DNA from: an uncultured Acidobacteriaceae bacterium | GTDB lineage: Bacteria; Acidobacteriota; Terriglobia; Terriglobales; Acidobacteriaceae | Assembly: GCA_963814335.1 (NCBI GenBank) | Contig: CAWFCO010000005.1 | Coordinates: forward strand, 848,492 to 912,491 | Direction of reading: 5' to 3' | Length of the DNA: 64,000 nt | Shown here: positions 1-64,000 of the stretch, in pieces | Layout: every line of letters starts with the position of its first letter | How positions within the stretch are numbered: position 1 is the stretch's first letter | The notes under the pieces: generated by a model | Database searches by the model: none | What the model was told of the DNA's origin: nothing | The model's input: the letters and a program-made list of their open reading frames with translations, nothing else | Program-made: the position numbers and the translations under genes

Positions 1-149
1 CGGTGGGCAAGGATACGCGAAGTATCAAGACGCGCATTGAAGATGGTGGCTACGGCCTCTTCGCTGATGGGGCGTTCTTCCTCCAGAAAAACGGGAGGCA
101 GAACGACTGTGGTGCGTTGAATGCGAATGTCTTCAATGGCGAGGGGCAT
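1..149 (-). CDS. 3-deoxy-7-phosphoheptulonate (DAHP) synthase class I-alpha (AroF/G/H type), N-terminal part, runs off window edge
   Basis: Manual translation from ATG at 149: MPLAIEDIRIQRTTVVLPPVFLEEERPISEEAVATIFNARLDTSRILAH, resembling the AroG N-terminus (DLRI..LPPV..P..E.A..T...AR...IL). AGAAGGA RBS upstream. Not in ORF track. Confidence 0.7.
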   Translation of the reverse strand, partial: MPLAIEDIRIQRTTVVLPPVFLEEERPISEEAVATIFNARLDTSRILAH

Positions 150-274
150 CGTACTGGGTCCTTCTGAGAGCGCCCGGGAGCAAGGATGAACGGGCAGTGG
201 AGCCGCTGTATTGAGGGCCTGCTTTTATGCTACCAGCGATGTGGTTGTGTGTGCACCGGGGGATGGGACGGGGG

Positions 275-1339
275 TTAGCCGCCGAGCGAGTAGATGACCC
301 TGAATCTCTACTTTGCTTCTGCGGGCTGTCCGTCCACCTGGATGGGCGGATAAAGCCAACGGCGCACAGCATTCAGGCTGCTGGCGCGGAGAACCTCAGG
401 GCCGGCAACAGCGGACGGCATCATGCACTGTGCCATCAGGAGCAATATGCGCGATGACGGCGACGGTACCAGAGATGGTGCATTCGGCTTCAAGTCGGTG
501 GATAGGCGGGAACGACTTTAATCTCCGGCTTGATTCCAGCTGGAGAGTGAACAGGAGTCGGAAGAGGCCGTGTTTGCGTCTGCGGGCGGTGAAACATAGG
601 TGTCTGATGGGCTGCAACTGGCCAAGGGCTGAAAACTGAAACGAGAGGGAGAGAATTCCTTCCGTAGAAAGTGCAACAGCTGTGGAATGAATCGGTTATC
701 GAATATGCCTGATTTTGCTCATATAATTTGGTCGAGCAGTTCTGGGGATGCTGGAAGTGCAGAACGGCATGGTTTGGGGTCGAAGCAATAGGACATCGGA
801 TTTTGGATCGGAAGCTTTTTCTCATTCTTGTCGGTAAGGCGGTGCAGGGGAGTTCAACCGAACCGAATTTGCGTTTGAGGTCATGGAACGACGGATCCAG
901 GAAATATGAGGCGGGCAGGATTGGGTGTTTCGATGTTGTCGCGAATCTCGCTGATGGGCCAGGGAACCCAGCCCTGATCTCCGGTGCGGAAGACGCCCTT
1001 GTCCGTGCGGAATTCCTCCTGATTGAAGCTGGGGCTGTGGTAGGCGACGCGATAGTGCATTGGGCCAAACCACCATTCCTCGTAGGTGCCAGTTTCTGAG
1101 GGTTTGCCCTGGTTGTCATAAAGCTGGTAGGTGGCTTTGAGGTGCCAGGGCTTTGCTCCGGGAACGACGAGTCCATTGATATTGCGGCCGACTTCGAGGC
1201 GCTGGGCTGGGTCGGACGGAGTGGCAATGCTCGTGACGGGCGGGTTTGCCGGTTGTTCCTGTTGGGCTGGCGCGGAGGTTTGCGCCGCAGTTTGCAGGGA
1301 CGCGAGAAGAAGTGCGAAGCCGAGACAGGCACGGAACAT
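275..1339 (-). pseudogene. TonB C-terminal-domain (energy transducer) family secreted protein, broken by multiple frameshifts (pseudogene or assembly error)
   Basis: Signal peptide and N-domain in ORF 881-1339. TonB-C motifs are split over frames: IKVVPAYP (490-1362 ORF), ISGTVAVIAHIAPDGTV (396-617), GPEVLRASSLNAVRRWLY (308-493). Reconstructed end VIYSLGG* with TAA at 275-277. Confidence 0.75.
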
Positions 1340-1383
1340 GGGAGCGCAAGCCTCCGGAGCAAGTGGAAAGATTGTTGACCAGT

Positions 1384-2334
1384 CTACTGCGTGAAGCGCT
1401 GCTCACCGGCTTCAATGGCGACGGAGAGACGGTTCTTCTCGGGCGGCAGGGGGCAGGTGGCATAGGAGGTGTAGGCGCAGGGTGGATTGTAGAGCCGGTT
1501 GAAGTCGATGGTGAGATGACCGGGCTTGGCGATGCCGTTGTCTGGGAGTCCGGTGGTGAGGAAGCGGCCGCCGCCGTAGGTGGTGGTCTGGCTGGTCTTG
1601 TCGCGCAGGATGAAGAAGAAGTGGTTTTTGTCGCCACCGTCGAAGACGGGTTCGAGCAGATAGACCTTGCCATTGAGCAGGAATTCGACGACGCCGGGAG
1701 CGGTCATGTTGAGAGTGGTACCGATCACGGTGGCGATTTGCTCGACCTGCGGCGGATGAAAGGGAATGTAACGGGCCTGAACGCGATATGCGGGGTTGGG
1801 CGCGTACCAATGAAGGCCTTGAAAGCCGGTTCGCGCTGGCGCGTTGGCGTCTTTGATGCGCAGGACGTAACGGTCGCCGCGCTTGAGGACAACGAGTTCC
1901 AGACCCTTGAATGCGATGACCGTGGGGTGTTCGTTTGAGGTGTCGAGTGCGCCTTCACGCGCGGGGCTGCCTTTGGTGGTGAGGCCGGCAGGGAAGCCGC
2001 CGGATGGAGCAAGAAGTTGCACGATGTCGCCGTTGACGGTGAGGAGGCCGACACGCGGTGGCGCGTCAGTGGCGTGGATCTGAATGGAATTGCCGGGGTC
2101 GGCGCCGATGGAGTTGAAGCCTGGCTTGAGCCACTCGAGACCGGCGAGTGAGAGCCAACCGTCCGGTGCGGAGATTTGCTTTGCGCGCTGTGTGCGCCAG
2201 GCGTCGAGGGATTGAAGCCATTCCGCATGCGAGGTCTGGCTGAACGCGGAAATGCCGGGGGTGAGCAGGAGGACGACGATTGCGAGTAGTTGAAGGCGAA
2301 TGAATGCGATTGCGCGGCTGCGATTGAGCGGCAC
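1384..2334 (-). CDS. DUF1684 family protein, exported
   Basis: Motifs GWLSLAGL, FILRDKTSQTTTYGGGRFL, IDFNRLYNPPCAY..YATCPLPP.KN, IEAGE. GTG 2334 chosen for its AGGGGG RBS; the ORF extends to 2430. Confidence 0.85.
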   Translation of the reverse strand: MPLNRSRAIAFIRLQLLAIVVLLLTPGISAFSQTSHAEWLQSLDAWRTQRAKQISAPDGWLSLAGLEWLKPGFNSIGADPGNSIQIHATDAPPRVGLLTVNGDIVQLLAPSGGFPAGLTTKGSPAREGALDTSNEHPTVIAFKGLELVVLKRGDRYVLRIKDANAPARTGFQGLHWYAPNPAYRVQARYIPFHPPQVEQIATVIGTTLNMTAPGVVEFLLNGKVYLLEPVFDGGDKNHFFFILRDKTSQTTTYGGGRFLTTGLPDNGIAKPGHLTIDFNRLYNPPCAYTSYATCPLPPEKNRLSVAIEAGEQRFTQ

Positions 2335-2552
2335 GGTATCCCCCTGAATCCCCATTATGACGTGGCTGCATGCGCTCCTTGACATGGCTTTCCGGGCGTT
2401 CCTACTATAGAAGAGGAAACCTGCATCCAATTGATTTAGTAATTTGTTGATAAGGATGGGGTTAGAGAATTCCTTCCTGGTTTTGGGTCAAGCGGCCACG
2501 TGGTTTGGCAGGCATGCCGGAGCCGATTGGGATTCCTGAAGAGGCCTGAACA

Positions 2553-3668
2553 ATGCCGGAAGTGCGCATCAGCCCGCGGGAGCGGCTGGTACTGACAAAG
2601 ACCATCGAACTGTATATCGCCACGGGAGAACCGGTGGCGTCGCAGGCGGTGGCACGTGCGCTGGCAGACAAAGACGGTCTGAGTTCGGCAACGATTCGCA
2701 ACGTGATGGCGGCCCTGGCGGATGCAGGCCTGCTGGAACAGCCACACACTTCGGCGGGACGTGTGCCGACAGCGGCGGCGTTCCGCTACCACGTCGCACA
2801 GATTACGCGGGTGGAGAATCCACTGGGTCAAGCGGGCGCGGCAATGCAAAGCGGCGCGGCGAAGAGCCCCATGAGTGCTGAGCGGCGCGGACAGATTGAA
2901 GAGAGTTTTAGCGGTGTGACTACCTCACACGAGTACCTGGAGCGGACGGCCCAGGTGCTGGCCCTGATCTCAAGCGGACTGGGCGTTGCCCTGGCGCGGG
3001 CCTCGGCAACGGATGTGCTGGAGCATATCCACTTTGCTCGACTGGCGACGGGACGCGTGCTGGCAGTGCTGGTAACGCAGGCTGGAGCGGTGCAGGATCG
3101 CGTGCTGACCGTAGACAAGGATCTAAGTCACGCAGAGCTGGAAACGGCAGCGCGGTACCTGAACGAGAACTTTCGCGGATGGGCCGTGGAACGAATTCGC
3201 GCAGAGGTTTCCCGGCGGGTGGAGCTGGATCGCGCGGCGTATCACCAACTGTTGCGATCAGTGGAAGAGTTGTGGCGCAAGAGCGCGCAGGCGGCGAGCG
3301 CCGCAGGACCGGATTTGTTTGTGGATGGAATGGCGAACCTGATTGCGGCCGAGGCAGACCGCGAACGGCTCCGCCAGATGTTGATGGCGCTGGAAGCCAA
3401 GCAGCGCCTAATTGAGCTGTTGACGGCCTATGTGGACGGGCGGCAGCACGAAGTACGCGTGGTGGTGGGGCTGGATGAGTCGCTGCCCGCGATGCAGGAC
3501 CTGGTGCTGTTCGGCGCGCCGGCCCGGCTGGGAGGCTCACGGCTGGGCGCGGTGGCGGTAATCGCACCCACGCGCATCCAATACCAGGAGATGATTCAGG
3601 CGGTTGGCTACATCGCCGGGCTCTCCGAGCGCATCTTAGAAGTACCCCCTGCGAAGGGTGTTCAATAG
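2553..3668 (+). CDS. hrcA: Heat-inducible transcription repressor HrcA
   Basis: N-terminal HTH with SSATIRNVMAALADAGLLEQPHTSAGRVPT; lies upstream of grpE-dnaJ. Confidence 0.97.
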   Translation: MPEVRISPRERLVLTKTIELYIATGEPVASQAVARALADKDGLSSATIRNVMAALADAGLLEQPHTSAGRVPTAAAFRYHVAQITRVENPLGQAGAAMQSGAAKSPMSAERRGQIEESFSGVTTSHEYLERTAQVLALISSGLGVALARASATDVLEHIHFARLATGRVLAVLVTQAGAVQDRVLTVDKDLSHAELETAARYLNENFRGWAVERIRAEVSRRVELDRAAYHQLLRSVEELWRKSAQAASAAGPDLFVDGMANLIAAEADRERLRQMLMALEAKQRLIELLTAYVDGRQHEVRVVVGLDESLPAMQDLVLFGAPARLGGSRLGAVAVIAPTRIQYQEMIQAVGYIAGLSERILEVPPAKGVQ

Positions 3669-3916
3669 GACCAGTTCACAATTATGGAAAGGCGGCGACG
3701 AGAGCCGATTTTTGCTCGCAACGCCACCCACCTCAGGACTGTGAACAGGCCCTAGACACAACGCGAGACAGGAAGGGCGGCGCGAGAAGCGCCACGGCGG
3801 GAGAGTTTACCTCGGAACGGTTTCTACACGCGTGAGGAACCTGGGTGGACAGCAAATTTCGCCGCGAAAATTTATCATTGAAAATGAAGAAGAGTCTTTG
3901 GAGATCGCGAAAAGGA

Positions 3917-4495
3917 ATGACTGAACAGGAGACAGAGTTGAAGCCGCAGGAAAGCGCGGCGGAGGAGACACCCGCGCAGGGTGTGGACGAGATTTCAGCC
4001 GAGCCGGTTAGCCGCGGGGAGTTTGACGCGCTGGCGGCCGAATTTGAAAAGGTGAAGGCGGAGCGCGACCAGTTGCTGGACCGGCTGGCGCGCATGCAGG
4101 CCGAATTTGAAAACGCGCGCAAACGCGCCGAGCGCGACAAGCTGGAGTATCGCGAGATTGCCACGGGGAACGTGGTGGAACAGTTCCTGCCGGTGCTGGA
4201 CAATTTTGAGCTGGCGCTGAATTCAACCGGCTCCGCCGAGCAACTGCGCTCGGGCGTGGAACTGATTGTGAAACAGATGGAAGAGGTACTGAAGGGCCTG
4301 CAGGTAAATGCTGTGCCGGCGGTGGGCAATGAGTTTGACCCACGTCACCATGAGGCGCTGGGTACGGTGGAGCGGGAAGACCTTCCCGACCAGCATGTGG
4401 CCGAGGAGATTCGCAAGGGCTACAAGATTCGCGAGCGTCTGCTGCGGCCGGCGCTGGTGCGCGTGGCGTCGAATCCGAAACAGGTAAACGAATAA
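3917..4495 (+). CDS. grpE: Nucleotide exchange factor GrpE
   Basis: [52 protein letters not shown] 3917 follows AAGGA. Confidence 0.97.
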
Positions 4496-4511
4496 GAGAC
4501 AACAGGCGGAG

Positions 4512-5651
4512 ATGGGTACCAGAGCAAACGTGAGCAAAGCAGACTATTACGAGGTTCTTGGCGTTGGACGCGACGCCAGTGAACAGGATTTGAAGAGCGC
4601 GTATCGCAAGCAGGCGATGAAGTATCACCCTGACCGCAACCCAGGGGACCACGCCGCCGAAGAGAAGTTCAAGCAGGCGAGCGAGGCCTACCAGGTATTG
4701 AGCGACGCGGACAAGCGCGCTGCCTATGACCGGTATGGACACGCGGGCGTGAATGGCGGTGGTCCTGGTGGCTTTTCAGGTGGTTTTCAGGGCGCCGTGG
4801 ACCTGGGTGACATCTTCGGCGATCTGTTCGGCGAGATGTTCAACATGGGCGGAGGCCAGCAGCGCGCCACACGGACACGGCGTGGCGACGATCTGCGCTT
4901 CGATCTGACGATTGAGTTTGAGGATGCGATCTTCGGCACCGAAACAGAGGTGAAGATTCGCAGGCTGGAATTGTGCGACACGTGCAACGGATCGGGAAGT
5001 GCGAGCGGGAAGGGACCGACCACCTGCCCACAATGCCAGGGGCGTGGGCAACTGAGGTACCAGCAGGGATTCTTCAGCGTGGCGAGGACGTGCAGCGCTT
5101 GCGGCGGAACGGGAACCATTATCAGCGACCCGTGCCAAACCTGCCGTGGTGAGACACGAGTAAGCCGGGAGAAGAAGCTGAAGGTACGTGTGCCTCCGGG
5201 GGTTGAAGAAGGAACGCGTATCCGCTATGGCAGCGAAGGCGATGCGGGACGTTCAGGCGGACCGAACGGCGATCTTTATGTCGTGCTGTCCGTGAAAAGC
5301 CACGACTTCTTCGAGCGCGATGGTCACGATTTGCATTGCGTGATACCGGTGAGTTTTCCGCAGGCGGCGTTGGGGGCGGAGATTGAAATACCGGCAATTG
5401 ACGGTGCGGTAACGCTGAAGGTTCCCGAAGGCACGCAGAGCGGCAAGGAGATTCGCATCCGCCACAAGGGAGTTCCTTACCTGAACGAGCGCGGCCGCGG
5501 TGACCTGATTGTCCGCGTTGTGGTGCAGACACCGAAGAAACTGACGAAGACGCAGCGCGAGTTGGTCACGCAACTGGCCGAGTCGATGACCGTGGACAAC
5601 AAGCCGTCGGCGCCGTCGCTCCTGGACAAGATGAAGGATCTGTTCAGCTAG
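4512..5651 (+). CDS. dnaJ: Chaperone DnaJ
   Basis: J-domain with HPD, G/F-rich region, four CxxCxGxG-type zinc repeats, C-terminal domain. Confidence 0.98.
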
Positions 5652-5736
5652 GACTATTCCGCGCATCCGGATAGAAACGCCTGGCGGATAGGTTTGAACC
5701 GCCTGCAGGGCTGTATCAGTGGTGCCAAGCGGGCGG

Positions 5737-5742
5737 TATAAT
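5737..5742 (+). promoter_or_regulatory. -10 element (TATAAT) of a probable leaderless kinase transcript
   Basis: Perfect TATAAT, 7 nt before ATG 5750, no Shine-Dalgarno. Confidence 0.6.
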
Positions 5743-5749
5743 CGGGCCA

Positions 5750-8356
5750 ATGCCGCTCAACCCCCGTACGCAACTAGGCCAATACGAGATACTTGCGCCG
5801 CTCGGAGCGGGCGGTATGGGCGAAGTGTATCGTGCACGGGATACCAGGCTGAATCGTGATGTCGCCATCAAGGTCATCACAGACGTCTCCACGCATGACC
5901 CTGTGCGCATGAAGCGTTTTGAACTGGAGGCGCGCGCGGCCGCGGCGCTGAATCATCCGAACATTACAGCGGTTTATCAACTGGGCAGCTATGAAGGCAT
6001 GCCCTACCTGGTGACTGAGCTCCTTGAAGGGGAGACGCTGCGTGAGCGCATCGATCGCGGTCCCCTGCCGCTGCGCACAGTGGTGCAATATGCCGCACAA
6101 ATTGCGCGCGGGCTTGCCGCTGCGCACCAGAAGGGTATCGTTCACCGCGACTTGAAGCCGGAGAATCTGTTCCTGACGCAGCATGGTCAGGCGAAGATTC
6201 TGGACTTCGGATTGGCGCGCAACATTCTGACGCCCATGGTGGACCCCAGCGGCGCGCACGAAGCGAAGACCGAAACCGGCGTTGTGATGGGCACGGCGGG
6301 ATATATGTCTCCCGAACAGGTGCGCGGCAAGCAGGTGGACCACCGCAGCGATATTTTCTCGTTCAGCACCGTTCTGCACGAGATGATCACGGGCAAGAGA
6401 GCCTTCCATAAGTCGACGTCAGTGGAGACGATGACGTCGATTCTGAATGAGGAGCCTGAGCCGCTGGCGGTGGTGGCGCCAGCGACGCCGATTGCATTGC
6501 AACGTGTTGTGGAGCGCGGTCTGGAGAAAGATCCTGATCTTCGCTTTCAATCCGCGTCAGACATGGCGTTTGCCCTTGAGTCGCTGGCCGATTCAGTGAC
6601 GACGCCGACACAAACGGCACCTGTTGTTCCCAAGCCGCCAAAGAAGTTGAAGCCCGGCGTTATCGCCGCCATCATGGCGGGATTTATGGGTATTGTGGCG
6701 ATCGCTTATTTTTTGACGCGGCCGGTTCCCGAGCCCACGGTTGCCAACTATGTGCAGCTGACACAGGATGGAGAGCAGAAGTCGATTCTTGGCACGGATG
6801 GAGCGCGCATTTATCTGAGCCTGATCACGTCCGCGGTGGAGAGTCTTTCCATGCTGCCGGTGACAGGCGGCGAACAGACAAAGATTGCGTTGCCTGGGGC
6901 GGACATGGCTCCGGTGTCGATTTCATCAGACGGAACGCAGTTTCTGCTGGTGCAGGGGAAGGGCGTTCCACCAACAGGACCGCTCTGGTCTCTTGCCGTG
7001 ACCGGTGGTTCCGCGCGCAGGCTTGGGGATATCAATGCGACCACGGCGGCGTTTTCTCCGGACAACAGTCTGCTCGCATTTTCGCGCAGCGGAGAACTCT
7101 ACCTTGCACAGGCTGACGGCAGTTCGCAGCACAAGATTGCAACGATCAATGGCGTGATTTCCGATCTTGTGTGGTCGCTGGATGGACGCCGGTTGCGCTT
7201 CAGTTCATCCGATGGGTTCGGGCCGGGCATTGGCCAGCACATGATGTGGGAAGTAAACGTTGATGGATCGGAGTTGCATCGCCTGCTTGCAAAGTGGCAC
7301 ACACCACCGAACGAATGTTGCGGTCAATGGACGGTGGACGGCAAGTATTTCGTGTTTCAGTCAGAAGGACAGATTTGGGCGCTGCCGAGGGGGAATCGGT
7401 ATTTCTCGCCACACCCACAACCGATCCGGCTGACTTCAAGTCCGATGTCTCTGCATTCTCCGGTTCCGAGCAAGGATGGAACGAAGCTGTTTGTGGTTGG
7501 CAAAACCTACCGCGGTGAGCTTTCGGTCTTCAATACCAAGACGGGCCACTTCCAGCCATTTCTGGACGGGATTTCGGCGGAATACGTCTCGTTTTCGCGC
7601 GACGGGCAATGGGTAGCGTATGTGACGTATCCGCAGGGCGCTCTGTGGAAGAGCCGGGTGGACGGAAGCGATAAAGTGCAACTGACGTTTTCACCCTACA
7701 AGCCGACCATGCCGGAGTGGTCTCCAGATGGCCGGACCATTTTGTTTTTCGAGTATCCTCGCAGTTCGGTACAACCCGCGCGCGTTTATGAGCTGGCGTC
7801 GGCCGGCGGCTCCCCACGTGCGCTTCTGCCGAGCGATCCAAATAACGAACAGGATGCGACGTGGTCGCCTGATGGGCTGAAGATCGCATTTGCCGGCGAT
7901 GCGACGGATGCGGCACGTTCAAAGGCATCTCCGGCAATCAAGATTCTTGATTTGACCAATGGTAAGGTCACGCCAGTTCCCGGTTCGCAGGGATTGTTCT
8001 CTCCGCGCTGGTCGCCGGATGGCCGGTGGATTGCGGCGCTCACGAGCGACTCGCGCACGGTCGAGCTCTATGATGTGCGGACTCAGCAGTGGTCAGTGCT
8101 GTCGACGGGCACGGTGGGATGGGTGAACTGGTCTCATGAAAGCAATGCGGTCTACCTGCTGGACTTTACTGGAAGAGGTTCAGTCATACGCGTATCGCTT
8201 GCGACCAAGCAAGTGGAGCGTGTGGCAGATCTGAGTGATTTTGTGACGACCGGCCAGTTTGGCGGAGCGCTGGCACTGACACCGAAGGACGAGCCCTTGC
8301 TTTTGCGAGATACCGGGACGCAGGACGTGTACTCGCTGGACTGGACCGAGCCGTAA
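5750..8356 (+). CDS. Hanks-type Ser/Thr protein kinase with TM segment and C-terminal TolB/PD40-like beta-propeller
   Basis: GAGGMG, VAIK, HRDLKPEN, DFG and GTAGYMSPE are intact; hydrophobic segment; repeated FSPD/WSPDG motifs. Confidence 0.95.
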   Translation: MPLNPRTQLGQYEILAPLGAGGMGEVYRARDTRLNRDVAIKVITDVSTHDPVRMKRFELEARAAAALNHPNITAVYQLGSYEGMPYLVTELLEGETLRERIDRGPLPLRTVVQYAAQIARGLAAAHQKGIVHRDLKPENLFLTQHGQAKILDFGLARNILTPMVDPSGAHEAKTETGVVMGTAGYMSPEQVRGKQVDHRSDIFSFSTVLHEMITGKRAFHKSTSVETMTSILNEEPEPLAVVAPATPIALQRVVERGLEKDPDLRFQSASDMAFALESLADSVTTPTQTAPVVPKPPKKLKPGVIAAIMAGFMGIVAIAYFLTRPVPEPTVANYVQLTQDGEQKSILGTDGARIYLSLITSAVESLSMLPVTGGEQTKIALPGADMAPVSISSDGTQFLLVQGKGVPPTGPLWSLAVTGGSARRLGDINATTAAFSPDNSLLAFSRSGELYLAQADGSSQHKIATINGVISDLVWSLDGRRLRFSSSDGFGPGIGQHMMWEVNVDGSELHRLLAKWHTPPNECCGQWTVDGKYFVFQSEGQIWALPRGNRYFSPHPQPIRLTSSPMSLHSPVPSKDGTKLFVVGKTYRGELSVFNTKTGHFQPFLDGISAEYVSFSRDGQWVAYVTYPQGALWKSRVDGSDKVQLTFSPYKPTMPEWSPDGRTILFFEYPRSSVQPARVYELASAGGSPRALLPSDPNNEQDATWSPDGLKIAFAGDATDAARSKASPAIKILDLTNGKVTPVPGSQGLFSPRWSPDGRWIAALTSDSRTVELYDVRTQQWSVLSTGTVGWVNWSHESNAVYLLDFTGRGSVIRVSLATKQVERVADLSDFVTTGQFGGALALTPKDEPLLLRDTGTQDVYSLDWTEP

Positions 8357-8613
8357 AGTCGCAGAGACCCTGCATTCTTCCGCATCGCAAACTCCGAGTA
8401 AAACCAGACGACTGCGAAACCTCTTGACGAGGGTTTCAGGCGCGCAGTAGTTTTTCATTTGCAAAATATTTCCCCTATTGCATGTGCCGATTGTTCCTTT
8501 GGGCAGTGCAGCACGGTGAGATGACGGTATTCCTGCAGGTGACTGGAACAGGATCGCTGCAGGTTGGGACATTGCGCATCGGGTTCAGGCAAACCAAGGA
8601 AAGAAGCAAATTC

Positions 8614-11079
8614 ATGAGTGTGACGCGGCGGGATTTTCTTGTTGGTTCAACCTATGCGGGAGCCGGATTGTATTTGTCCGGCGGAGTGAATGCTCTTGCT
8701 CTTTCAGCTGAAGAGATGCATCCCGGGCTGGCGCGATTTGCGACCGGCATGCGGATGGCGGCGACGCCGGCGACACACTACCGGGCATACCGATCGAAGA
8801 CGGTGCAGAACCCCGAGAGCAAGACGTGGGTGCAGATTGATTTGGGAAAGAGTATTCCGATCGACGCTGTGCTCTTGTATCCGGCGTCAGAGCGCATGTA
8901 TCCGGGACGCGACCAGTACTATGCCGGCGAAGGATTTCCACTGCGGTTCCTGATTGAGGCGGCGGAAGACGAGGAGTTCACTTCGCCGGTGACGATTACC
9001 GACTTAAGAGATGCTGATTTTCCCGATCCGTGGGATGCGATCACGCAGTTCTCGGCCCCCGGAGCGCACGGCCGCTTTGTGCGATTGACGGCCACGCAGC
9101 TGCGCGCGGTGAAAACGAATCCTCCGAAGGACGCGCCTGCGGGTCAGCATGAAGTGGATAGTCCGGACTTCTCGCTGACTCTGGCGAAGATCGGAGTTCA
9201 CTCCGGCGGCAAGGATGCGGCTTTGGGTTGCGCGGTGAGTGTGGATTCGGAATACGGCAATGCGGAGCTGGGCGCACAACTGACGCGAGGTTATCGTCAG
9301 GATGAAGAAACGATTCACCGCGACAATCCACATGCAGTGACAGATGCCGCGAGCTGGACGCCTCCTCAGCCCAAGGCACGTGTGCCGAAGTCCGGTGTGA
9401 CTCTGCACGGTGGAGTTTTCCAGGTTGCCATGGAAAACAACATTGAGTATCTGTTGAGCTCGTACTCAACTGCAGATCTTCTGCGGCAATTCTATGAGCG
9501 AACCGGTAAGGTGAAAGACTTCAAACCGGTTGGCACGCAAAAGTTCTGGGAAGAAGATCTTGCCGGATCGAATGCCGGGCGGTTTCTGATGGGTGCGGGC
9601 AACACGCTGCGCTGGATCAAGAACGATGAATTGCAGAGGCGTCTGGATGCGGTCGTGGACGGAATCGCAGAGTGCCGCCAGCCGAACGGATACATCATGG
9701 CGTATCCGGAGGACACCATTTTCTACTCAGAGCGCGCAGCCTACACGCGTGCATGGCTGACGCATGGATTGCTGGAAGCTGCCTACAGCGGGAACGCGAA
9801 GGCTCTGCCGATGCTCCGCGGATACTACGACTGGTTCAATCGCCAGTCATTTTTGCCGGAGATGCTGCGCGGCGCCATCCAAGGTGGACAGGGCATGATT
9901 GCCAACACGCGCGTGTGCACAAGTCCTGTGGGCAAGCCGAAAGACGCACAGGTGATTCAACAGTACTACCAGGAAGATGCCTGGTTGCATGGACTGGCCC
10001 GGCGCGAAAAGGAGCAGGTCTGGCAGTATCCTTACGACCGCCCTCACTGTTATCTGCTCACCAATCTTGAAGCCTACATGGACATGTATCTGATCACTGG
10101 TGCGCCACTTTACCACGATGCGGTGCTGGGCGCGTGGGAGCTTTATCGCGCGCATTGGCAGCAAGCGGGCGGCAGTATTTCGATCATTGAATTTGAGAAC
10201 GATCCGCCCGACAGCAACTATCTTTCGCAGGAGTTGGGTGAATTATGCGGCTCCAGCTTCTGGGTCTTTCTCAGCCAACGTTTTCAAATGCTGAATCCCG
10301 ACGATGAGCGCTATGCCGCGGAGATTGAGAAATCGATCTACAACGTCGCACTGGCAAATCAGGATGGAGGATCGGGGTTGCGGTATCACACCAATCTCGA
10401 AGGCAAAAAAGAGAAATCGACGCACTACAACTCATGCTGCGAAGGGCAAGGAACGCGGCTGCTTGGGTCGCTTCCTGAGCACATTTACTCCATCGCACCG
10501 GATGGGTTGTACGTTCATCTCTACGAACCTTCGACCGTAAGCTGGACGCAGAACGGTCACTTGGCAGAGCTGACGATGAAGACGCGATTCCCATTTGATA
10601 CGAAGGTCGAGGCCAGCCTGAAAACCGATGGTCCCGTGGAAGCGAATATCCGGATTCGGGTTCCGTCGTGGGCCGGTGGGCCCATGGAGATTGTGGTGAA
10701 TGGAAAAACGCTGGACAAAGGCGAGCCTGGATCCTATGTGGCGTTACGCCGCACCTGGTCAAGCGGAGACCGCATTGAGTTCACACTTCCGGCGACGATT
10801 CGAGTCCGCCGCTATGAAGGCGCGGATCAGGTGGATGGCTTTGCGCGTTGTTCGGTGGAGTATGGCCCAATCTTGCTGGCGGCGCCGGACTCATCCAAAG
10901 CTGTTCTCTCGGCCAAGGGTGGGCATGACCTGGAGGATTTGCGTGAACTGGTGGAAGCAATCGAGGGCAGTCCGTTGCACTTCACTGTGCGCGGCAACCC
11001 CGGGCAAAAGCTGGTGCCCTACTGGCAAATCAGCGATGAAGAGTTCACCTGCTATCCGAGGGTGAGAATCGAAGCGTGA
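8614..11079 (+). CDS. Tat-exported glycoside hydrolase family 127 (beta-L-arabinofuranosidase-like) with N-terminal discoidin/F5-8-like domain
   Basis: TRRDFL twin-arginine signal at ATG 8614; ELCGS, AEIEKSIYN, SCCEGQG motifs; IRVPSW C-terminal beta-sandwich. Confidence 0.85.
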   Translation: MSVTRRDFLVGSTYAGAGLYLSGGVNALALSAEEMHPGLARFATGMRMAATPATHYRAYRSKTVQNPESKTWVQIDLGKSIPIDAVLLYPASERMYPGRDQYYAGEGFPLRFLIEAAEDEEFTSPVTITDLRDADFPDPWDAITQFSAPGAHGRFVRLTATQLRAVKTNPPKDAPAGQHEVDSPDFSLTLAKIGVHSGGKDAALGCAVSVDSEYGNAELGAQLTRGYRQDEETIHRDNPHAVTDAASWTPPQPKARVPKSGVTLHGGVFQVAMENNIEYLLSSYSTADLLRQFYERTGKVKDFKPVGTQKFWEEDLAGSNAGRFLMGAGNTLRWIKNDELQRRLDAVVDGIAECRQPNGYIMAYPEDTIFYSERAAYTRAWLTHGLLEAAYSGNAKALPMLRGYYDWFNRQSFLPEMLRGAIQGGQGMIANTRVCTSPVGKPKDAQVIQQYYQEDAWLHGLARREKEQVWQYPYDRPHCYLLTNLEAYMDMYLITGAPLYHDAVLGAWELYRAHWQQAGGSISIIEFENDPPDSNYLSQELGELCGSSFWVFLSQRFQMLNPDDERYAAEIEKSIYNVALANQDGGSGLRYHTNLEGKKEKSTHYNSCCEGQGTRLLGSLPEHIYSIAPDGLYVHLYEPSTVSWTQNGHLAELTMKTRFPFDTKVEASLKTDGPVEANIRIRVPSWAGGPMEIVVNGKTLDKGEPGSYVALRRTWSSGDRIEFTLPATIRVRRYEGADQVDGFARCSVEYGPILLAAPDSSKAVLSAKGGHDLEDLRELVEAIEGSPLHFTVRGNPGQKLVPYWQISDEEFTCYPRVRIEA

Positions 11080-11142
11080 ACACGGCCCAATTGAAGACCT
11101 GAAAAGCGGGCCTTGCGAGGATTGAATATTTGGCGGGAGTCT

Positions 11143-11218
11143 TGGTGGAGCTGAGCGGGATCGAACCGCTGGCCTCCTCGTTGCGAACGAGGCGCTCTCC
11201 CAGCTGAGCTACAGCCCC
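11143..11218 (-). tRNA. tRNA-Ala(CGC)
   Basis: 76-nt cloverleaf GGGGCTG...CAGCTCCACCA, G3:U70 alanine determinant, anticodon loop TTCGCAA, TTCGATC T-loop, encoded CCA. Confidence 0.98.
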
Positions 11219-11359
11219 ACGACTTCTTTATCTTACCAGTGGCCGGGCATTCGTGGAAGGGCACGGGGCCAGGTAGAAAGTGACCTGTTTGTTGCAAAGT
11301 TTTCCTTATGAATAGAGGGCTGTATGGCGCATGAGGGTGCTCGCTGGACTCAGCCTCGC

Positions 11360-11821
11360 TTAGCGAACGTAAATAAATGTGGCGCAGTGAGTGTAGGAAT
11401 TCTGCATGGCGTCAAAAGTGAGGGTAGGAGCTTCCGCGCCTGAGAAAAAAGCGACGTGGAGAACCTTTCCCTGTGCAAAGGTGACCATCCATTGCGTGTC
11501 CTCTGTGCCGCAGAGCGTGTTCTTGTGCAGGAAGCGCTGTGCGGCCGGAATGTTAAGCCGGTAAAGTGTGCCGATTCCGCCTGCATTGAGGTCGACGTCG
11601 AAAATGGAACTGACTTCCGCCGGCTTGAGGTCGCGGATTTCGGCGACAGGAAAAGAGTTGAAGTTGATCGTCATCTTCGACTTGGCAAAGGAAATGTCAC
11701 CGGTAATGTCGGCGGTGGTGTCGCTGGCCGCCTGCCAGTAACCCTGAATCTGGGCGAAGCAGGAAGCGGAAAACGCAAAAGCCACAAGGGCCAGGACGCG
11801 AAGGAACGAAAGGGACTTCAT
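11360..11821 (-). CDS. Hypothetical secreted protein (153 aa)
   Basis: ATG 11821 begins a typical signal peptide MKSLSFLRVLALVAFAFSASCFA; the upstream part of ORF 11360-12022 looks non-coding. Confidence 0.75.
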   Translation of the reverse strand: MKSLSFLRVLALVAFAFSASCFAQIQGYWQAASDTTADITGDISFAKSKMTINFNSFPVAEIRDLKPAEVSSIFDVDLNAGGIGTLYRLNIPAAQRFLHKNTLCGTEDTQWMVTFAQGKVLHVAFFSGAEAPTLTFDAMQNSYTHCATFIYVR

Positions 11822-11917
11822 GTCTTGAGGATGACACTGGAGACGTGGGCGGGGCAAACGGGGGAACCGCGCGTACCAAGCTTGCCCGCAAATGCACATC
11901 AAGAAATATCGCATAAG

Positions 11918-11960
11918 TACGATGGGAGTCGTTGACGTACGATAATTATCGTAGTACGCT
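11918..11960 (+). promoter_or_regulatory. blaI-family promoter (TTGACG-N17-TACGCT) with two TACGA-N6-TCGT(A/T) operator sites
   Basis: Perfect palindrome TACGATAATTATCGTA at 11938-11953 in the spacer; second site TACGATGGGAGTCGTT at 11918-11933 overlaps the -35. Confidence 0.75.
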
Positions 11961-11967
11961 GCGATGC

Positions 11968-12363
11968 ATGAAGAAAAAGTCCGATCGTAAAGGGCCGCTA
12001 CCCACCCAGGCAGAGCTAGCAATTTTGCAAATCCTATGGTCGAGTGGACCGATGACGGTTCGCGAAGTGCACGAAGCCCTGAGAAACAAGGAGACCGGCT
12101 ACACCACTGTGCTTAAGCAGATGCAGGTGATGGCGGAGAAGGGCCTGTTACAGCGAAATGAGCGATATCGGTCGCATGTGTACAGCGCCAGCTTTGCGCG
12201 CGAGGACACACAGCATGGACTGGTGCGGGATTTTCTGCAGCGCGCATTTGCGGGTTCAGCAAAAGGGCTGGTGCTTGGCGCGCTGTCAGCAAAGCCGGTT
12301 TCGCGCGAAGAGTTGGCGGAGATCAAGCGTGCCATCGAGAAGTTCGAAAAGGAGGGGTGTTGA
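11968..12363 (+). CDS. BlaI/MecI/CopY family transcriptional repressor
   Basis: PTQAELAILQILW, TVREVH, GYTTVLKQMQVMAEKGLL, FAGSAKGLV. Confidence 0.95.
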   Translation: MKKKSDRKGPLPTQAELAILQILWSSGPMTVREVHEALRNKETGYTTVLKQMQVMAEKGLLQRNERYRSHVYSASFAREDTQHGLVRDFLQRAFAGSAKGLVLGALSAKPVSREELAEIKRAIEKFEKEGC

Positions 12364-13670
12364 TGCCGTCGTTCTACGGGGCGCATGATGGCTTCTTTCT
12401 GGCGTTTGGATGGAGCTTGATTGATTTGTTGTGGCAAGGCGCGTGTGTGGCTCTCGCGCTTGCAATCAGTCTAAGGGCGGCGAGGAGGATGTCCGCGCGT
12501 GCGCGTTACGCGATGGCATGTGCCGGGCTGGGAATGATTGTTGTGTGTCCTGTGTTGACGTGGGTGAGCCAAACGCAGGCAATAAGTGCTCCGTCTTCGG
12601 GAAGGAATGCGCGCACCGCAAGTTTGCTGACGCGCGCAATTGGAACAAGTTCCGAGCTGCCGATTGCGCATGAACTCAGCGCCGCGATCTCGTGGATCAA
12701 TTTTCATATGGGCGCGCTTCTACTTGTTTGGCTGCTGGGCGCGGGATTCATGCTTCTGCGGATATTGAGATCGATGGTTGCCGTGCGGCGCATTCAAGAT
12801 TTCGCCAAGGACGGGATTTCAAAGCAAAGTGAGCGCAGAGTACATGAGCTTGCCAACCGTCTCAAGCTTTCTTCCTCGCCGTGCGTGAAGTCGTCCAGCC
12901 AGATTGCCGCGCCAGTCGTTGCAGGTTGGTTGAAGCCGGCAATTCTGCTTCCGGGTTCACTGATGGAAGTGCTTTCAGAGCCGCAGAAGGAAGCCATTCT
13001 GGTCCACGAACTGGTGCATATACAACGGCGCGATGTACTGGTGAATCTGCTGCAGACGGTGATTGAAGCAGTGCTTTTTTATCAGCCGGCAGTTTGGTGG
13101 ATATCGCGAGAGATACGGCGGGAACGCGAACACTGCTGTGATGACTGCGCAGTGCGAACAAGCGGCTCGGCAATTGAATACGCCAAGGCTCTGGTTGTTC
13201 TGGAGGAGAGGCGTGGTATGGCGGAATTGAAATTCTCAATGGGACTACATGGAGGTGACTTGAGTATGCGTATCAAGCGGCTTGTTGAACCTGCGGAGCC
13301 TGCACGCGCGGTGCGCCGCCTGAGCGCGGCTTTGGCCGTGCTGGGAGCGTCTACGGCTTTTGCGCTTGTCCTCTTATCAAATGCGGCGACACGGCGCGTC
13401 ATGGCCCAGACGGAAACGCGAGCAGCACAATCGAAGGCGGAGGCGTTCCTACCGACGAGCCATTTTGCGCGTCCGGATCTTGCGTGCACCTACTATGACG
13501 CGAAGTCCAACGCATACGACGGCGTATGCGAAGGCAGCTACACGGATTCAAGTGAAAGCTACTGCAGACAGATCGGTGGGTCTCAACCGCGGGAACACCA
13601 GTCAAGTTGTACATGGAAGCTGAAACGGCTGCAGGAGTGGAAGATGGCGCAGGAGAAGAGCAAAAAGTGA
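12363..13670 (+). CDS. Peptidase M56 (BlaR1/MecR1-like) membrane sensor with short Cys-rich C-terminal domain
   Basis: HELVH zinc motif, FYQPAVWW, ERE.CCDD; start overlaps the blaI stop (TGATG). Confidence 0.93.
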   Translation: MPSFYGAHDGFFLAFGWSLIDLLWQGACVALALAISLRAARRMSARARYAMACAGLGMIVVCPVLTWVSQTQAISAPSSGRNARTASLLTRAIGTSSELPIAHELSAAISWINFHMGALLLVWLLGAGFMLLRILRSMVAVRRIQDFAKDGISKQSERRVHELANRLKLSSSPCVKSSSQIAAPVVAGWLKPAILLPGSLMEVLSEPQKEAILVHELVHIQRRDVLVNLLQTVIEAVLFYQPAVWWISREIRREREHCCDDCAVRTSGSAIEYAKALVVLEERRGMAELKFSMGLHGGDLSMRIKRLVEPAEPARAVRRLSAALAVLGASTAFALVLLSNAATRRVMAQTETRAAQSKAEAFLPTSHFARPDLACTYYDAKSNAYDGVCEGSYTDSSESYCRQIGGSQPREHQSSCTWKLKRLQEWKMAQEKSKK

Positions 13671-13722
13671 TTTGATCAACACGCCTGAAGGTGCGATTAG
13701 AAGACGTTTTGGGAATAGAAAT

Positions 13723-13759
13723 GCGAAAGGCCGGGAGAAATCCCGGCCTTTGCTTCTTT
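13723..13759. terminator. Intrinsic terminator between convergent M56 and rho genes
   Basis: GCGAAAGGCCGGGA-GAAA-TCCCGGCCTTTGC followed by TTCTTT. Confidence 0.85.
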
Positions 13760-13797
13760 GGCTGAACTAGACCACCTAGACCGCCAAGAAATCATGT

Positions 13798-15048
<1,251 letters not shown>

Positions 15049-15289
15049 GATTCACCTGCGGTCGGGATTTTTGGGATGGGAGTGATGGATGGAGATTGAA
15101 AGGATGACTCACCAGCGGCAAACGGGCGAAGGCCCGAAGGGCGGCCTAAGGTGGCTCGCTCGAAGGAGACTCACAGCGAATGCCCGGGAAATTGGAACTT
15201 CGAAGCTGTTGCGGCTGGTTGTGAAGGAACCGCGTTCAAAAAGTGCACAAAACTACCAATGAAACGAACACCTGTGGGCGACCGCGTGC
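15049..15289 (-). promoter_or_regulatory. rho leader with C-rich/G-poor rut-like tract
   Basis: 15060-15106 on the mRNA strand has 22 C and 1 G in 47 nt. Confidence 0.55.
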
Positions 15290-15511
15290 TTACGCAGCGC
15301 GGCGCGCCTCAACAGTTTGTGTCGCAGCTTCAGTTACTGGCGCTGCGGAGCCGGGATTGATGGTGTGGAAACGAACCAACACTTCATTGGTCGTGTCCTG
15401 TAAACGGGTGTTTGGCTTATGCAGCTTGCGCGTGGCCTTGCTGGCCAACTGACAGAGCTGATAGCGATTCTCCACATGAGCGAGTGCCCCAAAAACCAAA
15501 TCAGAACGCAT
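15290..15511 (-). CDS. Small RNA polymerase omega (RpoZ)-like protein, 73 aa
   Basis: MRSDLVFGALAHVENRYQLCQLASKATRKL resembles the omega NRY.L...A.K.AR.L motif; GAAGGAG RBS before ATG 15511. Confidence 0.65.
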   Translation of the reverse strand: MRSDLVFGALAHVENRYQLCQLASKATRKLHKPNTRLQDTTNEVLVRFHTINPGSAAPVTEAATQTVEARRAA

Positions 15512-16108
15512 AATCTTTTCTCCTTCCCAAAATCCGATACGTACACGGGGCTTCGTGGCGCCGGTTTTGTATCGGGGAATTGAAAGCACAGGCAAAAATC
15601 GCCCTGCTGGAATCCTCCCCAAGCTGTTAGACGCAGGAAATGCACGCCGAGTTCTAAAATCTTGGCGTATTTCCTCATCCACGTGTCCGTCGACGATTCG
15701 GATAATCAACTTTTCAACCGGCCCAGGAAATTGTCTTTCTGCTGTTCCCAATCCGGTCACCTACACACCGGTCGTTACACAATGAACATCTCTTCAGCTT
15801 AGATGCGGGGAAAAGCAATAAGTCTGACAGGAGATCGATCTATGCAATCTACCCTTGTGGATGGCAATCATGAATGTATACCCAGTCCGGTGAGGGGTCA
15901 ACAGTTTTTTGGGGGTTGATTGCACGAAAATGTGCATGTCGAGTTACCTCGAAGAATCCTAAATAAATTCTTTTTAATGAACTAGATGAGTTGTACGCTG
16001 ATCGCAGTAGCGTCTCATTAGGTGATATGCCAAACAGAATCGATGTCTTGCATCTTTTGGTGCAATTGAGGCTGCATTCAAGGGACTTTTCCACAGGGTT
16101 TGGACAGT

Positions 16109-17668
16109 TCAGGCCCAGTAGCTCCGATCCAGGGTCCTATATTGGATGGCTTCGGCGAGATGGGAGACGTTGAGGTGCTCAGCCCCTCCAAGGTCAGCGA
16201 TGGTTCGTGCGACCTTCAAAATACGGTCGTGGGCCCGGGCGGTGAGGCCTTGCTGCTGCATGGCGCGCTCGAGAAGTCGTTCGGCGTCGGCGCTGAGTTC
16301 GCAGTTGGCACGAACCTGGCGAGTGGTCATCTGGGCATTCGAGTAGATCTTTTCGCCCTGTTTCCGGAATCGGGCTCTCTGCCGCTCGCGGGCCGTGAGG
16401 ACCCGATCGCGGATCTCTGCTGAACCCTCTGCGGCGGCTCCACCGCGCAGCTCCTTGTATTGAACGGCGGGAACCTCGATATGAATATCAATGCGATCAA
16501 GCAGCGGCCCTGAGACTTTGGCGACATAGCGCTGGATCATGGGCGGAGTGCACATGCATTCGCGCGACTTGTCATTGAAGTAACCGCACGGGCAGGGATT
16601 CATGGCGGCAGCGAGCATGAAGCGCGCGGGAAAGCTGAGTGACATGGAAGCGCGCGCAATGGTGACCGTGTGGTCCTCAAGCGGCTGGCGCATCACTTCG
16701 AGGACATTGCGCGGGAATTCTGGCAGTTCATCGAGGAAGAGCAGTCCGTTGTGAGCGAGCGACACCTCACCGGGCCGAGGGACGATGCCTCCGCCAATAA
16801 GGCCGGCGTCTGAAATCGTGTGATGCGGAGCGCGGAAGGGCCGCTGAGTGACGAGGCCCTGCGCGGCATCGAGGACCCCGGCGACAGAGTGAATTTTGGT
16901 GGTCTCCAAGGCCTCTTCAAATGTGAGCGGCGCCAGGATGGACGGCAAACGCTTGGCGAGCATGGTTTTGCCTGAACCAGGAGGGCCGATCATGAGGATG
17001 TTGTGGCTACCGGCAGCGGCTACTTCCAGCGCGCGCTTGGCGGTCTGCTGGCCGCGAACGTCTTTGAAGTCGACGGAGAAATGCTGCAACTCGCCCAGCA
17101 GGGTTTCATTCGATACCTTGAAGGGCTCTCGCTGCACTACTCCGACGACAGAACGGTTGAGGAGGTCGATGACGTCAGTAAGTGATGAGACGGGGTAGAC
17201 GTTCACTCCCTCCACGACCGCGGCTTCTGCTGCGTTCTGCGCGGGAAGGAGGAAGTTTGGAATGTTCCTTTCGCGCGCGAGGATGGCCATCGGCAAGACG
17301 CCGGGGACAGGACGCAGGCTGCCGTCAAGCCCGAGTTCGCCGACGATGAGGAACTGGCTGACATCTGAAACCTGAAGGGCGCCGTAAGCTCCGAGGATGC
17401 TGAGCGCGATTGGGAGGTCAAATCCGGAGCCTTCCTTTTTGATGTCCGCAGGCGCAAGGTTGACGGTGATGAAGGTGGGAGGAATGAGATAGCCGGAGTT
17501 TTTGATGGCGGCACGGACGCGGTTGCGGCTTTCGCGGACGGCGGTGTCCGGCAGCCCGACTGTCTGAAACTGGTCCTTATCAAGGACCGATCCACTGTAG
17601 TCGACTTCCACGTCGATGAGGTTGGCGTCTATTCCGTAAACTGCAGCGCTGAGAGCTTTAAAGAGCAT
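16109..17668 (-). CDS. comM: YifB/ComM family Mg-chelatase-like AAA+ ATPase
   Basis: [72 protein letters not shown]. Confidence 0.93.
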
Positions 17669-17684
17669 GGTATGAGTGGAGGGC

Positions 17685-17727
17685 AGTCTAGCACTGGAAA
17701 CGACGGCGCACTGTGACGAACGTCAGG
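17685..17727 (-). promoter_or_regulatory. Class II CRP/FNR-family promoter for comM/yifB
   Basis: -10 TAGACT (17690-17685); TGTGA-N6-TCAGG at 17712-17727 is centred 41.5 bp upstream of the implied +1 (17678). Confidence 0.55.
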
Positions 17728-17823
17728 TATGTTGACACGAATGTGGGAGATGAAGGCTCATGGCGGTGTGTTAGTGTCGCATCGAATGCCGCAACAGGGG
17801 CTCCAGAAGCGAGATAAGCACAC

Positions 17824-18909
17824 ATGGCCTTGAGTAAGAGCGGAGGCAAAGCCTCCCGGAATGACTTTCGCAACTCGATTGACACTGTTGAACACCTGGT
17901 GGACGTGGTGCATCAGCTGTCATTGGCGAAGAGTTTTGACACGATTGTGGACATTGTGCGGGGCGAAGCACGCGCACTCCTGAACGCGGATGGCGCAACT
18001 GTGATTGTGCGCGACGGAGAATTCAGTTTTTACGTGGACGAGGATGCAATTTCTCCACTTTGGAAGGGCGCCCGTATCCCGCACTCGGCTTGCGTGAGTG
18101 GCTGGGTGATGGATCAGAAGCACGCAGTGGCCATCAAGGACGTATTTGACGACAAGCGAATTACGGGAGACCTCTATCGGTCCACCTTTGTCCATGCGAT
18201 GGCCATGGCGCCGATTCGTACGGCAGACCCTCTGGGAGCCATCGGAGTGTATTGGGCAACCAAATGCGAGGCCTCGGATGAGCAGATGCGACTGCTGCAG
18301 GTCCTGGCGGACGCCACGGCAGTGGCATTGGAAGACGTGGCGATTCAGCAGGAACTGGAAGAGCGGGTGAATGAACGCAACAGCCAGCTGGAGGCAGCAC
18401 ATCGAGAGTTGCGCGAACTCACTCTGATGGACGAGGTGACTGGACTGTATAACCGCAGAGGGTTTGAGCTGCTTGCAACGCAACTGTTGGGAGTGGCGCA
18501 ACGCTCGCATGCAATGTCGTGGCTGTTGCTGGCCGATATCGATGGGCTACAACCGGTAAACGATGGACTGGGCCAGTCGGCTGGCAACCAATTGCTGGAG
18601 TCCGCAGCAAGAATTTTGCGGGAAGCATTTCGAGGCTGTGATGTGATGGCCCGCCTGGACGAGGCGGAGTTTGCCGTATTTGGAGTCAGCAACCCGCATC
18701 CGGCGGATTTTGCCGAGCGGCTCCAGCTCTATATCGACGCTCACAACCAGACCAGCGGCGCGGCCGTTCCACTTGCAATGTGCATTGGTCTCGCACAGTT
18801 AAGCATGTCCGACAGTCCAACTTTGGGCGACCTGCTGAACAAGGCGGAAGAAGCCGTTTTGAAGACGAAGCGGACGCGGCGTAATCCTGGAAGTGTCGCA
18901 ATCGGCTGA
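17824..18909 (+). CDS. GAF + coiled-coil + degenerate GGDEF protein (probable c-di-GMP receptor)
   Basis: GAF domain; DEVTGLYNRR; active-site motif is DEAEF; RGCD I-site sits five residues upstream. Confidence 0.85.
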   Translation: MALSKSGGKASRNDFRNSIDTVEHLVDVVHQLSLAKSFDTIVDIVRGEARALLNADGATVIVRDGEFSFYVDEDAISPLWKGARIPHSACVSGWVMDQKHAVAIKDVFDDKRITGDLYRSTFVHAMAMAPIRTADPLGAIGVYWATKCEASDEQMRLLQVLADATAVALEDVAIQQELEERVNERNSQLEAAHRELRELTLMDEVTGLYNRRGFELLATQLLGVAQRSHAMSWLLLADIDGLQPVNDGLGQSAGNQLLESAARILREAFRGCDVMARLDEAEFAVFGVSNPHPADFAERLQLYIDAHNQTSGAAVPLAMCIGLAQLSMSDSPTLGDLLNKAEEAVLKTKRTRRNPGSVAIG

Positions 18910-18947
18910 TTCATTCTGTGGCGGCGGTGAAGCGCTAGAATCACACA

Positions 18948-19103
18948 GTGGCCACGAGTCTTTTCGACCTGTACAAGATCGGCGTAGGACCCTCAAGCTC
19001 GCACACAATGGGGCCGATGAAGGCGGCGTGCGCGTTTGCGACCGAACTTTTTACCGAAGACTCCAATGAGGCGTGGCACATTCCGCAAGAGTCGATCAAG
19101 TGA
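18948..19103 (+). pseudogene. Truncated sdaA 5' fragment (first ~31 SdaA-like codons fused to 20 foreign codons, 51 aa)
   Basis: [51 protein letters not shown]; TAGAAT -10 at 18936-18941 is 6 nt upstream of the GTG. Confidence 0.8.
18954..19039 (+). repeat. Direct repeat copy 1 of sdaA 5' end (86 bp)
   Basis: Matches 19821-19906 with 2 synonymous mismatches; the last 74 bp are identical. Confidence 0.97.
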
Positions 19104-19807
19104 TTACTCGCGAAACTATAGTCCGGTGCGCACGCAATGCTGCCTCCCTTGCTCTGCTCATCATTGCGGGCATGATTATCATGTTTCTCCTCCGCAGCCT
19201 TTTGGATGGCCGATTTCGAAGTTCCTTGAGAATCTGGCTTCTCGTCTGCAAAATGTCAGCCGTTTCATTCGGAATTGTTTTTGCGGTCTTCTTCATTTGG
19301 AACATCATCAGCGCTAAACGTTCGCAGCTTCTTTGGGATGCTCTGGAAGTGGAGACATCTGAGTCAGAGTTGCTCGCAGTGCCACTGTTTGGTTTTGTGG
19401 CGATGGAGTTTTACTGGCTTATTTTGAACCGCACATATGTCGTTTTTGTTGCACGGGAAGGACTATACGGCTGGAAGGCATCAGGGCCGGTTACTAATTC
19501 AGACCGTCGATATTTCGTACCTTTTCAGGAGATGGTTGAAGACCAGGAACTAATGAAAGATATGCCAGCAATTCGCAACTTAGCAGGCTTGCGCGGCGGT
19601 TTCTTCTACGCCGCTTCAACCCTTTTGTCAGTCGCCTCAGATTCCAAAAGCCAATGGGGAATGGGCGGAATTGAACATTCCGGGCACGTCAAAGTCCGTT
19701 TATCTTTGGGGAAAACTCACAATTTCATTCTTCTAGGGTCTGTCTTGCCTGAAGACGTTCGGGACCGCATTACTAAGACACTTGGGGTTGGAATAACATC
19801 GGTTTGA
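19100..19807 (+). CDS. Hypothetical membrane protein (two N-terminal TM segments) carried between the repeats
   Basis: Long ORF (from 19073), visibly more AT-rich than flanks. GTG 19100 overlaps the TGA of the truncated sdaA ORF; true start uncertain. Confidence 0.7.
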
Positions 19808-19817
19808 GTGGTAATCC

Positions 19818-21236
19818 ATGACGAGTCTCTTTGACCTGTACAAGATCGGCGTAGGACCCTCAAGCTCGCACACAATGGGGCCGATGAAGGCGGCGTGCGC
19901 GTTTGCACGGGGGCTGGCCGAGCGAGGCTTGCTTGAACGCGCGAAACGTGTCCGGGTTGACCTGTATGGGTCACTGGCGCTTACCGGTAAAGGGCATGGC
20001 ACGGACCGCGCGGTGTTGCTGGGGCTGTCTGGATTTGAGCCGGCGACAATCGATCCATCCGCAATCGAGTCGACTGTGGCGAAGATTCGCCTTGAGAAGA
20101 AGCTTGCTCTGAATGGCTCGACGATTCTGTTCTTCGATGAGGCCGACTCGCTCTTCGAGCACAGGGACACACTTTGCCCGCCGGGGGCGAAGATTGACCA
20201 CCCGAATGGAATGCGCTTCGCAGCGTTGGACGCCGCAGGATCACAGATTGAGACGCGGACGTTCTTTTCGATTGGCGGAGGTTTCATTGTGGAGGACGGA
20301 GAGAACGCTGCCAATCAACCGCTCATCCAGAATGAAGTGCAGGTGCCGTTTCCGTTTCACACTGCGGCAGAGATGCTTCGCATTGCCGGCGCCAATGAGA
20401 TATCGATCAGCCAGCTGATGCTGGAGAACGAGTGCGCGCGGATGAGCCACACGGGCACGCTTGCTCCGGTGGATCAAGTGAGGGCAGGAATTGAGCGCAT
20501 CTGGCAGACAATGCGCGATTGCGTTGCCCGCGGGATTGCGACGGAAGGAATTCTGCCGGGCGGGTTGAATGTGCGGCGACGAGCGCATCGGTTGGCCGAT
20601 CGGCTGCACGAGAAGGAAGCCAATGGATTGCGCAGTGACCCGCTGGCGCCGTTGGACTGGGTAACGGTCTTCGCGATGGCGGTCAATGAGGAGAATGCGG
20701 CCGGAGGACGCGTCGTGACGGCCCCGACGAATGGAGCGGCAGGTGTGGTTCCGGCAGTGGCGCACTATTACGAGCGATTCGCTCCGGAGGCAGACGAGGA
20801 AGGTATTCTGCGGTTCTTCCTAGCTTCTGCGGCGATTGGGATTCTTTATAAGGAGAATGCGTCCATCAGTGGGGCGGAGGTTGGCTGCCAGGGCGAGGTT
20901 GGAGTTGCGTGTTCGATGGCTGCCGGCGGTCTGGTGGCGGCGTTGGACGGCACGAACGGGCAGATTGAGCATGCGGCGGAGATTGCGATGGAGCACAACC
21001 TGGGTATGACGTGCGACCCGATCGGCGGCCTGGTCCAGATCCCCTGCATTGAGCGCAATGCGATGGGCGCCGTAAAGGCTGTGCACGCGGCACGGATTGC
21101 GATGAACGAGACCGAAGAGCACAAAGTGTCGCTCGACCAGGTGATCAAGACGATGTATCAGACTGGACTCGACATGCAGTCGCGGTACAAAGAGACGAGC
21201 CTGGCCGGGCTCGCGCTGAACATTATCGAATGCTGA
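19818..21236 (+). CDS. sdaA: L-serine ammonia-lyase (Fe-S dependent, single chain)
   Basis: [78 protein letters not shown]. Confidence 0.97.
   Translation: MTSLFDLYKIGVGPSSSHTMGPMKAACAFARGLAERGLLERAKRVRVDLYGSLALTGKGHGTDRAVLLGLSGFEPATIDPSAIESTVAKIRLEKKLALNGSTILFFDEADSLFEHRDTLCPPGAKIDHPNGMRFAALDAAGSQIETRTFFSIGGGFIVEDGENAANQPLIQNEVQVPFPFHTAAEMLRIAGANEISISQLMLENECARMSHTGTLAPVDQVRAGIERIWQTMRDCVARGIATEGILPGGLNVRRRAHRLADRLHEKEANGLRSDPLAPLDWVTVFAMAVNEENAAGGRVVTAPTNGAAGVVPAVAHYYERFAPEADEEGILRFFLASAAIGILYKENASISGAEVGCQGEVGVACSMAAGGLVAALDGTNGQIEHAAEIAMEHNLGMTCDPIGGLVQIPCIERNAMGAVKAVHAARIAMNETEEHKVSLDQVIKTMYQTGLDMQSRYKETSLAGLALNIIEC
19821..19906 (+). repeat. Direct repeat copy 2 of sdaA 5' end (86 bp)
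   Basis: See copy 1; offset 867 bp. Confidence 0.97.
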
Positions 21237-21245
21237 AGACGTGGG

Positions 21246-22199
21246 TTGCGTCGTTGTGATGGCGACTTAAATGCGATAGAAGGAAGGACCGATTTGGCAG
21301 AGCAGGAACCACAGGATGAATTGAATGAACAGGGTGTTCCACGCCCCTTGGTCCCTGTGACCTCGAACTCCGCTCAGATCGACCCTGCGCATGCGCAGGA
21401 AGCGACGCCAATGGAAGCGACTGGTACTGCACAGAGGCGTGGCATTGCGCCGTGGTGGCATACGGCCGTGTTGATTTCCGGGATTCTGCTGCTGTCCCTC
21501 ACCGGATCCAAGAGGTTGGGAATGACCAACGGCCATGGGTCCCATCGCATGGTCATGTATGGCATGACCATCGCCATGCAGCTGGTGATGCTTGGCTGGG
21601 TGTGGTTGGGAATGAAGCTGGGCAAGGTGCCGTTCCTCACTCTCTATGGAGTGCGGCGCAGAGGTGCGAAAGCATGGTTCATCGACGTCGGGATCGCACT
21701 TTTGTTCTGGTGGGTATCTCTCTTTGTACTGGGGTCTCTCAACCTGGGTTGGTTGACGGTTGACGCGGCCGTGCATCATCGTCCGCTGCCGATGCACGCG
21801 GGAAAAATGTCGGAAGTCGATCCGGCGCAGCGCCATCAGGTGCGATTGATTTCGCAACTTGCGCCGGAAGGCGGAGCGGAATTTGCAATGTGGTTTGTGC
21901 TGTGTGCGGTGGTTGGCGTGGTGGAAGAGACTGTGTTTCGCGGGTATCTGCAAAGCCAGTTCACGGCCTGGGGTGGCGGAAAAGCCGCGTACGGCGTGGT
22001 GTTTTCAGCACTCATGTTTGGAGCCGCGCACGGATACGAGGGATATCGCAGCATGGTTTTGCTCGCCGTGTTCGGAGTTTTGTTTAGCGTGCTCGTGCTG
22101 TTACGACGCAGTTTGCGATCCTGCATCTATGCGCATGCATGGCACGATTTCGTAACTGGAATCACGCTTGCGTTGCTGCGTTCTCATCACGTGTTGTGA
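21246..22199 (+). CDS. CPBP (Abi/CAAX protease-like) intramembrane metalloprotease
   Basis: EETVFRGYL, FGAAH and HAWHD motifs; multiple TM segments. Start uncertain (alternatives 21321, 21411). Confidence 0.88.
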   Translation: MRRCDGDLNAIEGRTDLAEQEPQDELNEQGVPRPLVPVTSNSAQIDPAHAQEATPMEATGTAQRRGIAPWWHTAVLISGILLLSLTGSKRLGMTNGHGSHRMVMYGMTIAMQLVMLGWVWLGMKLGKVPFLTLYGVRRRGAKAWFIDVGIALLFWWVSLFVLGSLNLGWLTVDAAVHHRPLPMHAGKMSEVDPAQRHQVRLISQLAPEGGAEFAMWFVLCAVVGVVEETVFRGYLQSQFTAWGGGKAAYGVVFSALMFGAAHGYEGYRSMVLLAVFGVLFSVLVLLRRSLRSCIYAHAWHDFVTGITLALLRSHHVL

Positions 22200-22282
22200 G
22201 TCGAACTTCGAAGAGGAGTTCGTAATCGGAAATTAGCCGCGAAAGTTGTTGCCACTTTTTCCACTTTACGTGTGTTTTTTTC

Positions 22283-22311
22283 TTGACACTGAGCAAGCAT
22301 GAATCTATACA
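22283..22311 (+). promoter_or_regulatory. sigma70-type promoter of microprotein gene
   Basis: TTGACA-N17-TATACA. Confidence 0.6.
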
Positions 22312-22373
22312 TTCCTCAACTGCAGTAAATATTGCAGTTTCGATGCAACCCATCGAAAAGGGAGAATAGGCAA

Positions 22374-22448
22374 ATGGCAACCAAGAAGAAAGCAGCCAAG
22401 AAGGCACCCGCGAAGAAGGCCGCAAAGAAAACTGCGAAGAAGAAGTAA
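22374..22448 (+). CDS. 24-aa Lys/Ala-rich histone-H1-like microprotein MATKKKAAKKAPAKKAAKKTAKKK
   Basis: AAGGGAG RBS, ATG, TAA; own promoter and terminator; 12 Lys and 8 Ala. Below the ORF-track cutoff. Confidence 0.8.
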   Translation: MATKKKAAKKAPAKKAAKKTAKKK

Positions 22449-22468
22449 CGGGTAACCATCAACAAGGC

Positions 22469-22516
22469 AACACCGAAGGGGGATGCGAAAGCATCCCCCT
22501 TAGTGTTTTTGTTTTC
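22469..22516 (+). terminator. Intrinsic terminator after microprotein gene
   Basis: AAGGGGGATGC-GAAA-GCATCCCCCTT followed by GTGTTTTTGTTTT. Confidence 0.9.
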
Positions 22517-22553
22517 GATAGACTGTAGTGAATAGGCGCATGAATAAAGGCGA

Positions 22554-23297
22554 ATGACGAGACGACGCTGGATTGCAGACAGTTGGGATGAACACACGGC
22601 GACGCTGACAGGAGCGCAGGCTGAGCACCTGGGGCGCGTGCTGCGTGCCGAGCGGGGAATGAAATCAGATGTGGTGGCGGGTGGTCGTGTCTTCCATGCA
22701 GAAGTGGACGAGGTACTACAGAACGGAGATGGAGGAATGGAGGTGCGCTTTGCCCTGCTTGAGCAAGTGGAGGCGAAGAGCGCTTTGCCCGTTACGCTGG
22801 TAATGGCGGTTTACAAGTTCGACCGGATGGAGTGGGCGATCGAAAAAGCGACGGAGCTGGGTGTTGCGGCGATTGCACCTGTGATTGCGCGGAGAAGTGA
22901 AAAGCACCTGGCACAGGCAGCGATGAAACGCGTGGATCGGTGGAGGCGTATTGCGCGCGAGGCGGCACAGCAGTCGCGTCGCAGCGATATTCCTGAAATA
23001 TTGGATCCCGTTGCTTTGAAGATCCGGGTGAAGCGCGAGAGCGATGCGGTCCGCATTGTGCTGGCGGAGCAGGAACGCGTAACCATGCTGCATGAGGTGG
23101 TGGAAGACGCCCTGCGAAGAGAAGGAAGCGCAATATCTATCGAGGTCGCGGTTGGTCCTGAAGGTGGTTGGGCCCCCGAGGAAGCGGAAGAGTTTGAAGC
23201 GAACGGATGGAAGGCCGTATCGCTTGGCTCGCGGATTCTGCGCGCGGAGACGGCGGCGATTGCTGCACTGGCAGTGACGGCATCGCTAATCGATTAG
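22554..23297 (+). CDS. rsmE: 16S rRNA m3U1498 methyltransferase RsmE
   Basis: HLGRVLR, EKATELGV, EAAQQSRR, VGPEGGW, LGSRILRAETAA. Confidence 0.96.
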   Translation: MTRRRWIADSWDEHTATLTGAQAEHLGRVLRAERGMKSDVVAGGRVFHAEVDEVLQNGDGGMEVRFALLEQVEAKSALPVTLVMAVYKFDRMEWAIEKATELGVAAIAPVIARRSEKHLAQAAMKRVDRWRRIAREAAQQSRRSDIPEILDPVALKIRVKRESDAVRIVLAEQERVTMLHEVVEDALRREGSAISIEVAVGPEGGWAPEEAEEFEANGWKAVSLGSRILRAETAAIAALAVTASLID

Positions 23298-23309
23298 CCG
23301 CAGAGCAAT

Positions 23310-24944
23310 CTAGAGAGAAACGCCGCGCTTCCAGGGAATGAAGTCGTATTGGCCCAATTTCTCAGCCTTGGTGAGCTTCTCCCCATTGGCCACCTGAATA
23401 CACATCTGCATCAGCTCTTCGGCGCACTCGGGGATGGTCTTTTGACCGGTGACAATGCCACCGGCGTCGAAGTCGATGATGTCTCCCATGCGCTCGGCAA
23501 GTGCGGAGTTGGTGGAGACTTTGATCACGGGCGCGACCGGATTGCCAGTCGGTGTGCCAAGTCCAGTGGTGAAAAGGACAAGATTGGCGCCCGAGCCAGC
23601 CTGTGCAGTCACGCACTCAACGTCGCTGCCCGGAGTGCAGAGTAGGGTCAGGCCCTTTGATCGGGTGTAGTTGGGATAGTCGATCACGTCGCGCACGGGC
23701 GCAACGCCGCCCTTTCTCGCCGCACCGGCGGATTTGATGGCGTCGGTGATAAGGCCGTCCTGTATGTTGCCGGGCGAGGGATTCATCTCAAAGCTGGAGT
23801 GCGCAGCCTTGGCGCGTGCTGAATAGACCTGCATGAGATTAAAGAAGCGATAAGCGACCTGATCGGTGGCGCAGCGATTGATGATCTCCTGCTCGACGCC
23901 GTGGAGCTCTGGAAATTCACTGAGGATGGTCTTGCCGCCGAGTTCGCCGAGTATGTCGGAGAGATAGCCAAGCGTCGGGTTGGCAGAGATTCCGCTGAAG
24001 CCGTCTGATCCGCCGCACTTCAGCCCAATGGTGAGCGCGGAAATGGGTGCGGGTTTGCGAATGACGTTGTTTGCGCTGGAAAGGGCGCCAAAGGTTTCGT
24101 CGATGGCGCGTGTCAAGAGGGCGGACTCGAGGCCGGACTTCTGCTGATCGAAGACGAGTACAGGTTTGGTCATCTTCGGGTCGCGCGCGCGGAGTTCTTC
24201 CATGAGGATGTCTGCCTGTGAGTGCTGGCAGCCGAGGCTGAGCACCGTGGCGCCCGCGACGTTGGGGTGATGGATGTAGCCGGCAAGAAGTCCGCAAAGG
24301 GCCTGTGCGTCCTGGCGCGTGCCTCCGCAGCCGCCCTGGTGAGTGAGAAAGCGGACTCCATCGATGTTCGGGAAGACGCGATCAGCTCGTGATTCGGTAA
24401 TGGCGGATTCCGTTCCTCCATTGGCACCGGATTTGCCGCGAACGAGATTGCGCACATGCTGCCGATAACCGGAGTGTGAACTGCCGTAGCCAAGCTCCTC
24501 CTCAAGCGCTTCCTTCATGCGCTCGATGTTGCGGTTCTCGCAAAATACGAGCGGGAGCACGAGCCAGTAGTTGCGCGTGCCGACCTGACCGTCGGCACGG
24601 TGGAATCCGTTGAAGGTGAGGTTGGCCCATGGCTTGGGATCGGGAAGCGGATGTTGCGACGGGCGACGCGTGGAGGAATAATCCGATGCGCGGTGGCGTA
24701 CGTTGCTTGTCGAGAGGAGTCCGCCGCGAGGGATGAAGGCGGTGGCTTCGCCGACCACCATTCCATACATGATGACGAGGCTGCCAGGTTGGAGATCGAC
24801 CAGGGCCAGCTTGTGCTTGGCAGGAATATTGTCGACCACCGGACAAGAGGCCGGGCCATACTGCACGGTGGATCCGTCTGTGAGAGGAACAAGGGCGACG
24901 AGCACATTATCGCGGGCGTCAAGATGAAGGACTTTTTCCGGCAT
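23310..24944 (-). CDS. uxaA: UxaA family hydrolase (altronate dehydratase-like) with SAF domain
   Basis: DNVLVAL SAF start at ATG 24944; VGTRNYWLV, HQGGCG, LSLGCQ, GLKCGGSDGFSGISANP, NPSPGNIQDGL, FTTGLGTP. Confidence 0.88.
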   Translation of the reverse strand: MPEKVLHLDARDNVLVALVPLTDGSTVQYGPASCPVVDNIPAKHKLALVDLQPGSLVIMYGMVVGEATAFIPRGGLLSTSNVRHRASDYSSTRRPSQHPLPDPKPWANLTFNGFHRADGQVGTRNYWLVLPLVFCENRNIERMKEALEEELGYGSSHSGYRQHVRNLVRGKSGANGGTESAITESRADRVFPNIDGVRFLTHQGGCGGTRQDAQALCGLLAGYIHHPNVAGATVLSLGCQHSQADILMEELRARDPKMTKPVLVFDQQKSGLESALLTRAIDETFGALSSANNVIRKPAPISALTIGLKCGGSDGFSGISANPTLGYLSDILGELGGKTILSEFPELHGVEQEIINRCATDQVAYRFFNLMQVYSARAKAAHSSFEMNPSPGNIQDGLITDAIKSAGAARKGGVAPVRDVIDYPNYTRSKGLTLLCTPGSDVECVTAQAGSGANLVLFTTGLGTPTGNPVAPVIKVSTNSALAERMGDIIDFDAGGIVTGQKTIPECAEELMQMCIQVANGEKLTKAEKLGQYDFIPWKRGVSL

Positions 24945-25079
24945 GGGCCATCCTCGTACGGGCGCGGGTGAGCAGATTACGCCAAAGGCAAGCATACAAC
25001 CAGACCGCGGAATACATATTGGCGTCGAGGCCACTATCATCGATTGTTCGAGCTGGAATAGCGGAGGGAGAGACGCAAA

Positions 25080-26099
25080 GTGAAAGCAATTGTGCTGGAA
25101 GGACCAGGCAAGGCGGTTGTGCGCGACGTGGAAGAGCCCGTGGCAACGAGTGACGACGATGTGTTGCTGGCCGTGCGATACGTGGGTTTGTGCGGAAGCG
25201 ACCTGAATTCGTATCGGGGGCGGAATCCGCTGGTGAGTTTTCCGAGGATACTGGGGCACGAGGTTTCGGCGGTTGTGGCGGAGACGAATCCGAAGCATCC
25301 GGAATGGCCCGCTGGAACGAAGGTCACGCTTTCACCTTATAACCACTGCGGCGTGTGCGCTTCCTGCCGGCGAAAGCGGTACAACGCGTGCAAGGACAAC
25401 CTGACGATGGGCGTAATGCGCGACGGAGCGATGTGCGAACGTGTGTACGTTCCGGCTTCGCGGTTATTCCACGCGAACCTGTCTCTCAAAGAGTTGTGCC
25501 TGGTAGAGCCGCTGACCGTGGGATTTCATTCTGCCGCGCGAGGGAGCGTTGTGCCGGGAGAGACGGTGGCTGTGATCGGATGCGGAGGCGTGGGGCTGGG
25601 TGCGGTGGCCGGCGCGGCGTATCGGGGCGCGCGCGTGATTGCGATTGATGTGGACGACAGAAAGCTGGCAACAGCGAAGAAGGCCGGAGCCGTGGAAACC
25701 ATTCACTCCGGGCGGGAAGACGTGCACGGAAAGCTTGCAGCGCTGACGGATGGCCTGGGGCCGGATGTAGTCATCGAAGCGATTGGATTGCCCGATACCT
25801 ATCGCATGGCAGTGGAAGAAGTCGCATTCACCGGGCGGGTAATTTACATCGGTTATGCCAAGGAGCCGGTGAGCTACGAGACGAAGTTCTTTGTGCAGAA
25901 GGAACTCGATATTCGCGGATCGCGCAATGCTCTGCCGGAGGATTTTCGCGAGGTGATTCGAATGCTGGAGGCGGGGAGGTTTCCGGTAGATGATGCGGTG
26001 ACCCATATTGTGCCTATGGAGCAGGCGCCGTCGATTCTGGACGAGTGGAGCCGAGAGCCGGCGAAGTTTTCGAAGATTATGGTGGATGTGCTCCGCTAA
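25080..26099 (+). CDS. Zn-dependent (MDR) sugar-acid dehydrogenase, L-galactonate-5-dehydrogenase-like
   Basis: GLCGSD, GHE, CGVCASC...C structural zinc site, GCGGVG Rossmann motif, ELDIRGSRNA. Confidence 0.85.
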   Translation: MKAIVLEGPGKAVVRDVEEPVATSDDDVLLAVRYVGLCGSDLNSYRGRNPLVSFPRILGHEVSAVVAETNPKHPEWPAGTKVTLSPYNHCGVCASCRRKRYNACKDNLTMGVMRDGAMCERVYVPASRLFHANLSLKELCLVEPLTVGFHSAARGSVVPGETVAVIGCGGVGLGAVAGAAYRGARVIAIDVDDRKLATAKKAGAVETIHSGREDVHGKLAALTDGLGPDVVIEAIGLPDTYRMAVEEVAFTGRVIYIGYAKEPVSYETKFFVQKELDIRGSRNALPEDFREVIRMLEAGRFPVDDAVTHIVPMEQAPSILDEWSREPAKFSKIMVDVLR

Positions 26100-26273
26100 A
26101 GTGACAAATTGCACGACGCTGGTTTGTCGCGATATGTCAATACGGAAAAGATTGCAAATAGGACTCAGCGGATGGTATACGGTTGCGACGGTTTGCAAGC
26201 TCATTTGTGCGTGCTGTGCGCGGTGAGCAGTGCGGGCGTAAACGGCAACGAGGAATTGTACGGAGGAAAGACA

Positions 26274-27803
26274 ATGGAATTGAGACCTGGCCTGGTAAGT
26301 AAGAGAGCGCGCGCGGCGACGGCGGTTTGTGCAGCTTTGGCATGCATGGCGATAGTCACACCTGCGTTAAATGCGCAGGACGATGCAGGACCAAAACTGA
26401 CGATCGACTGGGGTAAGGCGACGGTTGTATCCAAGTCGACACCGACGCTGCAGGTTGTGGTGAATCCGCCGCTGCGCCCCGGTAGCCCGCTGAGCGAGGC
26501 GTCCTATAAGGCCTTGAAAGAGCTTGGCGCCGACGATGTGCGCTATGTGCCGTGGCTGCCCTATCCCAAGTTGGCCGTTGCCGAACTGGAACCGCCGACT
26601 GCGGACAAGACGAGCTGGGACTTTTCGCTGATTGATCCAATGACGAAGGACTTTCTGGCTGCGACGGCGGGGCACCCGACAGTGATGAACTTCAGCACGA
26701 TTCCCGCGTGGATTTTCAAAACGGACAAGCCTGTTACGTATCCCGATGACCCGAATCAGGTGGATTGGCACTACACGCAGGGAACTGAGTTGCGAGACCC
26801 CAGCGGTAAGGAGCTCGGCAACTACTATGCCCGGCTGGTGAGCTGGTACACGAAGGGTGGATTCACCGATGAGCTGGGCAAGCGGCACGAGTCGGGCTAT
26901 CACTACTCGTTTCCTATCTGGGAAGTGCTCAACGAAGTGGACTTTGAGCACAACATGACGCCGAAGCAATACACGGACCGCTACGACGCGATTGTGAGCG
27001 CGATTCACAAGGTTTCACCCGAGACGAAATTTATGGGCCTGGCGCTGGCGATACCGGGTAACAACCCTCAGATATTCGAATACTTCCTGAATCACAAGAA
27101 TCACAAAGCCGGCATTCCGTTGGATTACATTTCGTATCACTTCTATGCGTCGCCCGTTGCCGGTCAGGACATTAACAGCTGGCAGTACACATTCTTCGAT
27201 CAGGCCGCGGGATTTCTGAACACTGTGCATTACATCGAGGAAATTCGCAAACGGCTCTCGCCGGAGACGAAGACGGACACGGATGAACTGGGCGTGATTC
27301 TGCCGACCGACAACAAGCCGGGCGACGATGTGCCTCCGCCAAAGAAGTACTGGAACCTGGCCGGCGCACTGTATGCGCACTTGTTCATTGAACTCTCCAG
27401 GCTGCAGATTGACGTGATTGGCGAGTCGCAGCTGGTGGGTGCGCCAACGCAATTTCCGAGCGTGAGCATGATGAACTGGCAGAACAACAAGCCGAATGCA
27501 CGCTTCTGGGTGCTGAAACTTATTCATGACAACTTCCACCCTGGCGACAAGCTTGTGGAGACAAATCTTGACGGAACCGGATCAGGGGATTTGTCCGCGC
27601 AGGCGTTTGATACACCGCAGGGGCACAGGCTTCTGCTGGTGAACAAGCGGAACCGCGAGATCGATGTTGCGCTGCCGACAGGTGGCCAGATGACGGCGCT
27701 CACTGTGGACGAGTCGACCGGCGACGGGCCGGCGCAGAGCGAGACGGTCGCCAATGGAACTGTGAAGCTGGCGCCGTTTGCCGTAAGCGTTGTGAGCTGG
27801 TGA
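26274..27803 (+). CDS. Exported glycoside hydrolase, GH39-like (clan GH-A)
   Basis: Signal peptide; WEVLNE acid/base, DYISYHFY, TDELG nucleophile region; GGAGG RBS before ATG 26274. Confidence 0.75.
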   Translation: MELRPGLVSKRARAATAVCAALACMAIVTPALNAQDDAGPKLTIDWGKATVVSKSTPTLQVVVNPPLRPGSPLSEASYKALKELGADDVRYVPWLPYPKLAVAELEPPTADKTSWDFSLIDPMTKDFLAATAGHPTVMNFSTIPAWIFKTDKPVTYPDDPNQVDWHYTQGTELRDPSGKELGNYYARLVSWYTKGGFTDELGKRHESGYHYSFPIWEVLNEVDFEHNMTPKQYTDRYDAIVSAIHKVSPETKFMGLALAIPGNNPQIFEYFLNHKNHKAGIPLDYISYHFYASPVAGQDINSWQYTFFDQAAGFLNTVHYIEEIRKRLSPETKTDTDELGVILPTDNKPGDDVPPPKKYWNLAGALYAHLFIELSRLQIDVIGESQLVGAPTQFPSVSMMNWQNNKPNARFWVLKLIHDNFHPGDKLVETNLDGTGSGDLSAQAFDTPQGHRLLLVNKRNREIDVALPTGGQMTALTVDESTGDGPAQSETVANGTVKLAPFAVSVVSW

Positions 27804-27808
27804 GCACG

Positions 27809-28135
27809 ATGGCGGAACTGAAACGATATGCCTTTCAACTGAAAATCAAGCCGGGCACCGAAGCGGCCTATGAAGAGTCGCACAAAGCCGTATGGCCGGA
27901 GATGCTGGCGCTCTTAAAGCGCGCCGGCATCTCGGAGTACTCCATCTACCGGCGAGATCAACTGCTGGTGCTGGCACTCCGCTGCGAGGACTTTGAAGCA
28001 AGCTGGCGGATCATTGAGGCCGATCCCGTGAATACCCGTTGGCAGCAGGCGATGGCGCCGTATTTCGATACGCTGGAGGGCTTGCGAACAGGTGAGCGCT
28101 TCCCGATGATGGAAGAGGTCTTCTACCTGAAGTAG
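27809..28135 (+). CDS. L-rhamnose mutarotase (RhaM/DUF718) family protein
   Basis: YEESHKAVWPEM, GISEYSIY, WQQAM, EEVFYL. Confidence 0.88.
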   Translation: MAELKRYAFQLKIKPGTEAAYEESHKAVWPEMLALLKRAGISEYSIYRRDQLLVLALRCEDFEASWRIIEADPVNTRWQQAMAPYFDTLEGLRTGERFPMMEEVFYLK

Positions 28136-28175
28136 ACCGGCGCACGGCGGGCGGTGACGACAATGAGGAGAACGC

Positions 28176-29606
28176 ATGAGCAGCAATGAATCCCTGCGCG
28201 TGGGCCTGTGCGGTATTGGTCTTGAAGCGTACTGGAGTCAGTTTGCGGGCCTTGAGGCGCGGCTGAAGGGCTATGTGTCGAAGATGGCGGCGCGGTTGAA
28301 GCGCCCCGGTGTAGAGATCGTGGATCTGGGCCTGATCGACACACCGCAGCGCTCGCAGGCGGCGGGACGCGAAGCACGACGAGCGGACATTGATGTTCTG
28401 TTTCTCTACGTGACTACGTATGCGCTGTCGAACACAGTGCTGCCGCTGGTGCAGCGCGCGGGCGTGCCGGTGGTGGTGTTGAATCTGCAGCCGGAAGCGG
28501 CGATTGACTATGAAGCGTTCAACAAGTTGACAGACCGTACTGCGATGACGGGTGAATGGCTGGCGTATTGCTCGGCATGCCCGGTGCCGGAGATTGCGAA
28601 TGTGCTGCAGCGGGCGCGGATTCCATTTCACCAGGTGACGGGCGTTCTGGATGAGGCAGCGACGTGGAGCGAAATTGAACAGTGGCTGACGGCGGCACGG
28701 GTGCGGGCGGCGCTGGGCTCAGCACGGCTTGGTCTGATGGGGCACTATTACTCCGGCATGCTCGACATCATGACCGATGTGACGCTGGTGTCGATTGCCT
28801 TCGGCACGCACGTGGAGATCATCGAGGTCGATGAACTGACGGCACTGGTGGCTTCGGCAAAGGATGCGGATGTTGCGGCGCGCGTGAAAGAGTTCGCGAG
28901 CGCGTTCGACGTGCAGGCGGATTGTCCGCAGGAAGAGTTGGAGCGCGCAGCGCGCACTTCGGTAGCGCTGGACCGATTCGTTGCGCAGTACGAGCTGGAT
29001 GCGATGGCTTACTACTACAAGGGCTCCGGGGTGGCGGCCAACGAGGACACGATGAGCTCGATTATTTTGGGCACATCGCTGTTGACAGCGCGCCATATTC
29101 CTGTCGCAGGCGAGTACGAAGTGAAAAATGTGGTGGCGATGAAGATCATGGACCTGCTGGGTGCGGGTGGATCGTTTACCGAGTACTACGCGATGGATTT
29201 CAAGGACGATCTTGTGCTGATGGGCCACGACGGACCGGGGCACATTGCAATTGCAGAAGGCAAAACCAAAGTGCGGCCGCTGAAGGTGTATCACGGCAAG
29301 GTGGGGCGTGGACTTTCCGTGGAGATGAGCGTGAAGCATGGTCCCGTGACACTGCTTTCCGTGGTCGAAGACGCGGAGAAGCGGTTCAAGCTGCTGGTTG
29401 CCGAAGGAGAGTGCGTCGCGGGTCCAATTCTGGAGATTGGCAACACGAACAGCCGGTACAAATTTCCCCTGGGCGCGCGCGGATTTGTGAACGCATGGAA
29501 TGCGGAAGGGCCGGCGCACCACTGCGCAGTGGGCGTGGGCCATGTGGCCGCAACGCTGGAGAAGGTGGCCGCTCTGAGCGGGCTTGGATTCAAGCGGGTG
29601 TGCTGA
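28176..29606 (+). CDS. L-fucose/L-arabinose isomerase family protein
   Basis: VAGEYEVKN, GSFTE, MGHDGP, GPAHHCAVGVGH. Confidence 0.85.
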   Translation: MSSNESLRVGLCGIGLEAYWSQFAGLEARLKGYVSKMAARLKRPGVEIVDLGLIDTPQRSQAAGREARRADIDVLFLYVTTYALSNTVLPLVQRAGVPVVVLNLQPEAAIDYEAFNKLTDRTAMTGEWLAYCSACPVPEIANVLQRARIPFHQVTGVLDEAATWSEIEQWLTAARVRAALGSARLGLMGHYYSGMLDIMTDVTLVSIAFGTHVEIIEVDELTALVASAKDADVAARVKEFASAFDVQADCPQEELERAARTSVALDRFVAQYELDAMAYYYKGSGVAANEDTMSSIILGTSLLTARHIPVAGEYEVKNVVAMKIMDLLGAGGSFTEYYAMDFKDDLVLMGHDGPGHIAIAEGKTKVRPLKVYHGKVGRGLSVEMSVKHGPVTLLSVVEDAEKRFKLLVAEGECVAGPILEIGNTNSRYKFPLGARGFVNAWNAEGPAHHCAVGVGHVAATLEKVAALSGLGFKRVC

Positions 29607-30309
29607 AGGCGCCCGCCTCTCTCGCCGATGGCTTTGCCCACAGGTGTGCGCGACTGCATCCATTGTCCTGAGAAACAGCTCAAAACTACTTTCGAACGTG
29701 CTCAAAGCTGCCAAAAACAGCGAATAACTACCGAAAAGTAGCTGATTTTCGACCACTTTTTCTCCGGCTGATCCGGCGCTGAATTTATAAGATCCAGATT
29801 CTTCATGCTTTGCTTAGGATGCCTACGCCCATCTCATGCTGATTTGCAGGGAGGGGGTGGGGGTACACGCCGTTTGTTCCCTTCACTTGTACTTGCGGTG
29901 ACGCGCACACTCTTCGAGTGTGCACCGTTGAAGCGAAATTATGTGCAACAAGGGAGCGCTACCTTGCGGCGTTGCGTCGGCTGGGCGCTGGGGAGTGAGG
30001 AGGTAATAAATGAATGGAGGAATAGAGAGTTTTGGTCAAGTGATTGGGAATGATAATAGGACTTGAGAGGAGGAGTCCTTCGAGGGCGCAATGCGCGGGA
30101 TATCAACGTGCGCCTTGGTTTGTTGCCAAAAGCCGAATTCGGCTTCATCACGGTCCTCTACGCAGGCTGGCCGCTGTGTTTTCCGGTTTCATCCAATCAC
30201 GTTCCCAGAGGTTCAGGTTTTATATGAAGAATGCGATTTTGCATTGAATGCGAAACCGGTCCAATCGGACCGTCTAATCTAAATAGTGGAGTGTTCTCAG
30301 GAGATAGAT

Positions 30310-31290
30310 ATGCAAGAGAAAGCGCTCACCGAAAAAATCATCCGTGAGAATCCACCAGATACGAGTCAAAACAACAAACCGGCATCCCAGACTGGATTCC
30401 AAATGGGCCGTGCTCATTCTGAGTCCGGTGTGGTCTGGATCACGGCTATTTTCATGGCCATCTTTCATCTTGGCGCCATCGCTGCGCTGTTTTTCTTCAG
30501 CTGGACAAACCTGATTGTCGCCGCAGTCCTTTATGTCCTCGCCGTCAACTGCGGCATCGGCATGGGGTATCATCGGCTCCTTGTACACCGCGGGTATGAC
30601 GTGCCCAAAGCCGTGGAATATTTCCTGACCGTCTGCGGCACCCTAGCCCTGGAAGGCGGTCCGATCGCCTGGGTCGCTACGCATCGCATCCATCATCAAC
30701 ACAGCGATCGGTCGGGAGACCCGCACACTCCGCAGGAAGGTACCTGGTGGGCGCACATGGGCTGGATCATCACCGGCCGCGCTCTTAATACAGAAACTGT
30801 CGCTCTGGCCCGCTATGCGCCGGATCTTGCCAGGGACCGAGTGCAGGTGTGGCTGAGCAAATACCATTGGGTGCCGTTGACGACACTGGGGATTGGATTG
30901 CTGCTGGTTGGAACTCTTACCGGGGGCTTCAAGGTGGGAGTGGGACTGTTCCTGTGGGGTATTTTCCTGCGCGTCACGCTCGGACTCCACGCCACGTGGC
31001 TGGTGAATTCCGCAACGCACATGCACGGTGGCCGACGCTTCGAAACCCGAGACGAATCTCGCAACAGCTGGTGGGTGGCTCTGTTAACGGGAGGGGAGGG
31101 TTGGCATAACAATCACCATGCGCATCCAGTATCGGCCCGGCATGGCCTTGCATGGTATGAGTTCGACCCAAATTATTACGGCATCTGGCTGCTGGAGAAA
31201 CTGAAACTAGCAAAGAACATTCGAATTGCGAAGTTTACGAGCAGGGATCCAGATACAACGGTGCGCAAGACGTATATGACTACCTCTTGA
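30310..31290 (+). CDS. Membrane fatty-acid (Delta-9 acyl-CoA/lipid type) desaturase
   Basis: His boxes HRLLVH, HRIHH, HNNHH; DPHTP; VNSATH. Confidence 0.93.
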   Translation: MQEKALTEKIIRENPPDTSQNNKPASQTGFQMGRAHSESGVVWITAIFMAIFHLGAIAALFFFSWTNLIVAAVLYVLAVNCGIGMGYHRLLVHRGYDVPKAVEYFLTVCGTLALEGGPIAWVATHRIHHQHSDRSGDPHTPQEGTWWAHMGWIITGRALNTETVALARYAPDLARDRVQVWLSKYHWVPLTTLGIGLLLVGTLTGGFKVGVGLFLWGIFLRVTLGLHATWLVNSATHMHGGRRFETRDESRNSWWVALLTGGEGWHNNHHAHPVSARHGLAWYEFDPNYYGIWLLEKLKLAKNIRIAKFTSRDPDTTVRKTYMTTS

Positions 31291-31363
31291 CGTGTCACTG
31301 CATGCCGGTACAAGGACTTCGGGGCGCCGGCCTGTGCAAGGCAGTGGAGCCGGTTCTCTTGGC

Positions 31364-31573
31364 TTAGGAGTTCACCTGGACGGCGACGACCTCAGGAGTC
31401 CACCTGGACTTCTTGTAAGAGTCGAAGACCTCCATGGCTGTCACTTTTCCCATCAACAGAGCCAGATTGCGTTCAACCGTGGTTTGGATGGGTTTACGGT
31501 CGATTCTCTGAACGTATTCGGCGCATGGCGCGCCGATACGGCTTACTTTCACAACAAACTTTGTATGTGTCAT
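31364..31573 (-). CDS. Hypothetical protein (69 aa) downstream of csp
   Basis: GGGAG RBS; protein-like composition; fills the gap between csp and the desaturase. Confidence 0.6.
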   Translation of the reverse strand: MTHTKFVVKVSRIGAPCAEYVQRIDRKPIQTTVERNLALLMGKVTAMEVFDSYKKSRWTPEVVAVQVNS

Positions 31574-31661
31574 GCACTCCCTGCATGCCCCCTGAAATGG
31601 GGCGCTTACGAAAGGGCGGCTGCCAGCAGCGGTTCCTCTGCGAGCAGCTGACTGCTCCGCT

Positions 31662-31862
31662 CTAGAGAGACTGTACGTTTTCAGCCTGGAAGCCCTTGGG
31701 ACCCTTTGCTAAAGAGAATTGTACGGCCTGGCCCTCCTGAAGGCTACGAAAGCCATTCGACTGGATAGCCGAAAAGTGCACGAAGACATCTTCTCCGGGC
31801 TGGCGGCTGATAAAGCCAAAGCCCTTTGCATCATTGAACCACTTCACTGTTCCTTGTTCCAT
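31662..31862 (-). CDS. Cold-shock protein (CspA family)
   Basis: GTVKWFN..KGFGFI (RNP1), DVFVHFSAI (RNP2), KGFQAENV. Confidence 0.97.
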
Positions 31863-32107
31863 TTGCTACCTATTTGCTTTTTGGATTTCTGCGGAGAAGA
31901 GACGTTGCGAGTGAAGAGGGATGACGCACTTGCGGAACCAACATCAAATTGACATGGCAGATGCCCAAAAGGATTCGCTTGTCCGGCGGCGTACTCCAGT
32001 CAATGCACTTAGCGACCACGACTCTTTCCTGCATGACTCTCTCCCGCGCGCCGATATTTCGTGGCCGGAGCGGATTGCGACTGGCCGCGTTGCGGCCTGT
32101 CAGAAAG

Positions 32108-32836
32108 TCAAATTCTGCCGAAGTGGAGAAGCAATCCTCCCAGCGCGCCGCCGATGAGCGGGCCGATGATGGGAATGGGTGCGTAGGCCCAGTTGGAGCC
32201 GCCTTTGCCGGGTATGGGCAAGAGGAAGTGGACGAGGCGTGGGCCGAAGTCGCGCGCGGGGTTGATGGCGTAGCCGGTGGTGGCACCGAGCGACAGGCCA
32301 ATGGCCCAGACGAGACTGCCGACGAGCCAGGGTGCGAGGGCAGGCGCGGGGCCGGTGGCAGCCACGCCGTGCGACCCGATGGCACCGGCGACAACGACCA
32401 GCACCATGGTGCCGATGATTTCACTCAAGAGATTGAAGGGCGAGTTCTTCACCGCAGGCGCTGTGCAGAAGACGCCGAGCTTGGCGGCGGGGTCTTCGGT
32501 GAGCTTCCAATGCGGGCCGTAGTGCAGGACCATGAGCACAGAACCGCAGATGGCGCCGAGCAGTTGCGCGGACCAGTAGAGGCCAAGCTGCGAGTAATCG
32601 CCGGAGTTTACGGCGGCGGCGATGGTGACGGCGGGATTGAGATGCGCTCCACTGCTTCCGAAGGCCTGCGCGATGAGCACACCACATAGAACGGCGAGTC
32701 CCCATCCGGTGGCAATGACGATCCAGCCGGAGTTTTCGGCGTACGACTTTTTCAGCGTGACGGCGGCATTGACTCCGTTGCCAAGGAGCAGCAAGACAAG
32801 TGTGCCGAGAAATTCACCGAACCAGACAGAATGCAT
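32108..32836 (-). CDS. MIP family channel, glycerol facilitator (GlpF)-type
   Basis: HLNPAVT and TGYAINPARDFGPR motifs; several TM segments. Confidence 0.93.
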   Translation of the reverse strand: MHSVWFGEFLGTLVLLLLGNGVNAAVTLKKSYAENSGWIVIATGWGLAVLCGVLIAQAFGSSGAHLNPAVTIAAAVNSGDYSQLGLYWSAQLLGAICGSVLMVLHYGPHWKLTEDPAAKLGVFCTAPAVKNSPFNLLSEIIGTMVLVVVAGAIGSHGVAATGPAPALAPWLVGSLVWAIGLSLGATTGYAINPARDFGPRLVHFLLPIPGKGGSNWAYAPIPIIGPLIGGALGGLLLHFGRI

Positions 32837-32985
32837 GCAGTTGTGGCCTCACGAAGCGCTGCGAGGCGACCGGGAGGCCCTTGGCTGGACCGGAAGAACA
32901 CGCAGGCGCAGAAAATGCGGAACCCATGCATTCTGCCCTGCCGGGGCTGTGGTCGCCAAGTGCGGGGATGGGTACGGCGGCTGCA

Positions 32986-33396
32986 TCAGTTCGTTTCGCC
33001 AAGGTCGAGGGTGACGGTGGAGGCGGAGCGCAGGGTGTTCTGAATTTCTGCGACCGTGTCCGTGTGGCGCATAAGGGCAAGTAATTGTTCACGTGGAACG
33101 GTGGACTCCACGCGCACACTGTAACGGATATTGCGGGCAGGCTCCCCTTCCGAGCCGAAGTCTCCACTCACCACCACTTCAACGCGGCCAAGCGCGATGC
33201 TGCGCTTTCCTGCTTCGCGGAAGAGGTCGTTGCAGTAGCAGGTGGCAAGGGCAAGGAATAATAATTCGCCACCGTTGGCGCTGGAGCCGCGCCCTTCTGC
33301 TTTGGGCTCGATGGCAAGGCTGTGTTCGCGGCCGCCGGTGGAGAGAGTCACCTGGTGGGAGTCCGATTGATTGATGACGCGGGCAGAGATGTTCAT
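32986..33396 (-). CDS. OsmC/Ohr-like family protein
   Basis: NGGELLFLALATCYCND, AEIQNTL; the second catalytic Cys appears absent (DTVAEIQ). Confidence 0.8.
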   Translation of the reverse strand: MNISARVINQSDSHQVTLSTGGREHSLAIEPKAEGRGSSANGGELLFLALATCYCNDLFREAGKRSIALGRVEVVVSGDFGSEGEPARNIRYSVRVESTVPREQLLALMRHTDTVAEIQNTLRSASTVTLDLGETN

Positions 33397-33420
33397 CCTT
33401 CGACCTTCAAGCTCCTCTTG

Positions 33421-34494
33421 CTACTGGGCAGCGGGGATGCTCTCGCTGTACTTCGACCAATGGGCGAGCAGTTCATTTACGACTTTGTGACCAACTGTGT
33501 AAGCCGCCTCGAGGGAGGGAAGGTAGGCGCTGTAGGCACCGAGGCGCTGTCGCGCAAGACTGGTTGCGGCGTCCAGATCGCGCGGTTGCTGGTCGAAGTT
33601 GCTGATTGTGCGCAGAACAAGGACGCGATTTTTGTCGACCTTGCCTGCTGCAGCGAGCCTATCGATGGAAAGCAAAGTGCCCGTGTCTTCCATTGCTGTT
33701 GTGGCGAATTTTCCCTGGCCGTTTGTGAAATAGCTGATCCACTCGTCGGCCCAGGAGTCGAGCAATTTGCCGTGCCAGAAGGTGGAGGATGAAATCTCAT
33801 CCCCTTCGGAGACGATGGGCGGATTTTGCGCGGCGCCGCCTTCGTAATTGGTACGAATTTCACGGAGTTTGTCGTCATCCGCCAGATGGATGTCGCGGGT
33901 GAGGTGAAAGGCCCATTTCTCGAGTCCGTGGTTCAGCTCGAAGACCTGGTTGAGCGATGGTTCGGCAGGCTGCTCGAAAGGCTTTGTTTTGCGCAGTGGC
34001 ACGTAACCTGTGGACCAGCTTTTCGGAATTTCGCGGGGGTCGATTTCGTAAGCGAGGTCGCCATCGACAACCCAGTTGGCCCACACGGCGGAGCCGAGCG
34101 AGACGCGCTTTGGATTGCCGCCTGAGATACCAGCGATGATCCAGTAGGCGTGGGAAAAGTCGAAACGGGGGTCGAGGCCGACGGCCATGAGAGTGGCTGC
34201 GGCATTTGCCGTTCCGGCACCGGTGAGGACGACCATTTCACCCTGGTCGTTCATGCGTACGGGGTGATACGCGGCGGGAACGTCGTAGATGCGATCCAGA
34301 CGGTCACGCTCAACCCAGTACTGCAGCTCTCCGGGACGGTCGCCGGTGTCGTTGCCCAACTCGAACATGGCCACGACGACAACTTTGACGGGGATAGGAG
34401 GCGGTGCAGCCTGCATCGCAAACGTCTGACTGGCGAGCAGGACAAGAAGGAAGACAGAAAAAGTGCGGAATGGAAAAATCATGAAAAATGCCAT
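33421..34494 (-). CDS. Purine nucleoside permease (NUP) family exported protein
   Basis: Signal peptide; VVVVAMFE.G.DTGDRPGELQYW, DPRFDFSHAYWIIAGISG, TAMEDTG, LRTISNFDQQP. Confidence 0.85.
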   Translation of the reverse strand: MAFFMIFPFRTFSVFLLVLLASQTFAMQAAPPPIPVKVVVVAMFELGNDTGDRPGELQYWVERDRLDRIYDVPAAYHPVRMNDQGEMVVLTGAGTANAAATLMAVGLDPRFDFSHAYWIIAGISGGNPKRVSLGSAVWANWVVDGDLAYEIDPREIPKSWSTGYVPLRKTKPFEQPAEPSLNQVFELNHGLEKWAFHLTRDIHLADDDKLREIRTNYEGGAAQNPPIVSEGDEISSSTFWHGKLLDSWADEWISYFTNGQGKFATTAMEDTGTLLSIDRLAAAGKVDKNRVLVLRTISNFDQQPRDLDAATSLARQRLGAYSAYLPSLEAAYTVGHKVVNELLAHWSKYSESIPAAQ

Positions 34495-34605
34495 CCAATT
34501 TGTGCATCTTGCGGGTAGTTATGACATTATTTTCACATGGGGACTTGTTTTTTCGTGGTCGATTTCTGCAGGGGTAAAGGTAGAATCAAGGCAGCTCACC
34601 CGAGA

Positions 34606-34716
34606 ACATGTACATCCAGAAGCCGCCGGCACAGGTCGACCGGCACCGGGGCAGAGGCTCGTCGCAGCAGAGTTTGAGCGACAGGGCAACAACCATTCGA
34701 TGTAACCCAAACATGT
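34606..34716 (+). ncRNA. Candidate structured cis-regulatory RNA in the TonB-dependent receptor leader (unassigned)
   Basis: Nested complementary segments form a multibranch structure downstream of a TAGAAT -10 (34581-34586); no known riboswitch recognised. Confidence 0.3.
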
Positions 34717-34827
34717 GTCAGATACCACTTTGAGGAACTTCAAGGGGTCACAGAAATCTCTAACCTCAGAGCCGGACCACAGTTCTTACTGGATTACGAA
34801 CCGTTTATTAAGGAGAACCAGAACGCA

Positions 34828-37800
34828 ATGAATATTCATCCTTCGACTCAGAAGACCCTTCGTGGCCTTTTGCGGGTCGGGCTTTTCTGTCTGTCAGTCC
34901 TGGCGTTGCTTGCGATGCCGGCTCTGGCGCAGGACGCCGGACTAGGTACCATCAGCGGTACCGTTACCGATCCCAACAACTCGGTCGTCGCTGGAGCAGC
35001 CGTGACTGTGCTCCAGACAGACACGGGTATTTCTCGTAACCTGGTAAGCACGTCAGCGGGCACCTACACAGCAACCTTTCTGAAGCCCGGCCGCTACCAG
35101 GTGACATTCTCTGCACCGGGATTCGCAAAGGTGGTTCGCAAGGATGTGAAGGTTCTCGTCGGCCAGACGGTGAACGTGGATGCGAAGCTGCCCGTTGCCA
35201 CAGCATCAGATACGGTGACGATCACAGGCGAAGCCCCGCTCATCGACACGGAGAAGATTTCGACGTCGCAGGAAATCGGCCAGGAACTGGTGAGCAATCT
35301 GCCGGTAAACGGACGCCGTTATGACAACTATGTGCTGATGACGCCCAACGTTGCCCCGGACGGCTCGAGCGGCCTGATTTCGTATCGCGGTATTTCGTCA
35401 CTCTACAACTCGAACCTGATCGACGGCGCGAACAACAACCAGGCGTTCTTCTCTGAGGCGCGTGGACGCGCAACGGGCGCTCCCTATGTTTATTCGACGG
35501 ACTCGATTCAGGAGTTCCAGTCGGCGTCGGGTCCCTACTCAGCTGAACTTGGCCAGGCAGCCGGCGGACAGATCAATGCGATCACCAAGTCGGGCACCAA
35601 CCAGATGCACGGCGACTTGTTCTACTTCCTGCGCTATCCCGATCTGAATGCGTTGGATCCCTACGGCAAGGCGCATAAAGTGTTTTCGCAGCCGGTGCAC
35701 CAGCAGCACCAGTTTGGCGGTTCAATCGGTGGACCGATCAAGAAGGACAAGCTTTTCTACTTCTTCACCTATGACGGTTTCCGCAAGGTGAACCCGATCA
35801 CGTACATCTCCACCGGCCCTTACAGCGAACTTTCGACCTCGATTCAGGCGAATGATACGACCTACTGTCCTTCGCCACTGACGGCCACCCAGTGCCAGAC
35901 CGCTCTCGATTACCTAACGGGCAAGATCGCCGGTGTGGGCGACTACAAGCTGCAGGGTTCGTATCCGCGCACGTGGGATCAGAACATCTTCTTCCCGAAG
36001 ATTGACTGGCAGATGACGCCGAAGAACCTGGTTTCGGTGGAGTTCAACTGGGACAACTTCAAGTTGCCGAACGGCTACAACTCCTCAAGCACCTCAGTGA
36101 ACAACGGCGTGACGCAGAACGGATCCACGGTTTACCACGAGCGTTTCCTGATTGCGAACTGGACATCCGTGCTGAGCGCATCATCTGTGAACCAGGTGAC
36201 TTTCCAATGGGCGCGTGATCTTGAAACGGCCGGTGCGAATGCTTCGGGTCCATCCGTTTCGATTTCGAGCATTGCGTCCTACGGCATGCCGAACGCTCTG
36301 CCTCGCCCGGCATTCCCGGATGAGCACCGCTGGGAAATTGCAGACACCTACTCCAAGACATTCGGCCGCAACACGCTGAAGGCCGGCTTCGACCTGAACC
36401 TGATTGACGAACTGGCGATCAACCTGTTCCAGGGTGGCGGTATCTACGGCTACTCACCGGGTACCGCAGAAGGCGCCTTCACCAACTGGGTGCAGGACGT
36501 CTACGGCGTGAACGGCGGCAAACACTACACCTACTTCACGCAGGTGAACGATCCGATCACGGGCATTGGCAAAGACGATGCCTGGCAGAAGGTTGTGGGC
36601 GCATTTGTGAACGAGCGGTACAAGGTAAGCCAGAACTTCCAGATCTCGGCCGGCCTGCGCTACGACATCCAGATGATTCCGCAGCCTCCGCAGCCGAATA
36701 CGACCAGTGACATTGCCAATTTCTACACGAAGACGATTCACATCGGAAAGGCGAACCTCCAGCCCCGCTTCGGCTTCAACTGGAATCCATTGCCAAAGAC
36801 CGTTGTTCGTGGCGGCTATGGCATCTTCTACGGATTGACGCAGGCATCCACGTACTACACGATTCGTTCGGAGAACGGCGTCTTCCAGCAGCAATACAAT
36901 GCAAACCCCAGCACTTCATGGGCTCCGGCCAACCTGGGTGTGCTCTTTACACCCCCGGGGCCGGCACTGGCCGCGCCCTTTGATGGCGCAGTCACTCCAG
37001 TGGTGCAGAATACCGGTGCGTCGCTGGCTCCTCTGGCCGCGCGCGGTCTTGACCCGAAGTTCAGCAATCCATACTCGCACTCGTGGGATCTGGCGATTGA
37101 CCAGGAACTGCCGGGCCACATCGGGCTTACGATTGGCTACGTAGGAAATCGCGGCATGCGCCTGCCTCGCTTCGTCGACACGAACGTGCAGCCCGCGACG
37201 ACCACCAAGAGCTACGACATTGTGAACTCTGCCGGCGTGACGCAGCAGACGATCACTTTGCCGTGGTACACGGACCGCGTAACGACCAATACTGCAAGCC
37301 TTCTGGCCGGTTTCTCCGACATGAATACCTGGTACCACTCCATGGCGGTAACGGTGAAGAAACCGATGAGCCACGGATTGGACGTTCTCATCAACTACAC
37401 CTGGGCCAAGGCAACGGACGAAGGCGAAGTGGGCGGCGTGAGCGGTACCTTCAATGGAACCGACGTGCCGATCGATCCGAACAATTACAAGGCCGAGTAT
37501 TCACGCTCCGACCTGGATTTGCGGAATCGTTTTGTGGGCAGCCTGGTTTGGGCTCCTAAATTCCGCACTTCCGTAGGCGCAATGGACTACATCGCAAACG
37601 GATGGACGCTGTCCGGCGGCTATACAGCGCAAACAGGGTTCCCAATTACAGCGATGATGACCAACTATCCCACCAGCGCACTGTCGTCGCCCGGCATTTC
37701 GGGCAACGGTGGCCTGACGGGTGCATCGGTAAGCTGGTTCAACTCGCCATCCGCGGTGCGCACGCCTCAGCTGGGCCGCAACGCATTCCCCGGCCCCGGC

Positions 37801-38130
37801 CTGCGGAATGTGGATGCGCGTATGGCGCGTGACTTCAGCCTGACGGAGAAGATGAAGCTCCAGTTCTATGTTGAAGCCTTCAACCTTCTGAACCATCCGA
37901 ACGTTCTAAGCGTAAACAACAAGTACTCCACCTACTATGCCGCGCTCGACCCGACGACCGGTGGAAATCCGACGAAGGGCTACAGCCCGGCTTGCGACGC
38001 TTCGGCACACAGCAATGGATGTATCGCACCTTACACGGGAACATCCGATTTTCTGGGTACGTCAACCGGAACAAGTGGAATCCTGTTTGGACCGCGCCAG
38101 ATGCAGTTTGTGGCGAAGTTCGTCTTCTAA
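34828..38130 (+). CDS. TonB-dependent receptor, carboxypeptidase-regulatory-like N-domain (Oar-type)
   Basis: Signal peptide; ISGTVTDP, LPVNGRRY plug, NAITKSGTN, C-terminal PRQMQFVAKFVF. Confidence 0.95.
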   Translation: MNIHPSTQKTLRGLLRVGLFCLSVLALLAMPALAQDAGLGTISGTVTDPNNSVVAGAAVTVLQTDTGISRNLVSTSAGTYTATFLKPGRYQVTFSAPGFAKVVRKDVKVLVGQTVNVDAKLPVATASDTVTITGEAPLIDTEKISTSQEIGQELVSNLPVNGRRYDNYVLMTPNVAPDGSSGLISYRGISSLYNSNLIDGANNNQAFFSEARGRATGAPYVYSTDSIQEFQSASGPYSAELGQAAGGQINAITKSGTNQMHGDLFYFLRYPDLNALDPYGKAHKVFSQPVHQQHQFGGSIGGPIKKDKLFYFFTYDGFRKVNPITYISTGPYSELSTSIQANDTTYCPSPLTATQCQTALDYLTGKIAGVGDYKLQGSYPRTWDQNIFFPKIDWQMTPKNLVSVEFNWDNFKLPNGYNSSSTSVNNGVTQNGSTVYHERFLIANWTSVLSASSVNQVTFQWARDLETAGANASGPSVSISSIASYGMPNALPRPAFPDEHRWEIADTYSKTFGRNTLKAGFDLNLIDELAINLFQGGGIYGYSPGTAEGAFTNWVQDVYGVNGGKHYTYFTQVNDPITGIGKDDAWQKVVGAFVNERYKVSQNFQISAGLRYDIQMIPQPPQPNTTSDIANFYTKTIHIGKANLQPRFGFNWNPLPKTVVRGGYGIFYGLTQASTYYTIRSENGVFQQQYNANPSTSWAPANLGVLFTPPGPALAAPFDGAVTPVVQNTGASLAPLAARGLDPKFSNPYSHSWDLAIDQELPGHIGLTIGYVGNRGMRLPRFVDTNVQPATTTKSYDIVNSAGVTQQTITLPWYTDRVTTNTASLLAGFSDMNTWYHSMAVTVKKPMSHGLDVLINYTWAKATDEGEVGGVSGTFNGTDVPIDPNNYKAEYSRSDLDLRNRFVGSLVWAPKFRTSVGAMDYIANGWTLSGGYTAQTGFPITAMMTNYPTSALSSPGISGNGGLTGASVSWFNSPSAVRTPQLGRNAFPGPGLRNVDARMARDFSLTEKMKLQFYVEAFNLLNHPNVLSVNNKYSTYYAALDPTTGGNPTKGYSPACDASAHSNGCIAPYTGTSDFLGTSTGTSGILFGPRQMQFVAKFVF

Positions 38131-38153
38131 CTGCAAGCTGGGAATTCAAAATG

Positions 38154-38191
38154 AGGGCGTGGTGGCTTCGGCCACCGCGCCTTTTTTCTTT
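38154..38191 (+). terminator. Intrinsic terminator after TonB receptor
   Basis: GGCGTGGTGGC-TTCG-GCCACCGCGCC followed by TTTTTTCTTT. Confidence 0.88.
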
Positions 38192-38235
38192 GCACACTGG
38201 GCAGCGCGCACTATTCTGCCAACGAGGAGACAATC

Positions 38236-39302
38236 GTGCGTCGCTTTTTCATTCCCGTTCTGTTCTTATCGATGTGCATGACCGGCTTGAATACCTCTGC
38301 AACGGCTCAGCAGCCCGCACACCACTGGGCCATCGTTCTGCATGGCGGCGCTGGCGTGATTGAGCGTGCTGACATGAAGCCGGAGACCGAGGCAGCTTAT
38401 CGCAAGGCGCTCTCAGAGGGCCTGGCCGCGGGTGCGGCGGTTCTGGATAAGGGCGGGTCATCCCTGGACGCGGTCGAAACCGTGATCCGGCGCTTTGAAG
38501 ACGATCCTCTTTTCAATTCAGGCCGAGGGGCGGTATTCACTGCTGAAGGAAGAAATGAGCTGGACGCTGCCATCATGGACGGCTCCAACCTGATGGCCGG
38601 GGCAGTCTCGGGAGTGACGCGCACGAAACATCCAATCAGCCTGGCACGCACCGTGATGGAGAAGTCACCGCATGTGATGCTGGAAGGCGCTGGAGCTGAT
38701 GCGTTCGCACAAAAAGAAGGCCTGGAGATGGTGGCGCCGAGCTACTTCTTTACTGAGCTGCGCTGGCAGTCGCTGGTGCGCGAATTAAAGAAAGAAGGTT
38801 TGCCGATTCCACCTCGACCGGCAGGTGCACCGCCCGCCCCTCAAAGCCGGTGGCAGAGATTGATGCGCCCGGCGCACACAAGTTCGGCACGGTCGGTGTT
38901 GTGGCGCTGGACAAAGCAGGGAATATTGCCGCAGGTACCTCAACCGGCGGACTCACAGCAAAGCAGTGGGGTCGCGTGGGGGATTCGCCAATTATTGGCG
39001 CAGGCACGTATGCCTCGAACAAGTCGTGTGCGGTGTCGGGAACGGGGACGGGCGAGTTCTTTATCCGCCTGGGCGTGGCGCGCGAGGTGTGCAACCTTGT
39101 CTACTTCGAGAAGATGCCGCTGCAGAAAGCAGCCGATGAAGTGATTCACGGCGAACTGACCGCACTGAAGGGCGATGGTGGCGTCATTGCGATTACGCCC
39201 GATGGGCAAATGGCCTGGAGCTTCAACACGCCGGGTATGTATCGCGCGCGGCAGGCAGAAGGCGGAAAGCCCCTTGTGTCTATCTATAACGACGAGCCGT
39301 GA
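38236..39302 (+). CDS. Isoaspartyl peptidase/L-asparaginase (Ntn hydrolase), frameshifted near 38843-38845
   Basis: Alpha part (IVLHGGAG, FNSGRGAVFT, ELDAAIMDG) in ORF 38236-39144; beta part (FG-TVGVVALD, TSTGG, GRVGDSP, TGTGE) in ORF 38850-39302. Confidence 0.88.
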
Positions 39303-39329
39303 GAGGCGCGAACCAGCTAAACTTTGAAC

Positions 39330-39879
39330 ATGGCGCTTGAATTCACGACCTCGTATCTGGCTGACGCACTGGCAGTCTTTGACTATTACAAGAAACTCGC
39401 CGAACGTGCGATGGAGCAAACGCCCGACGAGCATCTGTTCACGGTGATCGGCGATGAATCGAATTCGATTGCGATCATTGTGAAGCATATGGCGGGCAAC
39501 ATGCGTTCCCGCTGGACAGACTTCCTGACGACAGACGGTGAGAAGCCCAACCGCAACCGCGATGGCGAATTTGAAGAGCCTGCGGCAACGCGTGCTGAGC
39601 TTATGTCGCAATGGGAAGAGGGATGGAAGGTGTTCCTGGATGCCCTGGACGGCCTGACCGATGACGATCTCGATCGAACCGTTACGATTCGTGGGGAAGC
39701 ACATTCAGTAACGCAGGCAATCAACCGGCAACTGGCTCATTATCCCTATCACGTGGGGCAGATTGTTCTGTTGGCACGGCACTTCACTGGCGGAGGGTTG
39801 GAAGTCGCTGACTGTACCAAGGAAGGGGTCTGCGGAGTTCAACCGCAAGGTTGCGGCAGGAGAAGTGAGTCAGCGGTAG
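39330..39879 (+). CDS. DUF1572 / DinB-superfamily protein, +1 frameshift near 39795-39797
   Basis: SNSIAIIVKHMAGNMRSRWTDFLTTDGEK, RQLAHYPYHVGQIV; the expected C-terminus WKSLTVPRKGSAEFN...SQR* lies in the next frame. Confidence 0.82.
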
Positions 39880-39901
39880 ATACAAGGCTTACCCGGAAAT
39901 G

Positions 39902-39931
39902 AAAAGGCCATCCCGGGCGGGATGGCCTTTT
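39902..39931. terminator. Bidirectional intrinsic terminator
   Basis: AAAAGGCCATCCC-GGGC-GGGATGGCCTTTT between convergent genes. Confidence 0.9.
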
Positions 39932-39951
39932 GCGTAGATTCAATTCGTGGC

Positions 39952-41574
39952 TTACTGCTGCACTGGCGCGCCTTCATTGCGGGCCTGCGCCTTCTGCGCG
40001 AGAACTTCGTGCGCATGGTCTTCGAGTGCCTGCGCTTCCGGCATGTAGGAGAGAGCTTTCTGAATCATTGGATCCCAGTCGGCGAGAATGCGAAGGCCCT
40101 GCCGCTGGCCGAATTCGTAGGTGACCACTTTCTCGCGAATGCTTGCTTTCAGCCAATCCGATACGCCATCAATGTCCTGCTCGGTATACGGGATGTTCTG
40201 GCTGGTGAGGTATTCCTTGAACGACTTGAGCACTTCATCGTCGACCTTGAAATTGCGGTCAACTGTGCGATTGGCAAGATAGTTGGCGGCGAAGTGGAAG
40301 AAGACCTGTTTGTAGAGCAGTTGGTCCTGGAAACGGTTGGACTTGGGGGACTCAATCTTTTCGTCCGGCGTGATGCCGCCGCCGCCGTAGACGGTACGGC
40401 CAGAGTCAGTGAATTTGACTTCGCGGTTGGTGGAGTTCGAGGGCAGTGCACCGGCGCGATTGTAGTAATAGTCGTAAAGCGAAACGCCGTTGTAGTTGCG
40501 CTGAATCAGGCGTCCGGAAGGGGTGTAGTAGTGATACGTTGTGAGCGCCAGGCCGGTGTTATCGCCCAGGTTGTACACCGTCTGAACCAGTCCCTTGCCG
40601 AAAGTGGTTTCGCCAACGATGAGTGCGCGGTCATGATCCTGCAGAGCGCCGGAGACGATCTCCGCGGCAGAAGCGGTTCCACGATTGACCAGCACCACGA
40701 TGGGGAAGGTCTTGCCGCCGTTGCCATGTGTGGCTACGTAATTCTGATCGGGATAGGCGCGTCCACGCTGGGAGACGATGGTCTGGCCCTTAGCGAGCAG
40801 GTGGTCGCAGACGTCTACCGCCTGGCTCAGCAGACCGCCGGGATTGCCACGCAAATCAAGCAGTAGCCCTCTGAGATTGGGGAAGCTGTTGATTGCGTCA
40901 ACAACTTCCTTGCCGGTTGTTTCCTGGAACTGCGTGAGGTGGATGTAGCCGATGCCGGGTTGAATCTCGAAAGCGAGATCGACAGAGGGATGCGAAATGT
41001 CGTCGCGGACCAGGTCAAATACCAGCGGGCTTGAGTGACCGTCGCGGATCATCGAAACCTGGACGTGGGTGCCTTTGGGGCCCTTTAACGCCTTTGCGAC
41101 CTGATCAGAGGTCCAGCCTGCGGTGGATTTGCCGTCAATGGAGGCAATAATGTCACCCGGCTTGATACCTGCGCGGTAGGACGGGGTGCCTTCATACGGC
41201 GTGATGACGTAAACCTTGTCGTTCTGCTGCTGGATGACCATGCCGACACCGTAGTAGTGGCCGCGCTGATCTTCGCGCATGCGGGCATAAGCCTTTGGGT
41301 CGTAGAAGTTTGAGTGCGGGTCAAGGACGCGGAGCATGCCGGGTATGGCGCCGTCATAAATGGCGTCATCGACCTTGTCTCCCTTGATGGGCTCGGCATA
41401 GTTCTGTTCGACGATGGAATATACGTCCGCAAATGACTTGATGCTGTCGCGCAGCTGGCTCTCGTCTTCAGATGATTGGGCGCCGACCTTGCCTTGCAGG
41501 ACGAGGCCTGCTACTGCGCAGACGGCGAAGAAGATAGTTAGGCTGAAGATGGCCCTGCGGGCGCGGGGAGTCAT
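39952..41574 (-). CDS. S41 family carboxy-terminal processing protease (CtpA/Prc-like)
   Basis: LDPHS, PDZ domain, DLRGNPGGLL, TASAAEI, GETTFGKG. Confidence 0.94.
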   Translation of the reverse strand: MTPRARRAIFSLTIFFAVCAVAGLVLQGKVGAQSSEDESQLRDSIKSFADVYSIVEQNYAEPIKGDKVDDAIYDGAIPGMLRVLDPHSNFYDPKAYARMREDQRGHYYGVGMVIQQQNDKVYVITPYEGTPSYRAGIKPGDIIASIDGKSTAGWTSDQVAKALKGPKGTHVQVSMIRDGHSSPLVFDLVRDDISHPSVDLAFEIQPGIGYIHLTQFQETTGKEVVDAINSFPNLRGLLLDLRGNPGGLLSQAVDVCDHLLAKGQTIVSQRGRAYPDQNYVATHGNGGKTFPIVVLVNRGTASAAEIVSGALQDHDRALIVGETTFGKGLVQTVYNLGDNTGLALTTYHYYTPSGRLIQRNYNGVSLYDYYYNRAGALPSNSTNREVKFTDSGRTVYGGGGITPDEKIESPKSNRFQDQLLYKQVFFHFAANYLANRTVDRNFKVDDEVLKSFKEYLTSQNIPYTEQDIDGVSDWLKASIREKVVTYEFGQRQGLRILADWDPMIQKALSYMPEAQALEDHAHEVLAQKAQARNEGAPVQQ

Positions 41575-41828
41575 AGACGGGTGGTACCTCCGGACAGCGG
41601 CCGTAATGGGAGAAAAACGAGCCCCGGGCGCAACGGTCTTGGGCTAAAGTATAGCACTCAGAGAATTGGACTCCGGGCCCACACGCTTGGTATGCAGGGG
41701 TTGCGACGAGATGAAGAAGAATCTGATTTTATTGGGTCTCCGCGGGTCGTAATCTTGCTCTCCTGCCATTTACAATGGCGTCTATGGATTAGGGCGGAGC
41801 ACTCCTGCCGCCTCCCCATGTGCTGCCT

Positions 41829-43538
41829 ATGAATTTGAGATTTCTTTACACTCCCGCGGCAATAGTTCTTGGTACGTTGCTGCTCGGTACCTCCGCACAA
41901 GCCCAATCGAATGAAGCGATGGCGAGCCCTTACGGCGGATCGGTCGTTGAGCAGATCATTGCCAGAGTGAATGACCAGATCATCACGAACTCCGATTACG
42001 AACGGGCGATGAAAGATCTGGACCAGGAAGAGCGTCAGCACGGCGCGTCGATGCAGCAGATTTCAGAGGCGCATCGCGACCTTTTGCGCAATCTGATCGA
42101 CCAGCAACTGTGGCTATCCAAGGGCAAAGATCTGGGCATCACCGGCGAGACGGAACTGATCAACCGGCTGAATGAAATCCGCAAGCAGTACCACATGGAT
42201 TCTCTGGATGACCTGGAGAAGGCTGCTGAACAGCAGGGCGTGTCGTACGAGGACTTCAAGGCCAATATCCGGAACCAGATCATCACCCAGCAGGTGATGC
42301 GGCAGGAAGTCGGCGCGCATATCTCCATGACGCCGGGTGAAGTGCGGCGCTACTTTGAGGCGCACAAGCAGGATTATGTGCGGCCGGAGAGCGTGCAACT
42401 GAGCGAGATTCTGATTTCGACCGGCGACGGCGACGCGCAGAAAGTAGCTGCAGCCAAGGCAAAAGCTGAGGATATCGAGAACAAATTGCAGGCTGGCGGA
42501 GATTTTTCTGAGCTGGCAAAGACCTTCAGCAACGGACAGACCGCTAACGACGGTGGGAGCCTGGGAACGTATAAACACGGCGAACTGGCCAAGGTGTTTG
42601 AAGATGCCGTGTTCCCGCTGAAGGATGGGCAGTTCACGCAGCCCATCCGGACGAAGCAGGGCTTCATTATTTTCAAGGTCGTCAGACACTCGCCCGGTGG
42701 GGTACCCGCGTTCAAGGACGTGGAGCAGGATGTTGAGCAGAACTACTACATGAGCAAGATGGATCCAGCGATCCGTTCCTACCTGACGAAGATGCGCGAA
42801 GAGTCGTATATCGACATCCGGCCGGGGTATACGGACACCGGTGCCAGCCCCAATGAGACCAAGCCGGTGTACAGCGCCTATACACCGCCTTCACCCAAGA
42901 AGCGGAAGAAGGTGGAGCGCACGCGATTCCGCGAAACCGGTCACGGATTCCGCCAGAAGTCGGGTGCGAGCGTGGAGCAGGTGGCTGAAACCAAGCCCGG
43001 GAAGAAGGAAAAGCAATCGGCAAAGGCCGAGCCGGCTTCGCTAAAACCTGGCAAGAAGGAGAAGATCCGCTTCGGTCAGGCTCCGCAGGAGACTTTGCCC
43101 AAGGCATCGCGTGCGAGCCAGATTGAAAATGCGGGCGCATTGCCGGAAACAGCAAGCAATGCCACCGAGGAGAATAACTTCGACCAGGCTCCGGTGCAGG
43201 AAAAGAAGACGCGCTTCAGTGACCGGCTGCGGGACGAGAAGAAGAAAGAAAAGAAGAAGTCTTCCAAAGTTCCCCCGGTGGATCCGATGGCGGCTCCAAC
43301 GCCTGATGCCGCGACCATCGCGAACCGGCAGATTCAGTCTGCTCCGCTCGGCCTGAATGGCGATACGGCGTCCAAAAAGAAGAAGCCTGAAACGACCACC
43401 GGCGAAAAGACCCGTTTCAGTGATCGGCAGAAGGAAGAGAAGAAGGATGAGAATCCGACTGGCGATCGTCCGCTAGGCAATGCGCAGGAGCAGGGTTCAT
43501 CGGCGCCAGCGACGCCTGCGGCGAATCCACAGCAGTAA
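41829..43538 (+). CDS. SurA-like periplasmic peptidyl-prolyl isomerase/chaperone with long basic disordered tail
   Basis: Signal peptide, IIARVNDQII SurA N-domain, parvulin domain (FSELAKTFS..GGSLG..FEDAVF). Confidence 0.88.
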   Translation: MNLRFLYTPAAIVLGTLLLGTSAQAQSNEAMASPYGGSVVEQIIARVNDQIITNSDYERAMKDLDQEERQHGASMQQISEAHRDLLRNLIDQQLWLSKGKDLGITGETELINRLNEIRKQYHMDSLDDLEKAAEQQGVSYEDFKANIRNQIITQQVMRQEVGAHISMTPGEVRRYFEAHKQDYVRPESVQLSEILISTGDGDAQKVAAAKAKAEDIENKLQAGGDFSELAKTFSNGQTANDGGSLGTYKHGELAKVFEDAVFPLKDGQFTQPIRTKQGFIIFKVVRHSPGGVPAFKDVEQDVEQNYYMSKMDPAIRSYLTKMREESYIDIRPGYTDTGASPNETKPVYSAYTPPSPKKRKKVERTRFRETGHGFRQKSGASVEQVAETKPGKKEKQSAKAEPASLKPGKKEKIRFGQAPQETLPKASRASQIENAGALPETASNATEENNFDQAPVQEKKTRFSDRLRDEKKKEKKKSSKVPPVDPMAAPTPDAATIANRQIQSAPLGLNGDTASKKKKPETTTGEKTRFSDRQKEEKKDENPTGDRPLGNAQEQGSSAPATPAANPQQ

Positions 43539-43560
43539 AAGAGAAGTAAATCGGATGTGC

Positions 43561-43599
43561 CGGGCCTGAGGCGTTGAGTCTCAGGCCCGCGCTGTTTTT
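43561..43599 (+). terminator. Terminator hairpin after surA-like gene, overlapping GNAT stop codon
   Basis: CGGGCCTGAG-N9-CTCAGGCCCG followed by GCTGTTTTT. Confidence 0.7.
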
Positions 43600-44063
43600 G
43601 CGGGGCGTTCCTTCTCAAATACTTGCGAGAGCTTGGTAATCTCAAAGCCGCTCTGGAGATAAAACCGGTGTGCATCGAGGCGTGTACTGCGGGATGTGAC
43701 GCGGACTTTCTCTGCGTTGTGATGCCACGCCCATTCCTCAGCGCTCTCGCACAGCAGGCGGCCAATACCCTGGCCGCGTGCGCTTTCTTTGACGATTAGT
43801 CCACCGATGAGCGCAAAGGGCCGACTTTGCAGGCGTCGCTCCATGGAGACCTCAATCCAGCCAAGGACTTCATCGCCCTGGCAGGCTACGAATGCGGCCT
43901 GACCTTCCTTGTTTGAGCCGATTGTCTCAATCCAGGAGAGCACGTCATCGGCCGAGCGCTCATAGCCAAGCTCAAGGCAGAGCTGCGCTGCGGCTTCCGC
44001 GTCCCGCGGCTCCATCGGGCGAATGCGGACCGCGCTGGCGTGCGATGAGGGCGATGCATGCAT
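43581..44063 (-). CDS. GNAT family N-acetyltransferase
   Basis: LIVKESARGQGIGRLL acetyl-CoA motif A, AHRFYLQSGF. Start 44063 or 44075; the longer ORF upstream is a shadow of yhaM. Confidence 0.88.
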   Translation of the reverse strand: MHASPSSHASAVRIRPMEPRDAEAAAQLCLELGYERSADDVLSWIETIGSNKEGQAAFVACQGDEVLGWIEVSMERRLQSRPFALIGGLIVKESARGQGIGRLLCESAEEWAWHHNAEKVRVTSRSTRLDAHRFYLQSGFEITKLSQVFEKERPAKTARA

Positions 44064-44156
44064 GGTGCCTTCCATTGTTGCAAACCTCCGCGTGCGCTGC
44101 TGATCCCAAAGACGTTTGGCGGAGTGTAAACGCAATGCGGTAATCTTCTGAGCAGA

Positions 44157-45158
44157 ATGAAGGACATTTATATTGCCGATCTTGCAGGCTTTGACGAGAG
44201 CAAAGTCTTCGACAGTTACTTTCTGCTTCTTGCGCGCCAGCAACGCACCACGAAAACGAACAAGCCCTACCTGAGCTTGACGCTGGGCGACAAGACCGGC
44301 CAGCTGGAGGCGCGGGTCTGGGATCCGAGCGATCCGCGGATTGCACGCGACACCACAACAGGTGACATCGTTAAAGCGCGCGGTTCTGTTTCGTCGTTCG
44401 ACGGCAAGCTGCAGATGAAAATTGAGCAGATGCGCAGGGCAACGGCCGACGAGGTGGCGAAGAGCGACTTGTTGCCGGCGACAAGCTACGACGTGAATGT
44501 GCTGTGGGCGAAGCTGATGGAGACTATTGCCAGCTTTACCGATCCAGATTTGAAGCGGCTGCTGGAGTCGATGTTCGCCGATGAAGAGCTGGCGCAGGCT
44601 TATCGCGAGGCTCCGGCTGCCCGGCAATTACATCATGCATGGCTTGGCGGTTTGCTGGAGCATGTGGTGAGCTTGATCGGGCTGGCAGAAAAGGTGGCAG
44701 GGCACTATCCGCTGGTGCATCGCGACCTGCTGCTAACCGGCGTGATTCTGCACGACATTGGCAAGACGCAGGAACTGAAGTGGCAGATGGGCTTCGACTA
44801 CACGGTGGAAGGTGTGCTCATCGGGCATATTCCCATGGGCGTGGCTTTGGTGGATAAGGCAATGGATGCGCTGGGGGATTTTCCGGCGCGGCTGCGCACC
44901 CTGGTGATTCACCTGATCCTGTCGCATCACGGCAAGCTTGAGTTCGGCTCACCCAAGTTACCCATGACGCCAGAAGCACTGGTGTTGAGCTTTGTAGACG
45001 ACCTGGACGCCAAGATGCAGGCGGTTGTGAACGAGTTCGAGAAGGGAGCGCGCGAAGGCAGAAGCCGCGAGGAGCTTACGGGCAAAGTCTGGTCGCTCGA
45101 TAACCGGCAGATGCTCGATACACGTGGCTGGCTGGAAGGCGGAGAGCACGAAGAATGA
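44157..45158 (+). CDS. YhaM/Cbf1-family 3'-5' exoribonuclease (OB-fold + HD domain)
   Basis: KPYLSLTLGDKTG OB-fold; HHAWLGGLLEH, LHDIGK, SHHG, DDLDAK. Confidence 0.9.
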   Translation: MKDIYIADLAGFDESKVFDSYFLLLARQQRTTKTNKPYLSLTLGDKTGQLEARVWDPSDPRIARDTTTGDIVKARGSVSSFDGKLQMKIEQMRRATADEVAKSDLLPATSYDVNVLWAKLMETIASFTDPDLKRLLESMFADEELAQAYREAPAARQLHHAWLGGLLEHVVSLIGLAEKVAGHYPLVHRDLLLTGVILHDIGKTQELKWQMGFDYTVEGVLIGHIPMGVALVDKAMDALGDFPARLRTLVIHLILSHHGKLEFGSPKLPMTPEALVLSFVDDLDAKMQAVVNEFEKGAREGRSREELTGKVWSLDNRQMLDTRGWLEGGEHEE

Positions 45159-45544
45159 TGTTGACTGGCGCGGCAGGAGATGCGGCGCGCGCGGGTATGG
45201 TGCGCGTCGGGTTCTTCTTCTTCTTCGGAGCTTCCGGAAGGGGCGTTCTTGTTGGGTTGATTGCCGGAGTTTGCCTGTTAGTCGCCGACTGGCTGACCGG
45301 GTTGTACTTCCACAACAGCAACTACTACTCAAACCATGGTTGGCCAAAACTGGCTGCCTTTGGTGCAGCTGCGGCGGTGGTGTGGTTGCTGAACGATGGA
45401 GGAGCGGACGAAACGGTGCCGGGCTCCGAGCTTCATGAAGTCCGCAAGCAGTTCTTCACCAGCAAAGACACCCTGTTCTTTATACCCGCAAAGTACTGGT
45501 CGTGGATTCTATTGGGACTGGGTGTGCTGTTTTACTTTGTATGA
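45155..45544 (+). CDS. Hypothetical membrane protein
   Basis: Three hydrophobic segments; ATGA overlap with the upstream stop. Confidence 0.65.
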   Translation: MMLTGAAGDAARAGMVRVGFFFFFGASGRGVLVGLIAGVCLLVADWLTGLYFHNSNYYSNHGWPKLAAFGAAAAVVWLLNDGGADETVPGSELHEVRKQFFTSKDTLFFIPAKYWSWILLGLGVLFYFV

Positions 45545-45558
45545 AGCCGCCAGTGTGT

Positions 45559-45939
45559 TTACCCAAGAAACCAGTTCCACTGGGCTTCGGTCAAAGGAAC
45601 AACGCTGAGGCGGCCGATGACGATTAGCGGCGAGCCGGCGAAGATCTTTTCGGCTTTGATGGTGGCCAGGTCCCTGGGAGTTTTAAGGCGCTTGCCAACT
45701 TTGACGCGTACGACGGGGACCTTGGGGTCGGTGGCATCGACGGAGACAACGGTGCCTGTTCCCACGGCAGTGCGTTCATCGCCCGTGTGGTAAAAGATCC
45801 ACTTTGTGCCAGGCTTCATTTCGCGCAGATGTTTCACAGCGGTCGGATTTGTGACGCCGTCCCAGACGGTTTCCTTATCGCGCAGAAAGTCGTCGAACGA
45901 ATAGACGTCGGGTTCAGTTTTGAAGAGGAAGTAGGCCAT
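45559..45939 (-). CDS. EVE domain protein
   Basis: MAYFLFKTEP..YS, WDGVTN..A.K.LREMK.G..FYH, GRLSVVPL...W. Confidence 0.92.
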   Translation of the reverse strand: MAYFLFKTEPDVYSFDDFLRDKETVWDGVTNPTAVKHLREMKPGTKWIFYHTGDERTAVGTGTVVSVDATDPKVPVVRVKVGKRLKTPRDLATIKAEKIFAGSPLIVIGRLSVVPLTEAQWNWFLG

Positions 45940-46003
45940 GGAGCCATGGTATCCGAGGTGGTGCGTGGGCTGGTAATCGGGGCGACGGTCAGCGGAGGTG
46001 AAG

Positions 46004-46372
46004 ATGATGACGGCGAGGGATTTCAAGCGGCTGGCGCTCAGCCTCGAAGGCGCGGAAGAAGGTTCGCATATGGGAGCAGTCGACTTCCGTGTGGGTGGAC
46101 GAATCTTTGCCACACTGGCGGCGGTGAAGCAGGGCTACGGAAATTTGATGCTGGCGCCGGAGCAGCAAGCCGAGTTTGTGGCGGAAAGGCCAGATGTGTT
46201 TCTGCCGGTGCCGGGCGGATGGGGACGCAATGGGGCAACGCATATGCGGCTTGATACCGCCGACGAAGGCGTGGCGCTGGGTGCACTTCAGACGGCGTGG
46301 AAGCTGCGCCGAGAATTAAACGAAAAGGCGGGTAAAAAGAGGACCGCCGCAATCAAACGGAAAACTCCGTAG
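46004..46372 (+). CDS. MmcQ/YjbR family DNA-binding protein
   Basis: ALSLEGAEE, DFRVGGRIFAT, WGRNGAT, ALQTAW. Confidence 0.85.
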   Translation: MMTARDFKRLALSLEGAEEGSHMGAVDFRVGGRIFATLAAVKQGYGNLMLAPEQQAEFVAERPDVFLPVPGGWGRNGATHMRLDTADEGVALGALQTAWKLRRELNEKAGKKRTAAIKRKTP

Positions 46373-46399
46373 CACGGTGCGTCGGCTAGGATGAAAGCG

Positions 46400-47191
46400 A
46401 TGACACAGAGTGCAGAATTAAAAGGCAAATGGGCGCTGGTAACGGGAGCCAGTGCGGGGATTGGGACGGCGGTTGCGCGCGAACTGGCGCGTCGCGGTGT
46501 AAATCTGGTTCTTACGGCGCGGCGTCGTGAGCGACTTGAGAGTTTGGCGGCGGAGCTGGCGAAGCAGGGTGCCGACGCACGTGTGGTCATTGCGGACTTG
46601 AATGAGCCGTCCGCGCCGCAGGCAATCTTCGACGCGGTGAAGGCCGAAGGCATCGAAGTCGATATTTTGATCAACAATGCGGGGCTGGGCAACTACGGCT
46701 CCTTCCACACAAACGATGTGCAGCAGGAGCTGAGCCAGGTGCGGGTGAACTGCGACGCTGTTGTCGCAGTCGCGCGACTGTTTGTACCGGCTATGGTGCA
46801 GCGGCGTCGCGGATGGGTGATGGTGGTGGCATCTACAGCGAGCTTTCAGCCGGTCCCGTACATTACAACCTACGCGGCAACCAAGGCATTTGACCGCATG
46901 TTTGCACTGGGGCTTGCAGCAGAAGTGGAAAGATACGGCGTGAAAGTGTCCGCACTTTGCCCGGGGCCAACGGAGAGTGAGTTTCATGAGGTCGCACACG
47001 CGCAGAGTTTTGTCTGGAAAAACCTGCAATCGGCAGAGGATGTGGCGCGCATTGGTGTGGATGGCATGCTGCAGGGCAAGCGCACGGTGGTTCCATATGC
47101 GCAGGGGCGATTTAATTCCTTACTTGTCCGCCTGCTTCCGGTGGGGCTGATTACGCACTACGTGGAAAAGGCTGCGCGGCCAAAGGAATAG
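46400..47191 (+). CDS. Short-chain dehydrogenase/reductase
   Basis: TGASAGIG, NNAG, YAATK. ATG 46400 is 7 nt after TAGGAT (ORF track starts at 46391). Confidence 0.93.
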   Translation: MTQSAELKGKWALVTGASAGIGTAVARELARRGVNLVLTARRRERLESLAAELAKQGADARVVIADLNEPSAPQAIFDAVKAEGIEVDILINNAGLGNYGSFHTNDVQQELSQVRVNCDAVVAVARLFVPAMVQRRRGWVMVVASTASFQPVPYITTYAATKAFDRMFALGLAAEVERYGVKVSALCPGPTESEFHEVAHAQSFVWKNLQSAEDVARIGVDGMLQGKRTVVPYAQGRFNSLLVRLLPVGLITHYVEKAARPKE

Positions 47192-47251
47192 CGGCAAATT
47201 CGTCCCGCGGCAGCTTTAAACATTTCGTCACTTAGATCCCTTCAAGCGAAC

Positions 47252-47758
47252 CTAGGCGTAGGCGTTAATGATGGCGCCGATATTGGTGGCGAGATCTGAT
47301 ACTGCCGTTTGCCTAAGTTGCGAGGCAGCTTCCTGCGCGGTTCGGCTGATGGAGTCAAGCAAGTCGATGCGCACATCTGCTCGCGTCGCAGTTTGGGAGA
47401 GTCCAGAGTCTGAGTAGTTGAGTTGCTGCTGCGGGACGTTGCGCAAGTCACCCTTAAAAGTGACGAAGGCCGTTTTTGCCGAGGTCAGATTGCCGGAATG
47501 AATTGCCGCCCCCAATGCCGTGAGGTCAAGGCGCAGGAGGGAAGCGTGAGCGGGGTTCAGTGACGCCTGAACGCGGGTGAGATAGGCGAGGCGTTGCGGC
47601 GACTGGACGCGCGCGGGGGCGCCCACCACGCTTTGAGCAGAAGTTGAGTGAGTCTGTGGCGGAGTCGAGCGGAGCTGGCCCGACCTTGAAGCCAGACGCT
47701 GCAGGGCACTGGAGAGGGCGGAACCAACTGTGACGGTGGAAGTGGCCACGATCGCCAT
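47252..47758 (-). CDS. Hypothetical protein (168 aa), predicted sigma28-controlled
   Basis: GGAGG RBS; Ser/Thr/Ala/Gln-rich, no signal peptide; sigma28-like promoter upstream. Confidence 0.7.
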   Translation of the reverse strand: MAIVATSTVTVGSALSSALQRLASRSGQLRSTPPQTHSTSAQSVVGAPARVQSPQRLAYLTRVQASLNPAHASLLRLDLTALGAAIHSGNLTSAKTAFVTFKGDLRNVPQQQLNYSDSGLSQTATRADVRIDLLDSISRTAQEAASQLRQTAVSDLATNIGAIINAYA

Positions 47759-47801
47759 AATTTCCTCCGCAGGGAGCTTTCGATGCTCCTGTATGAGTGG
47801 A

Positions 47802-47828
47802 GTATCGGCAGAGCTGAGCCAAACGTGA
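47802..47828 (-). promoter_or_regulatory. sigma28 (FliA)-type promoter
   Basis: TCACGTTT-N11-GCCGATAC versus consensus TAAAGTTT-N11-GCCGATAA. Confidence 0.6.
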
Positions 47829-48021
47829 GTCGAAATCGAGATTAAAAAGCGGAGCGCGGCTGCTTTCTGTGGAAAAGTTCCGGAAGAGGAGAATGCAGCA
47901 CTTCGAGCTGATTCTGAAAATGCATGATTGTGAACAGTTTGGTGAGCACGCGGATTTCAGGCAACCGTTTGAGTCGTGGAGCATCCTATTCAATAACAAG
48001 CAGAGGCTTCCTCGAATCACG

Positions 48022-48072
48022 ACCCTTCCAAGAAAGGTACCCTTCAATTGAGGGCCCTTCTTCAAAAAAAGG
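48022..48072. repeat. Tandem 17-bp quasi-palindromic units
   Basis: ACCCTTCCAAGAAAGGT, ACCCTTCAATTGAGGGC, then degenerate CCTTCTTCAAAAAAAGG. Confidence 0.6.
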
Positions 48073-48120
48073 ACCCCTCCTCTTTCCCCCTTCTGAATCC
48101 CCTCCAAAAAATTGCCTCGC

Positions 48121-48160
48121 ACAAGGGCCCGCCGGAAGGCGGGCCCGCTTGTTTCTTCTG
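48121..48160 (+). terminator. Strong hairpin plus U-rich tail with no coding gene upstream on this strand
   Basis: ACAAG-GGCCCGCC-GGAA-GGCGGGCC-CG-CTTGT followed by TTCTTC. Confidence 0.55.
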
Positions 48161-48215
48161 CCGGGCCAGTTGAACGGCACCTTCCGGCTGGCGCGGAGAC
48201 GGCTACAATCAGACT

Positions 48216-49265
48216 GTGAGTCCGGCGCGAATTCCCAGGAAATCATCCACAAAGAGCACAATTGAGGGCATTGACGAGCTGTACCGCGTGGGTGGTCTTG
48301 TGCGCAGCAGGCGCGGAACGCCGGCAGGCATTACCGCTCGACTGCGCGCGGAGCGCTATGCGGCTGAGGAACTGAAGAGACCTGCGCCCAAGCCGGTAAT
48401 GGCCGCCAATGGTGTGCATTGGATTGAAGTGCCGGCCTGGAAAGAACTTCAATGGCTCTGGCATGGCTTCAGTACGCGCAAGGGCGGCGTGAGCCGGGTG
48501 TACTGCGCGGAAGATGCGCCAGGTGAACTGAATCTCGGTTTCACGGAAGCTGACGCCCCGGAGGCGGTGCAAGAAAATCGCCGGCTGCTGGCGGAGGCGA
48601 TCACCGGGTCCACAGAGACACCGTTGCACCTGGTCAAGCAGTTCCACTCGAACCTGGTACGCGGGGCCGGGAGCGACGGCACAGTCTGCAAAGGCGACGG
48701 GCTCATTACAGACGAGCCGGGCATTCTTCTGGCAGTGCAGACGGCTGATTGTATTCCGGTGCTGGTGGCTGACAAGAAGAAGCGCGTTGTTGGTGCATTT
48801 CATGCCGGCTGGCGAGGCACGGTGCAGCGCATTGTGGAGAATGGCGTGGGCAGAATGCGGCTTCTCTATGGCTCGAAGCCGGAGGATCTGATTGCTGCGA
48901 TTGGACCAGGCATTGGCGCCTGCTGCTATGGGGTAGGCGACGAAGTTCTGTCGGAATTCGAATCGCAGTTTGCCTATGCGCAAGAGCTGTTTCGCGAAGT
49001 ATTTGACTCCGACCCTGTGCGGAAGAAATATCCAATGCTCTTTCTTACCCAGCGAGCGCCCGGGCATTCGCCGGTCGGGCCGCAATTGCATCTGGACCTG
49101 GTGGAAGCAAACCGGCGGCAGTTGATGGATGCGGGATTGCGCGCGCGCACGATTCACGTGGCAGGGGGATGCACGCAATGCGACCGGGATCTATTTTTCT
49201 CGCACAGAGGTTCGCAGGGCTTTGCGGGCCGCATGATGAGTGCGATTGGGATTAGAAGGGGTTGA
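48216..49265 (+). CDS. pgeF: PgeF/YfiH (laccase-domain purine nucleoside phosphorylase) family
   Basis: HGFSTRKGG, QFHS, GDGLITDEP, QTADCIP, HAGWRG, IGPGIG.CCY, FFSHR. Start uncertain. Confidence 0.9.
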   Translation: MSPARIPRKSSTKSTIEGIDELYRVGGLVRSRRGTPAGITARLRAERYAAEELKRPAPKPVMAANGVHWIEVPAWKELQWLWHGFSTRKGGVSRVYCAEDAPGELNLGFTEADAPEAVQENRRLLAEAITGSTETPLHLVKQFHSNLVRGAGSDGTVCKGDGLITDEPGILLAVQTADCIPVLVADKKKRVVGAFHAGWRGTVQRIVENGVGRMRLLYGSKPEDLIAAIGPGIGACCYGVGDEVLSEFESQFAYAQELFREVFDSDPVRKKYPMLFLTQRAPGHSPVGPQLHLDLVEANRRQLMDAGLRARTIHVAGGCTQCDRDLFFSHRGSQGFAGRMMSAIGIRRG

Positions 49266-49334
49266 TATCCAGTTTGGAGGCTTGCCGGGCAGGGATGGTT
49301 TCCACCTCTGCCCGGGCTGCCGGGTTTGACTATC

Positions 49335-49631
49335 TCAGGAAGCGGCCTGCGCCTCGGATGGATTCACGAGGTCGCGCAGCTCTTTGGAAGGCTTGAAGTA
49401 AGGGACCTTCTTCGCAGGGACTTCCACGCGTTCGCCCGTCTTGGGGTTACGGCCGATACGCGGATTGCGCTGGCGAATGCGGAAGGAACCGAATCCGCGA
49501 ATTTCGATCTTGTCGCCGCTCTGTAATGCTCCAATCACCGAAGTGAACACGGTCTCGACAATGACCTCGCCATCGCGACGCGTCAGGTCGCCGAGCTGGG
49601 TTACCTTTTCCACCAGATCTGCTTTCGTCAT
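49335..49631 (-). CDS. HU/IHF family DNA-binding protein (IHF-beta-like)
   Basis: MTKADLV, IEIRGFGSF, GRNPKTGE, YFKPSKEL. Confidence 0.95.
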   Translation of the reverse strand: MTKADLVEKVTQLGDLTRRDGEVIVETVFTSVIGALQSGDKIEIRGFGSFRIRQRNPRIGRNPKTGERVEVPAKKVPYFKPSKELRDLVNPSEAQAAS

Positions 49632-49836
49632 AGCCTCTTAGCCTCCGCTCACAGCATAAACGCATTCTGCCCGTAAGACGCAAGAAACAAAGGTAAGGTT
49701 TGTGGATAGTGGTGTGCGAAAGATACGGGGGCGGCCAGCACCCCGCTTTGGCTTTGGCTGTTGAAAACCCCCCGGCAGGGTTATGATTACCTGAGTCTTA
49801 CTCGGTGATTACCGCGCCACCGGAGGGAGCGGGGCC

Positions 49837-50607
49837 GTGTCTCAGTTTCCGAAATACAGCATTGTGATTCCCGCGTACAACGAAAGTGCGCGCATTCCCG
49901 GCACGCTTGAGGCCGTACTCGCGTGCATCCGGAAACATGGCTGGGCAGCGGAAATTATCGTGGTGAACGATGGCTCCAGTGACAACACGGCCCAGGTTGT
50001 GACTGAAATAGCTCGGACTGCTCCTGAAATCCGGTTGATTGAAAATCCCGGCAATCACGGCAAGGGCTACAGCGTACGCAATGGCTGTCTGCAGGCCAGG
50101 GGGGAATTGGTGATGTTCACCGATTCGGACCTTTCAGCACCGATTGAAGAGGCCGAACGGCTGTTTGCGGCGTTGGCCGGCGGGGCAGACATCGCGATTG
50201 GTTCACGCTGGCTTGAGAGCGGCCGCCAGACGCATCGCCAACCCCTCTACCGGCAGTTTTTCGGGCGGTGTTTCAACCTGGTGACGCGGGCTGTGATGGG
50301 ACTCTCCTTTGCCGATACGCAGTGTGGATTCAAGGCCTTTACCAGGAACGCGGCGCAGACCGTATTTCAGCTGCAAACGATTGAAGGATGGGGATTTGAC
50401 CCCGAAATCCTGTTTATTGCGTTGAAGCGCGGACTCATCGTTCGTGAAGTGCCGGTGAGCTGGGCGCACGATGAGCGGACGAGGATGAGCTACCTGAAAG
50501 ATGGAATGCGCATGCTGGAAGAGCTGATGTCGATTCGTTGGAATGCTCTGCTGGGCCGCTACAGCAAGAAGATTTCTCCGGCTTTGCGGGCGGGCGAAAC
50601 CCGTTAG
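49837..50607 (+). CDS. GT2 glycosyltransferase (polyprenyl-phosphate beta-glucosyl/mannosyltransferase-like)
   Basis: IVIPAYNE, VNDGSSD, NHGKG, FTDSDLS, DTQCGFK, WGFDPE. Confidence 0.9.
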   Translation: MSQFPKYSIVIPAYNESARIPGTLEAVLACIRKHGWAAEIIVVNDGSSDNTAQVVTEIARTAPEIRLIENPGNHGKGYSVRNGCLQARGELVMFTDSDLSAPIEEAERLFAALAGGADIAIGSRWLESGRQTHRQPLYRQFFGRCFNLVTRAVMGLSFADTQCGFKAFTRNAAQTVFQLQTIEGWGFDPEILFIALKRGLIVREVPVSWAHDERTRMSYLKDGMRMLEELMSIRWNALLGRYSKKISPALRAGETR

Positions 50608-50638
50608 CGAGAGGAATACATCAACAGAAATTGAAAGC

Positions 50639-50971
50639 TCAGGCTGCGGCGAAGACCGCGGACTGGAGATTCTTTGCGTCTTCTCGCAGACGGACAACTG
50701 TGAACTGCTCGCCAAGAACGTGAACTTGCGCCGCAAACCCTGGTGCCGAGAGCAAGAGCGACGAATCCAGTTCAAGATCGGCCAAGACGGCCCGATCGAA
50801 GTCCTGATTGAAGCGTAGATCGCCGTATGAGAAACGTGACCCAGGCCACCCTGAATAGAAATCCTGAGTCTCGGTCAGATCAAACCAGACTGGAAAGCGA
50901 CGACCCTTTCGGTCTGAAAGGATGCCCGCTGCATTGAGGATCTGGCGTGTGGTCCGCATTTGAACTCTCAT
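50639..50971 (-). CDS. Hypothetical protein (110 aa) downstream of tRNA-Val
   Basis: Protein-like ORF fills the gap; a well-positioned CRP-type promoter lies upstream. Confidence 0.6.
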   Translation of the reverse strand: MRVQMRTTRQILNAAGILSDRKGRRFPVWFDLTETQDFYSGWPGSRFSYGDLRFNQDFDRAVLADLELDSSLLLSAPGFAAQVHVLGEQFTVVRLREDAKNLQSAVFAAA

Positions 50972-51014
50972 GATGATTCGCAGCTCCGGCGGAAGATTTC
51001 GATGAAGCTTGCCA

Positions 51015-51057
51015 AGAATACTTCCGTCTCAAGAGTCGAGCCGTGATTTCAATCACA
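51015..51057 (-). promoter_or_regulatory. Class II CRP/FNR-family promoter
   Basis: TGTGA-TTGAAA-TCACG (51057-51042) is centred at -41.5 relative to the +1 implied by -10 TATTCT (51020-51015). Confidence 0.7.
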
Positions 51058-51161
51058 CTGGGACAAAGGAAGCTCAAACTTTTGAATTTTGGAAGTGCCG
51101 AAGTGTGCGGAAATGCGGCACTGCGAATTGCAGGTGGGGAGCTTGTAAGTAATTGATTCTA

Positions 51162-51236
51162 TGGTGGGCGCTATAGGATTCGAACCTATGACTTCCACCG
51201 TGTGAAGGTGGCACTCTACCGCTGAGTTAAGCGCCC
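51162..51236 (-). tRNA. tRNA-Val(CAC)
   Basis: 75-nt cloverleaf GGGCGCT...AGCGCCCACCA; anticodon arm CCACC-TTCACAC-GGTGG; TTCGAAT T-loop; encoded CCA. Confidence 0.98.
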
Positions 51237-51576
51237 GGAGAGACGCAGTTAAGGGACCGGGTCTGGGGTATATCTCGTAAGGTAGAGTAACACCAGCAGG
51301 GCTTTAGAGCCAACCTGGGGAAGTTCCCAGAGGCACGCCCTTCGATGACCGTATGTTTCGGAGATCGCTATCAATTCTGGACCGCCTGACCGGACTCTTC
51401 ACTGCGGGTGAAGGTGCTGATTTTGCTGCGGAAAATGGGATCTCCATCGGCGGCCCGAGCGTGCTGTTGGCTATGACTCGCGGGAGCGGCGGCAGCCCGC
51501 GGTCGCGGCCTGCCCAGGACAGGGGCGAAGACCCGGAAAACCACCAGGAAATCGAGCCGGAATCAGGCGAGAAAAC

Positions 51577-51604
51577 GCAACCTTCTGACGAGGATGGGGT
51601 TGTT
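51577..51604 (+). promoter_or_regulatory. Putative ECF-type autoregulatory promoter
   Basis: GCAACC...GTTG (AAC-N17-GTT) just upstream of ATG 51611. Confidence 0.4.
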
Positions 51605-51610
51605 GAAGAT

Positions 51611-52255
51611 ATGGCAACCCTGGTCCTGGACAACTCGGTTCTGGGTCGGGCGGCACAGGCCGCTGAGGCGGCGGCGGGCCCGGACCCGGCGAGCGATGCG
51701 GCGATTATGCTGCGCGTGGCCGCGGGAGACGAAGCCGGCTTCAACTTCCTGGTCCAAAAGCACCACGGAGCGATTGCACGGTTTCTCTACCGGATGGTTC
51801 ACAACCAGGCGGTTGCCGAGGAGTTGGCGCAGGAAGTCTTTCTGCGTGTGTACCGCTCGCGCGAGGGTTATCGCGCCGAAGCCAAGTTCACGACCTGGCT
51901 GTACCGCATTGCAACCAACCTTGCGGTGAACCACGCGCGTGATACGCGGCACGAGCGGGCTGCGCAGAACGTCTATCTGGACGCGCCGGATGAAGAGACC
52001 GGCACGACACCGGATGTGGCGGATGACGAACTGACCGTGGAGCAGCGAATGCTGCGGGACGAGAGAATGGCGTCCATTCGGAAGCACGTGATGGCTCTGC
52101 CGGAACGGCAACGGACGGCGGTGCTGATGCACAAGTACCAGGGGCTGGATTACAAGCAGATCGGTGAAGTATTGAAGTTGAGCGAGTCGGCGACCAAGTC
52201 GCTGCTGTTCAGGGCGTATCAAACGCTGCGCGAGAGATTGAAGGATTTTGTGTAG
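51611..52255 (+). CDS. ECF RNA polymerase sigma factor
   Basis: AEELAQEVFLRVY, FTTWLYRIATN, LPERQRTAV, KSLLFRAY. Start 51611 preferred; the ORF extends to 51353. Confidence 0.93.
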   Translation: MATLVLDNSVLGRAAQAAEAAAGPDPASDAAIMLRVAAGDEAGFNFLVQKHHGAIARFLYRMVHNQAVAEELAQEVFLRVYRSREGYRAEAKFTTWLYRIATNLAVNHARDTRHERAAQNVYLDAPDEETGTTPDVADDELTVEQRMLRDERMASIRKHVMALPERQRTAVLMHKYQGLDYKQIGEVLKLSESATKSLLFRAYQTLRERLKDFV

Positions 52256-52298
52256 GGAAAAGCCGGGAACGACCGGCGAAGAGAGTGGGGTGGTTGCA

Positions 52299-52802
52299 AT
52301 GGCGGAAACGATGAAGAAATGCACGGGAATGGAAGCCAAGCTGGCTGAGATGCTGCTGGCTCCAGAGACAGTGCCTGCCAAGGTTCAGACTCATGTTGAC
52401 GGATGCGCCGACTGCCAGCGCGAGCTGGAAGCACTGCGCGCGACGATGGCGCTGCTGGACGACTGGAAAGCGCCCGAGCCGAATCCCTACTTCATGACGC
52501 GATTTGAGACCCGGATGAACGAGGAGCGCCACGCTCCTCGCGCCGGCTGGTTTGAACGTCTGCGCACACGTTGGACATACGGTCCCCATTTGCAGGCCCG
52601 GCCGCTTGCAGCAATGGCGCTGACGGTGATGATGCTGCTTGGCGGCGGTGCCTATTTGGGCCTCTCCAGCTGGGATCAGCCGAAAGCTCCAACTCCAGAC
52701 GCAGCCGTGGTGCATGACCTGCAGACGATGGAGAATAATGCGCAGCTTCTGGATCAGCTTGAGTCGATTACGGACAACGACAGCAGCAGTGTGATGAACT
52801 AA
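52299..52802 (+). CDS. Zinc-binding (ZAS, HxxxCxxC) membrane anti-sigma factor
   Basis: HVDGCADC followed by one TM segment; directly after the sigma gene. Confidence 0.85.
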   Translation: MAETMKKCTGMEAKLAEMLLAPETVPAKVQTHVDGCADCQRELEALRATMALLDDWKAPEPNPYFMTRFETRMNEERHAPRAGWFERLRTRWTYGPHLQARPLAAMALTVMMLLGGGAYLGLSSWDQPKAPTPDAAVVHDLQTMENNAQLLDQLESITDNDSSSVMN

Positions 52803-52851
52803 GCGGCCGCGAAGGCCGCGCGGCAATGAAGAACAGGGGAACGGAAAGACT

Positions 52852-53733
52852 ATGAAGGGCGCAGCCAGAGCGAGAGTGGCCTGCGGTGCGGTGCTTGCCG
52901 CAGCGCTGGTGTCACTGTGCGCCCTGAGCCCCCATCTGATGGCACAACGGCACCGCGGGTATGCGCAGCAGTCTGAAAAGCCGCGAAGTGAACGGCCACG
53001 CGCGACTCAGCCGCGCCATGAAGGACGAGGCGGCTTGCGGCAGGAAGCGCCACGGCCGCCGCGCCAAAATGGTGCTGAGCGGCGAAGACTTCAGCCGAAT
53101 GGCAATGCAACACGCCCCAACGATAATGCGTTCAGGCCCAATCGAAATTCCATTCCGCAGTATCGCGGAACGGAAGGGCGCGGCCAGCAGCGCATGGATC
53201 CGCGTTTTGCGCAGCCGGGAAATTCCATGGGAGAACCGGGTCCAAGGCCCGGTTACACGCGGCCGGGTTACTCCAACTACCCGGCTCCGGTGTATGCGCC
53301 TCCCGGCCATCTTGGAGCCTGGCTCAATGAGCATCGTGGGGTTCCCATTCAGCAGCAGGAGCAAATGCTGCGCAGGGATCCGAGTTTCTCGCGCTTGCCC
53401 AAGAGCGACCAACAGCGCTTGATTCAGCAGCTACATCGCGTGGACCAGATGCCTGAAGGGCAGCGTGAACGCCGGCTTGCGCGTGCTGAGGCACTGGAGA
53501 GGCTTTCGCCACAACAGCGAGCGCAAGTGAATCTCGCGGCGCGCCGCTGGGCAACCATGCCGGCAGGCCGACAAACCATGATGAGGCAGGCATTTCAAGA
53601 TCTCCGTGGTGTTCCTCCGGATCAGCGGGATACAGTGCTGAATTCGGAACGATATAAGGAGAATTTCAGCCCCGAAGAGCGCGGCATTCTCTCTGATGTG
53701 TTGCGCGTGGAACCTTACGCTCCGCCGAAGTAG
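52852..53733 (+). CDS. DUF3106-like exported helical-repeat protein
   Basis: Signal peptide, Arg/Pro/Gln-rich region, LP...Q/LSP.Q repeats; third gene of the ECF operon. Confidence 0.75.
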   Translation: MKGAARARVACGAVLAAALVSLCALSPHLMAQRHRGYAQQSEKPRSERPRATQPRHEGRGGLRQEAPRPPRQNGAERRRLQPNGNATRPNDNAFRPNRNSIPQYRGTEGRGQQRMDPRFAQPGNSMGEPGPRPGYTRPGYSNYPAPVYAPPGHLGAWLNEHRGVPIQQQEQMLRRDPSFSRLPKSDQQRLIQQLHRVDQMPEGQRERRLARAEALERLSPQQRAQVNLAARRWATMPAGRQTMMRQAFQDLRGVPPDQRDTVLNSERYKENFSPEERGILSDVLRVEPYAPPK

Positions 53734-53751
53734 ACGGGGAGCGAAAAATGG

Positions 53752-53789
53752 AACGGCAGCGAAGGCCACTTCGCTGCCGTTTTTGTTTT
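53752..53789. terminator. Terminator between convergent DUF3106 and GH3 genes
   Basis: AACGGCAGCGAAG-GCCA-CTTCGCTGCCGTT followed by TTTGTTTT. Confidence 0.9.
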
Positions 53790-53803
53790 GGATTGTGAAT
53801 CGG

Positions 53804-56029
53804 TCAACGTTCAAGGACGACGGGCGCATGCAGCCGAATATCGCGCGAAGAAGCACCGATCTGTACTTCAAATGTTCCAGGATCCGCTTCCCACTTCTTC
53901 GTCTCCGGGTTCCAGTAGGAGAACGCGGCGCGATCAAGTTGCATCGTCACGGTCTTCGATTCGCCCGGCTTAAGCTCCACGCGTTTGAACCCCTTCAACT
54001 CGTGGGTGGGGCGATCAATCTTCGAGTGGCCGTCATGCACATACAGTTGCACCACCTCTGCACCGGGGCGCTTGCCCGTGTTGCGAACGCTCAGGCGTAC
54101 CTTTACCGGCTGATTACCGGAGAAGCGTGGTGTAACCTTCAGCCCGCTATAGGCGAAGGTTGTATAGCTCATGCCGTAACCGAATGGAAATGCAGGTTCC
54201 ACGTTCTTCGTGTCAAAGTAGCGGTAGCCGACATAGATTCCTTCGGCATAATGGACGGTGAGATCTTTGCCAGGGTAATTCGCCGCAGCGGGCGAATCTT
54301 CAAATCGTTTCGGCAGAGTGACAGGGAGCTTGCCCGAGGGATTCGCATCCCCAAACAGAATCGACGCCAGTGCAGCCCCGCCCTCTTCGCCTCCGTACCA
54401 CATGTCCAGAAGTGCGGGAGTCTTGTCGAGCCACTGCGTCATGGTGACGGGATCGCCTGTATTCAAAACAACGACTGTGTGCGGATTTGCTTTTTCCACG
54501 GCTTCGATCAACGCATCCTGTCCTGCCGGCAGGTCCATTGTCTTCACGTCGAATCCCTCCGACTCATTTCTCCAGTAACGCCCGACGATCAGGACGGCCA
54601 TTTCGGCCTTCGACGCGGCGTCAACTGCTTCTTTCAGCGCTGCTTCTCGCGCTTCCGGCGTGTCCTCGGCAGGGTCCTCGCCCTCCATGCCGACACCGAG
54701 CGTGTACGTCACATCAATGCCATCTTTCGCCGCACGCGCCTTGATGGCATCGAGAGGAGAGATTGCAAACTTGGGACGCACCAGGGAACTGCCACCACCA
54801 CCCGTGCGTGCCGTCGCCGCATTCGGTCCGATAACCGCAATGGAATGCACCTTCCTGGACTCAATCGGCAGCAATGCGTGCTCATTCTTTAGCAGCACAA
54901 TTCCTTCCGTCGCTCCCTGCAGCGCCACGGCCTGCTGTTCGGGCGTATCAATCGGGGCGCCCGCTGTATGCGGATGATCGAAGATGCCGCTCAGAAAAAT
55001 CACGCGCAGAATGCGGCGCACGTTGTCGTCGAGTGTGGCTTCGTTGATCCGGCCAGCCTTTATTGCAGCCAGCACCTTGTCGCGTTCCAGCCACGTACCG
55101 CTGTTGCCTGCCAACAGCGAGCGTGGCGACGCAATCATTTTGCGTGCCGGCTCGCCGCCGGGCATTTCAAGATCCATGCCCGCATTTACGGTGGGTGCGG
55201 TGGAGTAGGTGCTGCCCCAATCGGAGATGACGAATCCCTTGAAGCCAAGCTCCTGCTTCAGAATCTTGTCCAACAGCTCATCATTTTCAGCACAATAGGT
55301 TCCGTTCAGTTTGTTGTAGGCCGACATCACAGTCCACACATCGGCCTGCTGCACCGCGGCCTTAAATGCAGGCAGATAGATCTCGTGCAGCGTGCGCTCA
55401 TCAAGAATCACATTGATGCGATGTCTCTCGAATTCCTGATTGTTCGCAATGAAGTGCTTCACGGAAGGAATCACTCCCTCACTCTGCACGCCGCGAATGT
55501 ACGCTACCCCCAATTGCGATGTCAGAAATGGATCTTCTCCGTAACCTTCGAAGTTGCGCCCCCACAGTGGCTGCCGGTTGATGTTCACCGTGGGTCCCAG
55601 GATCATGTCGCGCCCAAGCGCCTTCACTTCTTCCCCGATTGCCTGGCCTTCGCGTTCCACCAGTGCCGGATCCCAGGTGGCCGCCATGGCGACTCCAGAA
55701 GGAAAGGACGTCGATTCGATCTTGACTGCATTGTTTGCGGCGTTCGTCACTGCCGAGCTGCCCATCCAGGAGCGCACGCCGAGCGGGCCGTCTGCCATGT
55801 GAATCGAAGGGATGCCAAGTCGTTCAATTGATGCCGACTCCATCCAACCCGATCCGGCCAACATGGTGGCCTTCTCCTCCACCGTCATGCGTTTCAGCAG
55901 GTCTTCTGCCCGCGCATCGGCTGAAAGCCTGGGGTTCTTATACGGAGCGTCGGCAGGAACGGTCTGCGTAAAGCAATTGCAGACTGTTGCCAGGCACAAG
56001 AAAGTGAGGAGGGCAAGCTTCGTGCGCAT
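53804..56029 (-). CDS. Exported GH3 beta-glucosidase with Fn3-like C-terminal domain
   Basis: GRNFEGYGEDP, KHFIANNQE, FVISDW, GLGMEG..ESEGFD, EVVQLY, ELKGFKRV. Confidence 0.95.
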   Translation of the reverse strand: MRTKLALLTFLCLATVCNCFTQTVPADAPYKNPRLSADARAEDLLKRMTVEEKATMLAGSGWMESASIERLGIPSIHMADGPLGVRSWMGSSAVTNAANNAVKIESTSFPSGVAMAATWDPALVEREGQAIGEEVKALGRDMILGPTVNINRQPLWGRNFEGYGEDPFLTSQLGVAYIRGVQSEGVIPSVKHFIANNQEFERHRINVILDERTLHEIYLPAFKAAVQQADVWTVMSAYNKLNGTYCAENDELLDKILKQELGFKGFVISDWGSTYSTAPTVNAGMDLEMPGGEPARKMIASPRSLLAGNSGTWLERDKVLAAIKAGRINEATLDDNVRRILRVIFLSGIFDHPHTAGAPIDTPEQQAVALQGATEGIVLLKNEHALLPIESRKVHSIAVIGPNAATARTGGGGSSLVRPKFAISPLDAIKARAAKDGIDVTYTLGVGMEGEDPAEDTPEAREAALKEAVDAASKAEMAVLIVGRYWRNESEGFDVKTMDLPAGQDALIEAVEKANPHTVVVLNTGDPVTMTQWLDKTPALLDMWYGGEEGGAALASILFGDANPSGKLPVTLPKRFEDSPAAANYPGKDLTVHYAEGIYVGYRYFDTKNVEPAFPFGYGMSYTTFAYSGLKVTPRFSGNQPVKVRLSVRNTGKRPGAEVVQLYVHDGHSKIDRPTHELKGFKRVELKPGESKTVTMQLDRAAFSYWNPETKKWEADPGTFEVQIGASSRDIRLHAPVVLER

Positions 56030-56162
56030 GGTTCGATACCTCTGTACGGGAGAATCCTTGTAGATAAATACGCGGCAATCCTATCCCACGTCGAGCACAT
56101 GCCACAAACGCGGATAGTGCGGGGCACACACATAATTGTCGATAGCTTTGCGGGGAATGACG

Positions 56163-57122
56163 TCAATCGCCCTCTTCATCGCGCGATTGCAGAAGAGATG
56201 GTTGCGCGGCGTCATCGAATTCCGCAACGAAAAGTATCCATCCCGCGCCGGTAGCCATCAATGCAAGCCCCGCAGCCGTCTGCGGACTTACTGCGGGCCG
56301 AAATAGAACAATACTCAGCAGCAATGTAAGCAGTGGCGCAAGAATGAAGCGCAGCGTCATGCGCGTGGCCGACATGTTGCTCAACAGCCAGAAGAATGCC
56401 AACAGTGCAGGCAAATCCACGACCAAGCTCCAGAGCGCGTTTGGCCAAAGGCGCTGAAAGGCGAGGCTATGCGGTTCAATGACTATGCCGAGGCCCGCGA
56501 ACACCAAAGCGGCCGTGCCGGCGCCAATGGCGGCCGATGCAAAAACTGAGACCGTTCCATCGCATTGAGTCACGCGCACGGCCCAGCAATTCACCGCAGC
56601 CAGACAGACTGCCGCAAGAATGAGCAGGCCAAACCAGCCTCCTTCTTGGATTGATCCTGGCAAGTGCAGAGAAAACAGCAAGAGAGCGCCTGCAACAGCC
56701 ACCAAAACTGCAACCATGCTCCCGCCTGGCTGCCTTGTATCAGTTGTTCCAAAGAAGGGTTCGAAGACTGCGGCAAACAGTGGTGTGAGCATGAAGAGAA
56801 GGACTCGCGTCTGATCCGTCACCTCGTGGGCCGTTGCATGTGTCAGCAGGACAGGAACAACGAAGATGCCAAGGCTAATGAGTGCAACATGGAGCGCCTG
56901 GCGTCTGCTTGGCCAGTTGCGTCGAATCACAACAGGGATGGTCGCCCCGACTGCCAGAACGCTCCAGAGGACGGCCGATTGCAGAAAGTAAGAAGCTTCT
57001 GCCGTACTCCGGAAAAGCGATGGCAGCGCGTCAGTGCGCAGAGCATCGAATGCCCAAAGCAGGCTGAGTCCCAGAAGCACTGCCACGGGCTTGAATTTCC
57101 TCAATTTGGTACGGAGCGGCAT
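56163..57122 (-). CDS. EamA/DMT superfamily transporter
   Basis: About 10 hydrophobic segments in two repeats; TPLF and APLLT motifs. Confidence 0.75.
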   Translation of the reverse strand: MPLRTKLRKFKPVAVLLGLSLLWAFDALRTDALPSLFRSTAEASYFLQSAVLWSVLAVGATIPVVIRRNWPSRRQALHVALISLGIFVVPVLLTHATAHEVTDQTRVLLFMLTPLFAAVFEPFFGTTDTRQPGGSMVAVLVAVAGALLLFSLHLPGSIQEGGWFGLLILAAVCLAAVNCWAVRVTQCDGTVSVFASAAIGAGTAALVFAGLGIVIEPHSLAFQRLWPNALWSLVVDLPALLAFFWLLSNMSATRMTLRFILAPLLTLLLSIVLFRPAVSPQTAAGLALMATGAGWILFVAEFDDAAQPSLLQSRDEEGD

Positions 57123-57249
57123 CGATTCGATGAGAACACAGTGCCCAGCGGGACACCCGCAATTCGACGCTCATTTACAATGATGGTTGGGGCTAAGGCC
57201 AATTCTTTTTTGCGCGATGCGCGCAAGCACAGCAAGGAGTTTTACCGTT

Positions 57250-57810
57250 ATGGCGATTCCCGCCACTCAAATGCGTCCCGGCATGATCATTAAACACAAT
57301 GACCAGTTGCATCTGGTCTTCAAAGTGGAGCACCGCACACCTGGTAACTTGCGCGCCTTCATCCAGGCCAAATTGCGCAACCTGAAATCGGGCTCCATGT
57401 TCGAGCATCGCTTTCGTTCAGCAGACTCGATTGAAAAAGTGTCCGTGGATGAAGTGACCATGGAATACCTTTACAACGATGGTGACGACTACTACTTCAT
57501 GAACCCAACCGACTATGAGCAGACGATTCTGAAGGGGTCGTTGCTGGGTGATGCAGTTGAATACCTGACGCCGAATATTCAGATTCAGGTGAGCTACATT
57601 GACGGTCAGGCGGTTGGTGTTGATCTGCCGACCTATGTAGAACTGACGGTCGTTGAGACTGAGCCAGGTTTGAAGTCGGCCACGGCGTCAAGCGTAACCA
57701 AGCCTGCGAAGACAGAAACCGGCCTCGTGGTGCAAGTCCCGCCGTTTATCAATGAAGGCGAAAAGATTCGGGTGGATACGAGCGAAGGCACGTATATGAG
57801 TCGCGCGTAA
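57250..57810 (+). CDS. efp: Translation elongation factor P
   Basis: MEYLYNDG, TKPAKTETG, VPPFINEGE..VDT..G.Y..RA; loop is TPGNLRA; AAGGAG RBS. Confidence 0.97.
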   Translation: MAIPATQMRPGMIIKHNDQLHLVFKVEHRTPGNLRAFIQAKLRNLKSGSMFEHRFRSADSIEKVSVDEVTMEYLYNDGDDYYFMNPTDYEQTILKGSLLGDAVEYLTPNIQIQVSYIDGQAVGVDLPTYVELTVVETEPGLKSATASSVTKPAKTETGLVVQVPPFINEGEKIRVDTSEGTYMSRA

Positions 57811-57834
57811 GGGAAGTTGGGAGAAACAAATCGG

Positions 57835-57862
57835 CGCCGGGGATACGTCCCCGGCGTTGCTG
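57835..57862 (+). terminator. Hairpin after efp
   Basis: CGCCGGGGA-TACG-TCCCCGGCG (UNCG loop), weak U tract. Confidence 0.55.
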
Positions 57863-57879
57863 TGTGGAGCGGTTACCTG

Positions 57880-59298
57880 ATGAAGATCCGTGGATTTCAA
57901 TGGGCGATTGCATTGGGTTGTGCATTCTTTTTCGTCGGCGTGATGGCGCATGCGCAGACCTCCGTGCCCATGAAACCGCACACGCTGGTTTATGCAAAGG
58001 GCAAGTCAATCACTCTGAATCTGCCCGCGCCATTTGACATTGACATTGCAGCAAGCGGATTGAGGCGCGTGCGGTTTTTCGCTAAGTCGCCGGACGGGCG
58101 CATCTTTGCCACCGGCATGTACGACCTTTCGGACAACACACGCGGATCGGTCTATATCCTCGACGGATGGGACGAAAGGACGCACCGCTTCACCAGGATT
58201 ACGCACTACCTCGACCATCTTCGCAATCCGAACAATCTGGCCTTCTGGACCGACCCAAAGAGCGGGCAAGTGTGGCTCTACCTGCCTTTGACGGACAAGC
58301 TGGTGCGCTATCGCTATAAAGCGGGTGATAACGCCCCGACATCTGCGCCGGAGACACTTGTTCGCTTTCCCGACTACGGACTGCACTACAAATACGGCGG
58401 CTGGCACCTTACACGCACCGTGGAGATTGTGGAGCGCGATGGTCATGCACGCGTTTACGTTTCTGCGGGCTCTTCTTGTAATTACTGCCAGGAGTATGAA
58501 GTGCTGCGCGCGGCTGTGGTGGCCATGGATCCGGATGGAAGCCACCAGATATTGATCGCACAGGGACTGCGGAATGCTGTTGACTTGCGCTACGTGCCAG
58601 AGCTGGATGGCGGTGCACTGATGGCAACCAATATGGGCGATGACCATCTAGGCGCAAAGTTGCCGGAAGACACATTCTTCGAAATAGCGACCACTGGCGA
58701 TCTACCTCGAAATTACGGATGGCCAACTTGTTATTTTGCACACGGCAAGCCTGTGCATGACGCGACTCCGCTGCCGGATTTGAAAGATGCGGGCAAACTG
58801 ACCAACGGTCCTGAAGAAACGGAAGAGCGCGATTCAGTGTATGGAAAACAAAGAGGCGTGGCGGTAGCGGGAACAAACCTGGCTGCCGGCGGAGGACATG
58901 AAGAGGTTGACCCGAACGCTGCGCTGGGCAAGATCCCTGCGCCACTGCACTCGTGCGAACGTGTTCCGCCTGCATACACCACGTTCGCCGCGCATAGTTC
59001 TCCGCTCGGTTTCCAATACTTTCCCAAAAGCGATGCCGAACTCGGAGGCAGCTTCCTCGTAGCTTTGCACGGCGCAAGCCACCCCAGCATTGGAACCGGC
59101 TATCGTGTTGCGCGCTTTACGCCGCAAGACCGAGAGCCGCGGCCGTTCATCACCGGATTTCTGACGCGAACGGCTGGTCGCTCGAGAGTGCACGGACGAC
59201 CATGTGGAATTCTGCGCGTGGGTGCAGACACTTTTCTGATTTCAGATGACTATCTGGGGCTTGTCTATTCCGTGCACCCTCATGCACCTGTACGCTAA
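57880..59298 (+). CDS. PQQ-dependent/soluble sugar (sorbosone) dehydrogenase-like beta-propeller protein, exported
   Basis: Signal peptide; GLRNAV, NYGWPTCY, AHSSPLG, LVALHG, GRPCGI, ISDD. Confidence 0.8.
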   Translation: MKIRGFQWAIALGCAFFFVGVMAHAQTSVPMKPHTLVYAKGKSITLNLPAPFDIDIAASGLRRVRFFAKSPDGRIFATGMYDLSDNTRGSVYILDGWDERTHRFTRITHYLDHLRNPNNLAFWTDPKSGQVWLYLPLTDKLVRYRYKAGDNAPTSAPETLVRFPDYGLHYKYGGWHLTRTVEIVERDGHARVYVSAGSSCNYCQEYEVLRAAVVAMDPDGSHQILIAQGLRNAVDLRYVPELDGGALMATNMGDDHLGAKLPEDTFFEIATTGDLPRNYGWPTCYFAHGKPVHDATPLPDLKDAGKLTNGPEETEERDSVYGKQRGVAVAGTNLAAGGGHEEVDPNAALGKIPAPLHSCERVPPAYTTFAAHSSPLGFQYFPKSDAELGGSFLVALHGASHPSIGTGYRVARFTPQDREPRPFITGFLTRTAGRSRVHGRPCGILRVGADTFLISDDYLGLVYSVHPHAPVR

Positions 59299-61812
59299 TC
59301 ACTCGTAATGCAGGGCGCGTGCCACATTCAACTTCATGGCCTTGCGCGCCGGCAGAATTCCGGAGAGTAAGACCACAGTGATCAGGACGGAGATACCAAC
59401 GACATATCCCGCCAGGTCTAGATTGCTCACACCGAAGAGAACAATCCGCAGAAACTGTGACGCGAAGAGGGCCAGACCTGTACCCACGATGAATCCCGAG
59501 GCAATGGGCCACGTGAACTGGCGAAGCAGAGACGTATAAAGATTTGTCCTGGGCGAGCCAAGCGCAAGGCGGATAGCTATCTCCTTGGTGCGCTGCGAGA
59601 CGCTGAATGAGACGACGCCAAGAATTCCGACGCCTGCGAGCAAAACGGCGACGAAGCCGATCAGGCTGACGACTCCCGCAATGAGCTCAATTTGCGTGGT
59701 GATCTCTCGGTAGAGCTGTTTGAGCGGGTGCATCTCCGGAAACAGCTTGGGATCCAAGCTCTCACTAATGGATCGAGCAGCGGTGAGCACCGCCGTCGGC
59801 TGACCCTGCGTGCGCGCAATCACGGCCATACCGGGCATGTTGTCCGGCTGCGCGGAGTAATATGCTTCGAGCGCGTCGTCGTTGTTGAGCGCGTTCACAT
59901 GCGCGTCGCCAACCACGCCAATCACAACGACTTTGGAGTCATCACCGGGCATCGTCTGACCAATGGGATTCTGATTGGGCCACGCAAGGCGCGCGAAAGT
60001 TTTGCTCACCACCGCGACGCTCTTTTCGCCGGGCGAAAAAATACGCCCCGTCAGGACTGGAATCTGCATCGCATCAAAATACCCGGGGGAAACCCAGTTG
60101 GGAAAGACAGCGACCTTTCGCCCGTTCAGTTCGCGGTCTTCGCGAGAGACGATGTGCCCCATGGGTGGCAGCCTGACTAATCCAACCGCGTGCATGCCGG
60201 GCAATTGGCGAAGTCTCTGCTGCATCTGGTCGAGGTAGGCCTTCGCGGCCGACTCTGAGTAGCCATGTTGACCGAGCTGAGGGTCGATGGAAACCGTGCT
60301 TTCGTAGCCGAAGCCAGGCTCGTTGAAAAGCATGTGCTGCGCAGCCCGAACGAGCAGACCGGAGACAATCAGCAGAACGCAGCTTGCCGCAACCTGCGCA
60401 GCAAGCAGAATCTGGCGAATCAACGTGCCACGCTGGCGTTGGCGGGCGATTTGCAATGCCGGCGCGAAGCCGAAAAATAGCACTGCCAACACCATAAGGC
60501 CTGCAGTAAACAGAAGTACACGGAGATCGGGAATGGGACTTAGCCAGCCCGGCGCTTCAAATGAAGACAGTGCAATGCGGAGCACCACATAACTGAGCGC
60601 GACACCGGCAACGGATCCAAGCGCGGCTAGCATGAAACTTTCCGTGCAGAGCTGGCGGAAGATGCGAATGCGGCTGGCCCCAATGGCAACACGAATGCCG
60701 ATTTCGTGCTCGCGTGAGATGCCACGCGCAAGCAAAAGTCCGCCCACGTTGGCGCAGGCAACCGCAAGGATGAGCAGCGTGAGAATGCCCACCATCACCG
60801 CAACACGGAGCATTTCCGGCTGCATGATCTGCAGATGGCCGCCCGGAGAGATCTGAAGATATTCGTTCTTCCAAACGGCATTTGGATGAATGCGCCGAAT
60901 CTCATTGGTCAGCGTGCGCATTTCCTGTTCCGCTTCGTCCTTCGTGACACCAGGCGCCAACCTTCCCCACATGCGCACGGTTGAGCTGTCCCAGTCAGTG
61001 AGAGCATTGCTTCCATCGATAAAGTACGGTTGCTGCGCTATAGGCATCCAGAGGTCGGGATGCTGGCCGCCGAGGCTGGCGAACGTGTAGGGCGTGACGC
61101 CAACGATCGTTGCCGGTTTGCGGTTGATGAGAATCACTCTGCCAATCACTGAGGGATCACCGTTGAAGCGATGCTCCCAGAGGTTGTAGCTGAGAATGAC
61201 GACAGGCGATGAGGCGCTTGAACCATCGAGTGCGGGTGTGAAGAGCCGTCCATAGAGTGCGGGCGTGCCCAGTTCCGTGAAGTAGTTAGGTGTAACGAAG
61301 GTGGCGCTCGTCGGCTTGATATCCTCATCAATCTGCATGGGCGGCACGCCGAAAACGGCCATGGCTGCAGAGAGTGTGCGCGTGTGGTCGCGATAGAAAA
61401 CGAAGGATGGATAGGCCATTTCGCTGGTATATGCGTTCGGCGAGCGGCGCTCCAGGCGGATCAGAGTAGCGGGGTCACGCACAGGCAGCGGCTTGAGCGC
61501 CACCATATTGAAAAAGCTGAACGCCGCAATATTCACACCAATTCCGATGGCCAGCACCAGCACAATCATGAACGTGAAGCCAGGCTTGCGCACAAGGATG
61601 CGCGTACCGAAGCGAAAGTCCTGTACCAGGCGGTCCAGCCAGGTCCATCCCCAGGCCTCACGCGCCTGTTCGCGCATGCGGAGCGTGTTGCCGAAGTTGT
61701 TGTTGCCGGCACGCGCCGCCATTTCGCGGTGGAACTCCATGTCGGCCTCAAGCTCCTCGTCGAGCCGGCGGCGATGGAAAAGGTAGTAAATGCGGCGACC
61801 GAGCTCTCCCAT
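59299..61812 (-). CDS. Acidobacterial duplicated orphan permease (ADOP; MacB/FtsX-type, no ATPase adjacent)
   Basis: RLDEELEADMEFH leader; two MacB-periplasmic/FtsX halves; REHEIGIRVAIGA and RTKEIAIRLALG. Confidence 0.92.
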   Translation of the reverse strand: MGELGRRIYYLFHRRRLDEELEADMEFHREMAARAGNNNFGNTLRMREQAREAWGWTWLDRLVQDFRFGTRILVRKPGFTFMIVLVLAIGIGVNIAAFSFFNMVALKPLPVRDPATLIRLERRSPNAYTSEMAYPSFVFYRDHTRTLSAAMAVFGVPPMQIDEDIKPTSATFVTPNYFTELGTPALYGRLFTPALDGSSASSPVVILSYNLWEHRFNGDPSVIGRVILINRKPATIVGVTPYTFASLGGQHPDLWMPIAQQPYFIDGSNALTDWDSSTVRMWGRLAPGVTKDEAEQEMRTLTNEIRRIHPNAVWKNEYLQISPGGHLQIMQPEMLRVAVMVGILTLLILAVACANVGGLLLARGISREHEIGIRVAIGASRIRIFRQLCTESFMLAALGSVAGVALSYVVLRIALSSFEAPGWLSPIPDLRVLLFTAGLMVLAVLFFGFAPALQIARQRQRGTLIRQILLAAQVAASCVLLIVSGLLVRAAQHMLFNEPGFGYESTVSIDPQLGQHGYSESAAKAYLDQMQQRLRQLPGMHAVGLVRLPPMGHIVSREDRELNGRKVAVFPNWVSPGYFDAMQIPVLTGRIFSPGEKSVAVVSKTFARLAWPNQNPIGQTMPGDDSKVVVIGVVGDAHVNALNNDDALEAYYSAQPDNMPGMAVIARTQGQPTAVLTAARSISESLDPKLFPEMHPLKQLYREITTQIELIAGVVSLIGFVAVLLAGVGILGVVSFSVSQRTKEIAIRLALGSPRTNLYTSLLRQFTWPIASGFIVGTGLALFASQFLRIVLFGVSNLDLAGYVVGISVLITVVLLSGILPARKAMKLNVARALHYE

Positions 61813-61820
61813 GATTTCTC

Positions 61821-62156
61821 CTATGCTGTGCGCAAAATGTTCTGGATGGCCTGCGAAACGCGGTCGTATCCGGCGAGCTCGGCTTTGAGCTGGGTGCGTC
61901 CCGCTGGCGTGAGCTGGTAAAAGCGCACCTTGCGGTTGGTCTCGGAGATCCCCCACTCAGAGGTGACCCACCCCTTCAGCAGCATCTTCTGCAGCGTTGG
62001 ATAAAGGAGACCTTCTTCCACGGCGAGCACTTCGCTGGAAAGAAGGTGAATCCGCTGCGCAATCGCGTAGCCGTGCAGTGAGCTTGACTGCAGAACGCGA
62101 AGAATGAGCATGGGAAGGGCGCCCGGAGGCATGCCGTCCTTAGGCCTAATAGACAT
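61821..62156 (-). CDS. PadR family transcriptional regulator (acidobacterial type)
   Basis: LILRVL, LHGYAIAQRI, VEEGLLYPTL, NRKVRFYQLT..G; directly upstream of ADOP. Confidence 0.93.
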   Translation of the reverse strand: MSIRPKDGMPPGALPMLILRVLQSSSLHGYAIAQRIHLLSSEVLAVEEGLLYPTLQKMLLKGWVTSEWGISETNRKVRFYQLTPAGRTQLKAELAGYDRVSQAIQNILRTA

Positions 62157-62191
62157 AGGCATAACTTACTTATGCCTTGTAGGAATGTCAA
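62145..62191 (-). promoter_or_regulatory. padR promoter TTGACA-N17-TAAGTT with two CCTA-N7-TA(G/A)G operators
   Basis: -35 at 62191-62186, -10 at 62168-62163; operators at 62169-62183 and 62145-62159. Confidence 0.75.
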
Positions 62192-62255
62192 TACACTTCT
62201 TTGCGAACGCTGCTTGAGAACAAGAATTTTATGATTGCCCGCTCACCGAATTTAT

Positions 62256-62274
62256 GTGTTACAGTCAGTAACAC
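62256..62274 (+). promoter_or_regulatory. Operator palindrome GTGTTAC-N5-GTAACAC of second blaI-family gene
   Basis: Perfect 7-bp inverted repeat over the TGnTACAGT extended -10, ending 1 nt before ATG 62276. Confidence 0.7.
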
Positions 62275-62275
62275 T

Positions 62276-62710
62276 ATGGCGAGTAACAGAGAAATCCACC
62301 ACGATCCAGCGGAGCTCGGCGAGCTCGAGCGGGAAGTCCTTTCGGTTGTCTGGCGTTTAAGCTCGGTCACGGCCGAGCAGGTTCGCGAGGAGTTGAATCG
62401 TCCGCTGAAAGACTCGACAGTGCGCACTGTGCTCCGGCGCCTGGAGGAAAAGGGCTACCTTGGCCACGTTGTGGATGAGCGCACTTTTATTTATCAGCCG
62501 GCGCAGACGCGGCAGCGCGTTGCGGGGCGCGCAGTTAAGCGGATAGTTGACTGGTTTTGTGAGGGGTCGGTGGAGGAGTTGCTGGCAGGAATGGTGGACT
62601 CCAAGGTTCTGAGCCAGGATGAATTGCAAAGACTGGCCGAACGGATTGCGTTTGTGCAGAAAAATGAAGCCAAAAATGAAGACAAGCCGAGGAAGGGGGG
62701 ACGGTCGTGA
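62276..62710 (+). CDS. Second BlaI/MecI/CopY family repressor
   Basis: LGELEREVLSVVW, LKDSTVRTVLRRLEEKGYL, FCEGSVEELL. Confidence 0.93.
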   Translation: MASNREIHHDPAELGELEREVLSVVWRLSSVTAEQVREELNRPLKDSTVRTVLRRLEEKGYLGHVVDERTFIYQPAQTRQRVAGRAVKRIVDWFCEGSVEELLAGMVDSKVLSQDELQRLAERIAFVQKNEAKNEDKPRKGGRS

Positions 62711-64000
62711 GCGCACCCATGATCGAATCGGGACTTCGTGCACTTGTTTTTGCTCTGGTGGTGTGGGCCGGGTTGCGTGCGTTTGGCGTCAAGAACGTGG
62801 TCGCCTTAAAGGCCGCGTGGGGCGCCGTGCTATGCGCCGCGCTGGCCATGCCTTTGCTTATGTCCGCTGCGGAACACTGGAACTGGATGCCCGCACATCT
62901 TGCCGTAGTTGTGCCGGAGCAGGTTACGCAGTGGTCGCAAACCCTATGGGCGGACGTGCGGCATGCTGCAAACACAGAAAAACGCACGGAACAGGAGGCT
63001 GTGCAGCCTGCCGCGAAGATGAGCGATGCCGAGCTCGCGGAATTCAATGCGCAGATGGCTTCGGCCAATGAGTCGCTCTCAAAGAGCACATACAAAGGCC
63101 CTTCCAAAGAAAGCCGCTACCTCGTTGATGGAGACGCGGGGGCAGTTATCAACGCTGGAGCGCAGACGACGTTCCCGGTTAAACCCAGCGCAGGGATCAG
63201 TGCCGCACCGGCGGGGGTGGCCAAAGATCATGGATTCAGCCTTCCAAAGCTGACCGCGGTAAACGTGGCGTGGATGCTGTATGCGGCTGTTGCGCTGGCC
63301 ATGCTGTTGAGACTGATGTACGGCATTGCGGTTGCAATGAGACTTCGCCTGATGGCAAAGCCGGTGGAGTTGAAGGTCGCGCGTGACCTGAGTCTGGGAC
63401 TCGATTTGCGCACGAGTGGCGATGTGGCATCGCCGGTAACGATTGGGAACACCGTAATCCTGCCCGAGGATTTCCTGTCATGGAGCGAAGAAAAGCTGCG
63501 GATAGTGCTGGCGCATGAACGCTCGCACATCCGGCAGAAGGATTTTTATCTGCAACTGGCAGCAGGGGCTTATGCCGCATTGTTCTGGCTGAGTCCGCTG
63601 GGCTGGTGGCTTAAACGAAAGCTGTCTGATCTGGCAGAGGCGATCAGCGACAAGGCGGGCCTGGAAGAGGCCGCCAGCCGCGCGTCGTATGCGCAGGTCC
63701 TGCTTGAATTCGCGGCGCAACCGCGCCCCACTCGACTAGGAGTTGCTATGGCAAGTAAAGGAAATCTCTCCCGCCGCATGGAGCGGCTTTTGAACGAAAC
63801 CACATTCAGACAGGCATACAGCGGTGCGCGCTCCCGTGCGCTGGCCGCGCTTGTGCTGGTTCCACTGGCACTTGTTGCTGCATTGGCAACAGTCCATGTG
63901 CGCGCCGCTGCGCTGATGCAGGAGCCCGCACCGCCGGCGCCACCTGCAGTTGTGGCTCCGGACCCGGCTGCTCCGCCGGCTCCTTCTGTAACGGCACCGG
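62707..64000 (+). CDS. Second peptidase M56 (BlaR1-like) membrane protein, truncated by window end
   Basis: Manual translation from GTG 62707 (GTGA overlap with the blaI stop) is open to the window end; HERSH zinc motif, FWLSPLGWW; Pro-rich linker at the edge. Confidence 0.9.
   Translation, partial: MSAPMIESGLRALVFALVVWAGLRAFGVKNVVALKAAWGAVLCAALAMPLLMSAAEHWNWMPAHLAVVVPEQVTQWSQTLWADVRHAANTEKRTEQEAVQPAAKMSDAELAEFNAQMASANESLSKSTYKGPSKESRYLVDGDAGAVINAGAQTTFPVKPSAGISAAPAGVAKDHGFSLPKLTAVNVAWMLYAAVALAMLLRLMYGIAVAMRLRLMAKPVELKVARDLSLGLDLRTSGDVASPVTIGNTVILPEDFLSWSEEKLRIVLAHERSHIRQKDFYLQLAAGAYAALFWLSPLGWWLKRKLSDLAEAISDKAGLEEAASRASYAQVLLEFAAQPRPTRLGVAMASKGNLSRRMERLLNETTFRQAYSGARSRALAALVLVPLALVAALATVHVRAAALMQEPAPPAPPAVVAPDPAAPPAPSVTAP

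Follow-up and report, generated by a model that had tools for sequence, protein, structure and literature searches.

A gene bracketed by two copies of the sdaA 5′ end in an uncultured Acidobacteriaceae bacterium is probably a scar of the host's own recombination

We analysed a window of 64,000 nucleotides from the genome of an uncultured soil Acidobacteriaceae bacterium of the genus Terracidiphilus (contig CAWFCO010000005.1 of assembly GCA_963814335.1), in which the 5′ end of sdaA, the gene for L-serine ammonia-lyase, is duplicated and a small gene, here called X, lies between the copies (Table 1). A repeat search of positions 17500-22000 found the copies as 86-nt direct repeats, identical at 84 of 86 positions (98%) and spaced by 867 nt. 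The next repeat families in this region do not exceed 30 nt and are 64-93% identical, which excludes chance. Both differences are synonymous (CTT TTC versus CTC TTT); they fall on repeat positions 9 and 12 and are followed by 74 identical nucleotides in a row, exactly as a preliminary description of the locus had stated. The 781-bp insert between the copies has a GC content of 47-50% against 58-62% in the flanks, in keeping with the AT-richer gene described there. No inverted repeats were found at the ends of the insert, and an Rfam search of 18600-20100 gave no match. In the whole assembly the stretch is present once, and the sdaA 5′ motif occurs at the two repeat sites only.

Table 1. Features of the interval between comM and the protease gene (positions in the window).
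Feature	Position	Strand	Basis or remark
comM/YifB-like gene (Mg-chelatase-like)	16109..17668	-	ORF; conserved left border of the variable interval
GAF-GGDEF gene, resident neighbour upstream of sdaA in the clade	17824..18909	+	Pfam GAF_2, GGDEF
TAGAAT -10 box, putative resident leaderless sdaA promoter	18936..18941	+	6 nt before GTG 18948
Remnant ORF, 51 codons	18948..19103	+	Pfam SDH_beta, E 6.5e-15
Repeat copy 1, resident type, promoter-linked	18954..19039		Start GTG GCC ACG AGT CTT TTC, as in closest relatives
60 nt apparently imported alongside X	19040..19099	+	Aligns with the X-upstream region of relatives
Gene X, 235 aa	19100..19807	+	Start by alignment with homologues
Spacer from X stop to sdaA ATG, 10 nt, X-allele type	19808..19817	+	4-10 nt in relatives
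Repeat copy 2, 5′ end of working sdaA	19821..19906		First 15 nt ATG ACG AGT CTC TTT, X-allele type
Intact sdaA, L-serine ammonia-lyase, 472 aa	19818..21236	+	Pfam SDH_beta, E 3.5e-56; SDH_alpha, E 6.2e-90
Rce1-like (CPBP) protease gene, conserved right flank	21246..22199	+	Pfam; synteny shared with relatives

The left border of the interval, comM, has an identity of 82-90% across the relatives, in all of which it faces the interval; its orthologues list the Pfam domains ChlI/Mg_chelatase. The working SdaA has full-length SDH_beta and SDH_alpha domains, as expected of an iron-sulfur L-serine ammonia-lyase, and the earlier statement that copy 2 supplies a new ATG to an intact gene holds. The remnant ORF comprises residues 1-31 of the resident SdaA followed by 20 unrelated codons; continuation of sdaA homology past copy 1 was sought, and the best alignment (7 of 12 identities) was not significant, so that the tail is not sdaA-like. 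Its TGA (19101-19103) overlaps the GTG start of X in the sequence GTGA, and coordinates and the SDH_beta match agree with the truncated peptide reported before. Upstream of the remnant, a putative -10 hexamer stands at the distance from the start codon expected of a leaderless promoter, and this arrangement is kept in relatives: in 16 relatives within the genus that lack X, TA(C/G)AAT stands 6-7 nt ahead of the GTG of sdaA (in one case ATG), and the same TA(C/G)AAT-GTG arrangement is found in the five closest contigs as well as in L049 and L065. This conservation favours the leaderless-type promoter suggested in the preliminary description.

The product of X matched no family in Pfam and NCBIfam searches. 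Its AlphaFold model (pLDDT 86) has two long membrane helices and a C-terminal PH-like domain, and the top matches of the model in a Foldseek search of the PDB were mostly PH domains, at E values of about 3e-3. Homologues form 112 clusters, the best of them 59% identical and the named members all Acidobacteriaceae; X is thus one of a family of hypothetical proteins. Elsewhere in Terracidiphilus, in more than 30 genomes or contigs, X stands directly upstream of sdaA, without a repeat, in the order comM, X, sdaA (examples are G002, G015 and G032, besides more than 30 metagenome or MAG contigs), and sdaA of these X-bearing relatives begins ATG ACS AGY CTC TTY. By this comparison X is an ordinary upstream neighbour of sdaA and not exotic cargo, and the idea of a mobile cassette does not survive it. 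Within the 60 nt preceding X, the promoter motif of X is degraded, with ACTCCA and AAGAGT where relatives have TGGACA and TTAAAT. We do not take GC content as evidence that X was imported recently, since in every relative, too, X has less GC than its flanks; the deficit here is the largest of all X genes.

In the closest relatives, GGDEF orthologues of 82-87% identity lie directly before sdaA. Five contigs from the two closest lineages (L039, L040, L041, L042 and L043), with 88-89% identity in SdaA and 84-87% in GGDEF, carry an empty site with one copy of the sdaA 5′ end and no X. There the stop of the GGDEF gene is followed by about 38 nt containing GCTAGAATCACA and next by GTG GCC AC(G/A) AGT of sdaA. 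An empty site beginning GTG GCC ACG AGT had been predicted. The opposite outcome, in which all relatives would have X upstream of sdaA with no repeat, was found in the more than 30 X-bearing relatives but not in the closest ones, which lack X. The sdaA gene of this genome is nearest to GGDEF-clade sdaA over its full length and in every 120-nt window, and no donor-type tract was found in such windows beyond copy 2. Both flanks, GGDEF and SdaA, and the full-length sdaA are of the clade of these near relatives, which favours a resident allele of the GGDEF type.

The left junction, 19039|19040, joins nucleotide 92 of sdaA to the X-upstream region and lies in neither allele type; judged by its sequence, it is an illegitimate joint. 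The locus thus combines one homologous junction, on the right inside the sdaA 5′ end, with one non-homologous junction on the left. The novelty of the left junction, together with a repeat shorter than a typical read, makes a duplication introduced during assembly unlikely, and we consider an artefact of any kind, whether a chimeric join of strain variants or a mis-assembled duplication, extremely improbable. The exact left-junction pattern had no match in public metagenome contigs, as an artefact would predict, but a mixture of strains could not create a junction that neither allele has, the copies have different start codons besides the two mismatches, the assembly has only eight contigs, of which this one measures 1.03 Mb, and analogous structures recur in six independent peat samples as well as an NCBI MAG.

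The locus is probably a scar left by an insertion for which the host's own recombination was responsible, with an X-sdaA allele stacked behind the resident start and no mobile element involved. The resident state would have been comM, GAF-GGDEF and the leaderless promoter with GTG-sdaA, as in the closest relatives, and the donor another Terracidiphilus with the alternative allele comM, X, ATG-sdaA. The right end of the donor DNA would have undergone homologous exchange within the first bases of sdaA, and its left end, 60 nt upstream of X, would have been joined illegitimately. By one route the fragment end would be joined to the fragment's own other end and the resulting circle would enter by a Campbell-type single crossover; by another the end would be joined directly to the resident strand at sdaA nucleotide 92, in homology-facilitated illegitimate recombination. 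Both routes would give the same product, in which the resident promoter and the first 31 codons of sdaA are left as a remnant, followed by X and a new sdaA ATG. Circle or direct joint, and gain here or loss in the relatives, are things that we can only infer from this product.

The composition of the repeats bears on the route. The first 15 nt of copy 2 are donor-type. Over the other 74 nt the copies do not differ and are resident-type: both cores encode PMKAAC, the signature of the resident clade, as against PMRAAC in every known X-type allele. The preliminary description had proposed single-crossover integration of a small circle; the repeat-bracketed insert and the empty sites suit that proposal, but the two resident-type cores do not show the hybrid pattern that a diverged circle would leave. 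No relative matches the core at more than 72-84% identity, and the stretches without mismatch measure 6-29 nt, mostly 6-14 nt, so that a diverged donor could hardly cross over there; the donor would have to be conspecific, or the duplication derived from the resident, or conversion would have to have followed. The 74-nt core may be resident-derived on both sides or may have been homogenised by gene conversion. No closer donor of X was found among the homologues, the best match being 59% identical. One candidate lead to a closer donor, P0120 (SdaA 80% identical, MTS start), proved to have a leaderless sdaA without X.

Among 400 genomes of the family the duplicated sdaA 5′ motif was found in this genome only, and the repeat-bracketed form at sdaA was found only here and in one peat lineage. 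Six near-identical contigs of that lineage, from six samples, have the order comM, X, sdaA remnant, GGDEF, sdaA, in which the remnant comprises 27 codons and has decayed to 85%, and the working sdaA behind GGDEF has the TACAAT-GTG arrangement. The illegitimate joint lies at +81 there and at +92 here, and we read the peat arrangement as an independent mirror event. Different cargo between duplicated sdaA 5′ ends, which had been anticipated, thus exists in the form of GGDEF.

The peat lineage also shows that an X-type resident can receive GGDEF, which raises the question of whether the polarity here was the reverse, with a resident comM, X, sdaA receiving comM-GGDEF-promoter-sdaA(1-92) through a homologous anchor in comM and an illegitimate joint of the right end 60 nt upstream of X. 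The product would look identical, and comM, being highly conserved, would be a good anchor. We nevertheless give this polarity little credence: sdaA and the genes downstream are of the GGDEF clade over their full length, and so are, in type, all of the closest genomes; both in the peat contigs and at locus D (see below) it is the resident's copy that survives as the remnant, and here the remnant is linked to GGDEF; and an incoming end with 86 nt of near-identity to the resident sdaA would be expected to recombine there and delete X.

A second question is timing. The clade ancestor may already have had GGDEF, sdaA remnant, X and sdaA; recombination between the repeats would then have removed X from the two closest lineages, and gene conversion would have kept the copies here alike. 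This would be the same class of mechanism at another time. In the sdaA tree the three lineages of the clade form an unresolved trichotomy, so that the empty sites could be secondary losses and the insertion could be old, and deletion from repeat to repeat gives exactly the empty site observed. Such gain or loss is seen inside one species, to which L042 and L043 both belong: a gene bracketed by a 100-nt repeat at the sdaA interval is present in L042 and absent from L043, which keeps exactly one copy of the repeat. The degraded promoter motif of X and a divergence of X from other X genes such as vertical descent would give also fit an old arrangement, as does concerted evolution at another locus of this genome. 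That locus, A, is common to this genome and its relative G463, with copies 96.6% alike within a genome and about 87% between genomes. The locus A copies thus evolve in concert, so that near-identity of repeats is no clock and need not mean a recent event. An old arrangement would, however, require one or two independent losses in place of one gain, the copies here have only two differences whereas the peat remnant has decayed to 85%, and the GC deficit of X exceeds that of all other X genes. We regard it as a serious possibility, though not a likely one.

On either timing, the two copies at sdaA could recombine, deleting X and restoring the empty site. By analogy with L042 and L043, deletion between such repeats is plausible, and so is the excision that had been suggested for this locus. 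The outward junction of an excised circle, if formed, would read ...GGTAATCCATG-repeat-GACCGAAC...

The same kind of scar is found at three other loci of this genome, A, B and D. The repeat at locus B is 137 nt of the 3′ end of ispG and that at locus D is 89 nt long, and G463 has the empty site of both. At each of the six variable sites of locus D, the remnant copy agrees with the relative. The working copy there is foreign; it and the body of the gene look foreign at 85%, against 94%. Scar lengths range over 62-137 nt, and four fall within 86-91 nt (86, 88, 89 and 91). The inserts of the various scars share no sequence, termini or motif, and no tRNA genes were found at the scars.

The similar lengths of several scars, and repeats at a gene end that resemble attL and attR around a restored gene, recall an 867-bp satellite-like element with its att site in the sdaA 5′ end, a replacement gene start and an integrase acting in trans. 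Such a site-specific unit is very improbable. The insert encodes X alone, whose predicted fold is PH-like and not that of a recombinase, and no tyrosine, serine or DDE recombinase was found in or beside it; the flanks are syntenic housekeeping genes, which agrees with the integrase-free locus described at first. The joints differ among events (+92 and +81), the other inserts have no terminal motif in common with this one, the locus D copies come from different lineages, and the genome holds no second copy of the unit. The same element with att repeats was not found in other genomes, where X precedes sdaA free of repeats in more than 30 relatives. We also rejected a transposon target-site duplication, given the 86-nt length, the lack of terminal inverted repeats and the different origins of the locus D copies.

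The class of mechanism is already known. Campbell-type integration is a single crossover between circular DNA and the chromosome, as in laboratory insertion-duplication mutagenesis. As in such insertions, the insert at sdaA is bracketed by direct repeats of the homologous segment, the target gene is intact with a start brought by incoming DNA, the event is revertible by recombination between the repeats with no dedicated recombinase, and relatives show the uninterrupted one-copy site; the hybrid copies expected are visible only in the first 15 nt. In E. coli, DNA with one-sided homology was integrated mostly by single crossovers of circular molecules, which left duplications of 109-950 bp (PMC3240628); the sdaA repeat is shorter, at 86 nt, and the event is a natural one. 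Homology-facilitated illegitimate recombination in natural transformation (de Vries and Wackernagel 2002, Prudhomme et al. 2002, Meier and Wackernagel 2003, as cited in PMC5361080) likewise has one homologous anchor and one illegitimate joint and adds a foreign gene beside a conserved one. Its classical product replaces resident DNA, by insertion with deletion, whereas at sdaA the joint lies inside the anchor gene and a short duplicate is left; locus D, with a foreign working copy and gene body and a resident remnant, fits it well.

Orphan modules of Rhs, CDI and T6SS effector-immunity loci (PMC3967940, PMC5361080) also stack a new allele beside the old one; part of the conserved region stays with each displaced piece, and the fragments so repeated can recombine with one another later. 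In those polymorphic toxin loci it is the 3′ tips that vary. At sdaA the 5′ end of a housekeeping enzyme gene is constant and the stacked pieces are alternative upstream neighbours, and at other loci of this genome the constant part is the 3′ end of a gene. Integrative elements at gene ends, such as prophages and islands in tRNA or protein genes, share direct repeats and a restored gene with the sdaA locus, which unlike them has no integrase, no conserved att core and no element family, and has the same gene at the same place without repeats in relatives.

To our knowledge, genetic tools for soil Acidobacteria and knowledge of their gene exchange are scarce. The sdaA scar would be a clean natural record of bacterial gene gain without mobile-element machinery, in which a homologous exchange and an illegitimate joint together place a neighbour's allele beside the resident one and a short duplicate of the gene end stays behind. 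The process is unusually traceable, through an empty site, a mirror event, presence and absence within a species, two further loci of this genome with empty sites in a relative and one concerted locus, and it cautions that near-identical flanking repeats are an unreliable sign of recent insertion. Scars of this kind may offer soil Acidobacteria a route to reversible gene content. A bolder view, which we find doubtful, is that Terracidiphilus adds and removes genes genome-wide in a stereotyped, recombinase-free way, through reversible scar-bracketed stacks. Incoming DNA would pair via a conserved gene end and be joined a short characteristic distance inside the homology, for example where the displaced strand of a D-loop is cut, giving scars such as those of 62-137 nt seen here, four of them at 86-91 nt; gene conversion would keep the scars alike, they would serve as built-in excision sites, and alternative alleles of a locus would be accumulated and toggled, not replaced. 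The only competence-related gene seen was that for ComEC, which is present in most bacteria and so says little about competence here.

As to expression, the arrangement suggests that a newcomer gene can come under the control of a captured resident promoter of the leaderless type. The whole unit may now be read as a single leaderless transcript from the resident promoter, with co-transcription of the remnant, X and sdaA. Translation of the remnant ORF would begin at GTG 18948, and X, because its own promoter motif is degraded, would be reached through the GTGA stop/start overlap by translational coupling; sdaA itself would be translated from the imported ATG.

The 5′ end of sdaA is present twice around the inserted membrane-protein gene (hereafter gene X). 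A repeat search found an 86-nt direct repeat, identical at 84 of 86 positions and with starts 867 nt apart, but no comparable second repeat in the neighbourhood. The copies have two synonymous differences (CTT TTC versus CTC TTT) and then share 74 identical bases, just as the preliminary description had reported; the differences lie at repeat positions 9 and 12. The TGA of the short remnant ORF overlaps GTG 19100, which alignment with homologues shows to be the true start of X. The insert has a GC content of 47-50%, versus 58-62% around it, and the stretch is present once in the 4.78-Mb, 8-contig assembly.

Features of the sdaA scar (window coordinates) and of three further repeat-bracketed scars in the same genome, G000 (C5, C6 and C7 are its contigs)
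Feature	Position	Repeat	Description
Copy 1	18954-19039	86 nt	behind TAGAAT, 6 nt, GTG 18948
Remnant ORF	18948-19103		51 codons, first 31 SdaA; Pfam SDH_beta match
Gene X	19100-19807		followed by 10 bases, then ATG 19818 of sdaA
sdaA	start ATG 19818		intact, 472 aa
Copy 2	19821-19906	86 nt	
Locus A	C7:301388-303317; L047 in G463	88 nt, rpsA-like 3′ end and terminator hairpin	HTH and HipA module
Locus B	C6:835828-839329	137-nt direct repeat (98.5%) of IspG/GcpE (ispG) 3′ end	3.2-kb insert, 50% GC
Locus D	C5:370277-372128	89-nt direct repeat (93%), 29 nt upstream and 20 codons of a minus-strand gene	TetR and nitroreductase genes

The interval from comM (minus strand) to sdaA varies across Terracidiphilus, and six states were seen: comM-sdaA (nine sampled species); comM-GGDEF-sdaA (genomes G013 and G019, contigs L039, L040 and L043); comM-GT87-like gene-GGDEF-sdaA (contigs L041, from genome G463, and L042); comM-X-sdaA (G002, G015, G032 and more than 30 MAG or metagenome contigs); comM-GGDEF-sdaA remnant-X-sdaA, only in the genome of the window; and comM-X-sdaA remnant-GGDEF-sdaA, in one peat-bog population. 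Without X upstream, the start codon of sdaA is GTG (in one species ATG), and a conserved TA(C/G)AAT lies 6-7 nt before it, which, judged from sequence, is the signature of a leaderless transcript. Behind X, the start codon is ATG or TTG, the gap from the X stop is 4-10 nt, and this box is absent. In relatives, the sequence before X usually reads TGGACA, 17 nt, T(T/C)(T/A)AAT (commonly TTAAAT), 7-8 nt and ATG. This promoter-like motif is kept in most X-bearing loci (for example, L036:320-358 and L062:2440-2500) so that X in those relatives is probably leaderless too. The GAF-GGDEF protein of the window (17824-18909) has RLDEAEF at the place of the expected GGDEF, which makes cyclase activity improbable.

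Judged by both flanking genes (SdaA 88-89%, GGDEF 84-87%), the nearest relatives fall into two lineages, L039/L040/L042/L043 and L041. In all five contigs the GGDEF stop is followed by ~38 nt with GCTAGAATCACA, then by GTG GCC AC(G/A) AGT and sdaA, with one repeat copy and no X; this is the empty site that had been predicted from the window. In each 120-nt segment compared, sdaA of the window is nearer to the empty-site lineages than to any relative that carries X. The resident allele therefore appears to be of the GGDEF type, and X to have been added to it. Copy 1 carries the start that belongs to this clade (GTG GCC ACG AGT CTT TTC), and copy 2 the type usual for X-linked sdaA (ATG ACG AGT CTC TTT). 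Comparison past copy 1 found no sdaA likeness in the bases after 19039. Between copy 1 and X lie 60 nt that can be aligned with the region upstream of X in relatives, hence the boundary 19039/19040 is an illegitimate joint, connecting sdaA nt 92 to a point 60 nt upstream of X.

The promoter hexamers upstream of X are degraded in the window, the motif being lost at 19060-19092. Under the resident leaderless promoter, the remnant ORF, X and sdaA would now be expressed as a single unit, with X reached via the GTGA overlap; the degraded motif would fit a dependence of X on this captured promoter. The region matched no Rfam family, and a simple promoter and terminator scan of it added nothing decisive.

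The X-sdaA product requires a single homologous exchange within the 5′ end of sdaA and a single illegitimate joint. A donor fragment could have circularised and entered by a single crossover (Campbell-type insertion-duplication), or the illegitimate joint could have formed inside the resident gene by homology-facilitated illegitimate recombination. Both routes are known, and either gives the observed product. For DNA with homology on one side, the Campbell-type route predominated in E. coli and left duplications of 109-950 bp (PMC3240628), and homology-facilitated illegitimate recombination was proposed to account for stacked T6SS immunity genes (PMC5361080). PMKAAC, the signature of the resident clade, is encoded by the core of either copy, whereas all known X-type alleles encode PMRAAC; furthermore, relatives match the 74-nt core at only 72-84% identity, with uninterrupted matches of 6-29 nt, most of them 6-14. 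These observations leave three options, one of which should hold: a conspecific donor, a duplicate taken from the resident, or later homogenisation of the copies. The structure in the window has the workings of a scar left by Campbell-type or homology-facilitated illegitimate recombination, and is similar in logic to the orphan modules of Rhs, CDI and T6SS loci (PMC3967940); it does not behave as an integrase-driven element or a transposon. The structure is real, and known recombination explains it well.

Self-comparison of G000 revealed 14 unique local two-copy direct repeats, with a short class of 62, 63, 71, 77, 86, 88, 89, 91 and 137 nt; in this class, at least the five that were examined consist of a duplicated gene end on either side of a small insert. 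At loci B and D the close relative G463 has an empty site, with one copy at B. At locus D the remnant copy matches G463 at 6 of 6 variable positions and the working copy differs; the gene body is 85% identical, and the other flank 94%. Both the working copy and the gene body look imported, which excludes target-site duplication and fits one-sided replacement. Locus A is common to G000 and G463, and its copies are 96.6% alike within each genome and ~87% between genomes. Being more alike within than between genomes, they evolve in concert, indicating gene conversion. Two other unique local repeats have flanks that were not found in G463: one of 91 nt encloses an esterase gene that follows a DUF4142 gene (C5:819164-820180), and one of 71 nt encloses a 5.4-kb islet of small PIN/RHH-like genes (C3:13549-19121). 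A perfect tandem array, ~450 nt long and with a period of 6 nt, also emerged from the self-comparison (C6:587596-588045). Genome-wide, four gene-end repeats cluster at 86, 88, 89 and 91 nt within the range of 62-137 nt, which may reflect chance and a stability filter, or hint at a stereotyped joint with a characteristic joint distance. It is the comparative series, together with this cluster of four scars at 86-91 nt, that lifts the case above routine.

The comM-sdaA interval carries further scars. Six contigs from different peat samples, 99.9% identical and from a Terracidiphilus-like population (L065:3193-4921, and L066, L068, L069, L070 and L072), show the mirror arrangement: comM, X, an ATG-started 27-codon sdaA remnant, ~400 nt, GGDEF, and leaderless sdaA with TACAAT and GTG. 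The joint is at +81, and the remnant (remnant ORF of 45 codons) has decayed, to 85% identity with the working copy across 80 nt. Within one species, the GT87-like gene (459 aa) between comM and GGDEF is present in L042 and absent from L043. In L042 it is bracketed by a 100-nt repeat of the comM start and spacer, 68 nt of which are identical (1917-2016 and 3604-3703), the comM-coding part having diverged in the remnant copy; L043 keeps exactly one copy (2902-3001). The peat arrangement and the L042/L043 difference bear out the earlier suggestion of a recombination hot spot, and the single copy in L043 makes the proposed excision between repeats plausible. Given the concerted evolution at locus A, repeat identity is no clock. 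In the sdaA tree, the genome of the window and the two empty-site lineages form an unresolved trichotomy. A single gain in the genome of the window is the simplest account; an older insertion, with X then lost in the relatives, would draw on the same repeat-by-repeat loss, and we consider it less likely.

The low GC of X was rejected as a date of the event, because in every genome its GC content is below that of the flanks. The family of X consists of hypothetical proteins of ~235 aa (112 clusters, best identity 59%), whose few source-named members are from Acidobacteriaceae, and X matches no Pfam or NCBIfam model. The AlphaFold model (pLDDT 86) predicts a pair of long membrane helices and a domain of seven strands with a C-terminal helix. 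Among PDB structures, Foldseek ranks mostly PH domains highest, albeit with weak matches (E ~3e-3). In Terracidiphilus, X lies directly upstream of sdaA, and in Edaphobacter aggregans it adjoins secA.

What the first reader, a model, noticed from the sequence alone, without database searches (positions are those of the whole stretch)
22283..22516. Stand-alone 24-aa histone-H1-like microprotein gene
Seen: a complete expression unit missed by the ORF track: TTGACA-N17-TATACA promoter, a leader with two adjacent hairpins (AACTGCA/TGCAGTT and TTTCGATG/CATCGAAA), AAGGGAG RBS, MATKKKAAKKAPAKKAAKKTAKKK (12 Lys, no acidic residue) and an 11-bp GAAA-loop terminator. Established: AKK/PAKK repeats are the DNA-condensing tails of histone H1, mycobacterial HupB and chlamydial Hc proteins. 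Inference: a free-standing tail-only nucleoid, RNA or polyphosphate-binding peptide, possibly highly expressed.
Basis: partly seen in the sequence, partly recalled or inferred. Interest (0 to 1): 0.68.

Follow-up and report, generated by a model that had tools for sequence, protein, structure and literature searches.

The report
Conserved hidden lysine-rich micro-protein gene
A soil acidobacterium (Terracidiphilus) carries a real, never-annotated gene for a 24-residue peptide made of half lysine. The gene is kept across its whole order, and the peptide most likely coats RNA, ribosomes or DNA by charge, although what it binds has not been shown.

Summary
Window 22374-22448 (+) encodes MATKKKAAKKAPAKKAAKKTAKKK. 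It sits in a compact unit of about 200 nt: T-run, TTGACA-N17-TATACA, two 5' hairpins, GGGAG Shine-Dalgarno and a long terminator.

The whole unit is conserved at 76-90% DNA identity in 23 of 24 same-genus genomes. Among 11 genomes with the 23-aa form, 13 of 14 variable ORF sites are synonymous third positions, and length changes are whole in-frame AKK-type units. It is therefore a protein-coding gene, not only an RNA.

The signature GGAGAATAG-N1-7-ATGGCAA occurs, usually once, in 208 of 301 genomes of the order and never in the reversed control. Similar 15-35-aa Lys/Ala ORFs occur in many other phyla. None is in a 15-billion-protein collection, Pfam, NCBIfam, Rfam or PDB.

Function is inferred, not shown. 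The peptide is a +12 disordered polycation that should bind polyanions. In this genome the same Lys/Ala tails sit on uL22, RsfS, an HPF-family protein and a PolyA_pol-family enzyme, so I favour RNA or ribosomes over DNA as the main partner.

A leader-peptide role and a polyamine-substitute role were tested and not supported.

The parts
22246..22264 (+). Conserved upstream element TTGTTGCCACTTTTTCCAC, about -72 to -54 from the predicted start; function unknown (UP-like or factor site)
   Evidence: Nearly invariant in the genus alignment. Unique in the genome at up to 2 mismatches.
22275..22288 (+). T7C run followed by the -35 hexamer TTGACA (22283-22288)
   Evidence: Read. Invariant TTTT(T/C)TCTTGACA in 23 genus members. 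The same layout occurs in other genera and families.
22306..22311 (+). -10 hexamer TATACA, 17 nt after the -35
   Evidence: Read. CTATAC(A/C) is conserved. Not called by the consensus scan because it lacks the final T.
22318..22318 (+). Predicted transcription start, inferred from -10 spacing; not measured
   Evidence: Lies 7 nt after the -10, immediately before hairpin 1.
22319..22338 (+). Leader hairpin 1 (ACTGCAGT / ATTGCAGT, 8 bp) at the very 5' end of the transcript
   Evidence: Fold. Seven pairs are kept in 24 sequences, with G-U and C-G replacements at the inner pairs. It folds in the individual leaders of relatives.
22339..22357 (+). Leader hairpin 2 (TTCGATG / CATCGAA, 7 bp, 5-nt loop)
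   Evidence: Fold. Present in 22 of 23 genus leaders. L048, L051 and L053 form it from different sequences.
22358..22369 (+). Shine-Dalgarno AAGGGAG within the conserved GGAGAATAG box, left unpaired
   Evidence: Invariant in the genus. GGAGAATAG-N1-7-ATGGCAA is found in 208 of 301 genomes of the order and 0 times in the reversed control.
22374..22448 (+). Micro-gene: 24 codons plus TAA, MATKKKAAKKAPAKKAAKKTAKKK (2555 Da, about +12 net charge)
   Evidence: Translation. Codon-position variation is 1:0:13, with 13 synonymous changes and one A/T replacement. Indels are in-frame AKK(A)-type units. Physical properties.
22449..22468 (+). 3' spacer with conserved CCAAC and AAGGCAAC motifs
   Evidence: Conserved blocks in the alignments.
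22469..22515 (+). Rho-independent terminator: core 11-bp stem and GAAA loop at 22476-22501, outer AACAC/GTGTT pairs, then a T-run
   Evidence: Scan. Nine pairs carry compensatory changes across 24 genomes.
22554..23297 (+). rsmE (16S rRNA methyltransferase). It starts about 40 nt after the terminator T-run and is probably fed by read-through (inferred)
   Evidence: PF04452 at E = 2.5e-48. No promoter-like site is found between them. Synteny is kept in close relatives only.
21246..22199 (+). Upstream neighbour: CPBP / Rce1-like membrane protease (context only)
   Evidence: PF02517 at E = 1.9e-18.

Best explanation
This is a real, autonomously transcribed protein-coding micro-gene.

How the unit is built (promoter, transcript ends and expression level are inferred):
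- A dedicated promoter (T-run, TTGACA-N17-TATACA) should drive a monocistronic RNA of about 200 nt.
- Two stem-loops at the extreme 5' end and a long terminator hairpin at the 3' end are the kind that protect an mRNA.
- The strong Shine-Dalgarno and the ATG are left single-stranded.

What the product is:
- A 24-residue peptide (23 if the initiator Met is removed) made only of Lys, Ala, Thr and Pro.
- Net charge is about +12. With no hydrophobic core it must be disordered.

How it most likely works (inferred):
- It acts by non-specific electrostatic binding to cellular polyanions, like a detached basic tail.
- I think ribosomal and other RNA is the main partner in this organism, with DNA and polyphosphate as lesser partners. 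It would work as a diffusible counter-ion, condenser or chaperone rather than as a site-specific factor.
- In this genus, read-through of its terminator probably also supplies transcripts of rsmE.

My odds: real translated gene, about 0.9; polyanion binder, about 0.7; RNA or ribosome as the main partner, about 0.4.
For: Coding gene:
- The whole unit is conserved at 76-90% DNA identity in 23 of 24 same-genus genomes.
- In 11 genomes with the 23-aa form, variable ORF sites fall 1:0:13 on codon positions. Thirteen are synonymous and one is an A/T replacement. The binomial chance of 13 or more of 14 at third positions is 6e-6.
- Length varies from 15 to 29 aa within the family only by whole in-frame Lys/Ala units.
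- SD, ATG and stop are invariant.

Expression architecture:
- The fold has z = -6.65.
- The terminator has 9 covarying pairs.
- Two 5' hairpins are kept with different sequences, and the SD stays unpaired.

Gene-like distribution:
- The signature GGAGAATAG-N1-7-ATGGCAA is in 208 of 301 genomes of the order and 47 of 60 genera, usually once per genome, with none in the controls.
- Analogous units with their own promoter, SD and terminator occur in other families of the phylum and in other phyla.

Autonomy: neighbours change between lineages, and in genus g12 the downstream gene is convergent.

RNA or ribosome leaning:
- In this genome Lys/Ala tails sit on uL22 (PF00237), RsfS (PF02410), an S30AE/HPF-family protein (PF02482) and a PolyA_pol-family nucleotidyltransferase (PF01743).
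- The uL22 tail is kept across the family.
- In two lineages the gene lies directly upstream of RNA-modification genes: rsmE here and a Sua5/YrdC-family gene in family f2.
Against: - There is no transcript, ribosome-footprint or peptide evidence.
- The promoter is not called by the consensus scan.
- The sequence is low-complexity, so similarity between phyla may be convergent rather than homologous.
- Tail-bearing proteins in the same genome are circumstantial evidence for the partner. Two of the six (DUF2934 and an acidic/basic orphan) are of unknown function.
- In other phyla the same tails head HU and SWIB proteins, which are DNA-associated.
- A 24-residue peptide binds far more weakly than the long tails it resembles.
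Confidence: 0.5

Rival explanations
1. Nucleoid protein. The peptide binds chromosomal DNA like the C-terminal tail of histone H1, the mycobacterial HupB tail or chlamydial Hc proteins, and compacts or shields it.
For: The composition (49% Lys, 36% Ala, a little Pro and Thr, no Arg in the family set) matches H1-type tails. The only family-model hits, all sub-threshold, are to Hc2, a Burkholderia H1-like protein and Rv3852. In other phyla the same N-terminal tails head HU and SWIB-domain proteins.
Against: In this genome no recognised nucleoid protein carries such a tail, whereas four ribosome- or RNA-associated proteins do. RNA greatly outweighs DNA as a cellular polyanion (general knowledge). 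No curated H1-like model is met at threshold.
Confidence: 0.2
2. Dedicated small ribosomal protein with a fixed rRNA site, comparable to bTHX, bL37, bS22 or eL41.
For: Tiny, very basic, single-copy and near-universal in the order. The expression signals look strong. It is adjacent to rsmE or a Sua5/YrdC-family gene in two lineages. The ribosome of this lineage already carries a Lys/Ala tail on uL22.
Against: Length drifts from 15 to 29 aa by repeat-unit gain and loss within one family, which does not fit a fixed binding pocket. The peptide has no Arg or aromatic residues. No similarity to any PDB chain. The gene is not in a ribosomal-protein operon, and its neighbours are not conserved.
Confidence: 0.1
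3. Polyphosphate-granule partner, as described for the H1-like protein AlgP of Pseudomonas.
For: The genome has PPK1. AlgP, a Lys/Ala/Pro-repeat protein, organises polyphosphate granules (Chawla et al. 2022, cited in PMC11009631).
Against: There is no genomic link to ppk. The promoter looks housekeeping-type rather than starvation-type, which is a weak argument. Nothing specific points to polyphosphate.
Confidence: 0.07
4. Cis-acting leader ORF. Translation of 12 Lys codons in front of a terminator tunes read-through into rsmE, as a classical attenuator does.
For: The Lys-codon-rich ORF is followed by a terminator, and about 40 nt later by rsmE on the same strand with no promoter-like site between. 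Family f2 has the same layout before a Sua5/YrdC-family gene.
Against: In genus g12 (8 of 8 loci) and several other lineages the downstream gene is convergent. Consensus folding finds no alternative helix competing with the terminator. The amino-acid sequence outside the Lys residues is itself under purifying selection. The downstream genes are not lysine-related.
Confidence: 0.05
5. Non-coding small RNA in which the ORF is incidental.
For: The leader and the terminator are as conserved as the ORF. Stop codons are rare in all six frames of this low-complexity stretch, so an open frame alone proves nothing.
Against: The 1:0:13 codon-position pattern, the in-frame unit indels, and the invariant SD with optimal spacing, ATG and stop. 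No Rfam family is matched.
Confidence: 0.03

Closest known systems
Lys/Ala/Pro-rich tails of linker histone H1 and of bacterial 'H1-like' proteins (chlamydial Hc1/Hc2, Pseudomonas AlgP, mycobacterial HupB C-terminal domain, Rv3852)
   Same: The same AKK / PAKK / KAAK repeat chemistry, no acidic residues, predicted disorder, and charge-driven binding of polyanions.
   Different: Those are 100-250-residue proteins, or tails fused to a folded domain. This is a 24-residue stand-alone product with its own transcription unit. No curated model is matched at threshold. Binding has not been shown.
Very small basic ribosomal proteins (bTHX, bL37, bS22, eL41)
   Same: Size of 24-33 aa, extreme basicity, and easily missed by annotation.
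   Different: Those are Arg-rich with fixed length and sequence, and are seen in ribosome structures. This peptide is Lys/Ala-only and variable in length, and it has no PDB relative.
Lys/Ala-rich extensions of ribosome-associated proteins in the same genome (uL22, RsfS, HPF-family protein)
   Same: Near-identical repeat text (AKKAPAKKAA). DNA similarity is 88-91% over 44-48 nt. The uL22 extension is conserved across the family.
   Different: Those extensions are covalently tethered to a ribosome-binding domain, whereas the micro-protein is free. The similarity may be convergent, because codon choice is so restricted.
Stand-alone 'oligolysine' micro-genes noted by other readers of this scan (SAR11, CPR, Bdellovibrionota, DPANN, Bradyrhizobium)
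   Same: The same architecture (own promoter, structured leader, SD, terminator) and the same composition. All are unannotated.
   Different: Those are unpublished AI notes, not an established family. Homology between phyla cannot be shown for such sequences. The Acidobacteriaceae version has its own conserved GGAGAATAG box and a double 5' hairpin.

Membership tests
Bacterial histone H1-like Lys/Ala-repeat proteins (Pfam HC2 PF07382; NCBIfam NF038053 hist_H1_lk_Burk; NF050153 Rv3852_fam) | Lys/Ala/Pro low-complexity repeats without acidic residues | tested here: met
   12 Lys, 8 Ala, 2 Thr, 1 Pro, 1 Met, and no Asp or Glu.
Bacterial histone H1-like Lys/Ala-repeat proteins (Pfam HC2 PF07382; NCBIfam NF038053 hist_H1_lk_Burk; NF050153 Rv3852_fam) | Score above the curated cut-off of a family model | tested here: not met
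   The window peptide has no Pfam hit; its only NCBIfam hit is a meaningless 6-bit match to ValRS. A 29-aa relative scores 11-14 bits against cut-offs of 40-100.
Bacterial histone H1-like Lys/Ala-repeat proteins (Pfam HC2 PF07382; NCBIfam NF038053 hist_H1_lk_Burk; NF050153 Rv3852_fam) | Demonstrated DNA binding or condensation | not testable with these tools
   Needs EMSA or in-vivo localisation.
Small bacterial ribosomal proteins (bTHX, bL37, bS22) | Sequence relationship to a chain seen in a ribosome structure | tested here: not met
   phmmer against all PDB chains gave 0 hits at E <= 10.
Small bacterial ribosomal proteins (bTHX, bL37, bS22) | Fixed length and sequence across relatives | tested here: not met
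   Length is 15-29 aa within the family, changing by repeat-unit indels.
Small bacterial ribosomal proteins (bTHX, bL37, bS22) | Physical presence in purified ribosomes | not testable with these tools
   Needs gradient fractionation, mass spectrometry or cryo-EM.
Leader-peptide transcription attenuators | A regulated gene always downstream on the same strand | tested here: not met
   rsmE follows only in close relatives. The downstream gene is convergent in 8 of 8 g12 loci and in other lineages.
Leader-peptide transcription attenuators | A conserved antiterminator structure competing with the terminator | tested here: not met
   The consensus fold of 24 sequences shows the terminator and the leader hairpin, and no competing helix supported by covariation.
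Protein-coding gene (as opposed to non-coding RNA) | Substitutions concentrated at synonymous third positions, and indels in multiples of three | tested here: met
   Variable sites fall 1:0:13. All length variants are in frame.
Protein-coding gene (as opposed to non-coding RNA) | Evidence of transcription and translation | not testable with these tools
Known RNA families (Rfam 15) | Match to a covariance model | tested here: not met
   The only hit in 22000-22800 is a chance H19_3 match at E = 1.3 on the other strand.

The most novel reading that the evidence does not exclude
Acidobacteriaceae, and by analogy many other phyla, would carry a core, strongly expressed gene for a free oligolysine-type peptide. 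This would be a genetically encoded bulk polycation that coats ribosomes and other RNA, the free counterpart of the Lys/Ala tails on uL22, RsfS and HPF in this lineage. It would form a so far invisible class of abundant cell component. Three things hide it: it is below gene-caller length limits, it is masked as low complexity, and trypsin shreds it.
Probability: 0.3. Interest if true: 0.8.

Novelty: new variant of a known kind. Interest (0 to 1): 0.6.

Why it matters
- **A likely core gene is missing from the catalogues.** It appears in at least two thirds of the order's genomes, in one of the most abundant soil phyla. It is absent from every catalogue searched: 15 billion predicted proteins, Pfam, NCBIfam, Rfam and PDB.
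- **Charge balance.** If the peptide is abundant, it adds a polycation comparable in charge to several spermidine molecules per copy. That would have to be counted in models of ribosome, RNA and nucleoid electrostatics.
- **A directly testable question.** What do the widespread Lys/Ala tails of bacterial proteins bind? Here the tail exists as a free, deletable gene product.
- **A practical point.** Annotation pipelines need a rule for such genes. They also break assemblies: two relatives have contig ends inside the ORF.

Tried and rejected
- **The search for homologous proteins:** The representative-protein search and structure prediction need at least 30 aa and were not used.
- **Exact look-up of five peptide variants:** none is in the 15-billion-protein collection.
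- **Rfam on the locus:** nothing.
- **PDB sequence search:** nothing.
- **Neighbour clustering** of 92 tiny-ORF loci: no partner gene recurs beyond close relatives, and there is no ribosomal-protein operon context.
- **Regulon search** with the upstream 19-mer and the T-run/-35 context: the 19-mer is unique, and the full promoter layout is nearly so.
- **Open-frame test on the antisense and shifted frames:** uninformative, because stops are rare in every frame of this low-complexity DNA.
- **Polyamine-substitute idea:**
  - This genome lacks a Spermine_synth domain and OKR_DC_1, and its only PF02784 member is LysA.
  - It does have a pyruvoyl arginine decarboxylase.
  - Across the order, Spermine_synth-domain proteins occur in 166 of 301 genomes. 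These include 20 of 32 same-genus genomes, nearly all of which carry the micro-gene.
  - There is therefore no complementary distribution, and the idea is not supported as a substitute.
- **Literature:** six full-text searches found no description of stand-alone Lys/Ala micro-genes.

Full report
**1. What is in the sequence**

Window 22374-22448 on the plus strand reads MATKKKAAKKAPAKKAAKKTAKKK followed by TAA. The features around it, in order, are:

- a T7 run and TTGACA (22283-22288);
- a 17-nt spacer, then TATACA (22306-22311);
- two directly adjacent hairpins at 22319-22338 and 22339-22357, the first beginning one base after the predicted start;
- an unpaired AAGGGAG (22358-22364) 9 nt before the ATG;
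- the ORF, then a 20-nt spacer;
- a terminator with an 11-bp core stem and GAAA loop at 22476-22501. Outer AACAC/GTGTT pairs lengthen the stem, and a T-run follows.

The 203-nt stretch folds far better than shuffles, with z = -6.65 and 0 of 200 shuffles as good.

The consensus promoter scan does not list the promoter, because TATACA lacks the final T that the scan requires. The promoter is therefore an inference from conservation.

A scan of the whole 4.78-Mb genome for small Lys-rich ORFs without acidic residues finds this as the only Lys/Ala-type one. It is single-copy.

**2. Is it a gene?**

The 251-nt unit is found at 76-90% DNA identity in 23 of 24 same-genus genomes. In the alignment, the T-run, both promoter hexamers, the SD box, the ATG, the stop and the terminator are nearly invariant.

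Eleven genomes share the 23-aa form.

- Their ORFs differ at 14 sites, which fall 1, 0 and 13 on codon positions 1, 2 and 3.
- Thirteen changes are synonymous and one is an Ala/Thr replacement.
- The chance of 13 or more of 14 at third positions is 6e-6.

Other genomes differ by gain or loss of whole in-frame Lys/Ala units, giving 15-29 aa within the family.

Stops are rare in all six frames of this DNA, so openness alone says nothing. It is the codon-position pattern and the orientation of promoter, SD and terminator that pick out the plus-strand frame. I take this as strong evidence for a translated gene. Translation itself is not shown.

**3. RNA structure**

A consensus fold of 24 sequences recovers hairpin 1 and the terminator. 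Nine pairs keep pairing through changes on both sides.

Folding each leader alone shows the two adjacent 5' hairpins in 22 of 23 genus members.

- Three genomes (L048, L051, L053) build hairpin 2 from different sequences.
- Related genera (L074, L075) have two hairpins of unrelated sequence.
- In all, the SD and ATG stay unpaired.

A stem-loop at the extreme 5' end plus a strong 3' hairpin is the usual layout of a stable, well-translated bacterial mRNA (general knowledge). That the gene is highly expressed is an inference.

**4. Distribution**

The box GGAGAATAG-N1-7-ATGGCAA occurs in 208 of 301 genomes of the order, in 47 of 60 genera and in 31 of 32 same-genus genomes. It is usually present once, with no match to the reversed pattern.

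The sister family f2 has the same kind of unit (MAKATKKPAKKAAKKTAKKKK and MATKKPAKKAAKKPAAKKTSKKK). A second type there has a different leader (MAAKKPAKKAAKKTAKKKK).

A stringent start-of-ORF pattern hits 31 of 401 genomes across the phylum, and the reversed control hits none. The hits are 15-34-aa Lys/Ala ORFs, each with its own promoter, SD and terminator. Some are tandem pairs.

The same pattern was run over 185,579 species genomes, with output limited to 120 loci. It returns tiny ORFs of this kind in:

- Planctomycetota;
- Dormiibacterota;
- Bacteroidota;
- Verrucomicrobiota;
- Hyphomicrobiales;
- Nitrospirota;
- Methylomirabilota;
- two CPR phyla.

It also returns long H1-like proteins, and HU, SWIB and even AtpD proteins that start with such a tail.

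For sequences this simple, homology between phyla cannot be separated from convergence.

**5. Not catalogued**

- Five peptide variants are absent from a 15-billion-protein collection.
- Pfam and NCBIfam give only sub-threshold hits to Hc2, a Burkholderia H1-like protein and Rv3852, and only for a 29-aa relative.
- Rfam and PDB give nothing.
- Six full-text literature searches found no description.
- Other readers of this scan noted the orthologue in two sister genomes, and similar genes in other phyla. These are leads, not support.

**6. What it does**

The peptide weighs 2555 Da, has a net charge of about +12 and has no hydrophobic residues. It cannot fold alone, so it must act through charge.

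To ask on what, I listed every frame in this genome with a Lys/Ala-rich window and identified the proteins:

- uL22 (PF00237);
- RsfS (PF02410);
- an S30AE/HPF-family protein (PF02482);
- a PolyA_pol-family nucleotidyltransferase (PF01743);
- a DUF2934 protein;
- an acidic/basic orphan.

Four of the six are ribosome- or RNA-binding, and none is a recognised nucleoid protein. The uL22 extension of 30-70 Lys/Ala-rich residues is present across the family.

In two lineages the micro-gene sits about 40-100 nt upstream of an RNA-modification gene with no promoter-like site between. These are rsmE here and a Sua5/YrdC-family gene in f2.

RNA is also the dominant cellular polyanion. I therefore favour RNA or ribosomes as the main partner (about 0.4), then DNA (about 0.2). 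This is circumstantial.

**7. Rivals tested**

- **Leader peptide.** Not general. Downstream genes differ between lineages and are convergent in 8 of 8 g12 loci. No competing antiterminator helix appears. The non-Lys residues are themselves conserved. Local read-through into rsmE remains likely.
- **Fixed-site ribosomal protein.** Length drift, the absence of Arg and aromatic residues, and the lack of any PDB relative argue against it.
- **Polyamine substitute.**
  - This genome lacks a Spermine_synth domain and OKR_DC_1, and its only PF02784 protein is LysA.
  - It does have a pyruvoyl arginine decarboxylase.
  - Spermine_synth-domain proteins occur in 166 of 301 genomes of the order, freely together with the micro-gene.
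  - There is no complementary pattern.
- **Polyphosphate.** PPK1 is present, and AlgP is a precedent, but nothing specific links them.

**8. Verdict**

The gene is real and conserved, while the H1-like label is a resemblance and not a membership.

This is a new variant of a known kind: a Lys/Ala polyanion-binding tail existing as a free micro-protein. It is of moderate to high interest because it is near-universal in a major soil order and absent from all catalogues. Function and expression remain to be shown.

Noticed in passing
own genome G000:C5:501645-502172 (+), outside the window; relatives L213-L239: Ribosomal protein uL22 carries a 30-70-residue Lys/Ala-rich C-terminal extension (AKKTAAKKAPAKKAAAK...). 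The extension is conserved across the family Acidobacteriaceae.
   Followed up: partly
own genome: C5 around 55,990 (+); C6 around 839,560 (+); a minus-strand frame on C6 (coordinate in the plus-strand numbering not converted): RsfS, an S30AE/HPF-family protein and a PolyA_pol-family nucleotidyltransferase all end in Lys/Ala/Pro-rich tails. The nucleotidyltransferase also has a long acidic block before its tail.
   Followed up: partly
own genome C5:582981-583709 (-): Orphan protein of about 210 aa with an acidic N-terminal half and a Lys/Ala-repeat C-terminal half. It has no Pfam family. Its repeat DNA is 91% identical to the micro-ORF over 44 nt.
   Followed up: partly
window 22247-22253 and 22466-22472: A 7-nt inverted repeat (TGTTGCC / GGCAACA) brackets the whole unit, one arm upstream of the promoter and one before the terminator. 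Both arms are conserved in the genus but do not co-vary. Meaning unknown; it may be chance.
   Followed up: partly
L084, L085, L087-L089 (families f53 and f70 of the phylum): Two tiny Lys/Ala ORFs in tandem, 160-290 nt apart (for example ...TAKKK, then ...TAKKR). The first is behind a TTGACA-N16-CATAAT promoter. Each is followed by its own terminator-like hairpin.
   Followed up: partly
L054-L056, L059 (family f2): The micro-gene lies directly upstream of a Sua5/YciO/YrdC-family gene (t6A-type tRNA modification family). This mirrors the rsmE arrangement in the window.
   Followed up: partly
L158 (Anderseniella MAG); L095, L096, L114, L125, L128 and others: An ATP synthase beta-like protein, and many SWIB-domain-like proteins (judged by eye from the ...KPNAAFMKP... 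motif; not scanned against Pfam), begin with the same MAKK...AKKAAKK tail. Two HU-like proteins (L100, L183) do as well.
   Followed up: no
own genome C6 around 587,590: A run of roughly 600 A residues. It is probably an assembly artefact.
   Followed up: no
G024:C60 and C9 ends; G004:C26 and C213 ends: Contigs of two relatives end inside or next to the micro-ORF. The Lys/Ala repeat DNA seems to break short-read assemblies.
   Followed up: no
own genome, whole: There is no Spermine_synth (PF01564) domain and no OKR_DC_1 decarboxylase. The only PF02784 protein is LysA. A pyruvoyl-dependent arginine decarboxylase is present. The route to higher polyamines, if any, is unclear.
   Followed up: partly
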